Shown piece by piece: positions 1 through 64,000 of a DNA stretch of 64,000 bases (position 1 is its first letter; each line of letters begins with the position of its first letter). Both the position numbers and the translations under genes were made by a program. The DNA comes from Spirochaetia bacterium. Lineage in GTDB: Bacteria > Spirochaetota > Spirochaetia > CADAEX01. The notes beneath the pieces were generated by a model. That model was not told the origin of the DNA, did not search any database, and saw nothing but the letters and a program-made list of their open reading frames with translations. The DNA lies in assembly GCA_963662265.2 (NCBI GenBank), contig CAXXHA010000036.1:64001-128000 (forward strand). Reading direction: 5' to 3'.

Positions 1-1
1 G

Positions 2-136
2 CTTTCCGGATCGCTGATTATTACATTTACATATCTCTCATCCCTTTTTTTCAGGGAAAAGGAATATGTCTATTCAGCTGTTACAGCTGCCCTTGTAATA
101 ATTATTTCAATTTCAGCAGTTTCATCTTTCTTCTAA
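2..136 (+). CDS. 3' end of a small membrane protein (partial, possibly DUF1634-like)
   Basis: Frame 2 is open from the window start and reads LSGSLIITFTYLSSLFFREKEYVYSAVTAALVIIISISAVSSFF*, two hydrophobic helices ending at TAA 134-136. Confidence 0.5.
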   Translation, partial: LSGSLIITFTYLSSLFFREKEYVYSAVTAALVIIISISAVSSFF

Positions 137-155
137 AATCTTCAAGGAGAATTTT

Positions 156-1004
156 TTGGATTATCTTATATCAGTATCCCATTCAGATTTTCACAGATTC
201 AGGAACAATATGGACAGGATCATCGAGATCTGTACAGTATCGGGCTTTCCCGGTATTGAGGGGCATCACAGCCTTTTTGAGGGACTTGATAATTCAGAAC
301 TTGAAGAGGCAGGGGAAGACTTGAGAGACGGCAATGTCAGAATTCCCACTTTTCATCTTCCCGGTTCATTAACTGATAAACTAAACCTTGTGAGCCCTGA
401 CATTGATAATGGAGAGACTGCGGTGAAAATCTATGAAGAGTGGATTGAAAAAGCTGCTCTTATAGGATTTAAAAAAGCTGTAATACACGGAACCACACAG
501 TTTGAAAATACAAGGCAGACAGAATTCGGCATCCTGTTTGACCGGTTTTCATCAAGGTTTGAAAAAATTCTTGAAGCAGCACAGAAACATGGTGTTGTAA
601 TTGCTCTCGAAAACCAGAACCCTTCAGTGGATGGAAGGTTCAGTTCAAGGGCTGAACATCTTCATGCTGTGCTGAAAAGGTTTGAATCAGAATTCTTCGG
701 TTTCTGTTTTGATTTCGGCCATGCTTATATAGCTTATTCCAATAATTTATCAGAGCTCTACGATGTCATGCAGGGGCATATCGAAGCTGTTCATGTTCAC
801 GGCAACTACGGGAAGGATGATATTCATCTTCCGCCGGGATACGGAAATGCAGACTGGGACATTGTAAAAACATATCTGAAAAAAATAAATATACCCTTTG
901 TCGATATAGAATCATCGCCTCATCCTTCTCTTGAAAATTTTTTCCCTTCTGACTGGAAAAAACTCTATACAGAAGTCTGTGAGCTGTTCGGACATGGTAT
1001 CTGA
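156..1004 (+). CDS. Sugar phosphate isomerase/epimerase (xylose isomerase-like/AP endonuclease 2 TIM barrel)
   Basis: Metal-binding motifs ALENQ, FDFGHAY and VHVHGNYGKDDIHLPPGYG; AGGAG RBS before the TTG start. Confidence 0.85.
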   Translation: MDYLISVSHSDFHRFRNNMDRIIEICTVSGFPGIEGHHSLFEGLDNSELEEAGEDLRDGNVRIPTFHLPGSLTDKLNLVSPDIDNGETAVKIYEEWIEKAALIGFKKAVIHGTTQFENTRQTEFGILFDRFSSRFEKILEAAQKHGVVIALENQNPSVDGRFSSRAEHLHAVLKRFESEFFGFCFDFGHAYIAYSNNLSELYDVMQGHIEAVHVHGNYGKDDIHLPPGYGNADWDIVKTYLKKINIPFVDIESSPHPSLENFFPSDWKKLYTEVCELFGHGI

Positions 1005-1083
1005 TAATAATATTTCAGCCTGATAATCTTCAGAAAATCATCACATATTTTTTTAATTACTATAAAAAAAAATAATATAATCA

Positions 1084-1092
1084 TGCTATAAT
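1084..1092 (+). promoter_or_regulatory. Putative extended -10 promoter element (TGcTATAAT) for the RND-TolC operon
   Basis: Perfect TGnTATAAT about 28 nt upstream of ATG 1120 in an AT-rich intergenic region. Confidence 0.45.
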
Positions 1093-1119
1093 CTAACATT
1101 AAATTTACAGGAATTTGGG

Positions 1120-4100
1120 ATGAAGAAAGTTATCAGCTATTTTGCGGAAAGGCACCTTCTTGCAAACTTTATCATAGCGGGAGTCATAATCGGGGCTGTT
1201 TTTTCCTGGCAGATGATCGGCAAGGAAGATATGCCTGATGTGACTTTTGATTTCATGAGAATAACTACAAGTTATAAAAATGCGACACCTGAAGATGTTG
1301 ATTTTTTCATAACTTCGGAAATAGAAGACTCCCTGAAGGGACTCAGCGGAATAAAAAAAATTACAAGCACATCATCAGGATCAAGAAGTTCCATTTCAGT
1401 TGAGCTTGAAGATGATAAGGAAGAAAGAGCTTCTGTCATATCAAATATTCAGACAGCTGTTCTTTCAGTAGATCTCCCCGGAGATGCCGGGACCCCCTCT
1501 TTCCGCCAGTTCAAGACATCTGAAAGAGCTATTATTGATATCGCGATTGTAAAAAAAGATACTGAATTCCTTGGAAAGAGGGACAGGGAAGAGCTTCAGG
1601 ACTTTGCAGTTTCTCTTCAGTCAAGGCTTGAAACACTTCCGACCATAAGGGAAGTTACGATTTCCGGAGAACTGGACAGAGAGATCCTGATTCAGCCTGA
1701 TCCTGTTCAGATGAGTTTTTATGATATTTCTGTCAATGAAATAATTGATGCTCTTGAATCAGGAAATGTTCGTACCCCGCTTGGAGTGCTTGATAACGGG
1801 GAAGAGATTAAAGTATCAATGATTTCAGAACTTGATTCAATTGATAAAATCAGGAACCTGATTGTCAGGGGTACTTTTGAGGGCACTGTTGTCCGCCTGG
1901 GGCAGATTGCATCTGTAAATGAGGATTTCACGGAAAATACATCTATCGTGAAATTCAACGGGAGGGAAGGTGTCAGGCTCAATGTTGTAAAAAAAGCAGA
2001 CAGCAGTATACTTGATTCCAATCTTGAGGTTGTCAATGAAGTTGAAAAAATCAGCTCTTCGATGTCGGAATCTGATATTGAACTGATTCTGATGGATGAT
2101 GAATCAGAATCAGTAAGGGAAAGGCTTTCTCTTGTCTCAATTAACGGACTTATAGGATTTATTCTGATCCTGCTGACATTGTTTATCTTTCTCAGCTTTT
2201 CAAGCGGTATCTGGGTTGCTGCAGGAATTCCTTTCAGTTTCAGCTTTACTCTGCTGTTCCTCTATCTTGCCGGCTACACTATAAACAACATGACACTGGC
2301 TGCAATTATTATTGTCATGGGGATGATTGTTGATGATGCCATAGTTGTCGCGGAAAATGTCACAAGGCAGATAAGTTCAGGAATTCCGAGAAAAAAGGCA
2401 GTTATTGAAGGGACTGATTATGTTGTGAAGCCTATAATTGCCAGTATCGTGACTACCTGTGTCGCTTTTCTTCCCCTTTATTTCTTTTCAGGCCATTTCG
2501 GTAAATTTGTTTTCTTTATTCCGCTGGTTATCATACTGATGCTGGGGGGAAGTCTTTTTGAGGCGCTTTTTATCCTGCCGTCTCATCTTTCTGTGAAATT
2601 CCCGTGGGAAAGGGAGGGAAAAAAAAGAAGGAAACACTGGTTTGAATATGTTGAAAAACTGTACGGAATATTTCTGGAGCATATTCTAAAGATGAGGTTC
2701 CTTGTTTACATATTTTTCATACTCCTGATTGCCGGCTCTTTTTATATTGCAAAAGAAAAAATGAAATTTGTCATGTTCCCGCGGGAAGAAGCAACCTCTG
2801 TTAGGGTAGATGCATATGCCCCTGACGGAACAGACAGGTATGAAACAGCAGCAATGGCTGCAGATGTCGAGAATATTTTTATCCCTTATCTGGGTAACGA
2901 GGTTAAATCATTCAGGACAAATATAGCACGAAGTAGGAGGGGCGGGGCTGTTGAAGATAACAGGTTTACCATGCGTATTGAGATAGTAAATGCGGATAAA
3001 AGGGAAAAATCGCTTAAACAGCTTACTTCCGAATGGAACAGGGAAATAAAGAAGCTCAAAGGGTTTAAAGAGGTCAAAATACTCAGAAGCAGGTTCGGCC
3101 AGTCAAGCGGAAGTGCTGTAGAGATAAAAGTGCAGGACAATAACGCCGGGGTCAGAAACGGTGCTGCCGAGCTTGTAAAAGAGAGACTCTCTGCTTTTGA
3201 AAGCATATCAGAGGCGGAAGTTGAAAAGCCCAAGATGAATTCCGAATACCATGTTGAAATTGATTCCGGAGCGCTTAATAAGCTTTCTGTTTCTGAATCA
3301 TCTGTTGTGACTGTTCTGAAAACAGCTCTCAACGGGATAAATGTTTTTGATATAAGCAGGGACGGAACTGATATTGAGGTCAATGTTATTCTTCCCGGAA
3401 TAAATACAGACAGTATTGAAAAAATCATGTCGCTTACAGTGAACAACAGAAACGGCTACTCTGTCCCTCTGTACAGCCTTATCAGCTACAGTGAAGTGAG
3501 AATGGCAGATTCTGTAAACCGTGAAGACTTTGTCAGAACTGTCAGGGTTTACGGGGATCTCAAAGAGGGTAGTTCTGTTACTCCGCTTCAGATAGCAGGG
3601 ATCCTGGAATCAGGAGTGTTTAATGAGGTCCAGGCAGAATACCCGACAGCATCTCTCAGTTTTGCCGGTGAGATTGAAGATTCACGGGAATCTGGCAATG
3701 AAATAATCTATTCTGTTACTGCTGTAATAATACTGATATATATCATACTGGCGCTTCTCTTCAATTCACTCTACAAACCTTTCATGATACTCCTTGCAGT
3801 TCCTTTCGGAGTTGCAGGGGTAATTTATGCGCTCTATTTTCACGAAATTACGCTTTACGGATTTTTCTCTGCAATCGGGGTTATAGGTCTTTCAGGTGTA
3901 GTTATAAATGATGCAATTGTCCTGATTGTGAAACTTGAAAGGGAATTGGACGGAAAAAAAGATATTACTGTCAAAGATATTGCAGATATAGCAAGGACAA
4001 GACTTAGGGCTGTTTTCCTGACTACAATCACAACAGTTGCAGGTCTTCTTCCCACTGCATACGGAGTTGCAGGGTATGACTCAATGCTTTCAGATATGAT

Positions 4101-4332
4101 GCTTGTGATGGCCTGGGGACTTATTTTCGGAACACTTATAACTCTTGTTCTTATTCCAATGCTGTATCTTTCGATTGTAAGAATCCAGGGAAGGTATGCA
4201 GGTATTATAAATCCCGGCTCTTATCAAAACAATTCCGGGGAAAAACAAGACGGCTTTTCCGGTGATATTCCGGGACATGCATTATCTGCGGAAATCAGCT
4301 GCCCAAATACTGAAAACGGAGAGCGACTATGA
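1120..4332 (+). CDS. RND efflux transporter permease (AcrB/AcrD/AcrF family)
   Basis: 1070 aa with a 12-TM pattern; TM4 GMIVDDAIVVAENV, TM10 GVVINDAIVL, TM11 RLRAVFLTTITT. Confidence 0.95.
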   Translation: MKKVISYFAERHLLANFIIAGVIIGAVFSWQMIGKEDMPDVTFDFMRITTSYKNATPEDVDFFITSEIEDSLKGLSGIKKITSTSSGSRSSISVELEDDKEERASVISNIQTAVLSVDLPGDAGTPSFRQFKTSERAIIDIAIVKKDTEFLGKRDREELQDFAVSLQSRLETLPTIREVTISGELDREILIQPDPVQMSFYDISVNEIIDALESGNVRTPLGVLDNGEEIKVSMISELDSIDKIRNLIVRGTFEGTVVRLGQIASVNEDFTENTSIVKFNGREGVRLNVVKKADSSILDSNLEVVNEVEKISSSMSESDIELILMDDESESVRERLSLVSINGLIGFILILLTLFIFLSFSSGIWVAAGIPFSFSFTLLFLYLAGYTINNMTLAAIIIVMGMIVDDAIVVAENVTRQISSGIPRKKAVIEGTDYVVKPIIASIVTTCVAFLPLYFFSGHFGKFVFFIPLVIILMLGGSLFEALFILPSHLSVKFPWEREGKKRRKHWFEYVEKLYGIFLEHILKMRFLVYIFFILLIAGSFYIAKEKMKFVMFPREEATSVRVDAYAPDGTDRYETAAMAADVENIFIPYLGNEVKSFRTNIARSRRGGAVEDNRFTMRIEIVNADKREKSLKQLTSEWNREIKKLKGFKEVKILRSRFGQSSGSAVEIKVQDNNAGVRNGAAELVKERLSAFESISEAEVEKPKMNSEYHVEIDSGALNKLSVSESSVVTVLKTALNGINVFDISRDGTDIEVNVILPGINTDSIEKIMSLTVNNRNGYSVPLYSLISYSEVRMADSVNREDFVRTVRVYGDLKEGSSVTPLQIAGILESGVFNEVQAEYPTASLSFAGEIEDSRESGNEIIYSVTAVIILIYIILALLFNSLYKPFMILLAVPFGVAGVIYALYFHEITLYGFFSAIGVIGLSGVVINDAIVLIVKLERELDGKKDITVKDIADIARTRLRAVFLTTITTVAGLLPTAYGVAGYDSMLSDMMLVMAWGLIFGTLITLVLIPMLYLSIVRIQGRYAGIINPGSYQNNSGEKQDGFSGDIPGHALSAEISCPNTENGERL

Positions 4333-5756
4333 AACATCACTGCAGACTTGCACTGCTTTTTCTGATTTTTATCTTTACTTCCTGGTATGCTGCCTCAGAA
4401 TCAGGACCTGAAAATATTAAAGAGAATAAACAGCTTTCGCTGGATGATTTCATTAAACTCAGCTGTGAATCAAATCCAGAATTCAGGAAAATCATTATAG
4501 ACCGTCTCTATCTTGAATACAGTGATGATCTCAACCTCGATATGGGAGAACTTATTGCAGGATTTGAAACCGGGTATCTTTATTCACTTGATACAGACAA
4601 AGACGGATTTACCGGGGGTGTCACAGTAAGCAGGCTTTTTGCAGAAACAGCCACTGAAGTCTCATCAGAATATAATACAGCTCCGGTAAATGCGGAAAGG
4701 AGTTCCTCCCTTAATTTTAAAATATCCCAGGAAATTGCGGAAAACAGCTTCGGCAGAAAGTGGCGGCTTGAAAAAGAATCCAATGATTTTAAAAAGGAAC
4801 TGATACTCTATAAAACTGCGGAAGCTTATGAGGATTATTTTTATTACCTGGTCACTCTTTACTATAACTGGATTAGTTCCTGGCGAGAACTTGAATCTGC
4901 GGAAAAATCATACAGGGAAAGTCAGAAACTGTTTGATAATATTGTTTTGAGATTGAAAAGCAGAATAGCCGATCAGGAAGATGTCAACCGTTCAGAGCTC
5001 CAGCTTCTGTCAAAAATGGAAGATGTTTCTACTGCTGAAAACAAGTATGAAAAAAACACTATAACTGTGTATGATGCGGCAGGAATTTCTGCCGGTTCCG
5101 GCTTTATCCCTTCTGCAGGGGATGCGGGATTTGATTATTCAGGTGAAGAAATATTTAAAAACAGCAGCATGAAAAAGGGTAGCAGAACATACAGAATCCT
5201 TGATATTTCCGAGAAAATAGGTATTAAAAATGTGGAAATCGGGAAGAACAGTCTTCTTCCCGGGATATCAATGTTTACCTCTTTTTCCCTTTCCGGTGCA
5301 GAGTACAGTTTCTCCGGCGACAGGGAAAGAGTATTGAGTCTCGGGCTGGAACTTAAAGATATCGGGAAGGACAGGAAGGAGAAAGCAGAACTCGAAACAG
5401 CAGGAATTGATCTTGAAAAGATAAGACTTGAAAACAGGATAACCAGGAAAGACCTTGATATTAAACTCCTTGCCTATTCAAAGGATATTGAGAACAGGAT
5501 CCGGCTTGCGGAAATTTATGAGAAGAAAAAGGTTCTTGCGGAAAAAATACTCGAGCAGGAGAGAAAACTCTACAGCATAGGCAAGACAGATCTCAGCAGC
5601 CTTATAGATGCCATAAATACACTCGACCAGAACAGGAAGAAAAAGCTTGATTATGAATCTGAACTGAATATTCTAATCGCAGGATGGCTGAATCTCACAG
5701 ATTCCCTTGTAAGTGAAAAAGAAGCAGGAAGTTCCGGTTTCAGATCAGCTTTTTAA
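4329..5756 (+). CDS. TolC-family outer membrane protein
   Basis: ATGA overlap with the RND gene; signal peptide; long coiled-coil helices; YSIGKTDLSSLIDA motif typical of OEP repeats. Confidence 0.8.
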   Translation: MKHHCRLALLFLIFIFTSWYAASESGPENIKENKQLSLDDFIKLSCESNPEFRKIIIDRLYLEYSDDLNLDMGELIAGFETGYLYSLDTDKDGFTGGVTVSRLFAETATEVSSEYNTAPVNAERSSSLNFKISQEIAENSFGRKWRLEKESNDFKKELILYKTAEAYEDYFYYLVTLYYNWISSWRELESAEKSYRESQKLFDNIVLRLKSRIADQEDVNRSELQLLSKMEDVSTAENKYEKNTITVYDAAGISAGSGFIPSAGDAGFDYSGEEIFKNSSMKKGSRTYRILDISEKIGIKNVEIGKNSLLPGISMFTSFSLSGAEYSFSGDRERVLSLGLELKDIGKDRKEKAELETAGIDLEKIRLENRITRKDLDIKLLAYSKDIENRIRLAEIYEKKKVLAEKILEQERKLYSIGKTDLSSLIDAINTLDQNRKKKLDYESELNILIAGWLNLTDSLVSEKEAGSSGFRSAF

Positions 5757-6007
5757 AACACCAAATTAAATATAGCTTGTAAATCCCCTTTCATTAGAAT
5801 ATTTAAATAATATTCTCAACCCGGATTATATAGTTTTTCAGTGCGGAATTCGTTTGTTTTTTCCTATTCAAAGGATTAAAATTTGAAGAGTGAGGGACCT
5901 GCCCCTTATCGGGAAACAGGAAAGCCTGTTTTCATTGCTTTTCTATTTTGCTTCATGGGACAGATACCTGTATTCTTACTTTTCATTTTTGCATACAGGA
6001 AGGAATC

Positions 6008-6784
6008 ATGAAATACTGCACCATTACAGATACAGGAAAAATCCGAAAGAACAATGAAGATTATATAGCGGTTTTTGACAATTACAGCAGCTATGGAATT
6101 GAATCAATTAATACTGAAGAACATGGGAAGCTTTTTGTGCTGTGTGACGGCATGGGAGGTGTTCCGGGCGGTGAAGTTGCCAGTAAAATGGCATGTGAAA
6201 TGCTGATGAAGGAATATTATACAACTGACCGATCTGATTATGAAAACTGTGAAGATACCGGGTATCTGCTTTCCCTGATGATAAAGGATATCAGCCGGAG
6301 GATAATGATACACGGGCTCAACAATACCAGGTATTACGGAATGGGAACAACACTTGTGTCTCTGCTTGTCAAGGATGAAGAGTCCTATATCAACTCTGTA
6401 GGAGACAGCAGGCTCTATTGTTTCAGGGACAATGACCTCAGGCAGATTACTGAAGACCAGTCTCTGGTCTGGACTCTTTATAAAAAGGGTATATTAACAA
6501 AGGATGAACTCCGCCTTCATCCGGAAAACAACATACTTACCTATGCTGTGGGTTCAGAAGTCTACCTTACTGCAGATAATGTTAACCGGTACTGCTGCCC
6601 CCATAAGAAGGGGGATCTTTTTCTGATATGCAGTGACGGACTTACAGATATGGTATCTGAAATGGATATACAGGCTATTCTTGAAGCTGATGATGAAATA
6701 GAAAAAGCTGCAGACAGGCTTCTTGAAACAGCTCTTCTGGAAGGGGGGAAAGACAATATAAGCATGGTGCTTGTCAGGATTTGA
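6008..6784 (+). CDS. PP2C-family Ser/Thr protein phosphatase (PrpC/Stp1-like)
   Basis: Motifs TDTGKIRKNNED, LCDGMGG, MGTT, VGDSRLY, CSDGL and GGKDNIS; start placed at ATG 6008 after a GGAAGGA RBS. Confidence 0.93.
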   Translation: MKYCTITDTGKIRKNNEDYIAVFDNYSSYGIESINTEEHGKLFVLCDGMGGVPGGEVASKMACEMLMKEYYTTDRSDYENCEDTGYLLSLMIKDISRRIMIHGLNNTRYYGMGTTLVSLLVKDEESYINSVGDSRLYCFRDNDLRQITEDQSLVWTLYKKGILTKDELRLHPENNILTYAVGSEVYLTADNVNRYCCPHKKGDLFLICSDGLTDMVSEMDIQAILEADDEIEKAADRLLETALLEGGKDNISMVLVRI

Positions 6785-6837
6785 TTGACAGGGCTGCAGT
6801 TTTCCGCATAACAGACTCATTCCGGCTGGAATTCAAT

Positions 6838-7326
6838 TCAGTACTGTGTAAGCTCCCCCTCTATTGAAAGACCCGGAAAGCCAAGCTGTCTCAGCGCTTC
6901 GTATGCTGCAATTGCGGCTGAGTTTGAAAGGTTCAGAGATCTTGATTCCTGTTTCATCGGAATTCGTATGCATCTTTCGTAATTATCATGAAGCAGTTTT
7001 TCCGGCAGCCCTTTTGTCTCCTTTCCGAAAAAAAGATATGAATTTTCTGTGTACTTAGCTTCTGTATATTTTTTTCTCCCTTTTGTTGTCACGAAAAAAC
7101 AGTCTTCAGGTTTCCTTTTCTTCATAAAGTCATCCAGGTTTTCATATATTGTAACACTAACCTGGTTCCAGTAATCAAGACCGGCCCTTTTCAGATACCT
7201 GTCATCAACTGAAAAACCAAGCGGTTTGATTAGATGAAGATTTATCCCTGTTGCAGCGCATGTTCTTGCTATATTTCCTGTATTCTGCGGTATTTCAGGT
7301 TCTACAAGCACTATATTTAATCCCAT
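6838..7326 (-). CDS. trmL: tRNA (cytidine/uridine-2'-O)-methyltransferase TrmL
   Basis: Motifs EPEIPQNTGNIARTC, RAGLDYW, FGKETKGLP and RSLNLSNS. Confidence 0.95.
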   Translation of the reverse strand: MGLNIVLVEPEIPQNTGNIARTCAATGINLHLIKPLGFSVDDRYLKRAGLDYWNQVSVTIYENLDDFMKKRKPEDCFFVTTKGRKKYTEAKYTENSYLFFGKETKGLPEKLLHDNYERCIRIPMKQESRSLNLSNSAAIAAYEALRQLGFPGLSIEGELTQY

Positions 7327-7380
7327 TGAATCCTCCGTCCGAAATTATAGATATATTAACATGGAGTATAAAGAGTACAT

Positions 7381-7647
7381 TTGAATTTAAAGAAAAAAAA
7401 AGCCTGGTACATATATATTATTGAGTGTGCAGACGGAACATATTATACTGGAATAACTACAGATACAGAAAGACGGATTGCTGAACACAATACATCAGGT
7501 ATTAAAGGTGCCAGATATACACGTGCAAGAAGACCTGTAAAACTTGTTTACTCCGAAAGAGTATCAGGCAGGTCGGAAGCTCTTAAACGGGAGAGCCGGA
7601 TTAAAAAAATGAGCAGAGCTGTAAAGGAAAAGCTTGTTTCCCGCTGA
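7381..7647 (+). CDS. GIY-YIG nuclease (UPF0213/YhbQ-like)
   Basis: Motifs YIYIIECADGTYYTGITTD, RIAEHN, GARYTRARRP and ALKRE. Confidence 0.9.
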   Translation: MNLKKKKAWYIYIIECADGTYYTGITTDTERRIAEHNTSGIKGARYTRARRPVKLVYSERVSGRSEALKRESRIKKMSRAVKEKLVSR

Positions 7648-8738
7648 TGTGTTTACCGGAGGATTTTTTGGATACAATAAATTACAGTACTATTACACAA
7701 TGCGATTCTGAAGAACTTGTAAAACTTTCATTTTTTAATAATATTGGTAAGAGTATAGCATCTTCAAGAAGCCTTAAGAAAACTATTGAAAAGGTTATGG
7801 ATCATATAGGCGAGATATTTGCTCCCTATAACTGGTCACTTCTGCTTCGGAATCACACAACCGGAGACCTTACTTTCTATTCCGTGACAGGGGAAGCAAC
7901 AGAATCCCTTACAGGGAAAATTGTTAAAAAGGGAAAGGGTATTGTCGGATGGATAGCTGAAAACGGCAAATCCCTGATTATTGAAGATGTCAGTAAAGAT
8001 AAAAGATTTGACGGATCGTTTGATGAGATGAGCGGGTTTACGACAGAATCAATTATCGGTGTTCCTCTGAAAAGCAACGGAAAAGTATTCGGTGTTATAG
8101 AACTGGTCAATAAGCTTGATCTCACAGCTTTTACAGCATTTGACCTCAAGCTTCTCACAACAATTGCTGATTTTGCGGCAATCGCAATAGAAAAAGTTTA
8201 TTATCTTGCAAGGCTCAAAAAAATGGTCAATATTGATCCCCTTACAGGAGTCTATAACAGACGGTTTCTTCAGTTTTATCTTCAGAAGGAGCTTATGAGA
8301 AACAAAAGGGATAATACAGTTCTTTCTCTGCTCTTTATTGATATAGATGATTTCAAGATGCTTAACGATTCAAACGGGCATATTGCGGGAGATGAAATCT
8401 TAAAGGATGTTACTTCTGCTGTTTCCGATTCCATCAGGTCCTCAGATTCCCTTTTCCGTTTCGGGGGAGATGAATTTGTTGTGCTTCTTCCCAAAACAGA
8501 GAAAAAATCTGCAGAGAAAATTAGGGAACGTATAAACAGGACAATTAAAAAGCGTAAATTCCGGATCAGGTATTCTGTTACTACAGGATGTTTTCAGGCC
8601 GGATGTGAATCAGCGGAAGAGGTACTTTCCCTGGTTGATAAAGACATGTACCGCAATAAAAAAATGGGTAAAAACAGCAACGGCATTGATCTGTCTCTTC
8701 ACATAGAGGAGGAGATTGAATCTGAAGAAAACAGCTAA
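7647..8738 (+). CDS. GAF-domain diguanylate cyclase
   Basis: GAF domain (GKGIVGW...SIIGVPL...GVIELVNK) followed by DPLTGVYNRR and RSSD-x5-GGDEF, so the I-site is present. Confidence 0.93.
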   Translation: MCLPEDFLDTINYSTITQCDSEELVKLSFFNNIGKSIASSRSLKKTIEKVMDHIGEIFAPYNWSLLLRNHTTGDLTFYSVTGEATESLTGKIVKKGKGIVGWIAENGKSLIIEDVSKDKRFDGSFDEMSGFTTESIIGVPLKSNGKVFGVIELVNKLDLTAFTAFDLKLLTTIADFAAIAIEKVYYLARLKKMVNIDPLTGVYNRRFLQFYLQKELMRNKRDNTVLSLLFIDIDDFKMLNDSNGHIAGDEILKDVTSAVSDSIRSSDSLFRFGGDEFVVLLPKTEKKSAEKIRERINRTIKKRKFRIRYSVTTGCFQAGCESAEEVLSLVDKDMYRNKKMGKNSNGIDLSLHIEEEIESEENS

Positions 8739-8778
8739 TAATTACATAAAGATTTTTAAAAATAAAGAATGATATAAA

Positions 8779-11700
8779 ATGAAAAACAGAAATTTAAACC
8801 TGGGTATTGATGTCGGGTCTACAACAGTCAAGGCTGCAGTCATGGATCCGGTTAATTATTCTCTTCTCTATTCCGAGTACAGGCGGCATAATGCTGATCA
8901 GTCCGGAACTGTCAGGGATATACTTAAAAATATTACCGAAAAATTCCCCGATACTGTTTTTTCCGCAGCAGTCTGCGGAAGCGGCGGGCAGACTATAGCG
9001 AACAGGCTGGGTATAAAATTCATTCAGGAAGTTGTCGCAAATTCCCTGATGATAAGGAAATTTCATCATGACGTGAGGGTTGCAATCGAGCTTGGCGGTC
9101 AGGATGCAAAGGTTGTTTTCTTCCGGTATGATGAAGGCTCGGGGCAGCTTGTTCCCTCTGATATGCGTATGAACGGCAGCTGTGCAGGGGGGACCGGGGC
9201 ATTTATCGATCAGATTGCAGAGCTTTTAAGTGTAAGGACAGAAGAGATAGGAGCCCTGGCTGCTGAAGGGACTACTGTCTATGATATTTCAGGCCGGTGC
9301 GGTGTATTTGCAAAGACAGATATACAGCCCCTCCTTAACCAGGGTGTTTCCAAAAGCGATATAGCTCTTTCCTCTTTTCATGCAATTGCAAAACAGACTA
9401 TCGGAGGTCTTGCACAGGGGATGGATATCAGGCCTAAAGTCATTTTCGAGGGGGGCCCTCTGACTTTCAATCCCCGGCTTATCAAGGTTTTTCAGCAGCG
9501 GCTTTCACTATCCGATGATGAAATAATTATACCTGAAAACCCCGAGCTGATTGTGGCAAAAGGGGCAGCTCTCTCTGTCGATACAATGTTTGCTGATGCA
9601 GATACTGAATTCTCCCCTTCCGAAGGAATCGGGATAATTGATAAATGGATCTCGGGAATATCGGGATCTGTTTCAGAAGCAGCAAAGCCTTTTTTCACAG
9701 ATGAAAGCAGTTATGCAGATTTTCTTGCAAGGCATTCTGATAAAAGCTCATCATACATCTATGTTCCAGAAAAAGATGTTAAGAGTCTCGATGTATATCT
9801 TGGTATTGATGCCGGATCAACAACATCCAAATTTGTTCTCATAGACAGGGAAAACAGGATTGTCGATACATTTTATTCAGGAAACAGGGGAGAACCGCTC
9901 AAGGTTGTACAGTATGCTCTTCTCAGGATGAGAGACCGCTATGAAGCGCATGGGATAAAACTTAATATCCTGGGTGCAGGCGCAACCGGTTACGGCGAGC
10001 TCCTTTTTTCAAAAGCATTCAGAAGCGATTACCATACAGTAGAGACAGTTGCCCATGCAGAGGCTGCCCGGTATTTTGTCCCCGATGTAAGCTTCATACT
10101 CGATATCGGCGGACAGGATATGAAGGCTATCAACCTGAACAAGGGTGTAGTTACAGGTATTGTCCTTAACGAGGCATGTTCTGCCGGCTGCGGTTCTTTT
10201 GTAGAGACATATGCACGCTCATTGAATGTTTCTGTGGAAAAAATTGCAGAGTATGCTTTCAGATCAACATCCCCATCCCGCCTGGGGTCCCGATGCACTG
10301 TTTTCATGAACAGTTCAATAATTACGGAACAGAAAAACGGCAAGACAACAGAAGATATACTTGCAGGCATCAGCCGCTCAATAATTGAAAATGTTTTCAC
10401 AAAGGTTGTCAGAATTTCCAACTTCAATGATCTGGGAAATAAAATCGTGGTACAGGGGGGGACTTTCAAGAATGATGCAGTCCTCCGTGCTTTCGAGCAG
10501 TATACAGGTCGTGAAGTTGTAAGAGCACCGTTCCCCGGAGAAATGGGTGCTTTCGGTATTGCTCTGCTGACTAAAAAAAGCATTGAAGAAAGGAAAAAGG
10601 AAAATCCGGGTTTTATATCATCATTTACCGGTCTTGAAGATCTTGAAAATTTTTCCTATACAAAGTCTCCCGGAATAATCTGCCCCTTCTGTTCAAACAA
10701 CTGCAGCAGGACAGTAATAACATTCAGCCATGGAGATTCCTATATTACCGGGAATAGGTGCGAAAAAGGGCAGATACTTGGGGAAATAAAGAATCCTGAA
10801 ATCAGGGAAAAGCTTAAAAAAACCCATAAAAAACAGGAATCAGTCCCTGATATGTTCAGGCTTCATAATGAGCTTTTGTATTCAAATAATGATACACAGC
10901 TGCTCACGGAAAAGAGGGGAATAAAAATTGGGATTCCTGTTACTCTCGAGTTCTGGCACAGTCTCCCGTTCTGGAAAGCAGTTTTCACCTCGCTTGGATT
11001 TGATGTGGTTCTTTCCCCGAAATCAAGTTATGACATGTTTGAAAAAGGGCTCAAGTATGTGCCTTCAGATACAGTCTGTTTTCCAGCAAAGCTTCTTCAC
11101 GGTCATGTTGAGGAGCTTGCCGCAATGGGGGTGGACAGGATATTCAGTCCCATGATGGTAAGAATACCCAGGGAAAACAGAACTGCATTCGGGAACCATA
11201 CCTGTGTAATGCTTCAGGGATACCCGATGATTGTTGAAAAGAGCAATGAGATATTCGAACGTTTCGGCATAAATTTCGATCATCCGATTTTTCACTGGCA
11301 CAATGAAAAACTGAAATCAAAGCAGGCTGTTGACTGGCTTAATGAAACTTTCGGAATTGACAGGAAAACAGCTTTAAAAGCGGTGGAAGCCGGAAACAGG
11401 GCATCCGGGGAATTCAGAAACAGGATGACATATGAAGGGGAGAAGGTACTGAAATCTCTTGAAGGAACCAGGAAATTTGCAGTTGTTCTTGCGGGCCGTC
11501 CGTATCATTCCGATATGCTGATAAACCACAATCTTTCCAATTATTTCACCTCACAGGGTATTCCTGTTCTTTCCCTTGATTCGCTGTCTGCTGTAAATTC
11601 GGAAGATGTCGAAAAAATCAGGATGGAAACAACAATAACCTTCCATACCAGAATGATTTCCGCCGCAATTGCGGCTGCTTCCCACCCGAACCTTGAGATT

Positions 11701-13170
11701 GTACAGATTGTCAGTTTCGGCTGCGGCCATGATGCTGTTATTTCCGATGAAATGGTGAGGGAGCTTAAAAACCGGTCTGACAAGGAACTACTTATACTCA
11801 AGCTTGATGAAGGGGAATCTTCAGGCCCGCTTAACATAAGGATAAAATCATTCATAGAAACAGTATCAGCTCGGCGTAAGAACAGATCCCGCTCCATTGC
11901 TGACAAAATAAAGGAGAGGAGAATCCTCTATACAAAAAAGCACAGGAAGGAAAAAGTTATACTGGCGCCGAACCTGTCCCCCGCATTTACAGCACTGCTT
12001 TCTTCGATTATAAGCAGGAGCGGAATAAGAATGGAGCCTCTTCCCCTTGCCGGTGAACGGGCGATAGAGCTGGGGAAGAAATTTGTTCATAATGATATAT
12101 GCTATCCTGCCCAGGTCAATATCGGCGAGATGCTCGCAATTCTCGAAAAAGGGGAATATGATCCCTCTTCTGTCGCTCTCGGGCTTGCAAAAAACTGTGA
12201 GGCCTGCCGTGCCGGGCAGTATGCGGTTCTGGCCCGCAAGGCGCTTGATGAGGCAGGGTATCCTGAAGTCCCTGTTGTGACAACCGGTATAGATACAAAA
12301 AAAATGCATCCTGGGTTCAGGTTGTCGCTGCATCATCAGCTGCAGTCGCTGTGGGGGCTAACAATAATTGACGCGTATGAAATGATGCTGAGGCGTATCC
12401 GTCCCTATGAGAAATTCCCCGGAAGTACAGAGCGGATATTTGATCTTCATCTTAAAAGACTCTGCGACAATATCTCTCTCAATACAGGAAAACTGCTACG
12501 GATGCTTAAGGATGCTGTTGATGATTTCAACAGGGTTGAAAGCTATGAGACTGACAGAAAACCCCGTGTAGGCATTGTCGGTGAAATCCTGATGAATTAT
12601 CATCCTTCTGCAAACTGTTATATTGAAAAATATCTTGAAGAAAACGGGCTTGAAGTTGTGCAGCCTTCAATGCATGATTTTTTCCGAAAAACAGCTGTAA
12701 TAGAAAAGGAGATTGGAAAGAGAAGAATGGTTCCCCACCCGTTTCTTCATTATCTTCTCCATTCAGCAACAGATATTGCATATGAATATGTTCACAGGAA
12801 AGTATGGAACCTTGTCTGTTCAAATTTCCGGTTTAAAACTGAACATGATAATATTTACAGAATAGTCGAAAATATTGAACCTTTCATAGACAGGACCTAT
12901 ATCGGAGCCGAAGGGTGGAAACTTCCCGGTGAAATAATGTCCATGATCCAGGAAGGGGTGAACTCTTTTGTAATTCTGCAGCCTTTCGGCTGCCTCCCCA
13001 ACCATATCACAGGGCGGGGGATGATCAAGACAATCAAGAAAATCTATCCTAATGTACAGATTATCGCAATTGATTATGATCCTGATACAAGCCTGGGGAA
13101 TGTGGAAAACAGGCTCCAGATGCTTATTCTCAATGCAAAGGAAATTGAGGCAGCCTCGGTAACTGTATAA
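8779..13170 (+). CDS. 2-hydroxyacyl-CoA dehydratase activase-related protein (two BcrAD/BadFG ATPase domains plus DUF2229-type regions)
   Basis: Two ATPase motifs GIDVGSTT and GIDAGSTT; GGQD motifs; Fe-S Cys motifs CAGGTG and CSAGCG; VCFPAK, SFGCGHD and QPFGCLPNH. Confidence 0.92.
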   Translation: MKNRNLNLGIDVGSTTVKAAVMDPVNYSLLYSEYRRHNADQSGTVRDILKNITEKFPDTVFSAAVCGSGGQTIANRLGIKFIQEVVANSLMIRKFHHDVRVAIELGGQDAKVVFFRYDEGSGQLVPSDMRMNGSCAGGTGAFIDQIAELLSVRTEEIGALAAEGTTVYDISGRCGVFAKTDIQPLLNQGVSKSDIALSSFHAIAKQTIGGLAQGMDIRPKVIFEGGPLTFNPRLIKVFQQRLSLSDDEIIIPENPELIVAKGAALSVDTMFADADTEFSPSEGIGIIDKWISGISGSVSEAAKPFFTDESSYADFLARHSDKSSSYIYVPEKDVKSLDVYLGIDAGSTTSKFVLIDRENRIVDTFYSGNRGEPLKVVQYALLRMRDRYEAHGIKLNILGAGATGYGELLFSKAFRSDYHTVETVAHAEAARYFVPDVSFILDIGGQDMKAINLNKGVVTGIVLNEACSAGCGSFVETYARSLNVSVEKIAEYAFRSTSPSRLGSRCTVFMNSSIITEQKNGKTTEDILAGISRSIIENVFTKVVRISNFNDLGNKIVVQGGTFKNDAVLRAFEQYTGREVVRAPFPGEMGAFGIALLTKKSIEERKKENPGFISSFTGLEDLENFSYTKSPGIICPFCSNNCSRTVITFSHGDSYITGNRCEKGQILGEIKNPEIREKLKKTHKKQESVPDMFRLHNELLYSNNDTQLLTEKRGIKIGIPVTLEFWHSLPFWKAVFTSLGFDVVLSPKSSYDMFEKGLKYVPSDTVCFPAKLLHGHVEELAAMGVDRIFSPMMVRIPRENRTAFGNHTCVMLQGYPMIVEKSNEIFERFGINFDHPIFHWHNEKLKSKQAVDWLNETFGIDRKTALKAVEAGNRASGEFRNRMTYEGEKVLKSLEGTRKFAVVLAGRPYHSDMLINHNLSNYFTSQGIPVLSLDSLSAVNSEDVEKIRMETTITFHTRMISAAIAAASHPNLEIVQIVSFGCGHDAVISDEMVRELKNRSDKELLILKLDEGESSGPLNIRIKSFIETVSARRKNRSRSIADKIKERRILYTKKHRKEKVILAPNLSPAFTALLSSIISRSGIRMEPLPLAGERAIELGKKFVHNDICYPAQVNIGEMLAILEKGEYDPSSVALGLAKNCEACRAGQYAVLARKALDEAGYPEVPVVTTGIDTKKMHPGFRLSLHHQLQSLWGLTIIDAYEMMLRRIRPYEKFPGSTERIFDLHLKRLCDNISLNTGKLLRMLKDAVDDFNRVESYETDRKPRVGIVGEILMNYHPSANCYIEKYLEENGLEVVQPSMHDFFRKTAVIEKEIGKRRMVPHPFLHYLLHSATDIAYEYVHRKVWNLVCSNFRFKTEHDNIYRIVENIEPFIDRTYIGAEGWKLPGEIMSMIQEGVNSFVILQPFGCLPNHITGRGMIKTIKKIYPNVQIIAIDYDPDTSLGNVENRLQMLILNAKEIEAASVTV

Positions 13171-13481
13171 TTTTATTACAGCTTCCGATTTAATTTATTC
13201 TGCAGCTGTTTCTCTGTATTGCCCTGAAATCAGTATGCCGGAAAGCTTTTTTGTTTTCAGGGCAGGGAATTAACCATAAAATAGCATTCAATCCTGAAAT
13301 TCTGCTAAATTTTATATGATACAGGTGGCGATAAATAAAAGGGGAACTGTTTTTTTCCGGTTTTATTTATCTCATTCAGTCGTATGTGATATTGGAAAAA
13401 AGCAGTTGTCTGATGTTTGATATTGGATAATAAAGAGACTCCTCAGTCTCCGGAAAAGTTTAAAAAAGGTGAAGACCCGTT

Positions 13482-14792
13482 GTGAATGTACTAAGACAGG
13501 AAAGCAGATTCAGGATTTTTTGGGAAATATTTATTCTCGCAGTAACAATAGCAGTATTTATTGAAATACCTGTTTCAGTAGTGTTCAGCAGTACTCCTGT
13601 AAGCAGGATACTGTTACTGGAATTTTTAATTTCCTTTATATTTATTCTGGATATAGTAATCAAGCTGAATACAGCTCTTGTAATAAAAATGGATGTAATA
13701 ACTGACCGGCATGTGATTGCATCGGTATACATGAAAAAATGGTTCTGGATAGACCTTGCTGCAGCATTTCCGTTCTGGATCTTGCTCCATATATTTTCTA
13801 TTCCGGTTTCAGCCGGGATTCTCGCGGCTTTCCGGCTTGTCAGGGTATTCAAGATATTCAGGCTTATCCAGACACTCAGCAAGCTTAAGAGGCTGAGCTA
13901 TGTCAATCCTAACATAATGCGGATGATTCTCCTTATTTTCTGGATTATTATTATTGCCCATTTTGTTGCATGCGGCTGGATAATCCTGGAAGGTGTATCA
14001 GATGAGCAGGAACACTCCATGCAGTATCTGCATGCTTTCTACTGGACAATAACAACCCTGACAACAATAGGTTACGGTGATATCACCCCATCCGGGAAGT
14101 TCCAGATAATCTATACAATATTTGTTGAAATCATCGGCGCCGGTTTATACGGTTTTATAATCGGTAATATTGCAAACCTTATTGCAAACATTGATATTGC
14201 ACGCGCACAGCACAGGAACAAGCTTGAAAAAATCAATACTTTCATGCAGTACCGCAATATTCCCCATTCCCTGCAGAAGAGGGTTGATGATTATTATAAT
14301 TACCTGTGGGAGAGCAGGAGAGGTTATGATGAATCATCAGTTCTTAAGGATCTTCCCGGTTCTCTGAAGACTTCTGTCTCCATATTCCTGAACAAGGATA
14401 TGATTGAAAAGGTTCCCCTTTTCAAGGGTGCAGATGACGCCCTGATCAGGGAGATAATTCTCCAGCTTGAACCGGTAGTCTATACTCCGGATGATTATAT
14501 TGTCTATGAAGGTGATATCGGGTATGACATGTTTTTCATAAGCAAGGGATCTGTGGATGTCATGTCGGGCGACGAATCAATAGTATATGCAACACTCTCT
14601 GCAGGGCAGTTCTTTGGTGAGATTGCACTCCTCTTGAGTGTTCCCCGTACAGCAACAATCAAGGCAAAGGAATACTGTGATGTTTACAGGCTTGAAAAGG
14701 AAATATTTGACAGGGTTATTGAAAGATATCCCGATTTTGCGGAAACAATAAGAAAGCTTGCCGAAAAAAGACGGGAAGAGCTTGGAAAATAA
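13482..14792 (+). CDS. Cyclic nucleotide-gated K+ channel (SthK/LliK-like)
   Basis: Six TM segments; S4 FRLVRVFKIFRL; selectivity filter TTIGYGD; C-linker; CNBD with FGEIAL...PRTATI. Confidence 0.93.
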   Translation: MNVLRQESRFRIFWEIFILAVTIAVFIEIPVSVVFSSTPVSRILLLEFLISFIFILDIVIKLNTALVIKMDVITDRHVIASVYMKKWFWIDLAAAFPFWILLHIFSIPVSAGILAAFRLVRVFKIFRLIQTLSKLKRLSYVNPNIMRMILLIFWIIIIAHFVACGWIILEGVSDEQEHSMQYLHAFYWTITTLTTIGYGDITPSGKFQIIYTIFVEIIGAGLYGFIIGNIANLIANIDIARAQHRNKLEKINTFMQYRNIPHSLQKRVDDYYNYLWESRRGYDESSVLKDLPGSLKTSVSIFLNKDMIEKVPLFKGADDALIREIILQLEPVVYTPDDYIVYEGDIGYDMFFISKGSVDVMSGDESIVYATLSAGQFFGEIALLLSVPRTATIKAKEYCDVYRLEKEIFDRVIERYPDFAETIRKLAEKRREELGK

Positions 14793-14891
14793 GGGAGCTG
14801 CTGATATTTTCTCCAGCTTTCCATCCGGGGCGCTACCCTTTCAGGGGATATTATTCAATGTTCAGAGATATTGAGATTATAGAGTTGCCCT

Positions 14892-14920
14892 TTTACCCCG
14901 GAATATATCCGGGGTATAAT
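14892..14920 (+). promoter_or_regulatory. Putative sigma70 promoter (TTTACC-17-TATAAT) overlapped by a perfect palindrome TACCCCGGA-atata-TCCGGGGTA (candidate operator)
   Basis: 9-bp perfect inverted repeat at 14894-14916 spans the spacer; no U-tract follows on either strand. Confidence 0.5.
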
Positions 14921-14939
14921 TATAGTTCAGGAATGGTGT

Positions 14940-16178
14940 TTGTTTATGGATAATGATAAGAAAAATCAGATAGCTGCCTATCTTTTTAAGGTGTTTAACT
15001 CGGAAAACATAATTCCATCAGAAGTTGTTGCATCGCTTTTCAAGATGATGCCCTCTTTTGATCCTGCTTTTTCAACCGGAGTTCTCCAGGAATGGAAGAA
15101 AATAACTGAAACATATAAACAGGGGGGGAAGAATCCCCGGGAAATCAATTCTCCCCTTATAATTACAAGGGGACTCATGGAGGGAACTCCCGATACTAAT
15201 CTGAAGATGTACCTGCCTGAGGAAAAAATACTTATAAACAGGCAGCTTTTCAGAAACAAGCTGTCGAGTGTGAATTTCGGCAGTCTTACAGCTGATATTG
15301 AAAGAAGCCTTCTTGATGAACTTAAAAATGAATCAATAGCGCTTTCCGATCAGGAAGTCCTGATCTATTACAACCTTCTCAAGATAAATATGATGGCAAG
15401 ACTCTATGCATCAAGCCAGGGTAGAGCCACTCCCGGCAAGGACCCTGCTGTAAGCGGGGACAGCCGCAATTTCAAAACTGTGGGAGAAGGCGCAGGGAAT
15501 TTTCCAGACAAGATAATATCCCTTCTGTTTGAGAACTTTGCAGATCTTAACAAGCTTTCCTCTGTCAATGAAAAGAGAAATATTGACAGTAATCTCCTTA
15601 ACGCGGCAGTAAAGAGCAAGATATCAAAGAGTGTGCATAATCCGAGAATTTATCTTCTGATGTTCGGGTACGGCACAGATAAATACATGCTGTTTGTAAA
15701 GGAATATATAAAAATGGTTGTTTCCCGGTGGGGAGGCAACGAGGATGAGATTTTTGCCTCTTTTGCAGCGTACCAGCTTCTGAATTCAGCTTCAGAGGAT
15801 ATTATCGGCGAGATGGATCTTGCTGTGAGCCTCAGGAATTTCATATCAGACCGGCTCGGAAGAATACATCCTGTTTATTACTGTGCTATTCTTTTTGTCA
15901 CTGTTTTTACCTACATTCTTGTGATGCAGGTTGTTGAGATTGCGGGAAAATATGTATCTTCCCCTGAGCCCCAGAAATCAAAACTGCTTAAACTGTATAA
16001 TTCCGAGGAAAGAATCAACATGATGATTTCCAATGCTTTCAATATTGCGGCAGGCAAAATAGCGTCCTACAAGTCTGAATCAAGGGAAATAGTGCCAAAT
16101 ATGAAAAAATTTATTTCTAAATACAGCAACCTTGTAAAACCTGAAGATATGTTCAGAACAATCTATAAATTCCAGTAG
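14940..16178 (+). CDS. Hypothetical protein (largely alpha-helical, one hydrophobic segment)
   Basis: 412-aa ORF with genome-typical codon use; 12 nt from the next gene; no motif recognised. Confidence 0.75.
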   Translation: MFMDNDKKNQIAAYLFKVFNSENIIPSEVVASLFKMMPSFDPAFSTGVLQEWKKITETYKQGGKNPREINSPLIITRGLMEGTPDTNLKMYLPEEKILINRQLFRNKLSSVNFGSLTADIERSLLDELKNESIALSDQEVLIYYNLLKINMMARLYASSQGRATPGKDPAVSGDSRNFKTVGEGAGNFPDKIISLLFENFADLNKLSSVNEKRNIDSNLLNAAVKSKISKSVHNPRIYLLMFGYGTDKYMLFVKEYIKMVVSRWGGNEDEIFASFAAYQLLNSASEDIIGEMDLAVSLRNFISDRLGRIHPVYYCAILFVTVFTYILVMQVVEIAGKYVSSPEPQKSKLLKLYNSEERINMMISNAFNIAAGKIASYKSESREIVPNMKKFISKYSNLVKPEDMFRTIYKFQ

Positions 16179-16190
16179 CAAGGACAGAGT

Positions 16191-17771
16191 ATGATATTAA
16201 AACCGAGAAAAGGATTTTCATTTATAGTAAAATTTATTGATTTTTTTAATCCTGTTATTGTTCTTCTTTCCATTGCAGGATTGATTCTGGAATATACCCA
16301 ATACAAGGAATATGTTCTGTATCCGAACAGAATAATTGATATGGTTTTTGTTGTTGATTTTCTTCTCAGGCTGATTTCATTCCCGTCAGGAAGATATTTC
16401 TTCAAATCCTACGGATGGGTTGATTTCCTCGCATCTATTCCTGGTTTTACTGCATTCATGCAGTTCGGGCAGTATTTCGGATTATTCAAGGTGATGAGAA
16501 TAGGAAGGTTTTTCAAGATAATCAGGGTATTGAGATTCCTCCGTATTTTCAGCTTCCTTAAAAAGATGAAAGGGGATTCCGCTTTCATACAGGAAAGAAT
16601 AATGAAAATCGGTGTTACAATTGTTATTATCTTTGTAACAGGCCTCGGTTTTACAGATTATTTCATAACACAGACTCTTTCCTCCCTTAAGGGGGAAAAT
16701 ATCAGGACTGTCATGGAGCTTTCCCGCAACAAGGTGGATAAGCTTGCAGAACGTGTTGAAAATGTTGCCTATTATTCAGACAGGGGTATTCTTTATGACA
16801 GCGAAGGGAAAACAGCTGATACTTACAGTGATTACGCTGAAAAACTAAACAGTCTTAACATCTGGTACACTGAAGTCAGGTTTTCCGACAGCTCGGCAGA
16901 TCATGACGGTTACCTGATACCTGTTGAAGGTATACTTGTTACTTCTGAAGATATAATGGTAAAGCATGACAATATCATGCTTATACTGATTGCCTCCCTT
17001 ATTATGATACTTGTCATACTAATATTCTATATCGGGTATATTTTTGCCAAGGACATGAAAATAGTCCAGCTGATAAATGATTCGGTTGATGCCGGAGATT
17101 ACTGGCTTCTGAAAGAGGAGGCAAGGAAATACTCATCGACAGGAGAACTGGCTGTTGAAGAGGGTGAGGATGAAATAGTCAGCCTGATTAAAATGGCTGC
17201 AGTACTGGCTGAAAGAGCTGAAGTATCTGCAGGGGGTATGGCAGGAATGGACAGCATATTTTCAGATACCGGTTTTTCCGGTGATTTCCCGCAGCTTGAC
17301 ACCTCATTCCAGAGTATGCCTCCCGATAATGAACATGATATGCCTGCGATTGATTCAGGAACAGGTGAAGTCGAAGTGGAGATGCCGGTTATTTCTGATG
17401 TTGATGAAGATGAGGAAATAAATGAACTTGCAGAAGTTCTTTCAGATTTCGGCGGATTCACTGATGAATTCGGAAAAGCTTCAATATCTGAAAACAGTAC
17501 TGAAACTTATGCCGAATCTGAAAACAGTTTAATGTCTTCAGGTTCAGAAACTATGCCTTATTCAGCCGATACATCTGATTCTGAAACAGTGACGGAAAAA
17601 CTTATGACAATTGAAAAAACTGTCAGGGAAATAAACAGTAAATTATCGTCACTTGAAAATGTCCGGGAAAGCACTCTTGAGTCAGTTGCAAGAGATGCTG
17701 CTTCCCGTGCTGTTAAAATAACGTCAAAATCCATTGGTGAATATATACATAAAAAACTGTCCGGTAAGTGA
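16191..17771 (+). CDS. Voltage-sensor-domain (Ion_trans S1-S4) membrane protein lacking a pore loop
   Basis: S2 FVVDFLLR, S3 GWVDFLASIP and S4 KVMRIGRFFKIIRVLRFLR; two further TMs flank a ~100-aa loop; no GYG/TLE filter; acidic tail and C-terminal coiled coil. Confidence 0.8.
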   Translation: MILKPRKGFSFIVKFIDFFNPVIVLLSIAGLILEYTQYKEYVLYPNRIIDMVFVVDFLLRLISFPSGRYFFKSYGWVDFLASIPGFTAFMQFGQYFGLFKVMRIGRFFKIIRVLRFLRIFSFLKKMKGDSAFIQERIMKIGVTIVIIFVTGLGFTDYFITQTLSSLKGENIRTVMELSRNKVDKLAERVENVAYYSDRGILYDSEGKTADTYSDYAEKLNSLNIWYTEVRFSDSSADHDGYLIPVEGILVTSEDIMVKHDNIMLILIASLIMILVILIFYIGYIFAKDMKIVQLINDSVDAGDYWLLKEEARKYSSTGELAVEEGEDEIVSLIKMAAVLAERAEVSAGGMAGMDSIFSDTGFSGDFPQLDTSFQSMPPDNEHDMPAIDSGTGEVEVEMPVISDVDEDEEINELAEVLSDFGGFTDEFGKASISENSTETYAESENSLMSSGSETMPYSADTSDSETVTEKLMTIEKTVREINSKLSSLENVRESTLESVARDAASRAVKITSKSIGEYIHKKLSGK

Positions 17772-17887
17772 CAGAAGTGCTTTTATTCGCTGTTTTAATA
17801 TAATTATTTGTTATATTACAATTACATTACAATCAGAAAATGCAATGATGATTGACGACAGTTATTATCTCTGGTATTTTTATTTTT

Positions 17888-18994
17888 ATGAAGATAGCGC
17901 ATATACACAGCGGCGTAAGGGGAATAGCTTCTTATGCTCTTAACTTATATAATTATTTCGAATCGGCAGGCGACAGGACTCTTATTGTCAGTGAAGCAAA
18001 ATGGACAAAAAAGAGAATACCTGTTTATGAACCAAAATCCTATCTTATCGGCGGAGTAATGCCATGGGCCAGGAATGTAGGAGAGGTGGGGGAACAACTT
18101 ACAGAGTTTCAGCCTGATATTCTTCACCATCATCACCCATCAGGCAGGCTTGATTTTCATATCTCCAAGTTTCAGAAATCACTCGAATGTCCGCTGGTCT
18201 GTACATTCCATATGTCAGTCGGGTCCAGAAAATATATGGTTGATAAATGGATGAATGCCTTTTTTCTTGCGACAAGGCGAAATTTCCGGAACGCGGACTG
18301 TTATGTTGCAATCAGCAAATTTGTTAAAAAGCAGCTTGAAGAGATCGGAGGAGTTCCTAAAGAGAAAATTGTTCTCCTGTATGCCGGTGTTGATCCTGAA
18401 GTATTCAAACCTGTTCAGTATGAAAACCATGATACACTTAATATAACATTTGTCGGACAGATTACCCCGGAAAAGGGGATTGACCAGCTGATTGATGTTG
18501 TTACACGGCTGAGTGAATACAGAAAAGTCAAACTTAACATTGTAGGCAACGGGACATTGAAACCTCTTCTCATGAAGAAGACACAGAATAACCGTGCAAT
18601 CAACTGGGTCGGATTTCTCAACAGTCCGGAAAAAGTCGGTGAGTTTTATGCAAAGTCAGATGTCACTGTTCTCCCGACAAGATGGGATGAGGCTTTTTCA
18701 TATATCCCTCTTGAATCTCTTTCAAGCGGAACTGCGGTTATAGCCTCCCGGTGCGGCGGGAATATGGAAGCTATACAGGAAAATGAAACAGGTATTCTGT
18801 TTACTCCCGGAAAAGGGGATGAACTCTTTGATATTCTCAGAAAAGTTGAAATCCCCGAGTTATGGGATATGGGCGCCAGAGGAAGAGAGTATATTCTGAA
18901 TAAACATACACTTCAGACATTCGGAGATAAATACAAGATGCTGTATCAGGACCTGTTAAGCAGACCTTTTTTCCCACGGCAGATTGATTCCTGA
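17888..18994 (+). CDS. Glycosyltransferase family 4 (GT-B)
   Basis: MKIAHIH start; FVGQITPEKGID; EAFSYIPLE (EX7E motif); ETGIL. Confidence 0.92.
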   Translation: MKIAHIHSGVRGIASYALNLYNYFESAGDRTLIVSEAKWTKKRIPVYEPKSYLIGGVMPWARNVGEVGEQLTEFQPDILHHHHPSGRLDFHISKFQKSLECPLVCTFHMSVGSRKYMVDKWMNAFFLATRRNFRNADCYVAISKFVKKQLEEIGGVPKEKIVLLYAGVDPEVFKPVQYENHDTLNITFVGQITPEKGIDQLIDVVTRLSEYRKVKLNIVGNGTLKPLLMKKTQNNRAINWVGFLNSPEKVGEFYAKSDVTVLPTRWDEAFSYIPLESLSSGTAVIASRCGGNMEAIQENETGILFTPGKGDELFDILRKVEIPELWDMGARGREYILNKHTLQTFGDKYKMLYQDLLSRPFFPRQIDS

Positions 18995-19111
18995 TCCAGA
19001 TTGCTGAATCGTTTAAAAAGCATCATATGCTGATTTTTCCGGTTTTTTAAATGACAAAAAAATTGACTGCGTGATAACATATCAGTTTAAATAGAAATTA
19101 TAGACACTCAT

Positions 19112-19135
19112 AAAAACCCGCTTTTGCGGGTTTTT
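19112..19135. terminator. Bidirectional intrinsic terminator
   Basis: AAAAACCCGC-TTTT-GCGGGTTTTT between convergent genes. Confidence 0.85.
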
Positions 19136-19270
19136 CTTTGAAGATCCACCCGCCCGGCACCTTTACCCGAAGGGGGGGGAGAAAGTATAAAGGAACTATT
19201 TTTTATTATTCAGGAAATTATTATCATATAAGAATCTCTTGTCTGAATACAGAATAAAATGAGACAAAAT

Positions 19271-19319
19271 AAAAAACCCCGTCTATTGGATTTTTGTCCA
19301 ACAAAAGGGGTTCATATCA
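19271..19319 (-). mobile_element. Solo IS3-family (IS150-like) terminal sequence, no transposase
   Basis: Minus strand reads TGATATGAACCCCTTTTGTTGGACAAAAATCCAATAGACGGGGTTTTTT, resembling the TG..ACCCC....GTTGGACA ends of IS3 elements with the typical hairpin. Confidence 0.5.
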
Positions 19320-19341
19320 CAGTCCGGTTCGGGCTTTTTTA

Positions 19342-21051
19342 TCAGAACCTGAGCTTTCCGGAAAGGGCAAGTTCGATGTCGTTCAATGTCCTTCCGCTGT
19401 CATGTTTGTAGTTTGAAATATTTATCCAGTAGAAATCAGCACCCCACGATAATCTGCGCTCCGGGAAAAGAATTCCGTGAAGACCTGTTATAAGTTCCTT
19501 TTCAGGTGTTCCTGTAAGTGTAGTCCTGCTGTTTGCGTCAGACCCCTTGTCATAAGAGAGCGGATCATCCAGCGAATCATTAAGCTCTCCTGTCAGTTTA
19601 TATCTTGCATCCAGTGACACTGAATAAATATCCTTGTGGTCATATTCTATTTTTGAATAAATTACAATTGCATCAGGACCATGCTCATATCCTATCGGCT
19701 TGTTTACATACTCATATCTGTCAGGTTCAATATTGGACCACATCCTTCTCCTGTTTGTGAATCTTGTGAGGGGGTGCCACCTGTTATAGAAATAGGGGTC
19801 AGTAAACGCAAATTCACTGTTGAATGTCAGATATCCGGTTTCTACCGGTTTGATATATCTTAATCCTGTCAGAAACCCGTAGGCCCCCGGGCGTGTATCT
19901 TCCCCCTCATATCCCGGAACCTGAAACTCATCTACAGCAGCCTGTGCATAGATATTTAAGCCTCTTGAAACTGTGTAGTCTGCTTCGAAGGAAATCATTG
20001 CGTTTGAGTATTCAGGGGCAAAAAGGTTGTGGAAGACAAATGCCGGGTTCAGTTCTGTGATATTCAAATATTTGTTTCCGAAGACTATTGCTTCATTGAT
20101 GTTGATATTCAGTTTTTCAGAAGCCCTGAATTCTGTCCTGTGAGCGAGGAAAGCTTTGAACTGCTCCTGGTAGTTGTCATAACCCCCTGCCAGCCCGTTT
20201 TCATATGTGCCTGTATCAGCATCAATATCCTCTTCCTCAGAAGTCAGCCATGCATCCATGCCTATATAAATAAAAGACATCTTGAAGTCTTCCCAGTAGG
20301 TGGTGAAGCGTATCAGGTTGTAGAAATCCGAGTAATCGGAGAGCAGCAGGTTACCTGTTTCTCCCATTCCCCAGTCAGCCTTATCCCTTCCGAACTGCAG
20401 GTTCCAGTGTTCTCCCCCGAAAGAAAGGAATGCCCTGAAAGGGAAGTACCAGTCAAATTCCCTTGGATTTGCCGGAATGCTTGTATAGTTGTTGTCAATA
20501 TCTGTTACTGCCCTGTATTCCTCTTTAAGCGTCAGGTCCAGTGTCGCGTAAAACCCGCTGCCGAACCATCCCTCAAAAGGTACTGAAAGGAGGGGATTTC
20601 TTTCTTCAAACCCATGCTCCCATTCCTTTCTGTTTTCATTTCCCTTAACATAGCCATCAATATTGATTTCTCCTGAAATCCTGTAGCAGAAATCCCCTTT
20701 TTTCCCGCCGTCAATATCTTCTGACAGTTCCGAGTTTATTATCTTGTATGAGTATTCTTCGGCAGGCGAAAGCAGCTTTACAGGAAGCCGGTCAAGAATC
20801 ATGATTGCCTCATCGACTGACCAGGGCCTTGCCGTTGACGGAAGTGCCATGCTGTTTATCATGTAGAGCCTGTCAATTTCCCTGTACAGGGGGGAGAAAA
20901 CCGGTATGATTCTCTGGTAATTTTTCTTATCGGAATTGTTTTTCTCTGCAGATGCCGGAATCAATACAGCAGTCATGAAAATGACTGCATATGCAAGGAG
21001 GATAATTTTTTTTATTTTTTTAAAATCAGCTGATGTTTTTTTTTCTCTCAT
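19342..21051 (-). CDS. Capsule assembly Wzi-family outer membrane beta-barrel protein
   Basis: Signal peptide; helical N-terminus (RPWS); FGRDKADWG...NLLLSD; AHRTEF...EAIVFG...LNP; C-terminal Phe. Confidence 0.7.
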   Translation of the reverse strand: MREKKTSADFKKIKKIILLAYAVIFMTAVLIPASAEKNNSDKKNYQRIIPVFSPLYREIDRLYMINSMALPSTARPWSVDEAIMILDRLPVKLLSPAEEYSYKIINSELSEDIDGGKKGDFCYRISGEINIDGYVKGNENRKEWEHGFEERNPLLSVPFEGWFGSGFYATLDLTLKEEYRAVTDIDNNYTSIPANPREFDWYFPFRAFLSFGGEHWNLQFGRDKADWGMGETGNLLLSDYSDFYNLIRFTTYWEDFKMSFIYIGMDAWLTSEEEDIDADTGTYENGLAGGYDNYQEQFKAFLAHRTEFRASEKLNININEAIVFGNKYLNITELNPAFVFHNLFAPEYSNAMISFEADYTVSRGLNIYAQAAVDEFQVPGYEGEDTRPGAYGFLTGLRYIKPVETGYLTFNSEFAFTDPYFYNRWHPLTRFTNRRRMWSNIEPDRYEYVNKPIGYEHGPDAIVIYSKIEYDHKDIYSVSLDARYKLTGELNDSLDDPLSYDKGSDANSRTTLTGTPEKELITGLHGILFPERRLSWGADFYWINISNYKHDSGRTLNDIELALSGKLRF

Positions 21052-21150
21052 TCATTAACTCCTGACACTGTTTATCTGCAATATATTTTCCCTGAAAAAC
21101 AGGGAAAATAATTTTGTATGTTTTAAATATTCTATGTAATAAAAGTAATG

Positions 21151-22854
21151 TTAATATGCCTGCCATTTACCCGAAAGCGTCAGTATGCTGTTCCATTCAT
21201 GATCACCTTTATTCTTGTTTTTGTTATGCACGTATTCAACAGTAAGGGCAGCTGACAGTTTGACACCGTAAAAAGGTATTCTGTACTCTGTGTAAAGTGT
21301 CGAATCAAGAGTTGTTTCCCTGACAGCCCCGTCAATCCCGTAGTCCAGGAAGTTGTAGTTTTCAACATCCTCATCATAAAGACCGCCCATTCCCCATGTG
21401 ATACCGTCATCATGGGCATGGGTATTTACATCTCCGAATGCGTCCTGAATAAATCTGAAAGTAATACCGTGTGTTCTTCTTATATCTGCATCGTAACGGA
21501 AATCAAATGACAGCATATGCGCGTTGGGGGGCAGTGTATGACCGATACTGACTCCGTCATGTGTGTAGTTGTTTCTATGTCCGTTCACCTCTTTGTGTGT
21601 ATATACCCACTGGTTAAGGTATGTGTATTCTGTTGTGAAAGTCAGGCCGTCTGCAAAGCTGTAGTTCCTGTATCCCAGCGTTATACCCATTTCATTATGG
21701 TAGTAGGCCGGGTTGAAAAGCTGTCCGAAGTCCCAGTCATCGACAAATAGGGAAAGATAGAGGTTTGACTGTTTAAATCTGAAAAGGAAATCAAATCCTC
21801 CCATCTTGTTATCCAGGTCTCCCTGGTTAACCTCGCTTATGTAGTAGAGTGAAAACGGGTTTGCATAGGCAAGTTCAAATCTTTCTGAATACATGACAGT
21901 TTCGAAGAAAGAGAACTGAAACCAGTCACTGAGCTGGTATTCGATTCTGTGCCCTGTTATCAGTTTTCCTTTATCTTCATCTGCCTCATCATCTGTCTGT
22001 GTTAAAAATCCTGTAATCCATGAAAAGTATATTTTTTCACCGACTGGTATGTCGAATGTCAGGTATTCATATGGAACTGATGTTGCTGAGAGCGCAAGGT
22101 TTGCATACTGGCTGGGCCCCCATGATATTGAATCCCTTCCGAAAGTTATCATTGCAATGTCAGCATCAATTGTTGTCTGGTTTAGCTGGTTCATCCGTAT
22201 CGAAAGTTCTGGATCTCCGACTGCCCGGTTAGCATCAAGGTTGAAACTTGTACCGCCGTTTGCAAGATTTACTGTGTACATATTGAAATCCGGTTTTGCC
22301 GGAGTTTCGAATTTCCTGTAGGGAGCTTCTTCCCATGTTTCAAAGGCAAGGTATGAATCTGTTGAAAGACCCAGGTAGAGCCTGTTCCCGACCTGAACAT
22401 CAATTTTTAGTTCTGCTCCCGGTTCAATCACTGTGTCTTTAACAGAATCGGGAGATGTATTTACATTAAAGCGGGGAGCTATGTTCAGTCCTGTTGTAAA
22501 TTTCTCTGTCTCGTTTCTGAGGAGAGAAAAATGTTCCCCTTCAATACGTTTTTTATGGGACTGGAGTTCTTCTATATCTTTTTCTGTGAATTCTTCAGGA
22601 TCTGTTTTCCAGCTGTTTTCCATTTTTTTAAGATATTCAATCACCCTTTTTTCTGTATATGGCCTGACAGAAGGGAGGTATTCTATCCATCCCTTTGCAT
22701 ATCCCTTGTCAAGGAAAAGATATACCGGATCTTCTAGAGTAATATTTTTCAGGCTTTCCGCGCCTGCCGGAAATGCCGCTGCTGTAAGTATGAATGCTGC
22801 AATCAGCAGCCTGAAAACAGCTTTAGAAGTTTTTTTGCAATATGCTGGTCTCAT
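21151..22854 (-). CDS. Capsule assembly Wzi-family outer membrane beta-barrel protein (paralog)
   Basis: Signal peptide; RPYT; FGRDSISWGPSQ...LALS; GHRIEY...YANPF...DN..GFD; C-terminal W-x-x-Y. Confidence 0.72.
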   Translation of the reverse strand: MRPAYCKKTSKAVFRLLIAAFILTAAAFPAGAESLKNITLEDPVYLFLDKGYAKGWIEYLPSVRPYTEKRVIEYLKKMENSWKTDPEEFTEKDIEELQSHKKRIEGEHFSLLRNETEKFTTGLNIAPRFNVNTSPDSVKDTVIEPGAELKIDVQVGNRLYLGLSTDSYLAFETWEEAPYRKFETPAKPDFNMYTVNLANGGTSFNLDANRAVGDPELSIRMNQLNQTTIDADIAMITFGRDSISWGPSQYANLALSATSVPYEYLTFDIPVGEKIYFSWITGFLTQTDDEADEDKGKLITGHRIEYQLSDWFQFSFFETVMYSERFELAYANPFSLYYISEVNQGDLDNKMGGFDFLFRFKQSNLYLSLFVDDWDFGQLFNPAYYHNEMGITLGYRNYSFADGLTFTTEYTYLNQWVYTHKEVNGHRNNYTHDGVSIGHTLPPNAHMLSFDFRYDADIRRTHGITFRFIQDAFGDVNTHAHDDGITWGMGGLYDEDVENYNFLDYGIDGAVRETTLDSTLYTEYRIPFYGVKLSAALTVEYVHNKNKNKGDHEWNSILTLSGKWQAY

Positions 22855-23974
22855 TTTATGTGTTCCCTTATTTTCTGTATTGCAGCATAAACTGCCTGAT
22901 CCATGTTGTAGTATTTGTATTCGGCAAGCCGTCCTGTAAAGATGAAGTTGCCTGATTTTTCCAGTCTGTCTATTTCTTTAACATATTTTTTCCGTTTGTC
23001 CATATTATCTTCAGTCATGACAACATAGTAGGGTTCTCCCGACTGTTTGGGATATTCATAGCAGATAACTGTTTTTGAAGACTGCTCTCCTGTCATGTGC
23101 TTGAATTCCGTTATACGGTAAAATCATAATCGTTGGGATAATTTACAACAGCAGCATTCTGATACCATTCAGTATCAAGAGTCCTGAATTCAATATCCAG
23201 TGACCTGTATTCAAGTTCCCCGTATCTGTAATCAAAAAAACGGTCAAGTTCCCCTGTATATACAGTAAGACCTTTCTCCTCGTCAAAAATAGAGGAGATG
23301 TTTTTTCTTATCTCGAAATAATCAACATTGCTCATCACAGAAATGTTTTCATGATCAAGCATATTTTTTACCATCTCTGTATATCCGCCGACAGGGATCC
23401 CCTGATACTGGTCAGCGAAATACCTGTTGTCACGGTTTGATCTTACAGGTATCCTGTTTGCCACATCGGCAGAAAGCTCTTCCGGATCTCTTTCCCACTG
23501 TTTTATTGTGTAGTTTTTGAAAAACAGGTTATAGAGCCGCTCCCCCACCTGGGAGACAACAGCATCCCTGAAATTTCTCGGAGGATGGTTGTAGGTTGAG
23601 CATGATACCTCTCTGTCGAGGAATTTCCGTACCTCGCCTGTTGTAATATTCTCTCCGAATACCTGGTTGATTGTATCCCTGTTTATCGGGAACGGGACTT
23701 CCATCCCCTCTGCATAGCCGAGGACTCTGTGCTGGAAAAATCTGAATTCTGTATATTGTTTCAGAAAATCCCAGACTTCCTTTATATTTGTATGGAAAAT
23801 GTGCGGACCATATGTGTGTACTGTTATTCCTGCAGATGACAGAAAGTCGTGACAGTGACCTGCAAGATGTTTATGTTTCTCAAGGACAAGAACTTTTTTT
23901 CCTGATTCTGCAAGCAATCTTGCAGCTGTACTGCCTGACAGACCTGCTCCGGCAACAAGGCAATCGAATTCCAT
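22851..23974 (-). pseudogene. glf: UDP-galactopyranose mutase split by a 1-nt deletion (pseudogene or sequencing error)
   Basis: GAGLSG, HTYGPHIFH, RYF..QGIP and YRSL in the first ORF; YEYP, EPYY and GRLAEYKYYNMD in the second; one extra C at about 23117 restores F-T-R-I-T-E-F-K-H. Confidence 0.88.
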
Positions 23975-24107
23975 TTATAACTCCTGTAAAATCAGGATTA
24001 TTTCAAGCCTGATGATTAATCCTGTTTATATAGCAGGTTATGTTAACATAATTACTTTTTTTTTTACAGATTAATTATATTGAATGTTATTTCGCATTAT
24101 TTATATG

Positions 24108-26147
24108 TTATACAGAATTGATTGTGAGAATGGATGGGATTGTACGTATGCTTTTTGCAACTTTTTTAAAGTCATCCTTGTTCTCTATTTCCAATGTGAA
24201 GTACCCGCTGAGCTTGTTGTTTTCTATTTCTATCAGTTTCCCTTCAATGAGATGTCCCCGGTATTTTCTGACAGCTCCCTCTATTTCCGCAAAGAGGTCA
24301 TGGGTCCGTTTTGCAGTTACCTTGAACCGTCTTGTCGCTTTCGGGGAAAGAGCTTCCCATTCCACATCAATGGATCTCTCTGTGAAATTTTTTATATGTT
24401 TCAGATTGGGACAGCTTTTCCTGTGTACAATAATTCCCCTGCCCACAGATATGTAGCCGATAATTGAATCTCCTGGTTTCGGAGAACAGCATTTACCGAA
24501 ACTTATCATCAGGTTTTTTTCACCGTTGACCTTGAAACCGATTTTTTTTGTATCAATAATTTCTGTAATTACTTTATCGTCATGATCAAGTGAAGCTGCC
24601 GCAGCCTCGGCTTCGGCCTGTTTCTGTTCAGCAAGCTGTTGCTGCTGCTGTTGAACAAGCTTGTTTTTGGCGACAATGTTTTTGCTTATAATCACTGAAT
24701 CATCATGTTTGTTAAGCCACTGTCTTATCTTTGATTTTGCCCGTGTTGTCTTTGCCATCCTCAGCCAGTTTAGGTGCGGATGTGCGGAATTATTTGTGAT
24801 AATTTCGACAACCTGTGTGTTCTGGAGTTCCTTGCCCAGCGGTATTATATACCCGTCAGCTTTTGCACTTACACAGTGGTTTCCCACTTCAGAGTGGATA
24901 TGATAGGCAAAATCAATTGCAGTGGATCCTGCAGGCATTTCAAATACATCTCCTGCCGGGGTGAAAACATAAATTGTATCTTTGAGTATTTCCTTTTTAA
25001 GATCACTCAGAAAATTCGCATTGCTGTTTGAAAGGGTATTCCATTTCTTGAGTTTGTTTACAAGTGCAATATCCTTTGGATTTAATGAATCCGGTGTTTG
25101 CCCTTTCTTGTACAGCCAGTGTGCTGCAATTCCGTATTCAGCTGTTTTATGCATGTTATGGGTTCTTATCTGGACTTCCAGTATTTTCCCGTTGTCTGTC
25201 ATTACAGTTGTGTGAAGGCTCTGGTATTTGTTTGATTTCGGTACTGCTATATAGTCTTTGAATCTTCTTTCTATCGGTATCCATACATTATGGACAATGC
25301 CGAGCATTGCATAGCATTCGTTTACAGTTCTGCAGAAAATTCTTATACCTAGGAGGTCATATATTTCGTTAAGATCCTTACCGCTCTTTGTCATTTTCTT
25401 GTAGATCGAGTAAAAATGCTTGGCCCTTGTTGTCACTTTTATATCTATGCTTTCCTTATTCGCGGCTGCTGTAATTTTCTCCTCAATAAATTTAAGGTAT
25501 TCAGCTCTTTTTTTCTTTTTAAGGGCAAGAAACTGTTTAATCTGTGTATGAACATCAGGGTTCAGGTATTTCAGTGAAAGGTCTTCGAGCTCGGCTTTAA
25601 TGCTTGACATACCGAGCTGACCTGCCAGCGGGGCATATATTTCAAGGCATTCTGCAGCTATTGCCTTCTGTCTTTCCGGTTTAAGGTATGAAAGTGTTCT
25701 CATGTTGTGAAGTTTGTCGGCAAGTTTAATAAGTATGACCCTGATATCCTTGACCATGGCGATAAGCATCTTTCTTATAGTTTCTATTTCCTGAACTGAT
25801 TTATTTTTCGCCTTTAAAATGCTTATTTTTGTTACACCATCGACAAGCTGTGCAACTTCTGAGCCGAATTTCTTCTCAAGTTCATCTCTTGATATGCCTG
25901 TGTCTTCTATTGTGTCATGGAGCAGGGCTGCAACAATTGTAGGGGGGTCGAGGTTTATTTCAATAAGAACAGATGCAACTTGAATCGGGTGAATATAATA
26001 TGGTTCGCCGCTGGCCCGTTTCTGCTCGCCATGGAGTTCAGCGCCCCATGTTGCAGCCTCCATAATCCATTCAATATCATTATGAATGTAGTTGTTTTCA
26101 GCGAGGAGTTTCTGAAGCTGTTCAAGTTCTGTTTGTATTCTGTTCAT
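24108..26147 (-). CDS. rel: Bifunctional (p)ppGpp synthetase/hydrolase (long RSH)
   Basis: HD domain (RASGEPY, LLHDTIED); synthetase (RFKDYI, YQSLHT, EVQIRT); TGS; CCxP zinc finger; ACT. Confidence 0.96.
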   Translation of the reverse strand: MNRIQTELEQLQKLLAENNYIHNDIEWIMEAATWGAELHGEQKRASGEPYYIHPIQVASVLIEINLDPPTIVAALLHDTIEDTGISRDELEKKFGSEVAQLVDGVTKISILKAKNKSVQEIETIRKMLIAMVKDIRVILIKLADKLHNMRTLSYLKPERQKAIAAECLEIYAPLAGQLGMSSIKAELEDLSLKYLNPDVHTQIKQFLALKKKKRAEYLKFIEEKITAAANKESIDIKVTTRAKHFYSIYKKMTKSGKDLNEIYDLLGIRIFCRTVNECYAMLGIVHNVWIPIERRFKDYIAVPKSNKYQSLHTTVMTDNGKILEVQIRTHNMHKTAEYGIAAHWLYKKGQTPDSLNPKDIALVNKLKKWNTLSNSNANFLSDLKKEILKDTIYVFTPAGDVFEMPAGSTAIDFAYHIHSEVGNHCVSAKADGYIIPLGKELQNTQVVEIITNNSAHPHLNWLRMAKTTRAKSKIRQWLNKHDDSVIISKNIVAKNKLVQQQQQQLAEQKQAEAEAAAASLDHDDKVITEIIDTKKIGFKVNGEKNLMISFGKCCSPKPGDSIIGYISVGRGIIVHRKSCPNLKHIKNFTERSIDVEWEALSPKATRRFKVTAKRTHDLFAEIEGAVRKYRGHLIEGKLIEIENNKLSGYFTLEIENKDDFKKVAKSIRTIPSILTINSV

Positions 26148-26150
26148 TTC

Positions 26151-26990
26151 CTATAAACGGGCAGTTATAACCCTTTCCCTTCCTGCAAGGTCCCTGATAA
26201 TAGAGATATCTGAAAACCTGTTATTCCCAAATATATCTGCAATAGCTTTCATCTGTGAAGGGTCTGCCTCATATGCAAGCAGTCCCCCCTTTTCCAGATG
26301 CAGAACAGCCTGTTCTGTAATCTTTCTTATAAAATCAAGTCCGTCATCTCCTCCGCTAAGCGCAGTTACCGGTTCAGGCCAGTTTCCTGATATCATTTCC
26401 CCGACATGACTGTCTGTCAGGTATGGAGGATTCGATACAATAATATCGTACTTTTCATTTATTTTCTCAAATAAATTACTTCTTATAAATTTAATTTTTT
26501 TTTCATTTAATGAAAAGCAGTTTTTGCGGAATATTTTTTCTGAAATTTCTGAAATATCAGAGGCATCAATTACCGCATCAGGAATATTTTTCTGAAGTGT
26601 TATAGCAATACAACCTGAACCTGTGCACAGATCAAGTATCCTCAGGTTTTTCCTGCCGGAACTTTCCACAGATTTTATGACAGTCTCAACAAGAATTTCT
26701 GTGTCTGAACGGGGAATCAGAATACCTTCTGAAACATGGAAATCAAGGCCGTAAAATTCTTTTTTACCTGTTATATAGGCGACAGGGTATCCGGAAGCTC
26801 TTTTTTCAACAGCCTCAAAAAATTCCTTTTCAGCTTTTTTATCGATCTCCATATCATAGGAAGCAAGCAGTTTTTCCCTGCGGATATCCAGAATGCTGCA
26901 GAGAATTACAGATGCATCGAGAATAGGTGTATCCGGCCATCTGGGAGATATTTTTTCAGATCCAAGTTTTATAAGGTTTCTGACATTCAT
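26151..26990 (-). CDS. prmC: Release factor glutamine methyltransferase PrmC/HemK
   Basis: Motifs LIPRSDTE, LDLCTGSGCI and SNPPY; adjacent to prfA. Confidence 0.96.
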   Translation of the reverse strand: MNVRNLIKLGSEKISPRWPDTPILDASVILCSILDIRREKLLASYDMEIDKKAEKEFFEAVEKRASGYPVAYITGKKEFYGLDFHVSEGILIPRSDTEILVETVIKSVESSGRKNLRILDLCTGSGCIAITLQKNIPDAVIDASDISEISEKIFRKNCFSLNEKKIKFIRSNLFEKINEKYDIIVSNPPYLTDSHVGEMISGNWPEPVTALSGGDDGLDFIRKITEQAVLHLEKGGLLAYEADPSQMKAIADIFGNNRFSDISIIRDLAGRERVITARL

Positions 26991-27062
26991 TGAAAAATCC
27001 TTATCAGTATTTTAATTCGGATAGATGTTTGTTTTCTGTTATTTAAATGAAAAGAGTCTATT

Positions 27063-27095
27063 AAAAAAGCAGCAGAATATTGTAAATCCTGCTGC
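27063..27095 (-). terminator. Putative intrinsic terminator between prfA and prmC
   Basis: Minus strand GCAGCAGGAT-ttacaat-ATTCTGCTGC-TTTTTT, 10 nt after the prfA stop. Confidence 0.6.
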
Positions 27096-27105
27096 CTGAT
27101 ATCTG

Positions 27106-28167
27106 CTATTCCTTCAGCATCTGTTCTTTTGCGTTGAGTTTCAGAGAATCAAGTACTTCATCCAGTACACCATCCATTACATATTCAAGTTTATAAAGTG
27201 TAAGGTTGATCCTGTGATCAGTGAGCCTGTTCTGAGGAAAGTTGTAGGTCCTGATTCTTTCAGACCTGTCACCTGAGCCGATCTGGTTTTTCCTGTTTTC
27301 AGACCTTTCTTTCTGCCTCTTTGCCTCTTCTATTTCATAGAGTCTTGATCTCAGGACCCTGAATGCTTTTGCCTTGTTTTTAATCTGTGATTTTTCATCC
27401 TGGCAGGTTACAACAAGACCTGTAGGAATGTGTGTGAGTCTTACAGCCGAGTCTGTTGTATTTACACTCTGTCCCCCCGGTCCTGATGAACGGTATACAT
27501 CGACTTTTACTTCATCGGGATTAAGCTGGATATCTGTTTCTTCAGCTTCGGGAAGTACAGCTACTGTAACTGCTGATGTGTGAACTCTTCCCCCTGATTC
27601 CGTTTCCGGAACTCTCTGAACCCTATGAACACCGCTTTCATACCTGAGGTTTTCATAAACATTGCTGCCTGAAATGGAAAAAACAACCTCTTTGAAGCCT
27701 CCGATTCCGATTTCATTTGAAGACATGATTTCTATTTTCCATTTTCTTGTTTCGGCATATTTTGAATACATTCTGAAAAGATCAGCAGCGAAAAGAGCAG
27801 CTTCATCGCCCCCGGTTCCGGCCCTTATTTCCATGATAATATTTTTTCTGTCAAGCGGGTCTTTGGGAATGAGAAGATGCTTGAGATCTGTGTTCAGTTT
27901 TTCAACAGTTTCTTCAAGCTCTTTAAGCTCCTCTTTTGCCATCTCCTTCATTTCAGGATCTGTTTCTTCCGCAATTAAAAGCTTTGCATCCTCAATCTGG
28001 GTTTCTGCTTCCCTGTATTTTTCATAGCATTCTACGAGTTCCCTGAGATGGGAATGCTCCTGCATTATTTCTTTGTATTTATTTACATCTTTAACAATAT
28101 CCGGATCTGAAAGCTTCTGTTCATATTCCCTGTATTTTTCAATCATCCTATTAATTTTATCAAGCAT
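27106..28167 (-). CDS. prfA: Peptide chain release factor 1
   Basis: [15 protein letters not shown] (PxT recognition motif), GPGGQ and RTYNFPQ. Confidence 0.98.
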
Positions 28168-28451
28168 CTGTTACTCCTCCGGAACTGTTCGTTATATTTT
28201 ATTTAATGTGTACTGCTGCAGATTCTATCCAGTTTTATTATTGAATAAGTTGAATGCGGTATTATACAGAATTCTTATGATCTCTGAAGCTGCTGCTTGT
28301 TATTTCTTGAAAAATACAGCATCCAATCCGGTTTTAAAATTTCAGCTATTTGCAGATGTATAAATATATAACAATAATCAGGTTTATATCAATCATTTTA
28401 CAGGGCCCTGCTGATATCTTGAAATTAAAAAAGTATATACATCAGAAATTT

Positions 28452-28489
28452 AAAAAGGGATTTCTGAACCAATGTCATGAAATCCCTTT
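28452..28489 (-). terminator. Putative terminator of the DEAD-box helicase gene
   Basis: AAAGGGATTTC...GAAATCCCTTT inverted repeat followed by a T-run on the minus strand. Confidence 0.55.
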
Positions 28490-28546
28490 ATACAGTTAAT
28501 ATAATGAAAACACTTTTTCCTGATAAATTATTCAGAAATCAGCTGT

Positions 28547-30271
28547 TTATCTTCTTTTTCTCTTTTTCTCTGTCTTTGCCATTTCAATCATCGGCTTTTT
28601 GCCTCTTTTCATGGATTTGAAAGCCCTGATAATTCTTTCTGCATCGTTGTATGAAGTTGTGACAAAGGAAAATGCATCATATACCTGTATATCTCTGAGG
28701 AATCGGTCCCGTACTCCTGACTTCTTCTCAATCATTTCAGCGAGTTTCCTCTTTGTGAGATTGTTGTCTTTTCTTCCCATCTGGATAAAAAGTCTTGCCT
28801 TTCCCTGTCTGTCTACAGATACATTCCTGATTTCCCTGTAGCTGTTCCTGTCAAGCTCATCCTTATAGGCAGCCTGAAGTACAGCAGCGAGTATGCTCTC
28901 ATGACTGCTTTTTATCATGAGTTCTTCTGCCATTTTTTTGAAATCCGGGCTGATTTCTTCAGAATCAATGTTTTCTATATCAGAAAATATTCTTTCTTTT
29001 TTTGCCTGGATAACATCATCTACTCCGGGGATCTGCATTTTTACTATTTCAGTCTTTGCAACTCTTTTAATGAAAGTCAGTTTCCTGTACTCATCAGGTG
29101 TGACAAATGTAATTGCAACTCCCTCATTTCCTGCCCTGCCTGTTCTTCCTATTCTGTGGACATAGGACTCAGGATCCTGGGGAAGAGAATAATTGATAAC
29201 ATGGGTCAGGTTGTTAATATCAATACCCCTGGCTGCTACATCTGTTGCGACCAGTATTGTTATATTTTTCTTTCTGAATTTCTTGAGTATTATTTCTCTC
29301 TGTGACTGTGTAATATCTCCGTGAAGAGCCGCAGAGTCATATCCTCTTCCTGAAAGGCGGGATGCTACATCATCAACTCCCACTTTTGTTCTGCAGAATA
29401 TCAGTCCGTAAAAATCCTCTTCAATATCGATGATTCTGCAGAGTGCCTCAAATTTATCCCTTTCATTTACTTCGAAATAGATCTGCTCGGTCAGGCCTGT
29501 AACAAGCTGTTCCTTTTCCGAGATTATATGCTCATATTCATCCATGTATTTTTCGCCGATCTTCTTTATTCTGTCCGGCATTGTTGCGGAAAACAGGAGC
29601 ATTTTCCTGTCTTTACCTACAGAATCCAGGATTTCCTCGACTTCATCGATAAATCCCATATTAAGCATTTCATCTGCTTCGTCAAGAACAACATAGGAAA
29701 TGCTGTCAAGCTTCATTGTTTTCCGGTTTATGTGATCTATAACTCTTCCGGGTGTACCTACTACTATGTCTACGCCGCCCCTCAGTTTACTTATCTGCTG
29801 GCTTATTGCCTGCCCTCCGTAAACCGGGATAATTCGTATTCCTCTGTCCCCTTTCAGAGAGTTGAGTTCTTCAGATACCTGAATTGCAAGTTCCCTGGTT
29901 GGTGTGAGAATAAGGGCTTTTATGTTTTTTCCGCCTGATTTTATCTTTTCCAGTATAGGCAGTCCGAATGCTGCTGTTTTTCCTGTTCCTGTCTGTGCCT
30001 GGCCGATTATGTCCCTGTCTCCTTCGAGAAGCAGGGGAATGATTTTCTGCTGAATTCCTGTCGGTTCTTCGAATCCTTTTTCTTTAAGCGCCTTGAGTGT
30101 TTTTTCCGACAGCCCTAGTTTTTCAAATGAGTCTGTTTCTTTGATAATTTTTTTACCATCCTGTATTTTTTGTAAGCCCTGTATCTGCAGAGCCGCCCTT
30201 TTTTGGGCTTGTTGAATCTCATACCGTGAGATTTTCCAACCGGGTGAAGAATCATTTGTTTTTTCGGGCAT
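28547..30271 (-). CDS. deaD: DEAD-box RNA helicase with C-terminal DbpA-type RNA-binding domain (DeaD/CsdA-like); start codon uncertain
   Basis: Q motif, AQTGTGKT, PTRELA, DEAD, SAT, HRIGRTGRAG and the DbpA RBD. Confidence 0.9.
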   Translation of the reverse strand: MPEKTNDSSPGWKISRYEIQQAQKRAALQIQGLQKIQDGKKIIKETDSFEKLGLSEKTLKALKEKGFEEPTGIQQKIIPLLLEGDRDIIGQAQTGTGKTAAFGLPILEKIKSGGKNIKALILTPTRELAIQVSEELNSLKGDRGIRIIPVYGGQAISQQISKLRGGVDIVVGTPGRVIDHINRKTMKLDSISYVVLDEADEMLNMGFIDEVEEILDSVGKDRKMLLFSATMPDRIKKIGEKYMDEYEHIISEKEQLVTGLTEQIYFEVNERDKFEALCRIIDIEEDFYGLIFCRTKVGVDDVASRLSGRGYDSAALHGDITQSQREIILKKFRKKNITILVATDVAARGIDINNLTHVINYSLPQDPESYVHRIGRTGRAGNEGVAITFVTPDEYRKLTFIKRVAKTEIVKMQIPGVDDVIQAKKERIFSDIENIDSEEISPDFKKMAEELMIKSSHESILAAVLQAAYKDELDRNSYREIRNVSVDRQGKARLFIQMGRKDNNLTKRKLAEMIEKKSGVRDRFLRDIQVYDAFSFVTTSYNDAERIIRAFKSMKRGKKPMIEMAKTEKKRKRR

Positions 30272-30583
30272 CTCAAGAGTCTGATTTACTGTACAACTTA
30301 AAGACTAAGCCGGAAATCGGCCTGTACAAAAGCAGCGGCAATTTAAAATACTTTGAATATATCCGGAAAGAATCACCTTTATTGATTTCAATGGTTTTTC
30401 AGTATCAATATTATCTCAGTGAAATGTTAAAACCTTTTCCGGTTCAATTGAACTGCCCGGGCAGGAGCTGTTGACCAGTCCTTACGACATATAATGTTAA
30501 TTATTATCTCCGCCAGGTTCCGTATTTTATAACATAATACAGTTAGTTAGGATAGAGCTGACCTGTTAAAATAACAGCTATTA

Positions 30584-30613
30584 TTGACTGTTTTTTTCAA
30601 TATACACTATAAT
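30584..30613 (+). promoter_or_regulatory. Putative sigma70 promoter upstream of the yjdF riboswitch
   Basis: TTGACT-18 nt-TATAAT. Confidence 0.5.
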
Positions 30614-30706
30614 GGCATTATAAAAATTGAATGTGCAGTTACGGAATAATTCATAATAAAATAATATTTCATATTAACTGTAAATTCAGTTGAAAACTCA
30701 TATATC

Positions 30707-30812
30707 GGCAATGATAAAAACGCGTACCGGTAGGTAGCCCGGTAGGGGAAGCAGCTTTCAATATAGATTGCTTCCCATGTATCCATTCTTTTCTGAATGT
30801 CCGTTCATAGCC
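30707..30812 (+). ncRNA. yjdF riboswitch (azaaromatic-sensing cis-regulatory RNA)
   Basis: GGCAATGA-TAAAAACGCG-TACCGGTAGGTAGCCCGGTA...GGGAAGCA/TGCTTCCC stem...ATGTCCG-TTCATAGCC; this matches the layout of the B. subtilis yjdF RNA and lies directly 5' of a YjdF gene. Confidence 0.8.
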
Positions 30813-30837
30813 TTCTTAAGAAATTTAAGGGGGAATT

Positions 30838-31248
30838 ATGGACAGGATGGAATTCCTGATTTTTTTTAAAAAACCTTTCTGGACTGGTCTGTGTACAAGA
30901 TATACAGATGACGGAATATTTTCCGCAATTCATGTATTTGGCTCCGAACCGACAAACGGGGAAATTACCGACTTTTATCTGAATCATTTTGACAGGCTTG
31001 AATTTGTCAGATGCGACACAGATGCTGAGTATTCAGGAATAAAAAAGGTATCATTCAAAAAATCGCTTCATAAGGGAAAGACAGAGCAGAAAAAAGGGAC
31101 AGGCAGATCGCTTGAACTTAATAAAGCTGCCATGTCAAAGCACCTTGAAGAGAAGAAAATGCTGAAAAAACAGGATAAAAGAGAACAGTTCCGTGAAAAA
31201 TATCTTCAGAAAGCGAGAAAGAGAAAAGATAAAAAGAGGGGGCATTGA
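30838..31248 (+). CDS. yjdF: YjdF family protein (DUF2992)
   Basis: IFFKKPFWTG, HVFGSEPTNGEI and a basic tail ending KKRGH. Confidence 0.88.
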   Translation: MDRMEFLIFFKKPFWTGLCTRYTDDGIFSAIHVFGSEPTNGEITDFYLNHFDRLEFVRCDTDAEYSGIKKVSFKKSLHKGKTEQKKGTGRSLELNKAAMSKHLEEKKMLKKQDKREQFREKYLQKARKRKDKKRGH

Positions 31249-32187
31249 TTAAATTACCAGCGAGGCTGCTCCGAGTATTGCCGCATCCTGTTCAGGCAGG
31301 GACGAAGTTGTGATTTCCACTTTATGTGTCTTGTATGTTTCAAGAACTTCTCTTTCGAAATATTTTTTTACAGGATCAAGAAGAATGTTTCCGCTTTTAA
31401 TCAGCCCTCCCGCAACAATAATTGCTTCAGGCGAGAATATATGTACAAGGTCTGCGAAAAATGATGCCAGTAGTTTTCCTGTGTAGTTGAAAATATCAAG
31501 AGCTGTTTCATCTTCCAGAAGAGCCGCATCATAAATCTCTTTAGCAGTAAGGTTGTCCTTTCCAATCCTATTCAGAATGGACAGTTTCTGGCTGTCTCTG
31601 TCCATTATTTCCTTTGCTGTCTCTACAAATCCTGTCGCAGAAGCATACCTCTCTATGCAGCCTTTTCTTCCGCAGTTGCATTTCCGTCCGTCCGGAACAG
31701 CTTTTATATGGCCGATTTCTCCCGCAAATCCGTACTTCCCGTAAAGTAGCTTTGAATCTGTGAAAATTCCACCGCCTATGCCTGTACCCAGTGTCACTAC
31801 AATGAAATCAGTGTAATTCTTTGCCTTTCCGAAATTCTTTTCTCCAAGAGCAGCTGCATTTGCATCATTTGTTATCAGTGAATTAATGCCCGGAAGAATT
31901 CCCGATGTCATGTCTACCAGCCCTCTCCATGGAAGATTTGGAGCATATTCAATTTTCCCTGTATAGAAATTACCGTTCGGAGCGCCGATTCCTATGCCTG
32001 ATACTGTTATATTGTTTTCATCAGCTATTCTGCTGATTGTTTCTGAAAGGTGTGATTTGAAGCTGCCTATTTCAGGATAATCTGCAGTAGGAAAACTGTC
32101 TCTTCCGACAATTTCCCCTTCATGTGAGACTATGCCGACTTTCGTGTTTGTTCCTCCGATATCAATTCCAGCTGAATATTTTTTCAT
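31249..32187 (-). CDS. ROK family sugar kinase (glucokinase)
   Basis: Motifs GIDIGGT, NDANAAALGE, TLGTGIGGG, GEIGH and CNCGRKGCIE. Confidence 0.93.
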   Translation of the reverse strand: MKKYSAGIDIGGTNTKVGIVSHEGEIVGRDSFPTADYPEIGSFKSHLSETISRIADENNITVSGIGIGAPNGNFYTGKIEYAPNLPWRGLVDMTSGILPGINSLITNDANAAALGEKNFGKAKNYTDFIVVTLGTGIGGGIFTDSKLLYGKYGFAGEIGHIKAVPDGRKCNCGRKGCIERYASATGFVETAKEIMDRDSQKLSILNRIGKDNLTAKEIYDAALLEDETALDIFNYTGKLLASFFADLVHIFSPEAIIVAGGLIKSGNILLDPVKKYFEREVLETYKTHKVEITTSSLPEQDAAILGAASLVI

Positions 32188-34075
32188 CTTTGTCTCCCGA
32201 CTTCAAACTTGATTTTTTGTCTTCATAAAGGGCACAGCAGTTTTTTCGCGTCTTTGCTTTATAAAGAGCATAATCAGCTTCTTTCAGAGTTTTTTCCCAG
32301 TTTGTCTGCTTCTCAGAAGGGTTGTAGTAGCTTATGCCTACACTGATTGTGACATATTCGTTATAGAGGGAATTCCTGTTGGGTATTTTCAGATTTTCCA
32401 CATTTGATCTCAGTTTTTCTGCAATATTATAACTGTCTTCCAGGCTTATGTTTGAAATAATTATTGTGAATTCCTCACCGCCGTACCTGAAAAGCATATC
32501 ATTTTCCCTGTTAAGTTCCCTGTTCATTGCATCTGTTACTTTTTTGAGACAGATGTCCCCTTCCTGGTGGCCGTATGTATCGTTAAATATTTTAAAATTA
32601 TCTATATCGATCATAAAAACTGAAGTTGATTCGCCAATGAAGTTGTTTCTCTCCCAGTGAAGTTTTATGTATTCATCAAAATGTCTCCTGTTGGAAACTT
32701 CTGTAAGCGGGTCAATATATGACAGTTTTCTCAAATTTTCCTTGTCTTTTTCAGAAGTTATCAGGGCATTATGCAGCTGCTTGAGTTTGTTGAATGCTCT
32801 GATTGAGAGTATTGTGTTTCCTGCTGTCAGGTAGAGTATAAAACCTGTAAACAGCAGAAACGGAGCATCTGACGGGAGTGCCAGGTTATCGTCAAGGACT
32901 GCCGCGATAAAAGCTGTTACAAATATATACATTCCGATAAGCTGTGTCAGCGGGGTTGTGTTGCGGGTCGTAATAAACAGGTATAAAAGCCTTGTTACCA
33001 GGAACAGGGCAAGAACCAGGTTTGCAGCTTCAAGATAAAGAAGGTACCTTGAAAATATATTGCTTCTGAAAAACAGGATAAAGCAGGTAAGCAGGAGGGC
33101 CAGGGATATTATTGCTATATATGTTTTTCTTCCGAATATTCTTGAATAAATGCTTTTTACATAACATGAGAAAACAGGAAACGGCAGGAGAAAGGATAGA
33201 TATATCATTTTCGCCCTTATTTCTCCGGTAAGCCCTGTAAAAACTGTTTTCAGTATCATTTCCTGCTTAAGCCCGCAGAATGTGATAATTGTACAGCAGA
33301 GTATTATCAGAAGGAAATTATTAGTTCCGCCCCGCTTTCTGTTAAGGAAGAGGAAAAGTATGTTGTAGAAGATTACAGTGAGGGATATTCCATGCAGGAT
33401 ACTGTTGTAGACAAGCTTTTTCTCCCTGTAATTTTTAAGGGTATTGTATTCTCCGAAATAGACAGGCCTGTTAAGTCCACCCCGTTTTTCTGTGAGGTTC
33501 CCGACCATGATAGTAAGTTCAATATCATTCCCGCACCCTGTTATAGGTATTACACCCGGGCGGCTTTCATCCCTGTATATATCCGGGTCGGGTGAAATTG
33601 TACCTACAGAATAATATTCGTTTCTGTTAATAAACAGCTTGTAGGTATCCATAACATTTGTAAGTTTCAGAGCAGGTATTCTTATATTACCATCGTGGCT
33701 GATTCTGATCCTGTATATTCCCAGGCCCCGGCTCCCTGATTTCCAGTATCCCGGGACAGCTTCTTTCCTGCTGAATGTATCAGGTATCAGGGTGCTGTCA
33801 ACTGTTTCAGGGATTTCAGGATACCATTCAAAATCCCAGTCTCCGTTAAGCTGAATAAAATCCGCATCATTTGAATTTATATATAGAACACTGTCTGATA
33901 TCCTGTGCCGGATATCCGGTTTTTCCTCTGAAAATATTGTGATTACTATAACAGCGGCAATCATTATGTTGACGAGAATAAATGATATAATCAGCTCTCT
34001 GGCTGTGAAATAACGTTCCGGATCGCTTTCCAGACAGAATTTCCCTCCGGTAATACTGGCTTGGGGTAATGACAT
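32162..34075 (-). CDS. Membrane diguanylate cyclase with 7TM-DISM-type sensor
   Basis: LNGDWDF carbohydrate-binding-like extracellular domain; about 7 TMs; DPLTEVSNRR; REND-x5-GGEEF. Confidence 0.88.
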   Translation of the reverse strand: MSLPQASITGGKFCLESDPERYFTARELIISFILVNIMIAAVIVITIFSEEKPDIRHRISDSVLYINSNDADFIQLNGDWDFEWYPEIPETVDSTLIPDTFSRKEAVPGYWKSGSRGLGIYRIRISHDGNIRIPALKLTNVMDTYKLFINRNEYYSVGTISPDPDIYRDESRPGVIPITGCGNDIELTIMVGNLTEKRGGLNRPVYFGEYNTLKNYREKKLVYNSILHGISLTVIFYNILFLFLNRKRGGTNNFLLIILCCTIITFCGLKQEMILKTVFTGLTGEIRAKMIYLSFLLPFPVFSCYVKSIYSRIFGRKTYIAIISLALLLTCFILFFRSNIFSRYLLYLEAANLVLALFLVTRLLYLFITTRNTTPLTQLIGMYIFVTAFIAAVLDDNLALPSDAPFLLFTGFILYLTAGNTILSIRAFNKLKQLHNALITSEKDKENLRKLSYIDPLTEVSNRRHFDEYIKLHWERNNFIGESTSVFMIDIDNFKIFNDTYGHQEGDICLKKVTDAMNRELNRENDMLFRYGGEEFTIIISNISLEDSYNIAEKLRSNVENLKIPNRNSLYNEYVTISVGISYYNPSEKQTNWEKTLKEADYALYKAKTRKNCCALYEDKKSSLKSGDKDEKIFSWN

Positions 34076-34114
34076 GTTAATTATGATATTTTAATATCAT
34101 CAAATTAGCAAGAT

Positions 34115-35365
34115 TTATCCTGCATATTTCATCAATCTATGCCACCATCTGTATTCAGATGTCTTGTATTTTAATGCTTCTTCATATGATACATGCCGGA
34201 GGTTTTTTCTTATTTCATCAAGACTCCTGTTCATGATGTAAAAAGATTTCCTGTCAAAAAACATTATATTGGCCTCATCGGAAAGTTCCAGGGACCTCTT
34301 GTTGAAATTTGCAGAGCCGACAGAAAAGAATTTATCATCTACTATGAAAGCTTTGAAATGGAGCGGTGAGTTTTCATAAATAAAGACATCGGCTCCCGCA
34401 TCCATCAGATCCTTTATCCCGTAGAAAGAAGCAAAGTGATATTTTTCATGGTTTACTAGTTCTGACAGTACAATAAAGACTTCTACTCCCCTTTCTTCCA
34501 TTTCCCTGACATAGAGAATTATTTTTTCATCAATAAATGTGTAGGGCTGAATAATCCATACTTCTTTTTCAGCATACCTGAACATTGTGTTAACCATAAA
34601 TTCCATTACCGGTTTTTCTTTCGATGTGTCCTGGTTGAAAAGTACGATATTGGTTTCAAATATTTCTGTTTCAGGTATTGCAAAGTAATCTTTTCTTATA
34701 TCGTATGGGGAATATTTGTTCCAGTTTGTGACAAAGGAATCAAGGAGCTGCTCAGCTGTTCCCGGGGATTCAACAAGAACCATTCCGTCAGTATTTCCCC
34801 TTTCATCAGACGGCTGAAGTGATGTGTTTATTATATTACACCCGCCAAGCAGAACATACCTGCCGTCAATTATCCAGTATTTTCTGTGATCTCTGAACAG
34901 CAGTTTTACCGGGTCCAGGAATTTTATGAACCTGATGGGATTGTATTCAACAAAAGGGATATGATGCTTGTGGAGATAAATAAACCCTGATTCCTTTCCC
35001 ATGAAGTGACTGGATGAATCCGCCATTATATAGACGCTTATTCCCTCTTCATATTTTTTTCTCAGTGCTTCAAGAATAATATGGCCGTATTCATCATTGA
35101 GAATAAGGTATGTGTTGACAATAATATATTTTTCCGCCCTGTTTATCAGTTCAAGCATCCCGTTTCTGACTTCATTTCCCTTGAAGTAAAGAACCGGATA
35201 GGAAGATGCAAAAGGGGGCTGAAGCCCGTATTTTTTTGCATATTTTTTTACTATTTTAAAATCGCTTTTATCATCAAGCGGAACAGATTTTACAGAAGTT
35301 GAACATGATGTTAAAATTATTGGAAGTATTATTAAAATTGTTAAAAAAAATTGTTTCTTTTTCAT
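34115..35365 (-). CDS. Phospholipase D / cardiolipin synthase family lipoprotein
   Basis: Two HKD motifs (HRKYWIID, HFKAFIVD...GSAN); lipobox ILTSC. Confidence 0.9.
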   Translation of the reverse strand: MKKKQFFLTILIILPIILTSCSTSVKSVPLDDKSDFKIVKKYAKKYGLQPPFASSYPVLYFKGNEVRNGMLELINRAEKYIIVNTYLILNDEYGHIILEALRKKYEEGISVYIMADSSSHFMGKESGFIYLHKHHIPFVEYNPIRFIKFLDPVKLLFRDHRKYWIIDGRYVLLGGCNIINTSLQPSDERGNTDGMVLVESPGTAEQLLDSFVTNWNKYSPYDIRKDYFAIPETEIFETNIVLFNQDTSKEKPVMEFMVNTMFRYAEKEVWIIQPYTFIDEKIILYVREMEERGVEVFIVLSELVNHEKYHFASFYGIKDLMDAGADVFIYENSPLHFKAFIVDDKFFSVGSANFNKRSLELSDEANIMFFDRKSFYIMNRSLDEIRKNLRHVSYEEALKYKTSEYRWWHRLMKYAG

Positions 35366-35668
35366 AAAATATAAATATTATTAATAATATAGGAAATCAA
35401 GTGTATATTTTTTTTATTTCCTGTGGATGGAGGATATGCTCTGTTTTATACTGTCCGGGATTGCACATAGAGGGATGAGCCGCTGTTTTGTTTTTCAGGC
35501 ATTATATTTTTTATGTTTTGAAATATAAGTATGATTTTCTTGTGTAAAAAGATACTAAGTTTTTTTAAATGTGTAAAAAGTTATTAAAAACAAATTAATC
35601 ATTAAAAAAGTTATTATTATTGTAGTAATAATATAAAAACATTAGTATATTTTGTGTGAATAAACAGG

Positions 35669-36160
35669 ATGAGAGAGGTAAAGGTTTTGGTAATACGTAG
35701 AGGTCGGGTTGTAACAATAGAGTATTCTCTCAAGGATGAGCACGGAAACGTTATTGATTCAAGTGAATCTAACGGACCGCTTTCGTACCTGCACGGATAC
35801 AAAAATATTGTTCTTGGTCTGGAAGAGGCGCTTGAGGGAAAAGATGTGGATGATAAAATTTCTGTTTCTGTTCCCCCGGAGAAAGGTTATGGTGTAAGGG
35901 ATGAAGCGATGGTTTTTACAGTACCTGCTGAAAATTTCAGAAATGAAGAGGGTACTCTTGAGCCTGGTATGGAGTTCGACACAGCTGTAAATGGTACCCC
36001 TTATGTGCTCACAGTACTCGAGGTACTTGGTGATAATGTTAAAGTTGATGCTAACCATCCGCTTGCCGGAAAACCGCTTTATTTCGATGTGAAAGTACTG
36101 AAAGTCAGAGAATCCTATACTGAAGAAAAAGTAAAAGGTCATCCACTGGAAGATCTCTGA
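35669..36160 (+). CDS. slyD: FKBP-type peptidyl-prolyl isomerase SlyD (no His/Cys-rich tail; true start may be TTG 35687)
   Basis: Motifs VTIEYSL, YLHG, GLEEAL, PEKGYG and DANHPLAGK. Confidence 0.92.
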   Translation: MREVKVLVIRRGRVVTIEYSLKDEHGNVIDSSESNGPLSYLHGYKNIVLGLEEALEGKDVDDKISVSVPPEKGYGVRDEAMVFTVPAENFRNEEGTLEPGMEFDTAVNGTPYVLTVLEVLGDNVKVDANHPLAGKPLYFDVKVLKVRESYTEEKVKGHPLEDL

Positions 36161-36201
36161 TTCCAGACAATGATGAAATGTGAAAAAAGATGGAAATTGA
36201 T

Positions 36202-36234
36202 AAGCTGCGGGATAATATGACTGCAGCTTTTTTT
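36202..36234 (+). terminator. Intrinsic terminator after slyD
   Basis: AAGCTGCGG-loop-CTGCAGCTT followed by a T-run. Confidence 0.7.
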
Positions 36235-36482
36235 ATTTGTGTGTCCTTCTGGGCCGCATCCCGCATGGACGAGAGAGTCCTCTAATATCTGTTATCAGTG
36301 TAATTTTTCAGGATTGAATATGGCTGTTCGTGTATTTAATACACTGTGGTACATTGTGACCCTTTTGTACAGTGAACCCTTTTGGGTACCTTTGGAATAT
36401 CATTTCACTTCACAATGCTCTGAGCCGGCAGTATACAGGCGGTTTATATGTTCCTGTATCATGATGCAGTTTGTAATCACAG

Positions 36483-36538
36483 GTATTCTAAAACTTATTA
36501 TGGTTTCTAAAGAAAAAACTGAATAAGTTTTAGAATAC
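36483..36538. repeat. Perfect 17-bp inverted repeat with 22-nt spacer
   Basis: GTATTCTAAAACTTATT (36483-36499) pairs with AATAAGTTTTAGAATAC (36522-36538). Confidence 0.75.
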
Positions 36539-36543
36539 TCTGA

Positions 36544-36747
36544 TTATGTGAGCATGAATGTGAGTCCAAGAAGAAGACAGATCCTTCCTGTCATCTTTAT
36601 GCCTCTGTAGTATCTTGCATGAAGTTCATCCCATTTTTCAGGATTTTTCGGGTTATGGGGGAGTGCCTTGTATTCCACCAGAAAAAAAACTATGCCGACT
36701 AGTATTAATACTGCAGCTGCGGCTTTTTTAAGTATTACTGATTCCAT
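36544..36747 (-). CDS. Small two-TM membrane protein
   Basis: 67 aa with two hydrophobic helices; AAGGAAG RBS upstream. Confidence 0.6.
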   Translation of the reverse strand: MESVILKKAAAAVLILVGIVFFLVEYKALPHNPKNPEKWDELHARYYRGIKMTGRICLLLGLTFMLT

Positions 36748-36816
36748 TATTCTTCCTTATTGTCGAGTTCTAAGGTGCATAGAATACAGTAAATGCTGTT
36801 TTTGTTAAAGAGCTGG

Positions 36817-38154
36817 TTATATCCTGTTGCCGGATGAATGCAGCATGATTTCACTGTCTATCTTATTTTTTTCCACGAAGAATCTTTCAAGTTCAGATTC
36901 TGAGAGTTTCCTTTCAGGCGGTGTTTTTATTGTGGACGGGTTGATTTTTCTTCCCCTGAATATTACCTCATAATGTAGGTGGTATCCTGTGGAAGTACCT
37001 GTTGTCCCTACATAGCCTATTACCTGCCCCTGCCTTACTCTGGTCCCTTTCCTTATGCTGTTTCCATATAAATTCAGATGGGCATAAAGAGTCTTATACT
37101 GGTTTGCATGCCTGATTATTACACATTTTCCATATCCGCCGTTCCATGCTGCAAGTTCGACTGTTCCGTTCCCTGAAGCCATTATAGGGGTGTTTTTCGG
37201 AGCTGCAAAATCAAGTGCCCTGTGTACGTGTGAATAGCCTGATATTGGATGCTTCCTTCGCCCGTATCCTGATGAAATTCTTGCTCCATAGATAGGGGTC
37301 TTCAGCAGGGTTTTCCTGACGCTTTTCCCCTCTTCGCTGAAATAATCAGTTTTATCGTCATCAGTTTTAAAACGGTAGATGTTGAGAGGTTTATTTCTAA
37401 GCTGCATGTCAAGTTTTGCATAAATAATATCGCCTTTTGAAATAATTTCCCCGTCGCTGTTCATAATGTTTTCATAATATACCTTGAATGTATCTCCCTG
37501 GTATATATCTCTCTGAAAGTCTACATCAAATGAACACAGATGAAAAAAATCCATGATAGCGGAATCTGGAAGGCCTGCTCTTTTTGCATCCAGATAAAGG
37601 CTGTCGGTAATGGTTCCTTCTGCCGTCTTTTTTATTTTTATTGTTTTTACAGGTACTGTCCTTGCAGCATATGTTCCGTTACGCAGCGATACTCTTGCTT
37701 CTGTTCCCGGGTTTTTTTCGATTCTCAAGAGTTCAATAAACGGGTACTGGTTGTTTTCCCCTTTGTACATTATCAGTTTTATTTTCTGACCCGGCTTCAG
37801 GTATCTGGGATTATAAAGAGGGGTGAGGTGTTTTACGATATCAGATATATCATCTGATCTTACTCCTGTTGATTCAAGAATTGAGAGCAGTGTTTCTCCT
37901 CTCTTTACAGTAATTTCCTTTTCATATCTGTTAACTTCGAGTTCAAAGACATTATCCACATCTTCAGGTGCTGCTTTTTTTATCTGCTGCCTGCTTTCCG
38001 CGTACTGTATGGTTATTATTGAAAATACCAGAAATGTGCTTAAAAAAACCGGAAAAAATTTCCATGCAGTTATTTTTTTCAGAATATATATAAAATCAGT
38101 GTTTGAGATTTTTTTTAATTTTGCAGGCAGTTCGGTGATCATACAACTCCTCAT
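36817..38154 (-). CDS. M23 family peptidoglycan DD-endopeptidase (MepM/Csd3-like, LysM-like N-region)
   Basis: HRALD (HxxxD), YAHL and HLHYEV; N-terminal TM. Confidence 0.92.
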   Translation of the reverse strand: MRSCMITELPAKLKKISNTDFIYILKKITAWKFFPVFLSTFLVFSIITIQYAESRQQIKKAAPEDVDNVFELEVNRYEKEITVKRGETLLSILESTGVRSDDISDIVKHLTPLYNPRYLKPGQKIKLIMYKGENNQYPFIELLRIEKNPGTEARVSLRNGTYAARTVPVKTIKIKKTAEGTITDSLYLDAKRAGLPDSAIMDFFHLCSFDVDFQRDIYQGDTFKVYYENIMNSDGEIISKGDIIYAKLDMQLRNKPLNIYRFKTDDDKTDYFSEEGKSVRKTLLKTPIYGARISSGYGRRKHPISGYSHVHRALDFAAPKNTPIMASGNGTVELAAWNGGYGKCVIIRHANQYKTLYAHLNLYGNSIRKGTRVRQGQVIGYVGTTGTSTGYHLHYEVIFRGRKINPSTIKTPPERKLSESELERFFVEKNKIDSEIMLHSSGNRI

Positions 38155-38430
38155 TTAAGCATGCTGCAGCCGGATATGCTGATAAAATATTCTGAAATCC
38201 GGTACTGAGTGACTGGTTTCTTTTGCGTTATTCAAAACAAAAAAAGCAAAAAATTCCGGCAGATAACTGTATCAGAATACATGAATATCCAAAATCAGTA
38301 ATATAAGTATCGGAATAAAATATTGTATAATTAATGATAACATATGTGCAGAACGGCAGCAACAAAAAAGTGTTGCATCCAGACATCTTAAGGTGTAACA
38401 TTTTAAGTATCTAATAATGGAGGAAGTCTA

Positions 38431-40137
38431 ATGACAACATTAATTATCATTATTGGTGCTGCAATTTATGTTGGTCTTTACCTGAAATACGGTAAAAGAC
38501 TGGAATCAACTGTGCAGGCATCAAATGACAAGGATGCTCCGTCTAAAGCTTTTTATGACGGTGTTGATTATGTTCCAAGCAAGGCGCCTGTTCTGTTCGG
38601 GCATCACTTTGCTTCTATTGCTGGAGCTGCGCCGATTATCGGCCCTGTTCTTGCAATGGCATGGGGTTGGGTTCCTGCTTTGCTGTGGATCTGGTTTGGT
38701 AACGCTCTTATCGGCGCAGTGCATGATTATCTTGCAGTAATGGCATCTGTAAGATATGACGGTAAATCAATCCAGTTTGTTGCTTCAGATATTATTACAA
38801 AAAGATCTGGTAAGCTTTTCTACTGGATAGTTTTCTTCCTGCTTATTCTGGTCGTAGCTGCATTTGCTGCAGTCTGCGGAAAAATGTTTGTCGGGAATCC
38901 TGCTATACCAACTTCTTATATCCTTAAAATTTGTGCAGCTCTTGTCCTTGGTGTCCTGATCTACAGGGTAAAGATGAATTTCACACTTGCAACTGTTATA
39001 GGTATTATAATGCTTATTCTTGCTCTCTGGGGAGGGGCTCTCATGCCTATTACAGCAAGTTATAAGACCTGGCTTGCCGTCTTTTTCTTTTATATAATCA
39101 TAGCAGCAGCTATCCCGGTCAATGTACTGCTTCAGCCGAGAGACTACCTTAACTCCTTTCTCCTTTATGCAGGTCTCATCCTGGGAGCTCTTGGTGCTAT
39201 CTTCAGTTTCCAGGGATTCTCAGCACCTGCATTTACATCTTTCTCTCCAATCGTAATGGGCGGAAAAACAACTCCTTTCTGGCCTGCAATTCCTCTTGTA
39301 ATTGCATGCGGATCTCTTTCCGGTTTCCATTCACTTGTTGGTTCAGGAACAACATCAAAACAGATAGAAAAAGAATCAGATGCCCTTCCAATCGGATATG
39401 GTGCAATGCTTACAGAAGGTTTTCTGTCAACAATCGTTGTAGTTTCTGTAGCCGGGTTCGGTTTCGGAATTATGAAAGATGCAGGACAGACTATAACAGC
39501 TGCCGGATGGGGAACTGAATATACAAAAGCAATGATGGGAAGTTATCCAAGTGCTGCAATGTTCACAGAAAGCTATGCAGTCATGATTGCATCCACATGG
39601 CTTAAGTTTATCCCTACAAATGCTGTAAAACTTCTTGCAGGAATGTGGGTATCCTCATTTGCTATGACAACTCTCGATACAACAAACAGACTGGGAAGAT
39701 ACTGCTTTGCGGAAATCATGCTTCCAATTAAGGATAAGAATGAATCTGCCTATAATTTTCTTACAAATAAATGGGTCGCATCAATTGTTCCTGCAGCTAT
39801 AGGTATATGGCTTGCATGGAGCGGAAGCTTCACAGTTGTATGGCCTTCATTCGGTTCTGCAAACCAGCTTATTGCTTCAATGGCTCTCATTACAGGCGCT
39901 TCATGGGTAACATCAAAACTCGGAGCAAAAGGTTCCGCAGTTCTTATACCGGCATATGCTTTATGGGTTACAGTTACTGCTGCTATTATCTGGTTTTCCG
40001 CAGTTATTCTCCCTGCATCAATTGCAAAGAATGCTGCTACAGGAATAACACTGCTTTGTATTGAGATAATCATGCTTCTCATGAATGTCATATTTATTAT
40101 TGATTTCATGAAAACAAGAAAAGAGGCTGCAAAGTAA
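38431..40137 (+). CDS. cstA: Carbon starvation protein A family transporter
   Basis: Motifs DGVDYVP, FGHHFASIAGAAPIIGP, LLQPRDY, IACGSLSGFH, GYGAMLTEG and TTLDT. Confidence 0.95.
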   Translation: MTTLIIIIGAAIYVGLYLKYGKRLESTVQASNDKDAPSKAFYDGVDYVPSKAPVLFGHHFASIAGAAPIIGPVLAMAWGWVPALLWIWFGNALIGAVHDYLAVMASVRYDGKSIQFVASDIITKRSGKLFYWIVFFLLILVVAAFAAVCGKMFVGNPAIPTSYILKICAALVLGVLIYRVKMNFTLATVIGIIMLILALWGGALMPITASYKTWLAVFFFYIIIAAAIPVNVLLQPRDYLNSFLLYAGLILGALGAIFSFQGFSAPAFTSFSPIVMGGKTTPFWPAIPLVIACGSLSGFHSLVGSGTTSKQIEKESDALPIGYGAMLTEGFLSTIVVVSVAGFGFGIMKDAGQTITAAGWGTEYTKAMMGSYPSAAMFTESYAVMIASTWLKFIPTNAVKLLAGMWVSSFAMTTLDTTNRLGRYCFAEIMLPIKDKNESAYNFLTNKWVASIVPAAIGIWLAWSGSFTVVWPSFGSANQLIASMALITGASWVTSKLGAKGSAVLIPAYALWVTVTAAIIWFSAVILPASIAKNAATGITLLCIEIIMLLMNVIFIIDFMKTRKEAAK

Positions 40138-40142
40138 AAGCT

Positions 40143-40433
40143 ATGATTAAAAAGATAAAAAAGATTTATAAATCCATAGTCTTTTTTATATCTTCAATAG
40201 ACCAGGCGCACAGAATGAAAGCTGTGGAAGTTACTGAATATGAACTTCGTGAGCTTGAAAATCTTTTTGTGCTACTTCTGATGGGATCCTTTACAGGGAT
40301 CCCGTCACCTTCCACCCTTGTTTCTGCTGAACTCATTCCCCATCTTACAAAGGAAATAGAAGTCCTTAACAAGAGGGCTGAAGATGCATTTGATGCATTC
40401 AATGAACTGGCAGGAACAATAGGTATAGACTAG
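40143..40433 (+). CDS. Small CstA/ArsA-associated protein (resembles 'CC-star'-type proteins but has no terminal CC)
   Basis: ELRELENLFVLLLMGSFTGIPSP...ELIP motif; lies between cstA and the ArsA-like gene. Confidence 0.7.
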   Translation: MIKKIKKIYKSIVFFISSIDQAHRMKAVEVTEYELRELENLFVLLLMGSFTGIPSPSTLVSAELIPHLTKEIEVLNKRAEDAFDAFNELAGTIGID

Positions 40434-40440
40434 AGAAAAC

Positions 40441-41364
40441 ATGAAATCATTATTTTTCACAGGAAAAGGGGGAGTAGGTAAATCGACACTCTCATCTGCA
40501 TTCGGATACCAGCTTTCGGAAGCCGGGTATAAGGTTCTGGTTGTTTCTCTTGACCCTGCGCATAACTTGGGGGATATCTTCAATGTGAAGCTTAACAGCG
40601 GGGATGTGAAATTTACAGGAAATCTTTTTCTTTCCGAAGTCGATCTTGCTAAAGCATCGAAAAAATATCTTAAGGAAAATACAAAAGTATTTGAAGAGGT
40701 CTACGGTTACCTCAAGGTTCTGAACCTTGACCGTTATTTCAATATCCTCAAATACACTCCCGGAATGGAGGAGAATGCTGCGTTAATTGAGATTGAAAGG
40801 ATATATTCTGAAGGGGAAAAATATGATTACATCATATTTGATACACCGCCTACAGGTATAACATTGAGAATCCTTGCTCTCCCTTCAATAACAATTAACT
40901 GGCTCGAGCAACTTATTGGAATAAGGAAACAGATTCTTGATAAAAGATATACAATAAGAAAAGTACGTGACGGAAAGACAGAATCAGAAAAACTTAATTA
41001 TGATGAAAGTGATGATAAAGTCATAATGAAGCTTTACAAAATGCATGAGAAATACAGAAAACTCGAGTCAGTCCTCAAGGGAGAGGATAATACTGTTTCT
41101 GTTGTTTTTAACCCCGATTTCCTGTCGATGAAGGAATCAGAGCGGCTGATAGAAAGCCTTGATGAACTTAATATCCCTTTAAGGCTTACATTTAACAATA
41201 AATATGATAACTGTATGGCTGAAGATGCTGAAAAAATTGAAAAGCATCTTCTTTCCGGCAGAAGCGGTGTAATAAACCAGCGTGTAGGATTTTCTGATCA
41301 TAAGAATATTCCTGGGTATATGATTCCGGATAACCTGACAGAAAACTATCTTAAGGAGTACTGA
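40441..41364 (+). CDS. ArsA/Get3(TRC40)-family ATPase, single domain
   Basis: Motifs GKGGVGKST, SLDPAHNL, PGMEE, FDTPPTG and NK. Confidence 0.92.
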   Translation: MKSLFFTGKGGVGKSTLSSAFGYQLSEAGYKVLVVSLDPAHNLGDIFNVKLNSGDVKFTGNLFLSEVDLAKASKKYLKENTKVFEEVYGYLKVLNLDRYFNILKYTPGMEENAALIEIERIYSEGEKYDYIIFDTPPTGITLRILALPSITINWLEQLIGIRKQILDKRYTIRKVRDGKTESEKLNYDESDDKVIMKLYKMHEKYRKLESVLKGEDNTVSVVFNPDFLSMKESERLIESLDELNIPLRLTFNNKYDNCMAEDAEKIEKHLLSGRSGVINQRVGFSDHKNIPGYMIPDNLTENYLKEY

Positions 41365-42035
41365 TGTTTAATAATACGCAGATTGTAACCCAGCCTATAT
41401 TTCACCTTTTTGTTGCTTTTTCACTGATTCTCACAATAATATATTTCCGGGGAGCCAGGAAAAACAAGAGGATTTATCTTTCAGCGTTCAACAGCTTAAA
41501 GGATATTATAAAACCAAATGATGAAGTTTATACCAACATAGGCGGATTTACAGGCTATCATGCAAAATTCAGCATGAAGGGAAACAGCAGGTTTAAATCT
41601 GCTGAAGCTACAATAACAATGCTGCCCCGACAGTCAGGCCTTTATTATCCTGTAAGCAGAATGCTTATGAAGTTTGACAGGCTTTTTGTAAGTTTTACCC
41701 TGAGAGAAAAACTCCCTGAGGCAGTTACAGAATCCCATCTGATAGAGAAGAATTTTTCGACTTTCAAAACACTCAAAATTCATAATCATGAAGATTTTCA
41801 GATAGAAGAAATCAGATGGGGAAGGAATGAATTTCTCGTTTATTTCAAGGATGAAGAGGGGCGCAAGCGCTTTAACAGCCTTATGAAATCTATGCCGGAT
41901 CCGGGGGAGATAAGGCATGTTGCTGTAGTCCCTGAGCATAACAGGATATTCGCATTTATGGTGCCTGTTTACGGAAAAGTCGGGGAATGGTTTGCTCCTG
42001 TATTTCCGTGGATAAAGGGAATTGCTGCAGGTTAG
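41364..42035 (+). CDS. Hypothetical membrane-anchored protein
   Basis: TGATG overlap with the ATPase gene; N-terminal TM; YTNIGGFTGYHA and LPRQS motifs. Confidence 0.75.
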   Translation: MFNNTQIVTQPIFHLFVAFSLILTIIYFRGARKNKRIYLSAFNSLKDIIKPNDEVYTNIGGFTGYHAKFSMKGNSRFKSAEATITMLPRQSGLYYPVSRMLMKFDRLFVSFTLREKLPEAVTESHLIEKNFSTFKTLKIHNHEDFQIEEIRWGRNEFLVYFKDEEGRKRFNSLMKSMPDPGEIRHVAVVPEHNRIFAFMVPVYGKVGEWFAPVFPWIKGIAAG

Positions 42036-42085
42036 ACTTTCTTACAGCCCGGGAGATCAGATGAATAAAAGAGAATAAAGTTTAT

Positions 42086-42694
42086 TTAACCTGCTGTCCA
42101 TGCAGCTGAGGCTACTGTTTCCTTACCGTCAAGAATCAGCCCTTCAAAAAGATCACCCTTTGATATAGTTCCCACTCCTGAAGGTGTTCCTGTCATTACA
42201 ATATCCCCGTCATTCAGTGTGAAATGTTTCTTTATTTCCTTTAGAATTTCATCTGGTTTATGTATCATATGTTCTTCGTCAGATGCCTGAACAATATTCC
42301 TGTTGATTTTAAGTACAACAGACAGGTCTATTGTGCAGTCAGTCTCAATAAACGGACTGAAAAGAGCAGAACCGTCAAACGCTTTTGCCTTTTCCCATGG
42401 AAGACCTTTCTGTTTCAGCCGGCTCTGAAGCTCTCTCTTTGTCAGGTCAAGTCCGAATGCAGCAGCCCTGAATCCTCCGTCAAAATACATCAATGACAAT
42501 TCCCCCTCATAGTGCAGCTGCTCTCCTGAGAAGGAGATGAGAGTATCTGAAATTGATGAATTAGGTTTTATGAAAAGAACAATCTCATCAGGTATTTCGT
42601 TGTTCAGTTCTCTGATGTGGTTTACAAAGTTTCTGCCCACACATACAATTTTAGAAGGAGTAATTTTTTCATTGTTAAATACTACTGTATTCAT
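42086..42694 (-). CDS. Fumarylacetoacetate hydrolase family protein
   Basis: Motifs KIVCVGRN, FIKP, HYEGEL, DLTKRELQ, WEKAKAFD and GDIVMTGTPSGVG. Confidence 0.93.
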   Translation of the reverse strand: MNTVVFNNEKITPSKIVCVGRNFVNHIRELNNEIPDEIVLFIKPNSSISDTLISFSGEQLHYEGELSLMYFDGGFRAAAFGLDLTKRELQSRLKQKGLPWEKAKAFDGSALFSPFIETDCTIDLSVVLKINRNIVQASDEEHMIHKPDEILKEIKKHFTLNDGDIVMTGTPSGVGTISKGDLFEGLILDGKETVASAAWTAG

Positions 42695-42815
42695 CCGGAT
42701 AAACCTCTTTTAATTTAAAACTTTATATTTTCAATACACATATAATGTGTATTCTTTAATTTCTATTCATAAACTATATAAACAGCAGGAACAATAAATC
42801 CCTGTTTAATCTATT

Positions 42816-44513
42816 TCAGTTTTCAGTCTCGATTATTACCGGTTTGACTTTTTTATAATCAGGCATTGTCATTCCTACTGATGCATTTATATAGGTCGGA
42901 TCACAAACTGTGTATTTTTTCCCATTGTAAGTGAAGTTATCACCCTTTACCTTTGAACTAAAATTTACAGCAGCAGCAATATGTCCCGGATAGTCAAGCG
43001 CGACTGCATCAAGGCCAGTGAGTTCCTTTACAATTGATATAAAGAGGGCTGACCTGTCTTCACAGTCTATGTAAGGGTAATGAAGTGTTTCATCGGGAAA
43101 CATCGGTTTTTCATACCCGAACTGGCTGTCGTCTGTCCTGTATTTAAAGCCTTTCTGAACAAATGTGAGAATGAACTGTACAGCATCTTTTTCATCCATC
43201 CCTTTTATATAAGGATAGAGGCTTTTCCTGTAAGATTCTGAAGCCTTCTCAGATACATTTTTCCTGAAGTAATATGAAATATCCACTTGGGGATACTCAT
43301 TGTAGTAATTTATAAGGCTGTTGTTGTATTCGAGGCTTACAGGGTATTTCTTCCTCTTGTAGGTGAATGATGTATTTCTTTTCTGCGTATCAGATTTGAA
43401 AAGCTCCGGGTTTTCAGGCGTCAGCCTTACAATTTCCGGTTTTTTAACAAAATCCCCTGAATAAGTCCTGATTTTTTCATTCTTTGATGATGTTTTGTTA
43501 TAAAAATAGTAGTGCTTGTTTTTCTCTGTAATGTAGGGGGCAGCATATACTTTTACTTCAGGTACATAGAGAAGATAAACGTTCCAGTCGGAATATGCGA
43601 TCTTAACATCATAACCTGATTTAATAAGCAGAAACCATGTCATAAGAATTCTGTCTTTTTCAGCGCTGTACAGCTTAGCTGAAGTTTTTTCTGCTATTTT
43701 AAGAACAGACCATCCGTTCATTTTGTAATCGGTATTCAGTGATTTCAGCCAGTCAGATGTGGGATCCATTTTCTGCTCTGAATAATACTCAAAGAATTCC
43801 GATATTGATTTATTATTTACTCTGCCTGTTTTCCCTTTTAGCCTGAGATCTGAAGGAAGCGGGACAGAGAGCGGTGAGCCGTAAAAATCAATATTCAAAT
43901 ATTTGATTCCCATTTTATTTTCCGCAGCAGGGAGTTTTACAGGTCTTTCTGCTGGTTTTTCTCCTCCGGGAGAGGGAAGTGCTTTTTCTGCAGGTACAGA
44001 TGCAATTTTTCCTGATGTACCGGGGGATATACTTTCTGATTCTTTATTGCTGTCTTTTTTGGGTGAATCTGATTTACCGGGACTTTCTGAAGTCTTTAAT
44101 CCCGGCTCTTTTAAACCTGTCTCTTTTACAACTTTTGCAGGGTTATCAGCTGCAATTGATCCCGGTTTTAAATCCGGTTCAGGTCTGCTGTCTGAAGAAA
44201 GATTTTCCGGTTTTCCCGGTTTTGTCAGTTTTGGATCATCCCGGTCAGGACTTATCTCTTTTTCCGAAGCTCCTTCTTCCGGCGCTTCCGGCTGCTTAAC
44301 AGGTTTCGGTTCTGTATCAATTATAAATCCTGCCTGGGTCTGGAATTCCTCCCATTCCTTTTTAAGCATGTCGGAAAAGGCTTTTTCCTGTTCAGATAGA
44401 AAGCTTTTGAAAGCTTTCTTCTGTTTTTTCTTCCACTTATCAAAATCATTTTCTGCGTATGCAGATGAAGCGGAAACTGCAGCAATTAAAATAATCAATA
44501 CTGTTTTTTTCAT
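42816..44513 (-). CDS. Secreted protein with Pro/Lys/Ser-rich linker and C-terminal transglutaminase-like (Cys-His-Asp) domain
   Basis: Signal peptide MKKTVLII...AYA; DCEDRS, YPGHIAAAV and CDPTY. Confidence 0.7.
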   Translation of the reverse strand: MKKTVLIILIAAVSASSAYAENDFDKWKKKQKKAFKSFLSEQEKAFSDMLKKEWEEFQTQAGFIIDTEPKPVKQPEAPEEGASEKEISPDRDDPKLTKPGKPENLSSDSRPEPDLKPGSIAADNPAKVVKETGLKEPGLKTSESPGKSDSPKKDSNKESESISPGTSGKIASVPAEKALPSPGGEKPAERPVKLPAAENKMGIKYLNIDFYGSPLSVPLPSDLRLKGKTGRVNNKSISEFFEYYSEQKMDPTSDWLKSLNTDYKMNGWSVLKIAEKTSAKLYSAEKDRILMTWFLLIKSGYDVKIAYSDWNVYLLYVPEVKVYAAPYITEKNKHYYFYNKTSSKNEKIRTYSGDFVKKPEIVRLTPENPELFKSDTQKRNTSFTYKRKKYPVSLEYNNSLINYYNEYPQVDISYYFRKNVSEKASESYRKSLYPYIKGMDEKDAVQFILTFVQKGFKYRTDDSQFGYEKPMFPDETLHYPYIDCEDRSALFISIVKELTGLDAVALDYPGHIAAAVNFSSKVKGDNFTYNGKKYTVCDPTYINASVGMTMPDYKKVKPVIIETEN

Positions 44514-44845
44514 ATTATTAATATAACACATTAAGGCTTGTGATAAAAATATAGAATAAAAATAATTCAATTGGAAATTACAATTCAACTATTAAAGGTA
44601 TCTCTTTTCTGCGAGATAGTCTGTGCTGTTCTCTTTTTGTGTCAATCCTGAATTTAATACTGTTTTAAACAGCAAAACCCGATAGCATACAAATAACTTC
44701 CTGTATTTTTTATATAATAAGTGTATAATGGCAGAACTGCTTACAGAGGATTACCATTCGGGAAAATCCAGGCGGATATATAGAATTTAAAATATGCAGC
44801 AATTAAAAATGTATCTATTTCAGCTGAACAGAAAGAGGAAGAGTA

Positions 44846-46273
44846 ATGGCTAAAACTTTTAAAATTATATTATTGTTGATTTTCACATCTCTGCTTGTAT
44901 TATCCTGTGGGAAAAATGAAAAAGCATTCCAGGCAGATTTCGATACAGCTGTTAAAGGCAAACAGGGCGAGCAGCTTCTTAATGCCCTCAAAGAACTGGA
45001 TGTTAAATATGAGGATAAACTCATACTCAAGATTAACCTTTCAGCTCTTTATCTTTCTGTAGGTGAGCTTGAAAAAGCAGTTGCCTATCTGAATGACGGT
45101 CTTCCCCTTGCTGAAAAAAGCAAAAAACCTGAAGAAAAATATATGTTTTATGCAAATTATGCGGAATACCTTCTGAGGGACGAAAAATACAAAGAATGTG
45201 AAAAATATGCCAGAATCTCTCTTGAAAACACAGAACAGGATACCCTCGGGGTTTCCCTGACTCTTGCAAAATCAATGACTGCCCTGAAAAAATATACAGA
45301 AGCATACAATATCTTTAAAGAGAGCTGGAAAAATATTGGCCTTCTGTTTTCGGAAGAAGACATCAATGCATTTATCTTTATTCTTTCCCAGGTCCCCTCA
45401 AGTCAGGAAAACCTTGTGATCCATGTAACTCTTCTTGATGAACTCAGGGTGAAAAATCCCCAGCTCAACAAGCTTGGACTTGATCAGGCAAGGCTGCTTG
45501 AAAGGGCAGGTGCGCCATTAAGCGCGCTTGTTGCAATACTTTCAGAAATTGAATTTTCCCGCTATAAAGGCACAATAGACAACGCTGGAATTGAAAGAAA
45601 CCTTAATGCTCTTGCCGCAAAATTTAACAATCCTGATTTCAAGGAAAGGGGGCAGGCAGGGCTCAAGATGATTGAAGGATATGCAGATTTCATTAATGAA
45701 CGGTGGGACAGAGCAGATGCTGTTTTTACTCAGCTTAATCCTGAACTCCCTATGACCTTCTATTACTACCTCAGACTTGCATCAAGGCTACAGACAGGTT
45801 TCGGCACGAAAGAGGACTTTGGAGCATATGTATCACTCGAACGAAACTATTCCACCATGCAGGGATATTATTATCATTTCTGGAAGGGGCTTAAAAAAGC
45901 GGGAACTGACTATACCAAAGAAGCTGCAGAACCTGCTCTCAGGGGCTGTATAATTGCATCCCCATATACAGGATATGCAGAGCAGTCCCGTGTTGAACTC
46001 GGGAACCTCTACGGTGTAGATGGGGGGGAGAAAATAATCCTTCCCGAGGAGCTTGTATTCTTTTACCAGAGTATTTTAAACGGTGCTCCCCTTGAAATAC
46101 TCGAACCTGTTGCCTCTTTCCTGAGCATGGAGGACAATGTATTTGTACAGGATGCAATGGTACTCATGAAAGAAGCTTTCACTAATGAAAAGATATCTGA
46201 GTGGTTTAAAAACAAGGCTGAAAAAGAGGGGAACGAAATATTCAAAAAACGGGTTGAATCGCTTCTTTCTTAA
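44846..46273 (+). CDS. TPR-like lipoprotein
   Basis: Lipobox LVLSC; TPR-like repeats such as LSALYLSVGELEKAVAYL. Confidence 0.75.
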   Translation: MAKTFKIILLLIFTSLLVLSCGKNEKAFQADFDTAVKGKQGEQLLNALKELDVKYEDKLILKINLSALYLSVGELEKAVAYLNDGLPLAEKSKKPEEKYMFYANYAEYLLRDEKYKECEKYARISLENTEQDTLGVSLTLAKSMTALKKYTEAYNIFKESWKNIGLLFSEEDINAFIFILSQVPSSQENLVIHVTLLDELRVKNPQLNKLGLDQARLLERAGAPLSALVAILSEIEFSRYKGTIDNAGIERNLNALAAKFNNPDFKERGQAGLKMIEGYADFINERWDRADAVFTQLNPELPMTFYYYLRLASRLQTGFGTKEDFGAYVSLERNYSTMQGYYYHFWKGLKKAGTDYTKEAAEPALRGCIIASPYTGYAEQSRVELGNLYGVDGGEKIILPEELVFFYQSILNGAPLEILEPVASFLSMEDNVFVQDAMVLMKEAFTNEKISEWFKNKAEKEGNEIFKKRVESLLS

Positions 46274-46327
46274 GCAGCTTGAAAATCTGGAAATAAGAAT
46301 AATCTATTCTGATATTGGAACTTTTTT

Positions 46328-46771
46328 ATGAAATGGGAAATCACCGGATCTGAATATCTGGTCAGAGATAAATGGCTCAAATTGAGAGCTGATTCCTGCA
46401 GAATGCCTAATGGCAATATTGTTGAACCTTATTATGTGTTTGAATATTCGCCATGGGTAAATGTGCTTGGAATAACAGAAAACAACGAAGTTATTCTTGT
46501 CAGGCAGTACCGCCATGGAATTCAGGATATAGTGCTTGAACTGCCCGGGGGATGTGTTGATGAGAATGAAGAACCTATTGATGCAGTCAAGAGGGAACTT
46601 CTTGAGGAAACCGGATATACGGGAGGTGATTTTACACAGACATGCACGATATCTGCAAATCCTGCAAGCCATACAAATAAAACATACTGCTTCCTCGCTA
46701 CCGGTCTTGTAAAAGTAAGTGATATTTCTCTATTCTCACAACTGTTTAAATATTTAAAAATTTTTAATTAA
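46328..46771 (+). CDS. NUDIX hydrolase (ADP-ribose pyrophosphatase-like), apparently C-terminally truncated
   Basis: LVRQYRHG and the Nudix box GGCVDENEEPIDAVKRELLEETG; similarity ends at FLATGLVKVS and is followed by an AT-rich tail. Confidence 0.8.
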   Translation: MKWEITGSEYLVRDKWLKLRADSCRMPNGNIVEPYYVFEYSPWVNVLGITENNEVILVRQYRHGIQDIVLELPGGCVDENEEPIDAVKRELLEETGYTGGDFTQTCTISANPASHTNKTYCFLATGLVKVSDISLFSQLFKYLKIFN

Positions 46772-46874
46772 ATTCCTGAATATATCAGGTTCCGTAAAAT
46801 AATAAAAATACATTCTGAAATTATTAACCTGTTATTTCTGAAGCATTTTCTCCTAATAATCAGTCATATTATAT

Positions 46875-47489
46875 ATGATTATTTTACTCATTATTATTTT
46901 AACCTCATGTTCTCAAGGTGACAGTCCGGAAATCCTCACTGAATTAAAAAATGCGAAATCCCTTTATATAAAAGGTGAGACAGATACTGCGCTTTCATTG
47001 CTTGAAAGGATTGAAGTAGAAAAGCCTGATTTTATACCTGCTCTTTATCTTTCCGGAAAGATATACATTTTGAAAAACAATCCTGATAAAGCAGATGAAA
47101 AGTGGCGGAAAATTATTAAAGAGTCTCCCTGTCATATTCAGGCAGGTAAGCAGCTGATAAAACTCTGCACCAATCAGAAAAGATATGAAGAGGCGGAGGC
47201 TATTCTGATAAGGCTTTTTGAGTTTTCTGCTGATGACCCGGAATTGCTGATTCTTGCAGGAAAGCTTCGGAAAAGCGAAGGGAGATTTCTTGAGGCAATA
47301 GAATACTACAGCAAATCATTTCTGTTTGAAGACAGGATTATGGATGCCCATATTGATATTGCAGAAATCTACGGAAGATACGGTCTTTCAGATAAATCAG
47401 AATTACATCTGGAAAAAGCTGCTGCAATAGGAGGAGGGGAACATGAGTTATATGAACCTGTCATGTCTGTTCTTGAAAAGAAGAAATAA
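46875..47489 (+). CDS. TPR-repeat lipoprotein
   Basis: Short lipoprotein signal ILTSC; repeated TPR motifs (ALYLSGKIY, LILAGKL, AHIDIAEIY). Confidence 0.8.
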   Translation: MIILLIIILTSCSQGDSPEILTELKNAKSLYIKGETDTALSLLERIEVEKPDFIPALYLSGKIYILKNNPDKADEKWRKIIKESPCHIQAGKQLIKLCTNQKRYEEAEAILIRLFEFSADDPELLILAGKLRKSEGRFLEAIEYYSKSFLFEDRIMDAHIDIAEIYGRYGLSDKSELHLEKAAAIGGGEHELYEPVMSVLEKKK

Positions 47490-47943
47490 TAAAAAACTGA
47501 TGCATTGCAGATATCTGCTGTCAGCTTTTCTATGTGTTTTTACTGCCGGCTGTGTCTTTTTATCAGGCCCGATAAAGACTTCTTATGAGAGAGATGAAGG
47601 CACAGAAAAGCTTATACAGGAAAAAGGTCTTAGTATTGAAAACATAACTGTAAAAAAGAGTTTTGACAGCGAAGCTGTTAAGGAAAATGCATTCTATGCT
47701 TTTAATGTCCTGCTTGGCCCTTATACAGGTAAAGGACTGAAGACTGATGTTGTCCTTAAAGAGGACTCATTTATAAAGGGTTTTGATCAGCTTAATACAG
47801 TTTCACTCGAGATTAAAGTAAAAGATAGAAATAACAGGATTTTTAAAATAGTTCTTATTACTGAAGAGTCAGAAAACACCCTCTCATCCTACAGCTATCT
47901 TTATAGAATTATTGAAAAGGGGATAAAGGAGACCGGCCTTTAA
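47443..47943 (+). CDS. Hypothetical lipoprotein (alternative start 47500)
   Basis: Lipobox-like FTAGC; in operon context. Confidence 0.65.
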   Translation: MSYMNLSCLFLKRRNNKKLMHCRYLLSAFLCVFTAGCVFLSGPIKTSYERDEGTEKLIQEKGLSIENITVKKSFDSEAVKENAFYAFNVLLGPYTGKGLKTDVVLKEDSFIKGFDQLNTVSLEIKVKDRNNRIFKIVLITEESENTLSSYSYLYRIIEKGIKETGL

Positions 47944-47955
47944 ACAGGTGGATGT

Positions 47956-49389
47956 ATGAAACTGTTTTATATTTATTCAGCAGTTTTTATTTTTATCTCG
48001 CTTCCTGTTTATTGTGATAAAGCAGTTAAACCGGATTCTGAAAGGGCTGTTAAACTGTCTTTTAAAAAAATAATTAAACTGGACCTGGAAGAGGCTGTTT
48101 ATACAGGTCTTAAAAACAACAGGGATCTTCTTTTCAGGGGAAAAGAAAACAGACTGGCTGAAAAGAATTTATATCTTAAATACAGGGATTATTTTCCTGA
48201 ACTTATACTCTCGTATTCTGATTCAGCATCTGTTGTGTATTATAACCCGGATTCTCATATAAAAAAAATTGGCCTCTCCCTTACACAGGAAATTTATGAC
48301 AGGGGAAAGCGAAGATCTGCAATTGATCTCAGGAAAAAACAGCTCCAGCTGGAAAAATTGAAAATTGATGATTCTGAAGAGGATTTTACATTTCAGGTTA
48401 TTTCATCTTTCAAGGATATTCTGAAACTGGATATGGAAATATCTATTCTTGATGATACAAACCTGAATACATCACAACAGCTTGAGATAGGTCGCAGGGA
48501 AATGGAGCTGGGCGAGATTACTTCCTTAAACTATCTTGAAATGGAAATTGCCCATAGGAATATTGAGCTTCTCCTTGAAAGGAAAAATAATGAAAAGAAA
48601 AAAATGATATTTTCTTTTTCCAGGCTTCTAAGCCTGAAGTCAGATATAAAGCCTGAAATTACCGGATTAATAAACACAGATTACTGCGGATTCATCAAAG
48701 AGAATGATGATTTTTTTATTAAAACAGCAGCGGAGAAAAGTTCTAACTATAAAGAAAAATATCTTGAGCGTGAATCAGCATATCAGAATTATAAAATAAC
48801 GGAAAAGGAAAATATCCCGGATGTTAAGGCGGATTGCGGGTTTTCAATGTCGGGAGAAGAGTTTCCCCTTACCAGGCCGGGATTTGATATGTCAGTTACA
48901 TTTTCATTTGACAAGCCGGGACTTCCTTCGTCTTTCACAGCTGGAATAAACAAGGAAGAGTATGAAAGGTCCCGTACCCTGACTGCCCAAACAGGCCCTT
49001 TTTCAAATCTTGAAAATATCCACACAAGGGAAGCAGCACGACTCAATCTTGATAAAAAAGGCTGGGAGATAGAAGAGTTTAAGACTGTAAATGATTTTAA
49101 TATAAGGGAGCTGCTGCTTGATATTGATTCTCTTAAACGGGAACTCATTCTTGTCAGGGAGAAACTTGAACTGCAGGAAAAAAAGACAGAAATAGAAAAA
49201 CTTCAGCTTAAACTTGGTGAAATAAAACGGCTTGATTATATGGAAAGTACAATAGAGCTCTCGAAAGAAAGAATAAATATAATCAACAGCATTGCTTTGC
49301 TTTATCAGAAAGAAATATCGCTTCTAAGGTTGTGCGGAATAAAAAATATAGTTGCGACAGGTCCAAGTCTCATTATCAGGAAAAAGTAA
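47956..49389 (+). CDS. TolC-family outer membrane protein
   Basis: Signal peptide; LDLEEAV..GL.NN; YFPELIL; LSLTQEIYDRG; two LGEI...YLE/YME repeats. Confidence 0.88.
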   Translation: MKLFYIYSAVFIFISLPVYCDKAVKPDSERAVKLSFKKIIKLDLEEAVYTGLKNNRDLLFRGKENRLAEKNLYLKYRDYFPELILSYSDSASVVYYNPDSHIKKIGLSLTQEIYDRGKRRSAIDLRKKQLQLEKLKIDDSEEDFTFQVISSFKDILKLDMEISILDDTNLNTSQQLEIGRREMELGEITSLNYLEMEIAHRNIELLLERKNNEKKKMIFSFSRLLSLKSDIKPEITGLINTDYCGFIKENDDFFIKTAAEKSSNYKEKYLERESAYQNYKITEKENIPDVKADCGFSMSGEEFPLTRPGFDMSVTFSFDKPGLPSSFTAGINKEEYERSRTLTAQTGPFSNLENIHTREAARLNLDKKGWEIEEFKTVNDFNIRELLLDIDSLKRELILVREKLELQEKKTEIEKLQLKLGEIKRLDYMESTIELSKERINIINSIALLYQKEISLLRLCGIKNIVATGPSLIIRKK

Positions 49390-49417
49390 GACATTGAAAA
49401 AACAGATGGAGAATGTG

Positions 49418-50791
49418 ATGGATAATATAAAACATAATAGGGTAATTCAGGGAAAAATTGTTGTAACAATATTTATTATTATGAGCCTTATCACTATCTC
49501 CTCCTGTCGTGAAAAGGAGGATGAGGTTTTTAAAGTTTTTCCCTTATCTGTAAAAGCCGGAAAAGTTACAAGAAAAAAAATTGCACCTGAAATATCCTCG
49601 TTCGGAACAGTTCTTTATTATTCCAAGGCAGATGTTTATCCAACCACAGAGGGGTATATCGATACTGTTGAAGCTGCAGAGGGTGATGAAGTTTGTAAGG
49701 GGCAGCTGCTTGCACGCTTGAGACAGGAAAAGCTTTTCATAGAAAAAGAAAAAAGCGTTTCCGATGTTAATTCAAAAAAATCACTTTTAAGACTCTCGGA
49801 AGAGAAACTTTTAAGCGGAAAGAAAGAAGCAGAAAAAAAGATAATTTCAATAAACGGAGCACTGAAATCATTAAAACAGAAAAAACTTGAGCTTGAAAAT
49901 ATAAAGAGAATTTACCGCAACAAGCAGGCACTTTTTGATGCCGGAGGACTTTCCCGGGAGGAGCTCGAATCAGTAAAAATGAGTTATCTGAAAAGTGAAT
50001 ATGAATATGAAAAAAGTCTTAATGATCTTGAACTTATTAAAACCGGGTACAGGGAGTGCGATATACAGGAAAGAGGATATGAAGTTCCTGAAGATGAAAG
50101 AGAAAGAAACAGACTCCTTGTGAAAATAAATACATCTATTCTGGAGGCTGAAAAGGAGGTCGCAATATCGGAGCTTATGTCATCAGAAGCTGAACTGGAA
50201 AGAATAAACCTCCTTATCAAAGAGACGGAAATATGTTCTCCCATATCAGGCATTGTGGGAAAGAAAAACTTTGACATAGGGGAAAAGGTGAAACCTGATT
50301 CAAATATGTTTACAGTTTTCAGGAGCAGCAGAGTCTATGCAGTATTTGAAGCCGGAGAGAATCTTTCAACAGAAATTGAAAAAGGGATGAGGGCAATAGT
50401 TTCAGCAGGAGGGAAATCTGAAGCAGGGGAGGTGAGTATTATATCCCCTGTAATAAATCCCGGGACAAGGACCCGCGAAATTAAAATCATACTCGACAAC
50501 AGAAACGGAAGCTTTATTCCGGGAAGCTTTGCGCGCATTACTGTAAAAACAGGAAAAGAAAGAGACCGGCTTGTTGTTCCTGAAAGCGCGTTGCTTGAAA
50601 ATAAAGATGAATGTAAATCCGGTGTATTTATCTTAAGGGATAATGCTGCATTCAGAAAAGAGGTGAAAGTTCTTTATAAAACAGATGAGAGTGCTGTGCT
50701 TGCAGAAGGTGAACTTGAAGAGGGGGAACTTGTATGCCTTGACCCTCCTGTTTCTCTTTCTGACGGCCGGGAGGTGAGAATAATCCAATGA
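49418..50791 (+). CDS. RND periplasmic adaptor (MFP) with long coiled coil, lipoprotein
   Basis: ISSC lipobox; EGDEVCKGQLLA and ICSPISGIV lipoyl halves; SPVINPGTRT; FIPGSFARI; VPESAL. Confidence 0.92.
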   Translation: MDNIKHNRVIQGKIVVTIFIIMSLITISSCREKEDEVFKVFPLSVKAGKVTRKKIAPEISSFGTVLYYSKADVYPTTEGYIDTVEAAEGDEVCKGQLLARLRQEKLFIEKEKSVSDVNSKKSLLRLSEEKLLSGKKEAEKKIISINGALKSLKQKKLELENIKRIYRNKQALFDAGGLSREELESVKMSYLKSEYEYEKSLNDLELIKTGYRECDIQERGYEVPEDERERNRLLVKINTSILEAEKEVAISELMSSEAELERINLLIKETEICSPISGIVGKKNFDIGEKVKPDSNMFTVFRSSRVYAVFEAGENLSTEIEKGMRAIVSAGGKSEAGEVSIISPVINPGTRTREIKIILDNRNGSFIPGSFARITVKTGKERDRLVVPESALLENKDECKSGVFILRDNAAFRKEVKVLYKTDESAVLAEGELEEGELVCLDPPVSLSDGREVRIIQ

Positions 50792-52344
50792 AAGGTTTTT
50801 CTGTAAAATATAAAAAGCGCTGTAATTTATCATATGTAACAGTGACATCAGAAATTCCAATCAGCAGGTTTGCTTTATTTTTTTCTGAATTATCTTTTAA
50901 AAAATCATCCAGGCTGTATTCTTCAGTGTTTTTCCTGTTGTTCATCACATCATGTTCTCTTGTCGATTTTTCTCCGGGAGATGGTATCCGTACAAATCCT
51001 TCAAGGGAAAACCAGATTATTGGGGAAAATGAAGCAATATATGTTTCTTTTGATTTTGCTCCTGAGAAAACATCAGCAGAAAGTCTTTTTCTGGTAAATG
51101 ACTATAAAGGCAGAGTGTCTGGAAGTTTTTCATGGGAAGGAAGCAGGCTGCTTTTTACATCTGATGAAAAGATGATTAGGGGCAGAAGATATGTTCTTGA
51201 TTATTCAGGCTCTGTCTCAAAAAAAGATGGCGGGGAGGTGAAGAGTGAAATAGTAATTCCCTTTTTCTATATGACATCTTCATGCAGTGTTCCCTTACTT
51301 TCTTCCGTATCTCCGCCAGCCGGAAATCTCATCGGCCGTGATGAAGTACTTATATTTGCATTTTCTAAACAGATGGACTTTTCTTCTGTAGAGAAGGGGT
51401 TCAAAATCAGTCCCGATACTAAACACAATACTGAATGGAATGCTGATTTTTCTGAGCTTAAAGTTACTCCTGATGATGGGTGGAAGAATCTGACATCATA
51501 CACTTTCAGTTTTTCAGATGATATCTGCTGCTGTGATAACATTCCTCTTGAAGCAGAATACAGCTTTACATATTACTGCGACAGTTCCCACGTTAAACCG
51601 GAAGTCCTGGCTGTTTATACTGTGCTTGATAATATCTCTCTTTCGTGGCCGAGGATTTCCGATAATCTCAATACTCTGAAATACCGGGAAGGTCTTGAAG
51701 TCCTGTTTTCTGTTGAAATGGATAACGAGTCTGTTGAAAGAAGTTTATCTGTTACTCCCTGTACTCCTGGGAGAAAATTCTGGAAAGATGAAAAATCTCT
51801 GATATTTATCCCTGATAACGGGTGGCAGTGGAACGAAAATTATTCCCTGAAAATATCAGAGACAGCAGAGTCTGCAGATGATGTTGCAGCAGGCAGCGCT
51901 TATAAAGCAACTTTCAATCCTGATATAAATGAGCTTACCCTCTCATCCATCGGCGGAAAAGCTGCAGACGGATTTCCTGTAACCACCTGTTCTGAGAATT
52001 TATTTTTAAATATTGATACAGGTCCCGCTCCTCCCCATATATACAGTTTTACTTTCAATTTTTCTGAAAGCTTTATGACTGATACTGAAAAAGAAAAACT
52101 TCAGAGTAATATAAATATAACAGCTCTCTTTCCCCCCGATATATCAAGCCCGTTTCCTGTTTCATATACATGGATAGGAGACAATTCGCTGACAGTAAAG
52201 TATTCAGGTTTCACTGCTTATGACAGCGGAAATAATATTTATTATCACTATATGCTGACACTGAACGGGGGAGATTCCGGAATAAAAAATAACAGGGGAT
52301 GCTTTTTTCAAGAAGATGTTAAACAGGCCTTGAGGACGAAGTAG
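50788..52344 (+). CDS. Lipoprotein with tandem bacterial Ig-like (Big_5-type) domains
   Basis: ITSC lipobox; repeated F-S-x-x-M-D-x-x-S-V-E...G/W...P...W...Y units. Confidence 0.8.
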   Translation: MKGFSVKYKKRCNLSYVTVTSEIPISRFALFFSELSFKKSSRLYSSVFFLLFITSCSLVDFSPGDGIRTNPSRENQIIGENEAIYVSFDFAPEKTSAESLFLVNDYKGRVSGSFSWEGSRLLFTSDEKMIRGRRYVLDYSGSVSKKDGGEVKSEIVIPFFYMTSSCSVPLLSSVSPPAGNLIGRDEVLIFAFSKQMDFSSVEKGFKISPDTKHNTEWNADFSELKVTPDDGWKNLTSYTFSFSDDICCCDNIPLEAEYSFTYYCDSSHVKPEVLAVYTVLDNISLSWPRISDNLNTLKYREGLEVLFSVEMDNESVERSLSVTPCTPGRKFWKDEKSLIFIPDNGWQWNENYSLKISETAESADDVAAGSAYKATFNPDINELTLSSIGGKAADGFPVTTCSENLFLNIDTGPAPPHIYSFTFNFSESFMTDTEKEKLQSNINITALFPPDISSPFPVSYTWIGDNSLTVKYSGFTAYDSGNNIYYHYMLTLNGGDSGIKNNRGCFFQEDVKQALRTK

Positions 52345-52346
52345 TA

Positions 52347-53954
52347 ATGAAAAACTTAACCTCGGCAATCGATAAAAACTTTTCCGGAATTATTCATTAT
52401 AAACTCCAATCATCTGTAAAAATCAACACAAACGGATTTCTGCCGACAGTTAATTCCTCCAGCGCGGGATATATGTCTGTGAAATATAATCCCTGCGCCA
52501 GGTTTGATAATATAAAAAATGTTTGCAGATCTATTTTGATTTTATCATTGCTTGTGTTCTGTTTTGTATTTCTTTTTTCAGGGTGTAAGGCAATAGAAGA
52601 GTTTACCCATATGAAAGCTCTTGAAATAAGTTCGTTTTCACCCTCTTCATCAAGAGTAAACATCAGCTCACTGAATTTTGTAAAAATAACATTTTCTGAA
52701 GAGATGGATAAAAGCAGGACAGAACAGGCGTTTACTCTTAAAAACAATTCATCAGAAGTTAACGGAATATTTTCATGGAACGGGAATACCCTTTCCTTTA
52801 TCCCTTTTGCCGGATTTAAAATAAACTCGAATTATTCAATAGAAGTCTCTGTAACAGCTGAAGATATTTACGGCAATTCTCTTCCCGAAAAGTTTGTGTT
52901 CCCGTTTTCAACATCAGAGGAATCTGATATCCCGTACTTTATTTCATCTGTTCCCGCAGACCATGATGAGATATCGGATTCGGAACAGATTATAAATCTG
53001 GAGTTTTCTGAACCGCTGATGCCTGATTCTGTTTATTCATCCTTTTCAATCTTTCCCGATATAAAAGGACATCTCGCATTAGATAATGGAAAAACTAATA
53101 TTGTATTCACCCCTCTCGAAAAATATACACCAGGTTCTGATTATACAGTTACTGTATCAGATGAGCTTTCTGACTTATCAGGAAACAGGATCAGTTCCGG
53201 AAAGGAAATATTTTTCCGGGTTGCCGAAGAGGATAAGGCTATTCTCACCTGGTTTGGGAGCAGTGGAGGGACAGAGTTTCAGGACACAGCAATTATATGT
53301 GTCAATTCAGGACTTGAGAAAAATGAAAAGCTTAAGCTGGTATATGATTCTGCAGTTCCAGATAAAGTCAGGGAAACCCCTTTTTCCATATCACCTGATG
53401 TTGAATATACTTCCGAATGGAATACTTCATCCACCGAAGCTGTAATCACATTCAGGGAAAGCCTTAAATACAATGAAATATATGAAATTACTTTAGAAGA
53501 AAAAAAATACAGGCTTCTTGTTAACGGCTCCTCTTCAAAACCTCCTGTTTTAAACAGAATAGTATACTGCGAAGATTCCGAAGCTCCTGTTTTTGTGGAA
53601 CTTACACTGAATAAGGGAATTCCTTTCAAAACATCAGAAAATGCATTCTTTGACTTTTACTTCACACTTGCAGATACTGCCTGCCTGAATGACTCTGATA
53701 TATTCAGCTGCATAAGCTTCAGGACTGTAAATGGAGACCTTTCCGTAAACCCCTTAAGAGTTGAAAATCCTCAAAGCGGAAATCCGGCCCCTTCTCCGGA
53801 TCCTGTGGCAGGCGAGTATGTTTTCCGGATCGAGTGTTCTGTAACTGACGGTACTGAAGTGTCTCCTTTCAGGATTGAAATAAGTTCCGACTTCAGAGAC
53901 TCTCTTTCCAACAGGGTTGAAGAGGAAATCAGCATTCAGGTGACGTCATTATGA
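52347..53954 (+). CDS. Lipoprotein with tandem bacterial Ig-like (Big_5-type) domains
   Basis: FSGC lipobox; ITFSEEMD...FSWNGN.LSFIP...AEDIYGN and FSEPL...FTPLE...DLSGN. Confidence 0.85.
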   Translation: MKNLTSAIDKNFSGIIHYKLQSSVKINTNGFLPTVNSSSAGYMSVKYNPCARFDNIKNVCRSILILSLLVFCFVFLFSGCKAIEEFTHMKALEISSFSPSSSRVNISSLNFVKITFSEEMDKSRTEQAFTLKNNSSEVNGIFSWNGNTLSFIPFAGFKINSNYSIEVSVTAEDIYGNSLPEKFVFPFSTSEESDIPYFISSVPADHDEISDSEQIINLEFSEPLMPDSVYSSFSIFPDIKGHLALDNGKTNIVFTPLEKYTPGSDYTVTVSDELSDLSGNRISSGKEIFFRVAEEDKAILTWFGSSGGTEFQDTAIICVNSGLEKNEKLKLVYDSAVPDKVRETPFSISPDVEYTSEWNTSSTEAVITFRESLKYNEIYEITLEEKKYRLLVNGSSSKPPVLNRIVYCEDSEAPVFVELTLNKGIPFKTSENAFFDFYFTLADTACLNDSDIFSCISFRTVNGDLSVNPLRVENPQSGNPAPSPDPVAGEYVFRIECSVTDGTEVSPFRIEISSDFRDSLSNRVEEEISIQVTSL

Positions 53955-56900
53955 GTCTCTCAAAAATCTCTGCAAAACATCCAGTATCTGTATTGATGAT
54001 TTATACAGCTGTTGCTGTTACCGGTATAATCTCTTTTCTCAAACTGGAAATAAACATGTTTCCCGATATCAGCATACCTGCGGCATATATCATAACTGAA
54101 TGCGCTTCTCTTTCTGCAGAAGATATTGAAAAAATGATAACAGAACCTGTCGAAAATACCCTCTCTTCAGTAAGCGGGATAAAGGAAATATCCTCAGTTT
54201 CCAGGGAGGCGCTGAGTACTGTTAAACTCACTTTTTCCTGGGATGAAAACATGAAAACTGTTTCAGGAGAGATCAGGGAAAAGATTGATACCGTTTATCC
54301 TGTTCTCCCATTTGAATCAGAGAAACCGCTTCTTCTATTTTCCGACCTTTCTGAAAGAACTCTTGTTACGCTTGCTTTAGTTCCTTCTGAAGGACGTTCA
54401 GTAAGCGATATAAGCAGGATAGCGGAAACTGATCTTAAAAGCAGACTCATTTCAATTGAAGGAGTATCCGAAGTCCGTATTTCCGGCCTTGTCAGGGATG
54501 AGATAAAAATAGATGTCGATTACCCGTCATTAATTAATACCCGGCTTACCCTGGATGCTGTTATATCTGCTGTCTCTTCATCGGTTTTTTCCAGGCCTGC
54601 CGGCAAGATCTATAAAGGCAACAGGGAATACAGAATCAGGGCCGGTACAGATGTTGAAAATATTTCTGATATCGGAGAAATCCCTCTTTCCGGAAGAGAG
54701 GGGCTTAAAATATATGATATAGCTGAAGTATACACAGGTGAGAAGGAGAGAACCTCATATTTTCATTCAGACGGTAAAGACTGCATAGGTGTTGAGATAA
54801 TTAAAACCGGAAACAGCGGGCTTATAAATACTGCACAGAGGGTGAGGGATGAGCTTGAAGGGATAAAGGGTGTTTTCAGGAATGACTTCTCTGTTACCGT
54901 GATTGATGATTCTTCAGTCGAGCTTGAAAATACCCTGAAATCACTTATCTTTGCAATTCTGGCAGGCACTGTATCTGCCGCGACTGTTCTCACTCTTTTC
55001 TTTCGGAATTTTAAAACTTTGCTGACCGTTATAGTATCCCTTCCTGTTTCTCTTGCCATGGTTTTTATCTATATGTACTTTTCCGGGATCTCGTTAAACC
55101 TGATTTCCATGACAGGTCTTATAATAGGTACTGGAATGGTTTTTGACAACACAATTGTCGTTCTCGATAAACTGATTGCTGAGAGACCGAAAGACGGAGA
55201 GAGTGCTGGAATAACAGCATCAAAAACTTTTCTTCCTGTCACAGGTTCAACACTTACAACTGTACTGATCTTTCTGCCGCTTGTTTTTATACCGGGGATA
55301 TCGGGGAAACTGTTTAAAGACCTTGCTTTCACAGTTATTGCTTTTGTATCAGCAAGCGCAATAGTCTCAGAGACTGTTCCTCCGGCATTTTATATGCTTC
55401 CTGGAAAGGGTGATTATGATGCAGCTTCAATTTTGGTTTTAAAGCTTAAATCTGTTTATAAAAAATATCTTTCATTAAAAAGAATCAGAACAGGTTTCCT
55501 ATTATTTATATTTTTATCACCCCTTTCTCTGTTGATTGTCATTGATAAGGAAATTGTTCCTCCCGGGTACGGTAAAAAAGTGAGTTTGTTTGCAGAATAT
55601 CTTCCCGGATATTCCTCTGAATACTATTCTGATAAATCACTTTTGATAGAGAAGATGCTCCTTGAAAATGGAATTGCAGGAAAAGTTCATGTGAGGGGAG
55701 GTGTTAACAGGAACTCTCCCGGGGACATAAAAAGCGGGAATGCTGATATAAATACAGCTTATTTTACAATTACAGGGAAAAGCAGTTACAGGGGGAACAG
55801 CAGGAAATATGAAGCATATATAGAAAACTCTGTTTCAGAATTAATGGATTTATATTCTCTGAAAAGAGTTGAAGCCAGAAGTGATGACAGCTTTCTTGAC
55901 AGTATAACAGGCAGCAGCAAATCACTGAAATGTATCCTGCTGCTTTCCGATAGAAAAAAAGCAGATTCTCTGTTATCTGAACTTGGAAATGAATTAACAG
56001 AAAATAAGTGTTTAAAGAGTGTCAGCGGCAATTATGAAAAAGATAATCCGGAATACACTCTTCTCTTTAATAAGGAGGGATTTGCCGCATCTTCATTAAC
56101 TCCATTTGATACTGGGAAAATTCTTTACAGTTCAGTGAAAGGGGTAAAAGCAGCATCTCTTGATACAGGCAGGACAGGTGATACAGATATTCTTGTAAGG
56201 TATAAAAATAAATATACTGATTCAGCTGAAAAAATATCCTCTTTAAGAATTAATGCGAAAGAGGGGATATTTGACCCGTCATCTTTTACTGAAATCGAAT
56301 TCAATAAGAATTTCAGGACCCTGACCCGTATGAACAGAAAGAGCTGCTTTTACCTTAATATTGTCCCCTTTCCCGGGATGCATGATAAAGCGCTTTCTCT
56401 TCTTCTTAAATACAGGGACAGGGGACTTGAAATCTTATCTGTGAAAGAAATGGAAGAAAACAAGAGCCAGATAATACTCTTATTTCTATCCGCCCTTGTT
56501 CTTATCTACTTTTTCCTCGGTGCCCAGTTTGAGTCATTTCTCATACCGCTTTTTCTGATGTTTTCAATACCTCTTTCTGTGTCCGGAAGTTTTGTTATGC
56601 TTTTCCTTACCAGTCAGAGCCTTAATATAAGTTCATTTCTCGGAATACTTATTCTGACAGGAACCACAGTAAATACTGCAATAATGATTTTTGCAGGCAG
56701 AAAGAACAGGGAGTTTTCTCCTGCAGGAAACTCTGAAAAACTAATAATTTTTCAGAATCAAAAAACTCTTTCCCTATGCGATAGACAATCACGTTGCCTA
56801 CCTTCAGCAGGTGCCCGGGATGAGTCCCTTCCGCAGGTATATGGAAGTTCTCTTAAAACATCTGCTGAAAAAAGGCTTGTCCCCGCGTCAGCTGCAATCT

Positions 56901-57181
56901 TTACAACAGTCGCAGCCCTTGTTCCCTCTGCATTACAGATAAACAGCCCCCTTCAGTCATCTTCCGCTGCTGTTTTAATAGGCGGCCTTTTATCAGGAGG
57001 TGTTTCAGTGCTTATAATTTACCCGTTTCTGTTTGAAGAAAAAAATGAACCTGTAAAAATAAAAAACAGTCCGGATGTTATCCTGTCAGAACCAGGGACA
57101 AATATAAAAATGCCGACAGAGAAACCCGGCGGCAGAGTTGAAACAGTGTCAGATCTTTATGATGAAGACAGTGAACATTGA
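53951..57181 (+). CDS. Divergent RND transporter permease subunit
   Basis: KHPVSVLM, MFPDISIP, ITEPVE, GMVFDNTIVV and LGAQFESF; atypical TM10/TM11. Confidence 0.88.
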   Translation: MSLSKISAKHPVSVLMIYTAVAVTGIISFLKLEINMFPDISIPAAYIITECASLSAEDIEKMITEPVENTLSSVSGIKEISSVSREALSTVKLTFSWDENMKTVSGEIREKIDTVYPVLPFESEKPLLLFSDLSERTLVTLALVPSEGRSVSDISRIAETDLKSRLISIEGVSEVRISGLVRDEIKIDVDYPSLINTRLTLDAVISAVSSSVFSRPAGKIYKGNREYRIRAGTDVENISDIGEIPLSGREGLKIYDIAEVYTGEKERTSYFHSDGKDCIGVEIIKTGNSGLINTAQRVRDELEGIKGVFRNDFSVTVIDDSSVELENTLKSLIFAILAGTVSAATVLTLFFRNFKTLLTVIVSLPVSLAMVFIYMYFSGISLNLISMTGLIIGTGMVFDNTIVVLDKLIAERPKDGESAGITASKTFLPVTGSTLTTVLIFLPLVFIPGISGKLFKDLAFTVIAFVSASAIVSETVPPAFYMLPGKGDYDAASILVLKLKSVYKKYLSLKRIRTGFLLFIFLSPLSLLIVIDKEIVPPGYGKKVSLFAEYLPGYSSEYYSDKSLLIEKMLLENGIAGKVHVRGGVNRNSPGDIKSGNADINTAYFTITGKSSYRGNSRKYEAYIENSVSELMDLYSLKRVEARSDDSFLDSITGSSKSLKCILLLSDRKKADSLLSELGNELTENKCLKSVSGNYEKDNPEYTLLFNKEGFAASSLTPFDTGKILYSSVKGVKAASLDTGRTGDTDILVRYKNKYTDSAEKISSLRINAKEGIFDPSSFTEIEFNKNFRTLTRMNRKSCFYLNIVPFPGMHDKALSLLLKYRDRGLEILSVKEMEENKSQIILLFLSALVLIYFFLGAQFESFLIPLFLMFSIPLSVSGSFVMLFLTSQSLNISSFLGILILTGTTVNTAIMIFAGRKNREFSPAGNSEKLIIFQNQKTLSLCDRQSRCLPSAGARDESLPQVYGSSLKTSAEKRLVPASAAIFTTVAALVPSALQINSPLQSSSAAVLIGGLLSGGVSVLIIYPFLFEEKNEPVKIKNSPDVILSEPGTNIKMPTEKPGGRVETVSDLYDEDSEH

Positions 57182-57201
57182 AATAATCAGGTGAGTGAAA
57201 A

Positions 57202-60200
57202 ATGACTCTTCAGGAAAGTTCGGTAATATATTCCAGGCACCGGGTAAGGGGTATCTTTGTTTTACTCATTTCTTTATGTTTCATCATTCCTCCTGCTTTT
57301 AATCTTTCCCCTCATTTTTATCCGGAGACTTGTGAAAAAAATATCACGGTTCAATTTGAATACGATGGAGCTTTTGAAAATGATATTGAAAAACTGATTG
57401 ATAAGCTGGAACAGAGTCTTTCTTCCCTGTCAGGACTTGAGTCGATTTATTCAGTCTCGGAATCTGAAAAAGGCACAGTCTACTGCTCTTTCTCTGAAAA
57501 GAAAGATTTTGATGAGGCATACATGGAGGTACGGGACTGTGTAAGGAGAGTATATAGTCTTTTCCCTGAAAATGTTCAGAGGCCGGTTTTTCTGAAAAGC
57601 GGTTTTAATAATTCCCCTGTATTTGCCTCCTCGTTCAATACAGATACATTCAAAGACAGTGAAGAACTTGAAAGGGCTTTCAGGGAAATAAAGGGGTGCA
57701 GCGACGCGGAAACCGGGGGAGAATTGATCAGTGAAATCATTGTAATTCCCGATGCTGAAAAAATACATTCATCAGTTTTTAATTTCAGCAGCATTATCAG
57801 CAGAATAAGATCTGAAAATACTTCTGCAGTTGTTACTCCTCCCGGCAGAAAACAGATTAAGGCAGGAGTAAAAATTAAAAATGTCAGAGATATTGAGAAA
57901 ATATATTTATCAGATTTAAATAAGATTGCTGATTATAATTCAATAAGACTCCGTAAAAAGGAACCGGATTCTGAGGGGCGTATTGACGGGGAAAAAAGAC
58001 TGATTCTCTATGCCATGAAAGAGGGGGAAAGCAGTGTTATTGAAGTCTGCAGGGATTTTGCAGAATTAACAGAAAAACTGGGAGGAGATATAGTTTTCAA
58101 CAGAGGCGAAGAGATAGAAAAAGCTCTTTTTGAAACAGCTCTGTCTGTTTCTGCCGGTATAATTGCAGTCATTATTACAGCGCTTCTTTATTTCCGGAAT
58201 ATTTCGTTTTCACTCCTTGTCATACTGAATATTCTCTTTTCAATAACAGCATCTGCTGCCTGCCTTGAAATAACTCATCACAATCTTGATGTGATAACCC
58301 TCTCAGGAATGGCTGTTGTCTCAGGTCTTGCTATAGATAATTCAATAATTTTTCTTGAAAAATATAAAAGAAAAAAGTGCTGCATTGGGAAAGCTGTTTC
58401 AGAAACAATATATTCTCTTCTTTTCTCTTTATTAACAACCTGTATTGTGTTTGTCCCGTTGATATTTGCATCATTAAAACTCAAAACAATGTTCAGCGGC
58501 ATGGCAGTTTCTGTTTCATCCGGCTTACTTGCATCATTCCTGTTTACCTTTTATTTTGTCCCTCTCTTTTTAAACCGGGAAAGCAGTATTTCAGAATATA
58601 AAGCTTCTGGAAATATTATTGATCATGGCATATTTGAAATAAAAAGTTTAAATAATAATCCGGTCAATAATATTTATAACGATAAAACCGAAACATCTGA
58701 TAAAACAGTAATCAGTAATTTTATAAACAGCATAAAGGGAATGCTGAGTAAAATATTTCGTAAAACAGTTAAAATACTTTCCTTTAATAAATTTTACCCG
58801 GTAATGCTTCTTGCCGCGCTTACCTGTATATCTTGCCTTATGTTTTCCCTGACTGAATACAGCCCTTTCAGTTTTGAAAGCAGAAACAGATTAACCCTGT
58901 TACTGGAATTCCCGGCAGGTAGCAGTTTCCAGAGCCTTAAAAAAACAGCATTTTCCGTTGAAAAAGAGCTTCTTGATTATATAAGCGAAATAAATGTAGA
59001 TAACGCAGAGTCTTCGATATCCCCGGACAACAGGGTTAGAAGTGAGTTCCATGATTCATCGGCTGCACAGATTGCCGGAAATAAAGAGAATGTACAGGAT
59101 GGAATATCTCTTGTTCTGAAAACAGGTAAAGAAAGAGCCCGGTTTGATATTAAGGCTCCTGATAGAAAATATCCTGGTTTAATCCGCCTGAAAACTGATG
59201 AAATATCATTGAAATACCCTGATCTTTATTTCCATTATCCCTCTTCTTCAGAATCTGTTAATTATTATGATATAACCATATACGGAAGAAATATTGAGAA
59301 CACAGCATATGATGCGTACAGGATTGGGAAAGCGATTGAAGCAAAATGCGGGAACCTTAAAACAGTCTACCATTTCAAACAGCCTTCTGAAGGGCTGAAA
59401 GTTGTTTTCAACATAGATAAGGCTTTTTCCTCTTCAATATCCCCGGATTCAGGGGCGAAATATATTTATACCCTGCTTACTTCCCCTGTTATAGCCAGGT
59501 ATTACTCAAACGGAACTGAACAGGATATAAGGTTCGGCTCATCAGTTTTTTATACACCAGAGACTCTGAAAAAACTGACACTCTCCGGTTCTAACTCCCC
59601 TGATAATAAAAGTGTAAAAACACTGGAAGATATCGCGGATTTTGTTCAGGATTCTCCTCCGGGCAGGATTTATCACAGGAACAGGCAGAGAGCACTGTCA
59701 ATGTCTGTGACAGGAGTGGGAGGGAAAAAGGAAGCCGCTGTAATAGAAAGAATCCTGTCTGAATTTGATTTTAAAGACGGCTGCCGTGGGGAAGGGGGCG
59801 TTATATATAATGAAAAAAAAGGGGAAAGGGGAGAACTTCTGCTTTTAATCTCTCTGTCATTCTTTTTCATAATTACCGTGCTTGTTGTTCAGTTTGAATC
59901 ATGTAAGATCCCTCTTCTCATAACTGCAGGGATCCCCTCATCTTTCCTCCTTCCTCTTTCTGTTATCCTTGTAACTGGAATGGATTTAAATGCATCCACA
60001 GCTCTTGCGCTTATTCTCTCATCCGGTATCTGTGTTAATAATTCAATTCTTGTCTTGAGCCCTTTTAAATGTAAAAAGATAATTACTCATGAAATGCTTA
60101 TATCCTCCTTATCCGGTAAAACCTGGGCAATACTGACAGCCTCATTTACAACAATCTTAAGCATCTTCCCTTTAATTATAACAGGTCCAGGCAGTATACT

Positions 60201-60300
60201 CGCACCTTTTTCAATTGTTCTTTCCTCTGGTATTCTCGGTTCACTGCTGATTCTGCCTGTTATAATTTCTTCATGCTGTACAGAAATGAAAATTAAATAA
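57202..60300 (+). CDS. Highly divergent RND transporter permease subunit
   Basis: RND layout; GLAIDNSII, TTCIVFVP, IYHRNRQR, VQFES and GICVNNSIL. Confidence 0.85.
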   Translation: MTLQESSVIYSRHRVRGIFVLLISLCFIIPPAFNLSPHFYPETCEKNITVQFEYDGAFENDIEKLIDKLEQSLSSLSGLESIYSVSESEKGTVYCSFSEKKDFDEAYMEVRDCVRRVYSLFPENVQRPVFLKSGFNNSPVFASSFNTDTFKDSEELERAFREIKGCSDAETGGELISEIIVIPDAEKIHSSVFNFSSIISRIRSENTSAVVTPPGRKQIKAGVKIKNVRDIEKIYLSDLNKIADYNSIRLRKKEPDSEGRIDGEKRLILYAMKEGESSVIEVCRDFAELTEKLGGDIVFNRGEEIEKALFETALSVSAGIIAVIITALLYFRNISFSLLVILNILFSITASAACLEITHHNLDVITLSGMAVVSGLAIDNSIIFLEKYKRKKCCIGKAVSETIYSLLFSLLTTCIVFVPLIFASLKLKTMFSGMAVSVSSGLLASFLFTFYFVPLFLNRESSISEYKASGNIIDHGIFEIKSLNNNPVNNIYNDKTETSDKTVISNFINSIKGMLSKIFRKTVKILSFNKFYPVMLLAALTCISCLMFSLTEYSPFSFESRNRLTLLLEFPAGSSFQSLKKTAFSVEKELLDYISEINVDNAESSISPDNRVRSEFHDSSAAQIAGNKENVQDGISLVLKTGKERARFDIKAPDRKYPGLIRLKTDEISLKYPDLYFHYPSSSESVNYYDITIYGRNIENTAYDAYRIGKAIEAKCGNLKTVYHFKQPSEGLKVVFNIDKAFSSSISPDSGAKYIYTLLTSPVIARYYSNGTEQDIRFGSSVFYTPETLKKLTLSGSNSPDNKSVKTLEDIADFVQDSPPGRIYHRNRQRALSMSVTGVGGKKEAAVIERILSEFDFKDGCRGEGGVIYNEKKGERGELLLLISLSFFFIITVLVVQFESCKIPLLITAGIPSSFLLPLSVILVTGMDLNASTALALILSSGICVNNSILVLSPFKCKKIITHEMLISSLSGKTWAILTASFTTILSIFPLIITGPGSILAPFSIVLSSGILGSLLILPVIISSCCTEMKIK

Positions 60301-60465
60301 ACTCACCATTCATTCTGTTAATGAGATGTTTGTATGCCGCATTTTAATCAGAATTTAAAATTATAGAAAAAACAGTTAAATAAAGTTATTATATATAAAT
60401 ATTGGTTTAAAACTGCTGAAATAATTACTGATGCATTTTTTGTCTGGTCTTGCAAGGGGGCATTT

Positions 60466-62070
60466 TTGGAAGAACTGTACAGGATGATTCTTGTCGATGA
60501 TGAAGATGAGGTCCGGGGACGGATATCGTCAAAGATCTCGCTGGAAAGCGGGTTTTCTGTAGTGGGAACTGCAGGGAACGGATATGATGCTATAGAACTT
60601 ATCGAAAAATACTCACCTCACATCGTTCTTACAGATATAAAAATGCCTTTTATAGACGGTATTGAACTTGCCTCAATAATCAAGCGGGATTATCCGACAA
60701 TAAGGGTTGCTTTTATTACAGGATATGATGAGTTTGATTACGCAAGGGAGGCAATTGACCTTGGTGTTGTCAGTTATCTTACCAAGCCTCTTACCCAGAA
60801 CGATGTTTCAAAATTCCTTAAGAAGCTGAAAGTAGATCTTGATAATGAATTCCAGGAAAAGTACAGCCTTGAAAAGCTGAAGAAAAAATATGAGCAGAGT
60901 ATTCCGCTTGTTATAGACAACTATTTCAGTTCATGCCTTGTTTCTTCTCGCTCCGAGAGAGGGGATGATATTGAAACTCTCAAGAATTACGGTGTATCGC
61001 TTGATGATGCAAGTTATCTGCTTTCTTTTATCAGGATTGACCGGTCTGATAAGGGAGATGTTGTGGAACTTGAGAAACTGAAACTTTCTGTAAGGTCTGT
61101 GATTAATTCAATCCTGGAAAGGCACAAGTATGATCATTACAGTTTCATGTTTGCCGATGGAATTGTCTTTGTTATAAAGGAGAAGGGAAAGCTTTTTCTT
61201 AAAGATATAGACAGTGTATTCTTTGAAATGGTTAAAATGGCTGAAAAATATCTATCTACGAATATAGATATTGGTGTGAGTTCTCTTCACAGGGAATTCT
61301 CTGAACTTTATTCAGCATATGAAGAGGCTTCAAACGCTATTGCATACAGCAAATTCCTCAATGCGGGAAGAATTGTCTATATTGACCAGCTTGAGAAAAA
61401 AACTCCGAGTTACCTGAGTCTTGGGGAAGCTGATATCAAGAATATTGAATACACTGCAAGATTCGGTACTGATTCTGAAATCAGGAACGTGATGGAAACA
61501 CTTAAGCTGAATGCTTTAAGGGATAATAAGACTATTACAAATTATCAGCTCTATATCATAAATATGATGAATGTTCTTGTTAATTTCGCGAATTCAATCG
61601 AGGCTGATCTTACCGAGATTGCGGAAGGTGATATTCTGGAGCGAATAACCAGGTTCAGGAGTCTTGACCAGCTTTTTGACTGGGTTCTTTCTGTACTGAT
61701 CAAGCTCAGGGAACGGAACCTGCATACAAAAATGAGTAATTCAAGAAAAATGCTTGAAAAGTCTGTAGCATATATTGATTCAAATTTTCAGGATCCCGGG
61801 ATTTCCATGGACAGGGTTTGCGAGGAGTTCGGGATAAGTGTTTCCTATTTGAGCCTGCTTTTCAAGAAAGATATGGGAACCACATTTGTCAAATATCTTA
61901 CAGGCCTGAGAATAGATAAAGCGAAAGAGCTTCTGAAGCTTACAGGCGACAGGATTGTTGAAATTGCAGAGCAGTGCGGTTTCAATGATGTATATTATTT
62001 CAGTCACTGTTTTAAAAAACATACAGGAGTTTCCCCGAAGAAATACCGTGAAGAACAGAATACTCTATAA
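60466..62070 (+). CDS. Two-component response regulator, REC + AraC HTH (YesN-like)
   Basis: LVDDE, TDIKMP, ITGYDEFDYA and YLTKP; C-terminal AraC signature IAEQCGFNDVYYFSHCFKKHTGVSP. Confidence 0.95.
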   Translation: MEELYRMILVDDEDEVRGRISSKISLESGFSVVGTAGNGYDAIELIEKYSPHIVLTDIKMPFIDGIELASIIKRDYPTIRVAFITGYDEFDYAREAIDLGVVSYLTKPLTQNDVSKFLKKLKVDLDNEFQEKYSLEKLKKKYEQSIPLVIDNYFSSCLVSSRSERGDDIETLKNYGVSLDDASYLLSFIRIDRSDKGDVVELEKLKLSVRSVINSILERHKYDHYSFMFADGIVFVIKEKGKLFLKDIDSVFFEMVKMAEKYLSTNIDIGVSSLHREFSELYSAYEEASNAIAYSKFLNAGRIVYIDQLEKKTPSYLSLGEADIKNIEYTARFGTDSEIRNVMETLKLNALRDNKTITNYQLYIINMMNVLVNFANSIEADLTEIAEGDILERITRFRSLDQLFDWVLSVLIKLRERNLHTKMSNSRKMLEKSVAYIDSNFQDPGISMDRVCEEFGISVSYLSLLFKKDMGTTFVKYLTGLRIDKAKELLKLTGDRIVEIAEQCGFNDVYYFSHCFKKHTGVSPKKYREEQNTL

Positions 62071-64000
62071 TTTTTCAATAGGCCAGAATATCCTTATAAC
62101 AACTCTCGGAATTGTAATGACAGTTCTTTTTGTTACAAGCACTGTCTACTACACAGTTTTTTCAAACAGGATTAATTCACTTATAGAAAGCCAGTCACGG
62201 GAAATCAACAAACAGATTGTTCTTAATTATGAAAGTTATATAAACAGTGTAATTGAAACATCCAATTATATTCAGGCTTCCTCTCTGAACCTGGATGTTG
62301 AAGATTCCTATGACGAGCTTCAGGATATTTATCACTATAATTCCGAGATAAAGAAAGATGTTGTTTCTATTTTCCTTTTTGATGAGAATGGCGAGAAAAT
62401 CCTGGGAAACAGCCCTGACAATTCCCGTTTTTATGATATTTCTGATGAGAATTGGTTTTATAAAGCGCTCAGGGAAAAGACAACATTCCATTTTTCAGCT
62501 CCCCACAGGCAGAGTCTTGTCAATAACGGAGACGAAGAGGTGATTTCTGTTTCAAGATCAGTAAAATACAGCGAATCCGGAATTGAAAAAGATGGTATTC
62601 TCCTTATTGAGCTTAACTTCAGAAACCTGACCGATCTTGCCGACAAGACCAATCTGGGTATAGGCGGTCATATCCTTATTCTCAATGATGAGGATTCAAT
62701 AATATATCTTTCCGGAAAAAGGAACAGGGAGGAAGTTCCTGAAAGCATTGATATTGCTGTTAATAATTATCTAGGCGGGTTCAAAACCAGGATTGATTCG
62801 ATGGAGATGTATGTAAACATCAATACACTTATCCAGACCAGGTGGCGTATTGTCACAATAAACAATGTTAATGAACTTTCCCTTGCCCGAAATGAGATGC
62901 TTATTATTCTTTTTGCTATTTTTATACTCAGTTTTGCAGGAACTGCTTTTGTCTCATTTGTTATTTCAAGAAGAATTACAGAGCCTCTTTTTCAGCTTAA
63001 AAAGAGCATGCTTAAGATAGAAAGAGGCGATTTTCATACGACTGTTGAAGTAAGCGGCCAGAAAGAGGTTGTCCGCCTTTCCATGGCATTCAACAGGATG
63101 CTTGAAGAGATAAGCCGGCTTATGAGCAGGGTTGTAAATGAGCAGAAGGAAAAGAGAAAGACTGAATTAAAGGCGCTGCAGAACCAGATAAATCCCCACT
63201 TTCTCTACAATACACTTGATTCCATAGTGTGGCTTGCAGAGAACAAGAGGACTGACGATGTAATTACAACAGTCATAGCACTTGCAAGGTTTTTCAGGAT
63301 AAGTATTTCAAAAGGGGCCACATATATCCCTGTCAAAGATGAAATTTCCCATATCAAGAATTATCTGACAATTCAGAAAATCAGGTATGTCGATAAATTC
63401 GAATATACTTTCGAGATAGACCCTGAAGTCTATGACTTCAAGGTTATGAAGCTTATTCTTCAGCCTATTGTTGAGAATGCAATCTATCACGGCGTGGGGG
63501 ACGAAACAGAGCAGATAACAATAAGGTCATATCTAGAGGGTGATTTTCTTGTATTTGAAGTTGAAAATTCCGGTTACGGTATTACTGATGAACGTATTGA
63601 GGAGATTTACCAGGTCCTTAAAGGGGAGCACTCGAAAAGCAGCGTTGGTATGCGGAATGTTTATCTGCGGCTTAAGCTTTTTTACGGGGATGAAGCAGAT
63701 ATCAGGATAACAAGCGAGCTTGATGAAATGACTCTTATCAGGCTGCTTATACCTGTCGGCTCAGCTGTCCGGGAATCTTTTCTAAGCAGCAGTCCTGATT
63801 CTTCAGGCTCATCGGCGGAAAAAATTAAGCCTTCTTCAGGTTCAGATGGAAGTGCGGGCAGGGGAGTTGATAGCCATTATTCTGAATCTGCTCCGGCTGA
63901 AAACAGCAGGGGAAGCAGTCCTTCCAGCTCAGGGTCAGGAAGCCCTGAAGGGGAAAAAGATCCTGTTTTACATGATGAGGCCGGCAGTGAAAACACTAAT
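62048..64000 (+). CDS. Sensor histidine kinase (YesM-like: TM-Cache-TM-HAMP-His_kinase-HATPase), runs off the window
   Basis: Absent from the ORF track because it has no stop. My translation from GTG 62048 gives LKALQNQINPHFLYNTLDSI, LILQPIVENAIYHG, VENSGYGI and VGMRNV, and the frame stays open to 64000. Confidence 0.92.
   Translation, partial: MKNRILYNFSIGQNILITTLGIVMTVLFVTSTVYYTVFSNRINSLIESQSREINKQIVLNYESYINSVIETSNYIQASSLNLDVEDSYDELQDIYHYNSEIKKDVVSIFLFDENGEKILGNSPDNSRFYDISDENWFYKALREKTTFHFSAPHRQSLVNNGDEEVISVSRSVKYSESGIEKDGILLIELNFRNLTDLADKTNLGIGGHILILNDEDSIIYLSGKRNREEVPESIDIAVNNYLGGFKTRIDSMEMYVNINTLIQTRWRIVTINNVNELSLARNEMLIILFAIFILSFAGTAFVSFVISRRITEPLFQLKKSMLKIERGDFHTTVEVSGQKEVVRLSMAFNRMLEEISRLMSRVVNEQKEKRKTELKALQNQINPHFLYNTLDSIVWLAENKRTDDVITTVIALARFFRISISKGATYIPVKDEISHIKNYLTIQKIRYVDKFEYTFEIDPEVYDFKVMKLILQPIVENAIYHGVGDETEQITIRSYLEGDFLVFEVENSGYGITDERIEEIYQVLKGEHSKSSVGMRNVYLRLKLFYGDEADIRITSELDEMTLIRLLIPVGSAVRESFLSSSPDSSGSSAEKIKPSSGSDGSAGRGVDSHYSESAPAENSRGSSPSSSGSGSPEGEKDPVLHDEAGSENTN

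Follow-up and report, generated by a model that had tools for sequence, protein, structure and literature searches.

The open reading frame of 526 residues at 16191-17771 on the plus strand of the window, the whole stretch of 64,000 nucleotides of spirochaete DNA analysed here, had been described in a sequence-only reading as a pore-less voltage-sensor protein with a receptor-like architecture, and raises the question of what such a protein might do in a bacterium. The answer favoured here, with a probability of roughly 0.55, is that it serves as a non-conducting membrane-potential sensor whose cytoplasmic helices signal to the product of the adjoining gene hyp412, the sensor thereby forming one half of a two-gene module. 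The genes concerned are:

14940-16178, plus strand: partner gene hyp412, coding for an all-helical protein of 412 residues of no known family (open reading frame and AF2 model).
16191-17771, plus strand: sensor gene, its ATG 12 nt past the stop codon of the partner, with AAGGA upstream of the ATG.

The features of the sensor open reading frame lie beyond chance because the protein sits in a conserved family: homologue searching returned 53 matches, the poorest with an E value of 1e-65, and, of 1.84 billion representative clusters, 39 matched at E <= 1e-30, none of these representatives exceeding 601 residues in a search that took in all protein lengths. A role in anti-phage defence was considered for the sensor and hyp412 and set aside, PADLOC yielding no match to either protein.

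The membrane-embedded N-terminal part of the protein comprises the following features:

16218-16565, plus strand: voltage-sensor domain S1-S4, residues about 10-125 (Pfam Ion_trans, PDB profile, model and VIA-align).
16488-16544, plus strand: S4 gating-charge run K100-R103-R106-K109-R112-R115-R118, with K or R at all seven positions in 21/21 family members.

Several methods converged on the identity of this region. Pfam Ion_trans matched residues 15-154 (E 2.4e-10), covering positions 3-143 only of the 241 in the profile, and a PDB profile search returned the Kv2.1 sensor (E 3.8e-6, query 15-119) within a set of matches to the Kv2.1, Cav3 and Kv1.2 sensors confined to query residues 15-122. 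The predicted model placed S1-S4 at residues 10-34, 39-63, 75-90 and 102-119, with pLDDT values of 51-74 across S4 and its flanking segments, and when compared with solved sensors using VIA-align it gave Z scores of 10-11 (rmsd 2.9-3.9 A over 111-123 residues) against a group including Cav1.1, NaVEh, Nav1.7, Kv4.2, CatSper, Ci-VSP (4g7v) and Kv2.1, with SLC9C1 the next down (Z 9.0, rmsd 3.0 A, 105 residues). The canonical S2 and S3 counter-charges noted previously proved to be F53-x2-D56-x3-R60 and W76-x-D78, all five named residues being invariant in an alignment of 21 sensor sequences, and HMMER paired the charge-transfer residues F53, D56 and D78 with the equivalent F, E and D of Kv2.1. The S4 coordinates given in the sequence-only reading were exact, as was its comparison with the neighbouring channel, the S4 of which carries four charges (R118, R121, K124 and R127). 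According to the accessible text of PMC13661669, KV1.1 and KV1.2 have seven S4 charges and VSD IV of NaV1.4 has eight, by which counts the seven in the spirochaete protein fall inside the known range. On this sequence and model evidence S1-S4 appears to be a genuine voltage-sensor domain held under constraint, as had been claimed, and voltage sensitivity is predicted.

The region which follows S4, where a channel would carry its pore module, is organised quite differently:

16566-16721, plus strand: post-S4 linker motif (KKMKGDSAFIQERIMK) and long TM5 helix, residues 126-177 (alignment and model).
16722-16946, plus strand: small extracytoplasmic alpha/beta domain, residues 178-252 (model).
16947-17042, plus strand: TM6, residues 253-284, hydrophobic over about 255-292 and lying within a long helix spanning 253-301.

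The linker, with the consensus KKMKxDSxFIQERIMK, is specific to the sensor family and constitutes its best-conserved stretch past S4, residues D129, S130, R136, M138, K139 and G141 being invariant in the alignment. TM5 is hydrophobic at about 135-160 and was modelled as a single helix from 131 to 177. Beyond it, the model built the outside domain from two helices (182-188 and 213-219) and six strands (192-197, 200-203, 226-230, 235-238, 241-244 and 246-251), with mean pLDDT values for blocks of ten residues of 84-90. No GYG-type filter motif is present in the roughly 100 residues between TM5 and TM6 (161-254), and in place of a re-entrant pore helix and selectivity filter the model shows this poorly conserved helix and strand domain. 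These results, together with the ending of the Ion_trans match at profile position 143 of 241, bear out the earlier description of a transmembrane helix, an extracytoplasmic loop of about 100 residues without a filter and a further transmembrane helix, and hence the absence of a channel-type pore module; by way of contrast, the neighbouring channel matches Ion_trans over positions 3-236 as well as Ion_trans_2.

A channel of non-canonical type, whether conducting through a multi-subunit TM5/TM6 pore devoid of a P-loop or through the sensor domain itself as in Hv1, was nevertheless weighed against these data. The lack of a P-loop does not of itself bar conduction, since channels with two transmembrane helices and large outside domains exist and the sensor domain of Hv1 conducts. 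Furthermore, TM5 and TM6 are conserved, K139, G141, V145 and G282 being invariant and F279, Y280 and G282 conserved in TM6, and they align with the S5 and S6 ends of Ion_trans in P0153, a member of the sister subfamily B considered below, in which the match extends over profile positions 3-221 of 241. Against this stand the almost wholly aliphatic character of TM6, with a hydropathy over 19 residues of up to 3.2; the lack of any invariant polar or charged residue inside TM5 or TM6 in the 21-sequence alignment; the uninterrupted series of seven basic residues in S4, probably unlike what omega or proton pathways need; the presence in subfamily B of a HAMP-like signalling domain in place of a channel gate; and an obligate, soluble-looking partner, which better suits signalling. 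Ion conduction by the sensor is consequently judged unlikely.

The sequence of transmembrane helix, outside domain, transmembrane helix and cytoplasmic helices found in the model agrees with the receptor-like plan proposed earlier, and is that of ligand receptors, which suggests a further alternative in which the outside domain receives the true, chemical input and S1-S4 acts simply as a voltage-insensitive anchor or scaffold. Some distant relatives (P0088, P0093, P0094 and P0176) do indeed have a degenerate S4. This alternative is nevertheless considered quite improbable, as the seven charges (21/21) and the invariant F53, D56 and D78 are the most conserved features of the family, while conservation within the core is lowest in the outside domain, judging by the 21-sequence alignment, and P0079 and the L052 gene lack that domain altogether. 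Both of these variants retain the sensor, tail and C-terminal helix, a pattern suggesting that the core function is to signal from sensor to tail, and the L052 gene is still paired with hyp412. In structural searches with the whole sensor model, S1-S4 matches occupied all the VIA-align rows, and Foldseek returned nothing at E <= 0.001, its third-ranked match being a weak one to a model of the sensor kinase WalK (E 1.1e-2).

Membrane-potential sensing with onward signalling, the preferred reading, places particular importance on the cytoplasmic portion of the protein, which consists of:

17043-17237, plus strand: conserved juxtamembrane helices, residues 285-349, in the position of a HAMP domain and not HAMP by sequence.
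17238-17585, plus strand: acidic disordered linker, residues 350-465 (116 residues; 30 D/E versus 1 K/R).
17586-17768, plus strand: C-terminal helices, residues 466-526, the last a conserved basic amphipathic helix.

In the model, the tail helices lie right behind TM6, the first running up to residue 301 and being followed by helices at 305-313 and, after a loop, 328-347, such that two helices and a connector come straight after the second transmembrane helix of a receptor hairpin, as in HAMP receptors. Invariant tail residues comprise A286, D288, L294, D297, S298, A301, D303, L306, L307, E328 and L332, the last two lying in and immediately beyond the EDEIVSL segment (325-331) which had earlier been labelled HAMP-like; the tail also bears a DSxDAxDY motif. 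That label did not survive comparison with recognised HAMP domains: Pfam HAMP (PF00672) matched 0/21 sensor family members at E <= 1, the sensor gene was not among the 36 HAMP matches in its own genome, and alignment of residues 262-352 with 30 of the own-genome HAMPs using hhalign gave a probability of 6.8%, with transmembrane residues alone aligned. An atlas search provided weak leads from the sensor to HAMP clusters (0.84-0.85), and of the two subfamilies only the sister one matched HAMP (81%).

The very acidic, low-complexity sequence reported past these helices was correctly characterised as to its acidity, and its length was found to be 116 residues instead of about 130. It is predicted to be disordered (pLDDT <50 over 349-465), and it varies in both length and sequence across the sensor family. 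Where the sequence-only reading had placed a terminal coiled coil, the model predicts simply two helices (464-490 and 493-523; consensus AVKxxxKSIxxYIxKxL), a region that was re-matched as an HMM segment of its own in sensor family members. Pfam and NCBIfam revealed no domain past the voltage sensor, and specifically no PTEN-like phosphatase, and no MCP signal, HisKA/HATPase or cyclase output domain was detected by Pfam in any of the 21 members. The claimed lack of an enzymatic output was accordingly supported at the level of recognisable domains, Ion_trans being the sole meaningful Pfam domain of the family (18/21 members), and signalling by the sensor through protein-protein contact is plausible.

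A partner for such contact, missed by the sequence-only reading, is provided by hyp412, which is conserved and co-inherited with the sensor. In 16/17 unique loci, with identities reaching as low as about 35%, hyp412 immediately precedes the sensor gene on the same strand, the single exception being L019, and across these loci its stop codon and the sensor start either overlap or are 10-17 nt apart. The reciprocal search starting from hyp412 placed the sensor gene downstream in 3/3 new loci having downstream sequence. Throughout a phylum-wide sample of 301 genomes, the sensor was recorded in seven and hyp412 in eight, seven being common to both and the hyp412 of the eighth genome being a contig-end fragment; two of the genomes with both genes carry them on separate contigs. 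No other conserved neighbour was identified, an all-against-all comparison of eight loci leaving the sensor and hyp412 clusters as the only ones widely shared.

Characterisation of hyp412 itself gave few clues as to its nature. Its homologues begin at the Met at residue 3, so the ATG at 14946 is the likelier start, and all 29 of them are unnamed or hypothetical. Neither Pfam nor NCBIfam gave a match to hyp412, Pfam gave nothing at E <= 0.01 with five homologues, among them the L027 form with its extended N-terminus, and an atlas search produced no usable match. The AF2 model (pLDDT 81.4) likewise yielded a best Foldseek E of 0.37 and a best VIA-align Z of 6.9, with nothing at Z >= 8, and the best PDB sequence profile match (E 0.0065) covered 86 residues. 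Weak fold resemblances between residues 180-406 and the catalytic domains of PDEs recurred (183-193 residues aligned, Z 5.2-6.4, rmsd 5.1-6.1 A), with values that fall under the noise bar of the tool for helical proteins, and the 39 invariant columns of the hyp412 alignment contain no His or Asp. The motif PEEKILIN of hyp412 is invariant. Among 18 members, the best hydropathy over 19 residues of a hydrophobic helix that may span the membrane ranged from 1.16 to 2.26. One homologue, P0204, is from Thiospirochaeta perfilievii, and a contig search with it returned no locus.

Prediction of a complex between sensor residues 1-350 and hyp412 gave a score of 0.34 against 0.00 for the best control, weakly supporting an interaction; the tool rates predictions in this score band as wrong in the majority of cases except where the prior is high. 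The runs concurred in at least 88% of contacts, with a partner pLDDT of at least 74. By way of calibration, the mark for such scores was reached by 58/80 solved complexes and 2/110 mismatched pairs, scores of 0.60 or below comprising seven of the 80 solved complexes and both of the passing mismatches.

The same strand also carries, upstream of hyp412, an SthK-like cyclic-nucleotide-gated K+ channel at 13482-14792, modulation of which had been suggested as one role for the sensor. The interval between channel and partner contains one further feature:

14892-14920, plus strand: promoter-like site TTTACC-17-TATAAT (10/12 consensus) in the 153-nt gap upstream of hyp412.

The sensor could on this basis serve the channel as an accessory or regulatory subunit, the channel, hyp412 and the sensor forming one same-strand row both in the window and in three relatives (G001, G002 and G009). 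These three carriers are, however, close kin of the same genus or family with channels 63-84% identical, and in ten distant loci the channel query matched the sensor gene alone, an adjacent channel being present in 0/10. The gap with its promoter-like site also separates the channel from the other two genes, and the wide sharing of the sensor and hyp412 clusters alone among the eight loci argues in the same direction. The site is the best on the plus strand in 13200-18100 and can be regarded only as a candidate, because the scan as a whole yielded 16 sites where 13.5 would be expected, which does not exceed chance. The suggested modulation is thus left with an adjacency restricted to close relatives, and a subunit role is very improbable indeed.

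With the pore replaced by receptor-style parts and hyp412 co-inherited, it is probable that the sensor reports voltage to its partner and does not conduct ions. We infer a coupling path in which the S1-S4 domain, with its seven conserved gating charges, would shift with membrane voltage; movement of S4 would be passed via the conserved linker to the receptor-type hairpin of long TM5, alpha/beta domain and long TM6, and thence to the conserved cytoplasmic helices located where transmembrane receptors have HAMP. These helices, perhaps together with the C-terminal helix tethered by the acidic disordered linker, would then alter their contact with hyp412, which would bind physically to the sensor and may relay the signal onward to downstream events.

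Some indication of the wider distribution of this arrangement came from a set of Spirochaetota proteins annotated as ion transport proteins, here termed subfamily B (about 370-420 residues; P0097, P0153, L005-L012, L029 and L030), which have so far been known from database annotation alone. Their resemblance to the sensor family runs from the voltage sensor through the linker and TM5 into the beginning of the outside domain (156 columns aligned by hhalign at 99.2%, E 2e-19), the linker motif DS-x-x-Q-x-R/H being common to both, and the subfamily B profile matched sensor residues 39-285 with an E value of 1.1e-15. Subfamily B is the commoner of the two: 13/41 relatives gave weak sensor-only matches in B-sized frames, compared with 4/41 for the sensor family, and all of the eight sequences retrieved from among the 13 belonged to subfamily B. 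No selectivity filter was found in subfamily B, a GYG/GFG string being present in 3/10 members and lying off the pore position. The post-TM6 tail aligned with HAMPs of the genome that carries the sensor gene (hhalign 81.4%, E 1.2e-5, 49 columns), and Pfam HAMP gave no match at E <= 1 in two subfamily B proteins. The C-terminus is short, as against the long tail of the sensor. Homology of the two tails was considered and rejected (hhalign probability 5%); since the sensor tail also fails the HAMP tests, the HAMP analogy for the sensor is a positional one. Subfamily B has a tightly linked upstream gene of its own in 10/10 loci, and homology of that gene product to hyp412 was likewise rejected (hhalign probability 0.4%). 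A tentative proposal, given slightly below even odds, is that these are two sister families of Spirochaetota-wide voltage receptors, in each of which a Kv/Nav-type sensor would drive a HAMP-type hairpin and signal to a dedicated soluble partner of new fold.

Comparison with known systems is instructive in this respect. Ci-VSP and TPTE resemble the sensor as proposed here in that a pore-less S1-S4 domain governs a cytoplasmic effector, the Ci-VSP structure 4g7v aligning with a Z of 10.5 (rmsd 3.3 A, 118 residues). The effector of VSPs is a covalently attached phosphatase, whereas the spirochaete sensor lacks an enzyme domain and its putative effector is a separate protein; moreover, it adds two transmembrane helices and an outside domain after S4, and its host is bacterial. 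Hv1 has three S4 charges as opposed to seven. Like the spirochaete protein, Hv1 and TMEM266 have a pore-less sensor with C-terminal helices past the membrane part, but their S4 runs straight into a coiled coil where the former interposes TM5, the outside domain, TM6 and the acidic linker. Chemoreceptors and WalK-type kinases share the order of transmembrane helix, periplasmic alpha/beta domain, transmembrane helix and juxtamembrane helices; relative to HAMP receptors, the spirochaete protein has an N-terminal voltage sensor in place of a simple first transmembrane helix, is without a kinase, MCP-signal or cyclase output, and has no HAMP detectable by sequence.

TMEM266 is described in the accessible text of the review PMC13095418 as non-conducting and of unknown function. 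SLC9C1 and CaV1.1-RyR1, as presented in the accessible text of PMC13095418 and PMC13661669, offer a possible analogy in that a sensor is conformationally coupled to a non-pore module or a separate protein; they differ in being eukaryotic and in having other partners and architecture, homology to the spirochaete protein being limited to the sensor. The non-channel voltage sensors covered in the accessible text of the same two sources (VSP, Hv1, TMEM266, SLC9C1 and CaV1.1-RyR1) are all eukaryotic, and openly searchable article texts disclosed no bacterial non-channel voltage sensor and no fusion of a voltage sensor to HAMP.

If the proposal is true, it would represent the first coupling of a voltage sensor to HAMP and the first non-channel voltage-sensor signalling system in a prokaryote, and these bacteria would gain a protein that reads out membrane potential directly. 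Were a bacterial sensor to work with a receptor-type transducer and a partner encoded separately, S1-S4 would prove to have been re-used for signalling in prokaryotes too, and the sliding S4 would be joined to the HAMP-type relay of helices, both of them well-studied transduction devices. The strictly conserved seven-charge S4 would lend itself to gating-current measurements and might provide a scaffold on which to build voltage reporters, and the sensor and hyp412 together would give a small two-gene system for how bacteria sense their own membrane potential.

The observation that the open reading frame at 16191-17771 encodes a pore-less voltage-sensor protein was confirmed, and the relevant features of the window are as follows.

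13482-14792 (+), predicted cyclic-nucleotide-gated (CNG) K+ channel, with Ion_trans (3-236), Ion_trans_2 and cNMP_binding matches, TTIGYGD as its filter and four charges in S4
14940-16178 (+), hyp412, a 412-aa open reading frame ending 12 nt before the sensor ATG
16191-17771 (+), sensor gene, an open reading frame of 526 aa
16488-16544 (+), S4 gating charges K100, R103, R106, K109, R112, R115 and R118 of the sensor protein, a basic residue at every third position (n = 7)

Ion_trans was the sole Pfam match in the sensor protein (E 2.4e-10), residues 15-154 being aligned to profile positions 3-143 of 241, which correspond to the sensor half plus S5; nothing meaningful emerged from the NCBIfam scan, an outcome consistent with the earlier proposal that enzymatic output is absent. 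The anticipated counter-charge motifs of S2 (F53-x2-D56-x3-R60) and S3 (W76-x-D78) were both present, as was the seven-charge S4, exactly at 16488-16544, compared with the four charges correctly noted beforehand in the neighbouring channel; according to PMC13661669, seven such charges are not exceptional. Two strong hydrophobic stretches follow S4 (~135-160 and 255-292), separated, as had been proposed, by ~100 residues without a filter motif. EDEIVSL (residues 325-331) precedes the expected strongly acidic segment, which was found to extend for 116 aa (30 D/E versus 1 K/R) rather than ~130, and the C-terminal end is basic.

Database searches established the sensor family as conserved, rare and restricted to Spirochaetota. 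A word-indexed search recovered 53 relatives (weakest E 1e-65), Spirochaetota accounting for 8/8 of those with a named organism, and an exhaustive search of 1.84 billion representatives yielded 39 clusters at E ≤ 1e-30, below which the matches were ordinary channel sensors. Since none of the 39 cluster representatives exceeds 601 aa, no fused output domains are evident among them. Members at E ≤ 1e-30 were present in 7/301 genomes sampled evenly over the phylum (6/247 high-quality genomes) and in 4/41 close relatives, with a single copy in the organism's own genome. The voltage sensor is complete and under constraint. In an alignment of 21 members, with identities down to 30%, the S2/S3 counter-charges and the S4 charges are among the invariant columns, with K or R at all seven S4 positions in 21/21 sequences. 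Also invariant were a post-S4 motif (D129, S130, R136, M138, K139, G141), the TM6 residue G282, and a cytoplasmic block (A286, D288, L294, D297, S298, A301, D303, L306, L307, E328, L332). The TM5-TM6 loop and the acidic linker are variable, after which the last helix (AVKxxxKSIxxYIxKxL) is again conserved. Four more distant relatives (P0088, P0093, P0094 and P0176; E 1e-12 to 5e-4) follow the overall plan of the family, but their S4 is degenerate, retaining few charges, and their conserved C-terminal motif is a different one, GGLLxAALKKR.

An AlphaFold2 model generated from the 21-row alignment (mean pLDDT 70.1, pTM 0.53) gave, in 10-residue blocks, pLDDT values of 79-90 for residues 1-90, 83-90 for 141-310, just 51-74 for S4 and its flanks (91-130), and <50 for 349-465. 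In the model, the four helices of the sensor lead into a long helix spanning 131-177. Next comes a small domain in which helix 182-188 precedes strands 192-197 and 200-203, and helix 213-219 precedes strands 226-230, 235-238, 241-244 and 246-251. The chain continues in another long helix (253-301) and a cytoplasmic part comprising helices 305-313 and 328-347, disorder, and helices 464-490 and 493-523. VIA-align comparison with 48,161 chains matched the model to solved voltage sensors (Cav1.1, NaVEh, Nav1.7, Kv4.2, CatSper, Ci-VSP and Kv2.1) with Z 10-11 and rmsd ~3 Å over 116-120 residues, and to SLC9C1 with Z 9.0. All of these matches covered residues ~3-137, further-reaching rows having an rmsd of 15.7-18 Å, and PDB sequence-profile matches were confined to residues 15-122. 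Whole-model Foldseek matches were weak, the best being KCNQ1 (E 3.8e-3) and the third a WalK sensor-kinase model (E 1.1e-2). Taken together, the sequence-profile, fold-alignment and model evidence therefore indicates that the voltage sensor is real, and that what follows it is a receptor-style helical hairpin bearing a small outside domain, not a pore module. No re-entrant pore helix, the feature named in the sequence-only reading as telling against a pore-less protein, was predicted in the model. Neither a channel-type pore module nor an enzyme domain was found in the protein. A non-canonical channel is an unlikely alternative.

The label 'HAMP-like', originally attached to the region after TM6, failed in three tests: Pfam HAMP matched 0/21 family members at E ≤ 1, none of the 36 matches from an own-genome HAMP scan fell on the sensor gene, and hhalign of residues 262-352 against 30 own-genome HAMP segments gave a probability of 6.8% with TM residues alone aligned. 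The weaker sensor matches in relatives constitute a sister group, subfamily B (P0097, P0153 and loci L005-L012, L029 and L030), with open frames of ~370-420 aa, the same plan as the sensor family (subfamily A), and likewise no filter. The two are homologous from S2 through the linker and TM5 to the first outside-domain strand (hhalign 99.2%, E 2e-19, 156 columns), and the B profile matched residues 39-285 of the sensor protein (E 1.1e-15). In a language-model atlas, residues 128-350 fell nearest (0.90-0.92) to Ion_trans clusters of 380-388 aa from Spirochaetota, HAMP clusters being weak leads. The B tail matched the genomic HAMP profile (81.4%, E 1.2e-5, 49 columns across the domain), Pfam HAMP not being reported in the two B proteins scanned, whereas the A tail failed to match HAMP and gave no alignment with the B tail (5%); the A tail thus occupies its sister's HAMP-like position without being recognisably HAMP. 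At subfamily B loci, which have a conserved gene arrangement of their own, a 310-340-aa gene of no Pfam family, not related to hyp412, lies directly upstream in 10/10 cases, a DUF503 gene lies downstream in 9/10, and a ComFB-domain gene is present on the opposite strand in 7/10.

Modulation of the adjacent channel had initially been proposed as one option; the conserved neighbour is instead hyp412, which adjoins the sensor gene upstream in 16/17 unique loci. In the window, in genomes G001, G002 and G009 and in 9/10 distant loci (L019-L028), hyp412 directly precedes the sensor gene on the same strand; by reciprocal search from hyp412, a sensor gene was located downstream in 3/3 new loci whose sequence extends that far (L048, L049 and L052), two further loci that end inside hyp412 falling outside the count. 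The sole exception, L019, has an unrelated 400-aa open reading frame upstream of the sensor. At the junctions the two frames overlap by 4 nt or apparently by more, or lie 10-17 nt apart, with AAGGA in the gap of the window, and no other neighbour was common to eight compared sensor loci. No Pfam or NCBIfam family was recorded for hyp412, and its 29 homologues are all hypothetical and all from Spirochaetota, many on contigs equal in size to those bearing sensor matches. Within the 301-genome sample, hyp412 was detected in eight genomes, including all seven with the sensor; the copy in the eighth (G144, 80% complete) is fragmentary and sits at the start of a contig, and G282 and G301 carry the two genes on separate contigs. 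The co-occurring genomes are not independent, yet they cover several families, and hyp412 is co-inherited with the sensor gene. The homologue beside the sensor gene in genome G117 (contig C85, 4349-5536, -) was read through one in-frame TAA, which could mean that the gene is disrupted or that the sequence contains an error. Two others, L027:6229-7998 (+) and L052:109-1614 (+), bear N-terminal extensions of ~100-200 aa, the L027 form having no Pfam match.

Judged by its domains, the channel is an ordinary CNG K+ channel, comparable to SthK of Spirochaeta thermophila (PMC5987880). It adjoins the sensor pair in the three close relatives G001, G002 and G009 only and in 0/10 distant loci, and is separated from hyp412 by 153 nt holding the region's best promoter-like candidate site; the suggested modulation of this channel by the sensor is therefore unsupported, and that the sensor protein is one of its subunits, as proximity in close kin might imply, is highly improbable. 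Upstream of the channel, a 1463-aa open reading frame with an internal repeat (8779-13170, +) shows 65-83% identity in the same three genomes. Two weakly alike tandem open reading frames of ~568 aa (19342-21051 and 21151-22854, both -), with signal-peptide-like N-termini, are conserved beside the cluster in genome G001 and, to a looser degree, in G002.

Complex prediction with sensor residues 1-350 and hyp412 gave weak support, the median score being 0.34 versus 0.00 for the best control, against a mark met by 58/80 solved complexes and 2/110 mismatches, with scores ≤ 0.60 given by just seven of those 80 plus both mismatches that passed. Contact agreement between runs was at least 88% and partner pLDDT at least 74. 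Because of the comparative prior from adjacency and co-occurrence, the score was taken as mildly supportive of contact between the two proteins. The hyp412 model is all-helical (pLDDT 81.4), and residues 180-406 recurrently resemble PDE/HD catalytic domains at sub-threshold level (Z 5.2-6.4, rmsd 5.1-6.1 Å), with no invariant His or Asp in the alignment to back this likeness. The one hydrophobic helix of hyp412 resembles a TM segment in close kin but contains polar residues (H, T, N) in the majority of members, which makes insertion into the membrane uncertain.

The sensor protein combines a receptor-like hairpin with conserved cytoplasmic helices, a layout akin to that of HAMP receptors, although it fails HAMP membership. 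As these systems are described in PMC13095418 and PMC13661669, its proposed working can be likened to that of VSP, TMEM266 and SLC9C1, sensor proteins of eukaryotes that are not channels, and to CaV1.1-to-RyR1 conformational coupling, but the protein is not a member of the VSP, TMEM266, SLC9C1 or CaV1.1 families. A full-text literature search, with subscription journals and supplements outside its scope, turned up no account of a voltage-sensor protein other than a channel in bacteria, and none of a voltage sensor linked to a HAMP domain.

S4 movement would be relayed through the family-specific linker to TM5/TM6 and the cytoplasmic helices, which may then alter contact with hyp412, the acidic linker tethering the conserved C-terminal helix as a possible second contact or autoinhibitory element. 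Two family members, P0079 (320 aa) and the gene at L052:1618-2613 (+), are without the TM5-TM6 outside domain and retain the sensor, tail motif and C-terminal helix; the L052 gene still has a hyp412 homologue upstream of it. That the protein is a receptor for a ligand and its sensor inert, as the receptor-like layout might suggest, seems distinctly improbable beside S4 charges kept in every aligned member and an outside domain that relatives can lack. Because these two forms keep the rest, they argue that the core function of the family would be sensor-to-tail signalling, with the outside domain serving as an optional modulator.
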